Shown here: piece by piece, positions 1 to 11,994 of the stretch | Layout: every line of letters begins with the position of its first letter | Position numbering within the stretch: the first letter of the stretch is position 1 | Assembly (NCBI GenBank): GCA_041739995.1 | Contig: JBGSMV010000003.1 | Span: 1 to 11,994, forward strand | Direction of reading: 5' to 3' | Source of the DNA: Bdellovibrionota bacterium | GTDB taxonomy: Bacteria; Bdellovibrionota_C; UBA2361; JBGSMV01 | Length of the DNA: 11,994 nucleotides | Translations under genes and position numbers: made by a program | Notes under the pieces: model-generated | Told to the model about the DNA's origin: nothing | What the model saw: only the letters and a program-made list of their open reading frames with translations | Database searches by the model: none

Positions 1-69
1 CAGCTACTCTCAAACCCATCAAACTTCGGAAGCAACTTCGCTCCCAGTTAAGACAGGTGCTTAAGCATG

Positions 70-135
70 CTTCGGTAACATCCAATTACGAGGCTTCAGA
101 TCAAGGCTCCTTCGGTAACACCTAATTGTGAGGCT
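70..135. repeat. Imperfect direct repeat, 2 x 26 bp, period 40
   Basis: cttcggtaacatccaattacgaggct (70-95) vs cttcggtaacacctaattgtgaggct (110-135): 22/26 identical, all four differences are transitions, 14-nt spacer. Confidence 0.8.
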
Positions 136-185
136 CTCCGTTGGTGCTTGACCGATAGCAATCTAGTGCTTGTAAGTTTAGGAGG

Positions 186-374
186 TTAGCAGAGCGTTTG
201 GAGCGTCAAAGTGAGTTTGTTTGACGAAGCTGACCTACGGGCGTAGTTTTCCAGCCCTTCACTGCTCATTTTCAATTCTGGCTCTGGGTTGGCTTTCTCT
301 CGTATCGCCATGAGCTGCTCTTTGACTCGCTCTTTGCTTAAGAGCGCAGCTCTGATGCCATGCGTGGTTCTCAT
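186..374 (-). CDS. Possible small hypothetical protein (about 62 aa from ATG 374)
   Basis: ORF MRTTHGIRAALLSKERVKEQLMAIREKANPEPEL... has a charged, helical-looking composition and fills an otherwise empty region. Only a weak purine-rich tract (AGAGAG) lies upstream. No recognisable family. Confidence 0.3.
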   Translation of the reverse strand: MRTTHGIRAALLSKERVKEQLMAIREKANPEPELKMSSEGLENYARRSASSNKLTLTLQTLC

Positions 375-380
375 ACACAT

Positions 381-1158
381 TTCTCTCTTGTGCACCACCG
401 CCGTGTGACGGTGCGACTTAAGGATTTTCCCTGTTCTTCCTGTGGTTTTGGAGGTGCAACATGTTGCAACAGTGTCTTTGTGTCTTCCGGATGTATCGGA
501 GCATTGTCGTGCTTCAGCTCTGTGCCAGTGTGTTTGCCATGTCCGTGCCGATCTTGGCGCTTCTGCGCGACTTCCTCGGACTGCCGACCTGGGGGCTGCT
601 GCTTGGATTCAACCTGGCGTTGGTGCTCTGGTTGGTCGGCTCGTGTCGGACGCTCGCAATTGTTCGGCGTCGCGAAGGGGTGGCTCAGTTCTTGGGCGTC
701 GTGCCCATCCCCGAATCGGAATCGCCTCGCGAAGTGTTTGCGCTTGGCGATGGGATTCGGCTCATTCATTACGGGGTGTGCCTGCTCGGCCTGCTCGTTT
801 GTTGGATGACCAGCCTTGCGAGTTTTGGTGAAGCTCTGGGGTTCGAGAACGTCGATGAGCGTTCGGTGTTTGGAAGTGCCGGCATGGGCCCCTACTTGCT
901 TGTGCCTGCCGTGAGCTTCTTCGCCCTGTTTGGAATGCAGATGCTGTTCTTGGCGCGCGTGGAAGACTGGTACCAAGAAGTTCGTCGGCTCGTGGTACTC
1001 CCTGAACTGTCTCCATCTGAGTGGGCGCTTGTGCAGACTGCGTAAGCACCGCACCACCAGTGCGAGTGTCTCGTGTTCCTTGCCCATCTCTAGGAGTGCT
1101 GCGTAATTGGCAAAGGCCAGTCGCAATCAGCATATCGGAGGTGGTGCACAGCAGAGAA
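381..1158. repeat. 23-bp imperfect inverted repeat pair (381-403 and 1136-1158) flanking the membrane protein gene
   Basis: 381-403 ttctctcttgtgcaccaccgccg vs reverse complement of 1136-1158 ttctctgctgtgcaccacctccg: 20/23 identical with an 11-bp perfect core tgtgcaccacc. Confidence 0.6.
461..1045 (+). CDS. Hypothetical integral membrane protein (about 4 TM helices), 194 aa
   Basis: GGAGGT Shine-Dalgarno at 450-455, 5 nt before ATG 461. Hydrophobic segments IVVLQLCASVFAMSVPILALL, WGLLLGFNLALVLWLVGSC, IHYGVCLLGLLVCWMTSLA and YLLVPAVSFFALFGMQMLFL are separated by polar loops. Confidence 0.75.
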   Translation: MLQQCLCVFRMYRSIVVLQLCASVFAMSVPILALLRDFLGLPTWGLLLGFNLALVLWLVGSCRTLAIVRRREGVAQFLGVVPIPESESPREVFALGDGIRLIHYGVCLLGLLVCWMTSLASFGEALGFENVDERSVFGSAGMGPYLLVPAVSFFALFGMQMLFLARVEDWYQEVRRLVVLPELSPSEWALVQTA

Positions 1159-1293
1159 TATCTTGGAGAATTAATGTAGAAAGTCTCGTAGCCCGCCTTT
1201 GGTGTTTAACCAAACACAAAGTTTTCTGGTGGAATCATCGTTCCGTATTAGAGAAATATTCTACGCTACATTTGACATGTACATGATTCTAAC

Positions 1294-3777
1294 GTGACCG
1301 CGTTAGCAGGGAGCGTACTAAAGCGTTCCCAGGCTAGCGAGGAGGATGCGGACAGAGTCATGCAGCTCCACTCTAGCCAACCAAGAAAACAACAGCCGGG
1401 AGGGAATACCCCAGGGGGTCGTTCTCCTGGTAATGGGGTGCCATCAAACGACGGCACTCCCCCTTTCCAGACGATACCTATTCCCAGCCCCCAGGTGATT
1501 GGTGAATTGATGGTGATCGCTCAGAGAATTGGTGGCGACTTTAGAATGTCAGTCTGTGTAGGAAACCCTGGAGAAGGCAGTTTTTTCAATCCTGAAACAT
1601 GCGAAATCACCTTAGACCCTGTCCACATTGTACATAGTCCCCTTTTCGCGAAGTTTGTCGCAGGCCATGAAGGGTCGCATCGAGCGATTACGCTCAAACT
1701 CACTGACCTTGGGATGTCTGAAGAGGAAGCCACCTTTTTTCTCTCGCACATTGGATTTCATGCCGGATTCAACGGTTGCGAAGACAATGCGGTAAACACT
1801 TGGATGATCAAAGTCTTTCCTGGAATGGAGGGGCCGGTCAAGGCGGTCTACAATGAAATGTTCTGCCGGCCCAATGTCGAGGTGCAGCTCCCCGCTATCG
1901 AGCTTGCGCGTGAACAATTAGGCCGCTATCCGCGCTTTGGCCATTATATCTCTGAAATAATACGTGACTGGCATACCGGCTCATTCAGCCCAAATCTCGA
2001 TCCAGAAGTAGAGCGAGTGCTCAAACACACAATTCGCTCGGTTCGTAAGTACACCGGGGAGACTCCGGGAGAGCATGCGTCTCACTCAGATAAAATTGTA
2101 TCAATGCAACGGCGAATGGAGATCTATCGCCACGATGTGTGGCCCGAGCTTCAGAAACTAGTTGAGCTAGACCTGAAGAACGAGGAAGAGCATCAGCTTC
2201 TAAAAGATATCTTGAAGCTAAAAGAAGAATTACGGGAGCTCAAGCAAGAGAAAGCTGGAACATTTCAGAGAGGCGATCGCTATTCAGAAGCACAACGTCA
2301 CAAACGAATCGCCGAAATTGAAGCCAAGCTCTCTGAGATAGATAAGCTCGGTGGCGGGGAGCTTTTGAAGCTTGACGCAAAGCTCGAAAAAATGATTCGT
2401 GAGGCTGCTGAGCGCTTGGCGAAGCAGTACGACAAGCTAACGGAGGAGCTTGAAGCGGCAGAAGCACGGGTGTGTCAGCTTGATCAGCAGAGACACGCAC
2501 TTCAGCGTCAATTGCTGCAGGTTAAAGACCCAGAACTACGAGCTAAGCTGCAGCAGAAACTCGCTGAGAATCAAAAGGAACTCGCAGAGGCTCAGCGCGC
2601 ACTTCACGAAGCAGCGCGTAAACTTGAGGCAATGCAAGCGTCTGGCCAGGGCGGCGGGGGCGCGGGTGGAGGCATGGCTATAGATATGAGCCAACTCTCG
2701 CCTGAGACCCAAAAGGCACTGAGGAAGTTGTTTCAGCGTTTGCCACAAAGCAACCAACAGCAAATGCGAGGACGTGCTGAACAAGCACTTAGGCGCTTCG
2801 ACGATCAGGTTGCCAAGGATCTTGAGGGTAAGCTCAACGAAGGAAATCCATCGCACGCCGACAGAGAGCCTCGCTCACCACAGCCGCGGAACTGGAGTGC
2901 CTATGAGCAGCACATGCGTCAGGCCCTGGAAAACTTCGAGATTCCGCGAGAGCGCATGTCTGAGAGTCGGCGTAGTCAGAAAACGAGTGACTCGTCTCCA
3001 TGGATGCGAGCCATGCAGGTGGTGGGCGACCAGGTGACGCCGCTCTATCTTAGACTCAAGCGTTTTCTCAGACCACAAGAGGATCCCGCTTGGGAGCCAG
3101 ACTTTGCAAGCGGTGGCCGCCTCAACCTTGACCGCGTGATGCAGAGTGAAGCCGACCCCCGAGCGCTGGACCGTATTTGGGAACGTCGAGGCGTGCCGCG
3201 AGCGTTTGACTACCGCTTCTCATTTCTAGTCGACATTTCAGGCTCAATGCAGGGCGAAAAAGCTGAGGAAACCTTCAAAGGCTTGGTGGTTCTGGCTGAA
3301 GTGCTCGAGCGCCTCGAGATTCCGTACGAGATCGGTTGTTTCGGCAGCTTCTTTTGTAACTTAAAAGCATTCACTGAAAAATTGACCGATAGGGGGCGCG
3401 TCGCAACCGCACAAAGTCTCTTATCGAATGGAGGCGGAACCATGGATGCCTGGGCACTGGACCGCACCTACAAGCGCATGTGCGCCAATCTCGGAAAAGA
3501 CAACTTCATTGTGGTGATGACTGACGGTGAGTCTGGCATGCCAGGAGACTTAGCGGCGGTGATAAATCGAATAAAAAAGGAAAAGCAAGTGAAGCTGCTG
3601 GCCCTTGGACTTGGACCCTATACCGACTTTGTGAAGAACAGCTATCCGCATGCAGTCGGGAACGTAGAGATGCGGCTGTCGGATCAACAAAGGGCGAAAG
3701 GCGCGCTCGAATTTCTCGATGTAGTGACGATTCTTCTTGAGGACATGGTGGTAAATCCAGGGAGCTACGACGCATGA
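1294..3777 (+). CDS. vWA (MIDAS) domain protein with N-terminal HExxH putative metallopeptidase domain and central coiled coil (CobT/DUF2201-like MoxR partner); start may be ATG 1360
   Basis: 827-aa ORF. HEGSH at 1666-1680 is followed by NGCEDNAVN (1771-1797). An E/K/Q/L/A-rich heptad region spans about 2150-2640 and a Gly linker 2641-2673. GGRLNLDRVMQ precedes the vWA domain. Complete MIDAS: FLVDISGSM (D at 3232), GGGT (T at 3439), IVVMTDGE (D at 3523), then LLALGLG. GAGGAGG at 1339-1345 suggests ATG 1360 as an alternative start. Confidence 0.9.
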   Translation: MTALAGSVLKRSQASEEDADRVMQLHSSQPRKQQPGGNTPGGRSPGNGVPSNDGTPPFQTIPIPSPQVIGELMVIAQRIGGDFRMSVCVGNPGEGSFFNPETCEITLDPVHIVHSPLFAKFVAGHEGSHRAITLKLTDLGMSEEEATFFLSHIGFHAGFNGCEDNAVNTWMIKVFPGMEGPVKAVYNEMFCRPNVEVQLPAIELAREQLGRYPRFGHYISEIIRDWHTGSFSPNLDPEVERVLKHTIRSVRKYTGETPGEHASHSDKIVSMQRRMEIYRHDVWPELQKLVELDLKNEEEHQLLKDILKLKEELRELKQEKAGTFQRGDRYSEAQRHKRIAEIEAKLSEIDKLGGGELLKLDAKLEKMIREAAERLAKQYDKLTEELEAAEARVCQLDQQRHALQRQLLQVKDPELRAKLQQKLAENQKELAEAQRALHEAARKLEAMQASGQGGGGAGGGMAIDMSQLSPETQKALRKLFQRLPQSNQQQMRGRAEQALRRFDDQVAKDLEGKLNEGNPSHADREPRSPQPRNWSAYEQHMRQALENFEIPRERMSESRRSQKTSDSSPWMRAMQVVGDQVTPLYLRLKRFLRPQEDPAWEPDFASGGRLNLDRVMQSEADPRALDRIWERRGVPRAFDYRFSFLVDISGSMQGEKAEETFKGLVVLAEVLERLEIPYEIGCFGSFFCNLKAFTEKLTDRGRVATAQSLLSNGGGTMDAWALDRTYKRMCANLGKDNFIVVMTDGESGMPGDLAAVINRIKKEKQVKLLALGLGPYTDFVKNSYPHAVGNVEMRLSDQQRAKGALEFLDVVTILLEDMVVNPGSYDA

Positions 3778-4214
3778 ACATTGGTGCGGTATCCGATTTT
3801 TGTCGAAGCATGCAGCAATCCGTAGCCTTTGATGATCGTCTTGGATTGGTGCTTTGGGAGCAGCCAAAAAACAAGATGCCAATCCTTAGAGCCTTGGTAA
3901 GACGTTTGGGGGCGGACGTAATGAGTTACTGCTCTGACACTGACCAAGAAGTAGTTCGCAATATTCGAAGGAACGCCCTCACCTCCCGAACTTCGGTGCT
4001 TCTGGTGCGGGACGAGCCGATTGGGGAGTTGAACGCGCTGATTCGACGATTGGTATGCGTAGGCGAGCGGACTATCACGGCTCCATCGAAATTCGCTCTC
4101 GATCCAAAAGTTGTGTTGATGTTGTCAGCACAACTATATCGCTCCATTTCGACTGCACATCCAGTTTTTAAAATCGGGTGCGTACTATCGCGCACCGAGA
4201 ACGAAGTTCATTAG
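3774..4214 (+). CDS. Hypothetical 146-aa protein, probable degenerate AAA+ (pseudo-ATPase) core
   Basis: ATGA overlap with the vWA gene stop indicates translational coupling, and it ends 15 nt before the ATPase start. Motif order follows an AAA+ core: LVLWEQPKNK(MPILRALVRRLG), SYCSDTD, SVLLVRDE, LNALIRRL..GERTI, KVVLMLS. The gene call is solid; the fold call is inference. Confidence 0.7.
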   Translation: MNIGAVSDFCRSMQQSVAFDDRLGLVLWEQPKNKMPILRALVRRLGADVMSYCSDTDQEVVRNIRRNALTSRTSVLLVRDEPIGELNALIRRLVCVGERTITAPSKFALDPKVVLMLSAQLYRSISTAHPVFKIGCVLSRTENEVH

Positions 4215-4229
4215 AGGGGGAAGAGTAGT

Positions 4230-5942
4230 ATGCCTGAACCAGTACCGGCACCAGCAACGAATTCTAGTCTGTCGATGCAGCGCGCGCACGAGCGTGAGCT
4301 CATAGACCAAATTCGTCAGAAAGATCGACACGGAGATTTTCGCTCCTGCCTAGTGGTGGAGGTGCTTCGTCCCGGGAAGCAAACGGTCATTCACTTCGCC
4401 AATCCGTATCTCGAACAGCCAGGGGTAGTTTCAATTCAAACTTCGCGCTCCCGTGAAGAGGTGGAACGAATCGCGCAGAAAATTATCCCCACGCGCGAAG
4501 CCTGCGACATGATGAGTTTTCTGGCTGAGTGTTATGCCATGCGCCTCCCTGCCCTAATCGAAGGTCCAACGGCGTTGGGGAAAACCTACCTTATCAAGAA
4601 GTTCAACGAGCTGCTCTACGGCGAAGGTGTCGCTCCGCTAGACTTCTATTGCTCGGGACAAACTGATGTGGCGGAGCTCATGGCCCGCTGGGTTCCAAAG
4701 ACCTCCAATAAGCGCGAGCAGGATCTATGGCAGCAGTTCCTTCGAAGTGAAGATGGTCAGAAGCGTTTGGATGCGGTGGTCGTAGAACAAAATTCTCAGT
4801 CCGGCGAGGTTGCGCATGAGGTTACGATTGCGGCACTACGGCGCCTGGCTGAGGAGGTGGGACTCTCGGGTAAGACTCAATGGGAACTGCAGCTTGGCGC
4901 GGTCCCCAAAGCCATGCTTGGTTCCCACGACGCCAAGGGTGAGTTTAGCTACTCCGAAGATAATCCAATTGGCTGTATCCTGCATGTCGAGGAAGTGGGG
5001 CTCGCTCGTCCTGCGGTGGTGAATGCATTGTTAAAAGTGCGTGGTGAGCTTGGTCAAGTGTGCCAGGAGATTGAGCTGTGGGAGGACGGTGGGCGCCGTA
5101 TTAAGGCAGGCTCGAAGTTCTGGTTTGTGATGAGCACCAATCCGCCGGAAGACTACGGTGCGCGAGAACCGGTAGACCAGGCACTCGCTCGTGGCCTCGT
5201 GTTCCGTCGCTACCCCTCAGTCGATAAGAGCTCATATTTGATGGTAGCTCGCCGCTACTTTGGCTTTGAGATGGGAAATCGCCCCAAGGAACCACCGCCT
5301 CGCTGTATTCTTCCAATTTATCGACATCCGGAGCTGTGTGCTGAAGTTGCAGATTTTATGGCTGAGTTTCACGCCTGCTGCGTCGATCAGTGCCGCGGTG
5401 GTGAGAGTGGACGGGCGCAGAGAATCCCGGTGACCTTTGATGACATGGCGCGTGTGGCCTCTTTCCTTCTTACTTGTCAGGTACGAGACCACGCGACCGG
5501 AGGGTTTGACGTGGTGGAAACCCTACGGCGATCCGTTGAGCGCATGTATTTAGGAAGACTGCTTCCGGAGGAACGGGTTGAGCGCGGGGTGAATGTGCTG
5601 CAAGAAGCGGGTGCCCGGCCAAGTGGAGGCCAGGGGCTTACCTTAAGGGCAAAGTTGACGGCGCTTTTCGAGCAGCTGCTTGTGGGAGAGACCGGCATTA
5701 AAACATTCGAGCAAAAGAAGCTTAAACGTGCGGAGATTTTTAAGGTTCTTGTCGGTCGTGCGCACGACGCGGAAGAGCGTCAGCGCTTTGGAAGAGATCT
5801 TTCGCCTGAGGAGGAGCTCGAGTTCCGTCGCGAACGACTTAGATCGGAAGCCGGTCATCAGATTGGAATCGTCGAGCAACTTATCGCTCGGCGCACTCCT
5901 TCGCATGAGACCCATGGGGGTCGAACTTCCCAATCCGCTTAG
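4230..5942 (+). CDS. MoxR/dynein-related (AAA_5, midasin-like) AAA+ ATPase, 570 aa
   Basis: Walker A LIEGPTALGKT (GPTALGKT at 4563-4586), FYCSGQTDVAELMARW typical of AAA_5 members, Walker B ILHVEE (4977-4994) followed by LARPAVVNALL, pre-sensor-1 hairpin IELWEDGGRRIKAGSKF, sensor 1 FVMSTNP, YGAREPVDQAL. GAGGGGG upstream of the ATG. Confidence 0.9.
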   Translation: MPEPVPAPATNSSLSMQRAHERELIDQIRQKDRHGDFRSCLVVEVLRPGKQTVIHFANPYLEQPGVVSIQTSRSREEVERIAQKIIPTREACDMMSFLAECYAMRLPALIEGPTALGKTYLIKKFNELLYGEGVAPLDFYCSGQTDVAELMARWVPKTSNKREQDLWQQFLRSEDGQKRLDAVVVEQNSQSGEVAHEVTIAALRRLAEEVGLSGKTQWELQLGAVPKAMLGSHDAKGEFSYSEDNPIGCILHVEEVGLARPAVVNALLKVRGELGQVCQEIELWEDGGRRIKAGSKFWFVMSTNPPEDYGAREPVDQALARGLVFRRYPSVDKSSYLMVARRYFGFEMGNRPKEPPPRCILPIYRHPELCAEVADFMAEFHACCVDQCRGGESGRAQRIPVTFDDMARVASFLLTCQVRDHATGGFDVVETLRRSVERMYLGRLLPEERVERGVNVLQEAGARPSGGQGLTLRAKLTALFEQLLVGETGIKTFEQKKLKRAEIFKVLVGRAHDAEERQRFGRDLSPEEELEFRRERLRSEAGHQIGIVEQLIARRTPSHETHGGRTSQSA

Positions 5943-5958
5943 TGTTTTTAGGAGTACT

Positions 5959-7722
5959 ATGGCAGCGCTACCGCATCGTTCCTGGCCTGAAAGATCAGAA
6001 TCAACACTTCGTTTTGCCGATTCCCCGAGCATGCCGCGTCCGGAATTGCCAAAGGCCTTGTCGCAGCGAGCCGAGCACGTTGTCGACGCCATGCGTAAGA
6101 TCGAAGCGGATATGAGTGGACGCGAGCTCGGACTTGACGACCTTCAGCGTCGGCAGGCTAGAATCCTGCACTGGGGGGAGCATGTGCACTGGTTCGCCGG
6201 AGGCGACTTAGAGCAACAGGTATCTGACTTAAAGAGTTCATTGCTGAGATTCGGTTCCAAGGAGGCGGCTTCGGTGGCCTGCGAGCTTGCCGCCTGTACC
6301 CTTGCGGGCTCTCCTGAAGGGGCACAACTTGGACTGCGTCTGATTGGACGAGAGCCGGAAGAACGAGAGTTTGGACGACGAGCGCTACTGGCGACGCGAC
6401 ATGTGCGGGTCCTCAGTGGGGTGCTTGAACATGTGAGCCACTCGTGTGGGCATTTAGAGCAACGGGTCATCTCTGACTCGAAGCACCCGCTTCTGGCGCT
6501 CGCTGCCGTTGGTGAGTTGTTAGGTCCTGCCACATTCGAAGTTCTTGATCTGCCCGGAAGTGGAATCCAGGTTTCGGCAGAACAGCTCAGTTTGGTGACT
6601 CCGTTTATGGCTCATGAGAATCCGCTAATGCGTGCCACGGCAGCAAGGGCGGTAGCCTACGCACTGCAGTCTTGTCCTGAACATAGAATGAATGCGGATC
6701 TCTTGGAGGTGGTGCGTGAAAGGGTCGGGAGTGAAACCGAGGCACGTGTTCGATATCGCCTGCTTGGCATCGCAAAGTATTATAGTGAAAACGTGAGGGG
6801 CGACATTATCTTAAGCATGGTAGCTCGCGGCGACCCAGAAATTCACCTGCCCGCGCTCGAAATGACTGAAGGCCTTGAGCATCATGCGCTTGCTACCGCT
6901 CTATTGAAGAAATTTCAAAAGATAATCGAATCAGAGGCGCTCGGGGTTCCTACCCCTGTCCAGTGCGCGATTGCCAAGGCCGTGCGAGGTAAACTGACGA
7001 CCCCGCTTGAGGGCAAGCTGCGCGAGATAGTGCTCAATGGCGCCGAGACCTCAGGGAGGAAGCTGCTGGCTACCTATGCGCTTGCGGGGGTTCGCGATGA
7101 CGAGCTCGAGTCAGTTTTTTTTCGAAGAATAAAGGCTGCAGCCGACGATCTTGAAGCCGCAATGCCTGTTGCCCAGTGCTTACAGGTAGGCTGCCGAGAG
7201 GAGATGCAGAGTGCTCTGGCAAAGCTTGCGGTAGATCCATCTAGCAATAGATTGACGCAGTCGGTAGCGTTAAGCGCATTGCCCGCTTCCACCACACCTG
7301 CGGTGCAGCGTGAGCTACTGGCGATGCTTGTAACGGAAGATGACGAGGCTATGCTGAATTTGCTTGTTGAAGCGTTTCAACGCTTTCGGGAAATAGCCGT
7401 TCGCCAGGAGCTAAAAGAACTTGTGAGAAAGAACAACGCACGAGAGGAAGGGCTTGCGGCTGCTATCGAGATCTTGGGGAAACCGCAAGATGCTGCTGAG
7501 CTCCTGATGCTTCAGACGCAGCTCGCGGAAGGGTCCACAAGTTGTCGAATCGCTGCCGCTGCGGCACTGTGTCAGGGCGGACTCAATGGCATCGATAGCA
7601 AGAGGGTCTTCGCTCTCATGCACGAGGCGCTTAAGGTTGGCGCAACTACCTCACCCACGTTTCCTGTTGAGCGAGTTGGCTTTGCTTGTAACGCGTTCTT
7701 GCGATCAACGGGGCTGCTTTAA
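5959..7722 (+). CDS. HEAT/ARM-like alpha-solenoid repeat protein, 587 aa (start corrected from 5680 to 5959)
   Basis: AGGAG at 5950-5954 precedes an in-frame ATG at 5959, 16 nt after the ATPase stop. Repeated HEAT-like units: FMAHENPLMRATAARAV, VGSETEARVRYRLL, ARGDPEIHLPALE, AVDPSSNRLTQSVALSAL, LVTEDDEAMLNLLVEAF, LAEGSTSCRIAAAAAL. A/L/E/R-rich. Confidence 0.8.
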   Translation: MAALPHRSWPERSESTLRFADSPSMPRPELPKALSQRAEHVVDAMRKIEADMSGRELGLDDLQRRQARILHWGEHVHWFAGGDLEQQVSDLKSSLLRFGSKEAASVACELAACTLAGSPEGAQLGLRLIGREPEEREFGRRALLATRHVRVLSGVLEHVSHSCGHLEQRVISDSKHPLLALAAVGELLGPATFEVLDLPGSGIQVSAEQLSLVTPFMAHENPLMRATAARAVAYALQSCPEHRMNADLLEVVRERVGSETEARVRYRLLGIAKYYSENVRGDIILSMVARGDPEIHLPALEMTEGLEHHALATALLKKFQKIIESEALGVPTPVQCAIAKAVRGKLTTPLEGKLREIVLNGAETSGRKLLATYALAGVRDDELESVFFRRIKAAADDLEAAMPVAQCLQVGCREEMQSALAKLAVDPSSNRLTQSVALSALPASTTPAVQRELLAMLVTEDDEAMLNLLVEAFQRFREIAVRQELKELVRKNNAREEGLAAAIEILGKPQDAAELLMLQTQLAEGSTSCRIAAAAALCQGGLNGIDSKRVFALMHEALKVGATTSPTFPVERVGFACNAFLRSTGLL

Positions 7723-7730
7723 ATATCGGT

Positions 7731-7790
7731 TCCTTTGTGTTCTTTGTGGTGACACGCGGAGTTTTATTTCACCACAAAGACCACGAAGGA
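7731..7790. terminator. 22-bp inverted repeat between convergent genes (possible bidirectional terminator or REP-like element)
   Basis: tcctttgtgttctttgtggtga (7731-7752) pairs with tcaccacaaagaccacgaagga (7769-7790): 20/22 Watson-Crick, plus one U-G on the + strand, with a 16-nt loop. No classical U-tract. Confidence 0.6.
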
Positions 7791-7820
7791 GGGACGAATC
7801 CGGCGATGAAGTCAGATCCT

Positions 7821-8297
7821 TTAGGATCTGGATATAGAGCCAGAATACTCATACGTGCAGCGCTCGCCTCTGTAGGAGACCGTGCCCGTGAGTGAAACTT
7901 CACCTAGATTTCTTCGCACATTGAAGATCTTTAATTTCTCTTTGATGAGTGCTCCGCCAGATGATTTGGCGTGCAGTCCTCGGAATCTTCGTCCGGTCAC
8001 GTCAGTTCGTTTGAAAGTTTCCCAAGTACGTGCAAGCCCCGAGGTCTTAACATATTCAACTCTTACGCGGTTGATAGTCTTCTTGGCCTTAGAAATTTTA
8101 ATAAGTCCGTCAACTTCTTCCTTGAGGAATCGAATCTCATCGGTATCGCAATCGGTGCCATCGAGAAAGAGTCCGACGGACCAGCTACCTTCCCATTTTT
8201 CTGGATAGACGTTCTCAGCTCGAGATGGAGACGCGGTCAACAATGAGATCGCTGCGGTGAGAAATGTGTAGGATGCGATTCTGGTAATGCTGTTCAT
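7821..8297 (-). CDS. Hypothetical secreted protein, 158 aa, beta-rich, two Cys
   Basis: From ATG 8297 there is a signal-peptide-like MNSITRIASYTFLTAAISLLTASPSRA/EN. The mature part begins with WEGSWSVGL, has alternating beta-strand patterns and one Cys near each end (possible disulfide). GGGAG/AGGGAAG upstream. Confidence 0.75.
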   Translation of the reverse strand: MNSITRIASYTFLTAAISLLTASPSRAENVYPEKWEGSWSVGLFLDGTDCDTDEIRFLKEEVDGLIKISKAKKTINRVRVEYVKTSGLARTWETFKRTDVTGRRFRGLHAKSSGGALIKEKLKIFNVRRNLGEVSLTGTVSYRGERCTYEYSGSISRS

Positions 8298-8396
8298 CTT
8301 CCCTAAACTCCCAAACAACCTTTGAAGGTTCCAAAAGCGGTTATGGAGGAGGCACGTCCAAAGGTGCTCTAAAGGGTTTCTTAACAGGGCCGGGAA

Positions 8397-9017
8397 CTAA
8401 GCCGCTGGCTTAAGAAGGAGTTTCCGAATTTGGCGTGCCGCTTCGATCACCTCTGTAGGCCGAAACGAAATTAAGGCCAAGACGTCAGGCGATATCGGCA
8501 GCTCCATTGCCCTACCCTTGGCTGCGCAAGAGAACTCTTGATTTACCAGGATTTCGAGACCATCGCAGAGGTTTTCAAGCAAGTCAGAGCCTCTCCTCTT
8601 TGCCCACGCAACGTCGGACTCTGTGCTGGAAGATGCGATATCAAGCGCAAACTCTCCAAATTGAAGGTGGAACAGCGGATGGTCTAGTCCCCCAGTCTGC
8701 TTTAATTGAGTCCTCATCAAGAGAATATCGTAACAAGATGACGCTCGAAATGAAGTGTCCATTGGATGAACCACGCTGAGAGATCTCAGCAGCGAGGCGC
8801 GAAGGGCGAAGTCACCCAAGTAATTTGCGAGCTCCGGATCCGCCGAGCCTAAGGACTCCCTTAGGGCCGCTTCAGCGATAACACCTCGTGCTCCAGGTGA
8901 CAGTGCAGGCGTTATGCATTGAGGCGATGTTGCCAACCTAATGGGCGTTAACCCCCGATTCGGAGAGATCTCTCCGTTCGCGGCAGGCGGAACTATGGGT
9001 TGGAATTGAGGCTCCAT
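8397..9017 (-). CDS. Hypothetical protein, 206 aa
   Basis: Longest ORF in the interval, with a Pro-rich N-terminus followed by amphipathic helical-looking segments. No family recognised. Confidence 0.6.
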   Translation of the reverse strand: MEPQFQPIVPPAANGEISPNRGLTPIRLATSPQCITPALSPGARGVIAEAALRESLGSADPELANYLGDFALRASLLRSLSVVHPMDTSFRASSCYDILLMRTQLKQTGGLDHPLFHLQFGEFALDIASSSTESDVAWAKRRGSDLLENLCDGLEILVNQEFSCAAKGRAMELPISPDVLALISFRPTEVIEAARQIRKLLLKPAA

Positions 9018-9289
9018 TACTTCTAAGCCCTAAAACAAAACTAACAGCGAGGCGGCACGTCGTCGTCTGTATCGCAGACTCCTAGGAAAATTTCGTAAAG
9101 GTAGGCAGGCCCCGAGAGTCGCCGCTTCAAGACCTGTAATTTAAATCTAATCTCGATTCTAACCAAGGGCTTATCCCGAGAGATCTTCAGAAATTCACTT
9201 TTAAGCTGACCTTACGGCACGCGAATCTGAAGCAAGCTAGGGTGACGGGCAGAATAGTGAGTAGAACATCTGCTGTTTTTAATAGTGTT

Positions 9290-9829
9290 ATGCTTAAGCC
9301 TGTCTGTAATCGCATGGGAATCTTCGTTGGGCTCTCCGCCCTGTTGGTTCTCACCCCCTACTCGCAAGCGGATGCTTCTGGTTGTTGTTCGGCAACTGGC
9401 CTGGGCACTAAGGAGGTTCAAATCCAGTGCCCCAATGGTGTTCAAGGAAAAGTGAGATTGTCCGGAAAAAACGAGGCTGAATCTGCCGCCCTACTCCGGT
9501 TTCCGGCGGTGTTCGAAGCTCACGAGGACGCCGGCACGTATTTTCAGCCAGACAGAGAAGTAGCGGTTGTGAGAGGGAAGCTAGATGGAGCTAGCATCAT
9601 CCTTAGCACCTTTGCTTCGAATGGTACTATAAACTTTCTCCTATCCAATGAGGTGCGTGGAAAAGTTTACGTGACCAGTTCTCTTGGTGGAACAGAACCG
9701 ACCTGCGAACAGGCCGATGCCTCTGTGGCGATTTCTGAATCTGACCTCCCTACAGGGTTGTCCCTCGCTGATGTCTCGGGCGAGTCCAGTTCTCCCGATA
9801 GAGTATATAGCGCGCTATTTGGTTCCTAA
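9290..9829 (+). CDS. Hypothetical secreted protein (about 179 aa; start uncertain among 9242, 9290 and 9314)
   Basis: MLKPVCNRMGIFVGLSALLVLTPYSQA/DA resembles a Sec signal peptide. The mature region is beta-rich with four Cys and has a Ser-rich tail. Confidence 0.7.
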   Translation: MLKPVCNRMGIFVGLSALLVLTPYSQADASGCCSATGLGTKEVQIQCPNGVQGKVRLSGKNEAESAALLRFPAVFEAHEDAGTYFQPDREVAVVRGKLDGASIILSTFASNGTINFLLSNEVRGKVYVTSSLGGTEPTCEQADASVAISESDLPTGLSLADVSGESSSPDRVYSALFGS

Positions 9830-9937
9830 TCGAATAAATGTCGTTATCCGTAAACTTGAAAAAACCAACTAATCCTTAACGCAGCCTCATAATGGATAGA
9901 GTCTCCTCGCTGCTCGAGCGCAAGGGACTGCACGGGT

Positions 9938-10400
9938 TCACTGGATCTTCGAAGAGCGCCAAAGCAGCAGGAGCGACAAGCGTCTTCCCAAATGAAGAAA
10001 TGGATAAAGCATGCGGGCCCTGACTTTACCGTAACCCAACGAGCGCATCAGCTTCGCGGCAAATCCTTGGGGGCGTAAAGTGTTGGAGATAACCTGAAGA
10101 GCCTCGGCGCCTTGGACAAAGGATCCATCAGCGAGCAGAAGTACCATGCCCTTTTCAAAGCTGAGTTACTTGGGTTCCTGCCCATGAGAATGCAGTGCCG
10201 ACCCTTCGTTCTCGAGGGTGTTCGGGGCGAGTTTTTTTGGAAGATCTAAGCTGTCGACAGCAGCGCGCTCTCGCATGGAGAACAGCTCGAGCTTCGGAAG
10301 AGCCTCTCTGAGGCGATAGAAGTCAGCTGCCCGAGAGCAAAGCGGACAGTGCCCATAGTTACAGCAGTATATTTCTCCCGAACGAGCTCGACTTTGTCAT
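9938..10400 (-). pseudogene. DCC1-like thiol-disulfide oxidoreductase (DUF393 family), disrupted by a frameshift and an in-frame stop
   Basis: ATG 10400 reads MTKSSSFGRNILL* (TAA 10361-10359). The +1 frame continues YGHCPLCSRAADFYRLREALPKLELFSMRE...EPK*(TAA 10168-10166)LSFEKGMVLLLADGSFVQGAEAL...LYPFLHLGRRLSLLLL. Joined, this matches the DUF393 pattern hhhYDGxCxhC ... GMVL ... GAEAL ... LYP.L..GR. Confidence 0.8.
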
Positions 10401-10431
10401 GCGCCTTAAAGATGATAATGCTATCGTCTCT

Positions 10432-11145
10432 ATGTTAGCTCAGAATTTTCACATCGTCTTGGTCGAGCCTCAGGAGAGCCTTAATATCGGCTCTGTGGCC
10501 CGAGCCATGTCTAATATGGGTTTCTCTAATCTGCACTTGGTGGCGCCCCTAGATTATTTAATCGATCGAGCCCGGATTACCGCGTGTCATGGTGGTGCGG
10601 TTCTCGACTCGCTTACTATTCATGAAGATCTGGAGAGTTGTCTTGCCTCAATGAAAGTTGTGGTTGGTTTTAGCGGACAACATGGCAAACACCGTCCCGC
10701 GCACGTAATGCTCTCTGAGTGGAAGCACGCTTGGATGGAATCTCCGAGTGACAAGACGGCGTTGGTATTTGGACCTGAAGCAACTGGGCTTCGTACCGAT
10801 CATCTTGCGCACCTGCGTTGGACCGTGAGGATCCCTTCTTCGGAGGAGAACGCTTCGCTTAACCTTGCCCAGGCGGTGCTCGTGGTCTTGTATGAGCTGC
10901 AGCGCAATCCAGAATTGGTTCAGCCTGTAGTGCGAGAACGAGCAGAGGCGTCTGCACACTATCATCTCGATAGGATTGTGACCGAGGTTCTTGACGGCTG
11001 CGAATTCTACCGCGAAGGCACACCGGGACCCATTCCTGATCTGGTGAAAAACCTACTGCGTCGTATTGAACCGGATTCCAGAGAAATGGGAGTGCTGCTG
11101 GCGATGTTTGCGAGAATCAATTCGGCCATGAAGAAGCCAGCGTGA
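10432..11145 (+). CDS. trmJ: TrmJ/LasT-family SPOUT RNA methyltransferase (tRNA C32/U32 2'-O-methyltransferase-like)
   Basis: IVLVEPQESLNIGSVARAMSNMGFSNLHLVAP, ALVFGPEATGL and IPSSEENASLNLAQAVLVVLYE, plus the TrmJ C-terminal helical extension (LLRRIEPDSREMGVLLAMF). ATG 10432 fits the family N-terminus better than 10399. Confidence 0.9.
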   Translation: MLAQNFHIVLVEPQESLNIGSVARAMSNMGFSNLHLVAPLDYLIDRARITACHGGAVLDSLTIHEDLESCLASMKVVVGFSGQHGKHRPAHVMLSEWKHAWMESPSDKTALVFGPEATGLRTDHLAHLRWTVRIPSSEENASLNLAQAVLVVLYELQRNPELVQPVVRERAEASAHYHLDRIVTEVLDGCEFYREGTPGPIPDLVKNLLRRIEPDSREMGVLLAMFARINSAMKKPA

Positions 11146-11171
11146 AGAAGCCAGAGTGTTAGCCAGAAAAG
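11129..11171. repeat. 14-bp tandem repeat across the trmJ stop codon
   Basis: tgaagaagccagcg (11129-11142), tgaagaagccagag (11143-11156), then degenerate tgttagccagaaaag. Confidence 0.7.
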
Positions 11172-11214
11172 TGGTAATCCGAGCGGAGAGGCCAAAGCAT
11201 CGAGACAGTAGAGC

Positions 11215-11679
11215 TTAGTTTTCTCTCAGCTCGGCGAGTTTTTGATTGAAACGAATCTCCTCGCGTTCTCTCAATTGAACCAAGATGTCGAAAAGTTCGT
11301 ATTGGGTGACGAGCTCGTTCTCGATGCCGGCCAGTCGAGTTGACCACGCACTGGCCCTGCGCTGCTCCTCTGGTGAGCCTTCCTGATGCTCGGGTGGGGA
11401 GAAGTCAGAGGGTGAATCTGGTGGAGAGCTCTCGCCTGACGACGGCTCCGAGAATGGTCCTGAGAATGGTCCTGCGAATGGCCCTGGCAAGCATGACTGA
11501 GCGATTACCTCGCGCTCTACCTCTCGCCTTGATTGTTCCAATGCGTCGATTTCTGTGCCTAACTCGAAGAGTTCTTGGCGTATTTGCTGAACTGCAGAAA
11601 TTCTACCCAGACGGATGATGGCGCGCTCTCGTTTGCGCGAGACGGGGTTAGCAGAGGTGTGGGATCGCTCACTCGACAT
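11215..11679 (-). CDS. Hypothetical coiled-coil protein with a central Pro/Ser-rich low-complexity insert (about 154 aa)
   Basis: Two E/R/L-rich heptad helices (VQQIRQELFELGTEIDALEQSRREVE and LAGIENELVTQYELFDILVQLREREEIRFNQKLAEL) flank GPFAGPFSGPFSEPSSGESSPPDSPSDFSPP. ATG 11679 is preferred over 11691. Confidence 0.7.
   Translation of the reverse strand: MSSERSHTSANPVSRKRERAIIRLGRISAVQQIRQELFELGTEIDALEQSRREVEREVIAQSCLPGPFAGPFSGPFSEPSSGESSPPDSPSDFSPPEHQEGSPEEQRRASAWSTRLAGIENELVTQYELFDILVQLREREEIRFNQKLAELREN
11450..11485. repeat. In-frame 12-bp tandem repeat x3 (GPF[A/S] peptide repeat)
   Basis: gagaatggtcct, gagaatggtcct, gcgaatggccct. Confidence 0.85.
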
Positions 11680-11847
11680 AATGTGTCGCAATAAAACTGC
11701 AAGCCACTTCTAGGGTTAGTGTAACGGCTTCGCGCAATTGCCACTACCCTGAATTTTTAGCGCAAAAAATGGCGTGTTTGCGGCTTTGCTGGCGACATCT
11801 CACACCGACCCTTTCGCTGCGAATATTTCCATCTCATCGCGCGGGCA

Positions 11848-11888
11848 AGAAAAAAGCCCGAGGTATTCATTGCTGAACACCTCGGGCT
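11848..11888 (-). terminator. Rho-independent terminator
   Basis: Minus strand reads AGCCCGAGGTGTTCA-GCAA-TGAATACCTCGGGCT-TTTTTCTT: a 15-bp stem with one G-U, a GNRA tetraloop and a U-tract, about 37 nt after the stop at 11926. Confidence 0.9.
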
Positions 11889-11925
11889 CTCTATTTAGTG
11901 GGGCAAAATTACCCCAGTGCCGATC

Positions 11926-11994
11926 TTAGTAGCGTCCGCCGCCTCTTCGATCACCACCGTAGCCACCGCCGCCACCGCCGCGGGAGCCACCGCC
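11926..11994 (-). CDS. Partial CDS: Gly-rich C-terminal tail, probably an RRM (RNP-1) RNA-binding protein
   Basis: GGGSRGGGGGGYGGDRRGGGRY*. The ...GGGRY ending is typical of bacterial single-RRM proteins and a strong terminator follows. The RRM itself would lie outside the window. Confidence 0.7.
   Translation of the reverse strand, partial: GGGSRGGGGGGYGGDRRGGGRY

What the first reader, a model, noticed from the sequence alone, without database searches (positions are those of the whole stretch)
1294..7722. Four-gene peptidase-vWA / pseudo-AAA / MoxR-like AAA+ / HEAT operon: candidate undescribed protein-remodelling or conflict system
Seen: four co-oriented genes with a 4-nt overlap, a 15-nt gap and a 16-nt gap, ending at a long hairpin, which indicates one operon. 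Known: MoxR-family AAA+ ATPases work with vWA adaptors (RavA-ViaA, NorQ-NorD, CbbQ-CbbO, CobS-CobT, and the vWA-MoxR ternary conflict systems), usually next to a client enzyme or effector. Seen: no such client (nor, cbb, cob, cox) is in the window; the pair is joined instead by a degenerate AAA-like subunit and a HEAT solenoid. Inference: an ATP-driven machine in which the vWA MIDAS grips a substrate, the HEAT protein acts as receptor or scaffold, and the HExxH domain may cleave. The set of parts (AAA_5-like modules, long helical linker, MIDAS) resembles a split midasin/Rea1. I do not recognise this four-part arrangement from any named system, but cannot exclude that it has been described.
Basis: partly seen in the sequence, partly recalled or inferred. 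Interest (0 to 1): 0.8.

Follow-up and report, generated by a model that had tools for sequence, protein, structure and literature searches.

The report
Zinc-protease/MIDAS adaptor with AAA+ motor cassette
This is a real four-gene operon for an uncharacterised ATP-driven protein machine (a motor ATPase, a dead ATPase-like partner, a zinc-protease/adhesion-domain adaptor and a swappable repeat protein) that recurs in predatory and tiny-genome bacteria and belongs to the same broad class as the CobS-CobT, NorQ-NorD and midasin machines.

Summary
Four co-oriented genes lie at 1294-7722 (4-nt overlap, then 15- and 16-nt gaps) and end at a strong hairpin.

- **g1:** an N-terminal zincin fold with an invariant HExxH...ED, a coiled coil, and a C-terminal vWA with a complete MIDAS. 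Its best solved relative is the midasin MIDAS domain; CobT and NorD follow.
- **g2:** an AAA+-like alpha/beta core without a P-loop. The model depends on an alignment that assumes homology.
- **g3:** an AAA_5-type ATPase with intact motifs.
- **g4:** a HEAT solenoid.

Across 100 loci, the g1 family lies upstream of the ATPase in 66 of 67 informative loci. A small gene lies between them in 78 of 80. A tightly linked fourth gene follows in 31 of 40. That fourth gene is usually a beta-propeller; it is HEAT only in this genus.

The core is therefore a triad plus an exchangeable repeat protein. The cassette is patchy: 13 of 124 genomes of its own phylum and 1 of 401 sampled Patescibacteria.

The peptidase-vWA plus MoxR pairing is already noted in jumbo phages, and g1's N-domain resembles phage CobT-like proteins. 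This scan met the same cassette before on other DNA (e1-989389).

Verdict: a new variant of a known kind. The mechanism is inferred and the function is untested.

The parts
1294..3777 (+). g1: adaptor protein with an N-terminal zincin metallopeptidase-like domain, a coiled-coil linker and a C-terminal MIDAS/vWA domain (827 aa from GTG 1294; the true start may be ATG 1360)
   Evidence: ORF. Start context. Pfam VWA 3.6e-6 and CobT_C 9e-5. Family profile against the PDB: midasin MIDAS 6qt8_A at 1.9e-14.
1456..2193 (+). g1 residues 55-300: zincin fold with helical extension. HEGSH is at nt 1666-1680 and the invariant E163-D164 lies downstream.
   Evidence: AF2 model pLDDT 94.0, pTM 0.89. VIA: selecase Z 6.7, abylysin 6.5, HtpX 6.5, BepA 6.2. 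Foldseek against viral models: phage CobT-like VWA proteins at E 3e-5 to 1e-3. HExxH in 44 of 45 and ED in 44 of 44 family ORFs.
3046..3774 (+). g1 residues about 585-827: vWA domain with a complete MIDAS motif (D647-x-S649-x-S651 at nt 3232-3246, then T716 and D744) and a conserved C-terminal helix and tail
   Evidence: Invariant columns in A2. DxSxS in 45 of 45 family ORFs. PDB profile hits to midasin, CobT and NorD.
3774..4214 (+). g2: 146-aa AAA+-like alpha/beta core without a Walker A loop (a 'silent' ATPase-like partner)
   Evidence: AF2 pLDDT 76.7, pTM 0.73. Foldseek: all 11 hits at E<=1e-3 are AAA+ proteins, with dynein at 1e-4. VIA: dynein Z 10.7, Rubisco activase 10.3, CbbQ 8.7, Rea1 8.5. 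No GxxxxGK[ST] in 0 of 84 small ORFs.
4230..5942 (+). g3: AAA_5-type (MoxR/midasin/dynein clade) ATPase, 570 aa. Walker A GPTALGKT is at nt 4563-4586. It also has a Walker-B-like HVEEVG, sensor-1 STNP, and R312/R321.
   Evidence: Pfam AAA_7 7.7e-6. Invariant columns in A1. GK[ST] in 71 of 71 and the Walker-B-like motif in 68 of 71 family ORFs. PDB profile hits.
5959..7722 (+). g4: 587-aa HEAT/ARM-like solenoid with a non-repeat N-terminal region of about 100 aa. It occupies the variable 'fourth gene' position.
   Evidence: Start context. HEAT_2 E 0.0054. Atlas HEAT clusters at 0.93. BLASTP to the same-genus L016 protein 2e-06; that protein has HEAT_2 at 1e-9.
7726..7797 (+). Long hairpin closing the operon (probable terminator)
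   Evidence: -33.1 kcal/mol, z -5.99, 0 of 200 shuffles as good. Terminator-like site at 7742-7761.

Best explanation
The operon encodes a cytoplasmic ATP-driven protein-processing machine of the AAA_5 plus MIDAS-adaptor class. CobS-CobT, NorQ-NorD, CbbQ-CbbO and midasin belong to the same class.

Shown here:
- g3 keeps every ATPase motif.
- g1 keeps a complete MIDAS site and a complete zincin signature. The two are joined by a long coiled coil.
- g2 is modelled as an AAA+-like core that lacks the phosphate loop.
- These three genes travel together in nearly all related loci.
- A repeat protein usually follows them.

Inferred:
- g3 forms a ring.
- The vWA domain and the conserved C-terminal tail of g1 dock on that ring, as NorD docks on NorQ and as the MIDAS domain docks on the midasin ring.
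- g2 joins or caps the ring as a non-hydrolysing regulatory subunit.
- ATP hydrolysis pulls or twists the g1 linker. This switches or positions the zincin domain.
- The repeat protein (HEAT here, beta-propellers elsewhere) is an exchangeable receptor. It docks through its N-terminal region and brings a target to the MIDAS site and the protease.

The net activity would be regulated, target-specific cleavage or extraction of a protein. The biological role is unknown. The patchy spread, the fast-evolving accessory parts and the paralogous receptors point towards a conflict or threat-response role rather than housekeeping.
For: Operon structure.

ATPase motifs are invariant or nearly so: A1; GK[ST] in 71 of 71 and the Walker-B-like motif in 68 of 71.

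g1: HExxH in 44 of 45, ED in 44 of 44 and DxSxS in 45 of 45. Zincin fold: pLDDT 94, selecase Z 6.7, and the leading rows are almost all zinc peptidases. For the vWA, the best solved relatives are the midasin MIDAS domain (1.9e-14), CobT (8e-12) and NorD (3.5e-9), and the match includes the segment before the vWA core.

g2: AAA+ fold without a P-loop.

Linkage: g1 lies upstream in 66 of 67 loci. A small gene lies between in 75 of 80 loci, and 3 more were found by HMM. A fourth gene starts within 300 nt in 30 of 40 loci by the script rule, or 31 counting the window's own g4, which the rule missed.

Fourth-gene proteins of the main clade share a conserved N-terminal module of about 85 aa in front of different C-terminal domains: WD40, PD40, helical repeats. 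In all, 45 loci carry at least one such gene, and 18 carry two to four.

Docking analogy: the NorQD abstract (PMC13036017).

Patchiness: 13 of 124 genomes of the phylum, 1 of 401 sampled Patescibacteria. Accessory parts evolve fast: neither g2 nor g4 has a homologue in the 5.8-billion-protein search, whereas the ATPase has 111.
Against: No binding, ATPase activity or proteolysis has been tested, and the planned complex prediction could not be queued.

g2: the three sequence classes of small proteins are not significantly alike (hhalign E 0.22-0.52). The g2 model was built on an alignment that mixes these classes, so it leans on an assumed homology.

g4: the HMM of the main clade's N-terminal module does not hit it. 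Its equivalence to the beta-propeller genes therefore rests on position and architecture alone.

Fourth gene: 9 of 40 loci have none by the rule. Two loci (L023, L026) lack the small gene.

The zincin fold match is modest (Z under 8), and CobT-type relatives are known as adaptors, not proteases.

Nothing supports a defence role directly. PADLOC gives no hit apart from a coiled-coil artefact. Neighbours in other genomes are housekeeping genes. No copy was found in viral contigs, phages or plasmids.
Confidence: 0.45

Rival explanations
1. The repeat proteins are the clients, not the receptors. The machine would grip their shared N-terminal region through the MIDAS site. It would then extract, unfold or clip them, much as midasin pulls WD40 assembly factors off pre-ribosomes. 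Alternatively it would mature them by removing a leader.
For: The fourth-gene proteins share a constant N-terminal module ahead of variable domains, and occur as 2-4 paralogues in 18 loci. The vWA is most like the midasin MIDAS domain. Most fourth genes are WD40 or PD40 propellers. That midasin's ligands Ytm1 and Rsa4 are WD40 proteins with N-terminal ubiquitin-like domains is recalled, not taken from a call.
Against: No ubiquitin-like domain was sought or found in the N-terminal modules. The window's g4 is not hit by the module HMM. No binding test ran. A machine whose only clients are its own variable neighbours has no evident purpose.
Confidence: 0.22
2. It is a cofactor- or metal-insertion chaperone for an unlinked client, like CobST, NorQD or CbbQO. 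In that case the HExxH domain would serve as a metal-binding or structural module rather than a protease.
For: CobT_C passes its Pfam cut-off in g1 and hits 12 of 13 family members. CobT and NorD rank among the best solved relatives of the vWA. The N-domain has the fold of phage proteins named CobT-like. All characterised members of this class remodel a client rather than cleave it (Kaur 2020 passages; NorQD abstract).
Against: No cob, nor, cbb or cox gene is in the window or next to the related loci examined. The full HExxH...ED signature is kept in 44 of 45 family members, which argues for catalysis. The constant companions are a dead AAA-like subunit and repeat proteins, not an enzyme.
Confidence: 0.13
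3. It is a module of a mobile element or a remnant of a phage-derived pair (CobS/CobT-like, or the jumbo-phage MoxR plus peptidase-vWA pair). It would serve virion or element assembly, not the cell.
For: The best viral structural matches of the N-domain are phage VWA/CobT-like proteins of 570-810 aa. The vWA region hits phrog_1576 at 1.5e-10. The distribution is very patchy. An earlier scan note reads a related copy as an acquired cassette (e1-989389). The jumbo-phage pair is described in PMC7824862 (passage).
Against: No relative of the ATPase was found in 2.9 million viral contigs, 50,697 phage records or 72,556 plasmids. No phage, integrase or tRNA gene is in the window. No PHROG matches g2, g3 or g4. 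Composition across the operon is unremarkable.
Confidence: 0.1

Closest known systems
CobS-CobT (aerobic cobaltochelatase) and the CobS/CobT-like pairs of phages
   Same: An AAA_5 ATPase is paired with a 600-800-aa adaptor that has an N-domain, a charged linker and a C-terminal vWA. CobT_C passes its Pfam cut-off in g1. Solved CobT scores 8e-12 against the g1 profile. The g1 N-domain model matches phage proteins named CobT subunit or VWFA over 220-270 columns (best named hit E 4.4e-4, TMq 0.65).
   Different: The Pfam CobT N-domain family was not detected in 13 members at E<=0.5. g1 keeps an intact HExxH...ED. No CobN or cob genes are nearby. A dead AAA-like subunit and a repeat protein are added. 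The ATPase is about 250 aa longer, with N- and C-terminal extensions and an insert between Walker A and Walker B.
Midasin / Rea1 (eukaryotic ribosome-assembly AAA+ protein)
   Same: The midasin MIDAS domain is the best solved relative of the g1 vWA (6qt8_A, 1.9e-14, 56 bits), including the segment before the vWA core. Midasin has the lowest whole-sequence E-value for the ATPase profile (1e-8). g2 resembles degenerate dynein and midasin ring modules. A long charged linker separates motor and MIDAS in both.
   Different: Midasin is one chain of about 4,900 residues with six AAA modules; here one active module and one dead core are separate genes. The ATPase E-value sums six weak module hits (3-11 bits each, single-module E above 1). 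At module level it is therefore no closer than McrB (16.6 bits) or CbbQ (14.8 bits). Midasin has no protease domain.
NorQ-NorD and CbbQ-CbbO (MoxR-class remodellers)
   Same: An AAA_5 hexamer works with a vWA adaptor. In NorQD a finger of the vWA enters the pore and the adaptor's C-terminus contacts the ring while a linker is remodelled (abstract, PMC13036017). NorD scores 3.5e-9 against the g1 profile. g1 likewise has a conserved C-terminal tail and a long linker.
   Different: Those systems sit next to their client enzyme and have no protease domain, no dead AAA-like subunit and no repeat-protein partner.
Jumbo-phage MoxR plus metallopeptidase-vWA pair (Iyer et al. 2021) and the N4 gp24/gp25 type
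   Same: The adaptor plan is the same: an N-terminal metallopeptidase fused to a vWA, paired with a MoxR-type ATPase (PMC7824862, passage).
   Different: The window's ATPase has no sequence match in phage records or viral contigs. No PHROG matches g3, and g1 is matched only in its vWA part. No DUF2201-type family appears in the Pfam scans. The naming of N4 gp24/gp25 comes from earlier scan notes, not from my own test.
vWA-MoxR ternary conflict systems (VMAP, iSTAND, FtsH, beta-propeller types; Kaur et al. 2020) and the Esr threat-sensing pathway
   Same: A MoxR-vWA pair is joined to a third conserved component, which in the iSTAND type is an inactive P-loop NTPase. Both have variable repeat or beta-propeller sensors, paralogous copies, fast-evolving parts and a patchy spread (passages; PMC13622651 passages). 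One related locus has a Ser/Thr kinase in the fourth position.
   Different: The gene order there is third component, MoxR, vWA, and the effectors lie C-terminal to the vWA. Here the order is peptidase-vWA, small protein, ATPase, repeat protein, with the catalytic domain N-terminal to the vWA. g2 is a bare 146-aa core without effector or adaptor domains. PADLOC and NCBIfam defence models do not hit.

Membership tests
AAA_5 / MoxR-dynein-midasin clade of AAA+ ATPases (g3) | Walker A GxxGxGK[ST], Walker B acidic pair, sensor-1 Asn, arginine residues | tested here: met
   GPTALGKT, HVEEVG, STNP and R312/R321 are invariant or nearly so in A1. GK[ST] in 71 of 71 and the Walker-B-like motif in 68 of 71 family ORFs.
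AAA_5 / MoxR-dynein-midasin clade of AAA+ ATPases (g3) | Pfam model above its curated cut-off | tested here: inconclusive
   In the window protein AAA_7 scores 26.0 bits against 25.8 (passes) and AAA_5 scores 15.3 against 22 (fails). Many homologues carry a precomputed PF07728.
Midasin/Rea1 | Six AAA modules, linker and MIDAS in one polypeptide | tested here: not met
   g3 has one AAA module (570 aa). g2 and g1 are separate genes.
Midasin/Rea1 | MIDAS domain of the midasin type, with its N-terminal extension | tested here: met
   The g1 profile hits 6qt8_A at 1.9e-14 over profile positions 529-740. This is the best of 138 hits.
CobT-like vWA adaptors | CobT_C-type vWA domain | tested here: met
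   PF11775 at 22.7 bits against a cut-off of 21 in g1; hits 12 of 13 family members.
CobT-like vWA adaptors | CobT N-terminal domain (Pfam PF06213; accession taken from an earlier scan note) | tested here: inconclusive
   Not listed for any of 13 members at E<=0.5. The N-domain model does match phage proteins named CobT subunit or CobT VWA protein (E 4.4e-4 and 1.3e-3).
CobT-like vWA adaptors | Linked cobaltochelatase partner (CobN) or cob genes | tested here: not met
   None among the window's ORFs or among the downstream neighbours scanned in related loci.
Zincin metallopeptidases (minigluzincin / M48-like) | HExxH on a helix plus a downstream third ligand | tested here: met
   H125, E126, H129, E163 and D164 are invariant. 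HExxH in 44 of 45 and ED in 44 of 44. That E163 or D164 is the ligand is inferred.
Zincin metallopeptidases (minigluzincin / M48-like) | Zincin fold | tested here: met
   Model pLDDT 94. Selecase Z 6.7 (103 aligned, rmsd 4.2), abylysin 6.5, HtpX 6.5, BepA 6.2, ZMPSTE24 5.8. The leading rows are almost all zinc peptidases, but Z is under 8.
Zincin metallopeptidases (minigluzincin / M48-like) | Peptidase activity | not testable with these tools
   Needs an enzyme assay.
vWA-MoxR ternary conflict systems (Kaur 2020) | Third component is VMAP-C, iSTAND, FtsH or a propeller fused to the vWA; order is third component, MoxR, vWA; effectors lie C-terminal to the vWA | tested here: not met
   The order here is peptidase-vWA, small protein, ATPase, repeat protein. 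The vWA is C-terminal. The paper's features were read in passages. g2 as a dead P-loop NTPase is only a thematic parallel to iSTAND.
Known anti-phage defence systems (PADLOC 2.0) | A hit to a defence-system protein model | tested here: not met
   No hit for g2, g3 or g4. g1 has only LmuB at 2.6e-4 over its coiled-coil residues 292-446.
HEAT-repeat proteins (g4) | HEAT repeats detectable by profile | tested here: inconclusive
   HEAT_2 at 17.4 bits against a cut-off of 27.7. Atlas features 0.93 to HEAT clusters. The same-genus counterpart passes HEAT_2 (39 bits). No structure was predicted.

The most novel reading that the evidence does not exclude
This cassette is a free-standing prokaryotic counterpart of the midasin machine with a blade added. 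The MIDAS site of g1 would grip a short acidic N-terminal module shared by a family of swappable WD40, PD40 or HEAT proteins. The AAA ring, with its dead partner, would pull on the adaptor's linker, and the zincin would then cut. This would give a programmable, ATP-gated protease whose targets are set by the repeat protein. It would also offer a living model for how midasin's MIDAS-to-WD40-ligand logic arose before eukaryotes.
Probability: 0.2. Interest if true: 0.85.

Novelty: new variant of a known kind. Interest (0 to 1): 0.6.

Why it matters
AAA_5 plus vWA pairs are widespread, but only a few are understood, and all of those remodel a neighbouring enzyme. This variant adds three things:
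- an apparently intact zinc protease on the adaptor;
- a dead ATPase-like subunit;
- an exchangeable repeat protein with a constant N-terminal handle.

If the model holds, it would be a new kind of ATP-dependent, receptor-guided protease, assembled from parts different from FtsH, Lon or Clp. Its MIDAS domain is the closest bacterial relative of midasin's that I found among solved structures. Its usual partners are beta-propellers, as for midasin, so it could inform the origin of that eukaryotic machine.

Its occurrence in predatory Bdellovibrionota and in tiny-genome Patescibacteria, at low frequency, suggests a role in conflicts between cells or with mobile elements. All four proteins are soluble-looking and small enough to express, so the questions can be tested directly.

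Tried and rejected
- **Small-protein homology by sequence.** hhalign among the three classes of small proteins gave E 0.22-0.52, so homology is not shown by sequence. The HMM of the main class does not hit g2 or the second class.
- **Homologues of g2 and g4.** The 5.8-billion-protein search returned only the query itself for each. These searches are length-limited and word-seeded.
- **Atlas look-up of g2.** Best score 0.82, with AAA families only at ranks 9 and 26. This is a weak lead only.
- **g1 N-domain profile against PDB sequences.** Only proabylysin appeared, at E 0.69.
- **Solved CobT or NorD as structural matches of the N-domain.** Neither is among the 50 rows shown by any of the three PDB fold searches. 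This is no evidence that the folds differ.
- **Mobile-element collections.** Viral contigs, phage records and plasmids gave no relative of the ATPase.
- **PADLOC and NCBIfam.** Nothing useful.
- **tRNA scan.** None found.
- **Promoter scan.** No sigma-70-like site in 900-8000.
- **Sequencing runs.** Four DNA holders from one study; no RNA holder is listed.
- **Complex prediction (g1 vWA 560-827 with g4 1-130).** The queue was full at every attempt, so no job ran and there is no result.
- **Careful maximum-likelihood tree.** It did not finish in two 300-s runs. Only the quick tree is used, and the window lies on a long branch.
- **Fused small-protein-ATPase forms.** L023 and L026 simply lack the small gene.
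- **Bdellovibrio MIDAS adhesins (Bd0875).** Considered and set aside. The passages read mention no ATPase partner or protease, and g1 has no signal peptide by eye.
- **Literature searches for a description of this cassette.** Four searches found none.

Full report
**The observation**

The window is the first 11,994 bases of contig 1 of a 3.8-Mb, 81-contig genome that is 91% complete. Its same-genus relative is titled Bdellovibrionota.

Four co-oriented ORFs are present:
- g1, 1294-3777;
- g2, 3774-4214;
- g3, 4230-5942;
- a fourth ORF whose longest form starts inside g3. Its likely start is ATG 5959, behind AGGAG.

The junctions are an ATGA overlap, then gaps of 15 nt and 16 nt, each with a purine-rich ribosome-binding stretch. 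The g1 start may be ATG 1360 rather than GTG 1294.

The operon ends at a hairpin, 7726-7797. It folds at -33.1 kcal/mol with z -5.99, and 0 of 200 shuffles fold as well. No tRNA and no client enzyme is nearby. Of the flanking ORFs, only a TrmJ-like methylase has a family.

**g3, the ATPase**

Pfam gives a marginal AAA_7 hit and a sub-threshold AAA_5 hit. The protein has 111 relatives at 38-48% identity in the large protein search, several of which JGI names 'MoxR-like ATPase'.

An alignment of 24 sequences (A1) keeps the following:
- the Walker A GPTAxGKT;
- a Walker-B-like H-h-E/Q-E-V-G;
- sensor-1 STNP;
- two arginines.

Across the fetched loci, GK[ST] is present in 71 of 71 full-length ATPases and the Walker-B-like motif in 68 of 71.

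Against solved structures, midasin has the best whole-sequence E-value (1e-8). That value sums six weak module hits, each of 3-11 bits. McrB (16.6 bits), CbbQ (14.8 bits) and NorQ follow. So g3 is an AAA_5-type ATPase. I do not claim that it is closer to midasin than to MoxR proteins at module level.

**g1, the adaptor**

An alignment of 13 family members (A2) has these invariant columns:
- H125, E126, G127 and H129;
- E163 and D164;
- a complete MIDAS set: D647-x-S649-x-S651, T716 and D744.

In 45 full-length family ORFs, HExxH occurs in 44, ED follows it in 44 of 44, and DxSxS occurs in 45. The one exception is an ORF call that begins after the motif.

The A2 profile finds the isolated midasin MIDAS domain first (6qt8_A, 1.9e-14). 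The match includes about 80 positions before the vWA core. CobT (8e-12), NorD (3.5e-9) and integrin I domains follow. Pfam VWA and CobT_C pass their cut-offs.

The N-terminal 246 residues were modelled from 40 sequences (pLDDT 94.0, pTM 0.89). Fold searches against the PDB give mostly zinc peptidases in the leading rows:
- selecase, Z 6.7-6.8;
- abylysin, Z 6.5;
- HtpX, Z 6.5;
- BepA, Z 6.2;
- ZMPSTE24, Z 5.8;
- M1 aminopeptidases, ArdC and Wss1.

These scores are modest. Together with the invariant motif, they support a zincin domain.

Against predicted viral structures, the best matches are the N-terminal parts of phage VWA proteins of 570-810 aa. Several of these are named CobT subunit or CobT-like (E 3e-5 to 1e-2, TMq up to 0.65). 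So g1 has the body plan of CobT-like adaptors, with the zinc signature intact.

A full-library phmmer search with this N-domain found 211 cluster representatives. In the 150 listed, the match lies near the N-terminus; most are 600-1,000 aa and the shorter rows may be fragments.

**g2, the small protein**

It has no family hit and no detectable sequence relative. A model built on an alignment of 65 small proteins from the same position reached pLDDT 76.7 and pTM 0.73. It has a five-stranded beta-alpha-beta core.

- Foldseek: all 11 hits at E<=1e-3 are AAA+ proteins. They are dynein heavy chains, Rubisco activase, Hsp104 and NSF.
- The independent aligner gives 56 chains at Z 8 or more. They are led by a dynein motor module (Z 10.7, 124 aligned, rmsd 3.2). 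RFC, Rubisco activase, STAND proteins, NSF-D2, CbbQ, Rea1, Mdn1 and NorQ are also listed.

None of 84 small ORFs has a GxxxxGK[ST] loop. g2 does keep a Walker-B-like VLLVRDE.

One caveat applies. The alignment mixes three sequence classes that are not significantly similar by hhalign, so the model partly assumes their homology. Two results speak for common descent with fast divergence:
- In the ATPase tree, two loci with main-class small proteins (L024, L025) sit inside the Bdellovibrionota-dominated clade.
- Small-protein identity tracks ATPase identity at short range: 77% at 84% ATPase identity, falling to 23% at 35%.

**g4 and the fourth position**

g4 has only a sub-threshold HEAT_2 hit and no sequence relatives in the large search. 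Three results support a HEAT solenoid:
- protein-language features place it with HEAT clusters (0.93);
- it aligns with the same-genus fourth gene (2e-06);
- that same-genus gene passes HEAT_2 and is followed by a second HEAT gene.

**Conservation across loci**

I gathered 19 loci from species genomes and 80 from metagenomes.

- A g1-family ORF lies upstream of the ATPase in 66 of 67 loci with at least 1,200 nt of upstream sequence.
- A small ORF abuts the ATPase start in 75 of 80 loci with at least 600 nt upstream. An HMM found three more. L023 and L026 lack it.
- Of 40 loci with at least 900 nt downstream, 30 have a same-strand ORF starting within 300 nt. The window's own g4 was missed by the rule, so the count is 31 of 40.

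Those 30 fourth genes divide as follows:

| Type of fourth gene | Loci |
|---|---|
| One BLAST family | 23 |
| A second family without Pfam hits | 4 |
| HEAT (L016) | 1 |
| WD40 (L029) | 1 |
| Ser/Thr kinase (L026) | 1 |

In the family of 23, the C-terminal parts are WD40 or PD40 propellers or helical repeats. Its members share a conserved N-terminal module of about 85 aa in front of these differing domains.

An HMM of that module finds at least one such gene in 45 loci and two to four in 18. They lie downstream of the ATPase or divergently upstream of g1. The window's g4 is not hit by that HMM.

The conserved unit is thus a triad plus an exchangeable repeat protein. HEAT is the local version.

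**Distribution**

- The ATPase occurs in 7 of 41 close relatives, counting the window's genome.
- It occurs in 13 of 124 genomes of the phylum. All 13 are in one order, and some carry two or three copies.
- In a sample of 401 Patescibacteria, only the seed genome has it.
- Record titles name Bdellovibrionota, Saccharibacteria, Parcubacteria, Patescibacteria, a Geothermincola, and MAGs labelled Gammaproteobacteria, Pseudomonadota and Deltaproteobacteria. One protein is labelled Aenigmatarchaeota.
- The quick tree splits a short-branched clade of 49 from a long-branched, Bdellovibrionota-dominated clade of 14. The second clade holds the window with its same-genus partner (support 99). The careful search did not finish.
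- No copy was found in viral contigs, phages or plasmids.
- The window's genome has one copy each of the g1 family and of g4.
- Between the two same-genus genomes, TrmJ is 63% identical and the ATPase 48%.

**How it probably works**

Shown: the motifs, the folds and the gene linkage. Everything else in this section is inferred by analogy.

In NorQD, a finger of the vWA enters the pore of the ring, the adaptor's C-terminus contacts the ring, and the adaptor's linker is remodelled (abstract). In midasin, the MIDAS domain binds ligands and the ring supplies force; this point is recalled, apart from the abstract fragment listed.

I therefore propose the following:
- g3 forms a ring that holds the g1 vWA and its conserved tail.
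- g2 is a non-hydrolysing ring partner or cap.
- ATP hydrolysis acts on the g1 coiled coil to gate the zincin.
- The repeat protein delivers a target.

Rivals, each with its own refuting result given in the Rival explanations section:
- the repeat proteins are themselves the clients, as WD40 factors are for midasin (recalled);
- the system is a metal-insertion chaperone with a non-proteolytic HExxH domain;
- the system is a module derived from a mobile element.

**Comparison with what is known**

The system fails the defining layout of the four vWA-MoxR ternary systems of Kaur et al. (passages). It shares their themes, including a dead NTPase third component in the iSTAND type. In a 2026 preprint, propeller sensors act through MoxR and vWA proteins (passages).

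A metallopeptidase-vWA plus MoxR pair is noted for jumbo phages (passage). Four literature searches found no description of this cassette.

Earlier notes of this scan describe related finds:
- e1-989389: the same cassette in a tiny-genome bacterium, found by sequence look-up with a main-clade ATPase. My results agree with its reading of a silent ATPase-like partner and swappable repeat proteins.
- e1-2735629, e1-1080841 and the phage-pair notes: related designs.

**Verdict**

It is a new variant of the AAA_5 plus MIDAS-adaptor class, not a categorically new system. Its function is unproven.

Noticed in passing
window 360-1133: The first kilobase has a strong AT skew (-0.32). It holds overlapping ORFs on both strands: 461-1045 (+), a hydrophobic, membrane-like protein of 194 aa, and 371-1126 (-), 251 aa. 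Neither has a Pfam family, and it is unclear which is the gene.
   Followed up: partly
window 7821-8318 (-), 8397-9017 (-), 9242-9829 (+): Three orphan ORFs without Pfam families lie downstream of the operon. Two of them (7821-8318 and 9242-9829) start with signal-peptide-like hydrophobic stretches.
   Followed up: no
window 11215-11691 (-): A 158-aa ORF has a Pro/Ser/Phe-rich repeat stretch in its middle and no family hit.
   Followed up: no
L016 2278-4134 and 4131-5885: The same-genus relative carries two tandem HEAT genes after its ATPase, where the window has one. The second also begins with a helical region before its repeats.
   Followed up: partly
L082 (1-621, 661-1758, 1798-2889 on the - strand; 7482-8261 on the + strand): One metagenome locus has four genes with the shared N-terminal module. 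Three are divergently upstream of the peptidase-vWA gene and one is downstream of the ATPase.
   Followed up: partly
L026 9737-10942: In one Bdellovibrionales locus the fourth position holds a Ser/Thr protein kinase (Pkinase, 1.7e-16) instead of a repeat protein. That locus also lacks the small gene.
   Followed up: no
L021 4910-5353 and 5691-7316; G125:C1:20641-22275: The Parcubacteria copy looks decayed. Its peptidase-vWA gene is split into two ORFs, and the ATPase match contains an in-frame TAA.
   Followed up: no
G029 (C8 and C29) and G122 (three contigs): Some genomes of the same order carry two or three diverged copies of the ATPase. This is a sign of paralogous cassettes.
   Followed up: no
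L022 / G127: The MAG titled Gammaproteobacteria that carries a main-clade cassette has a genome of only about 0.7 Mb. This fits a tiny-genome bacterium better than its label does.
   Followed up: no
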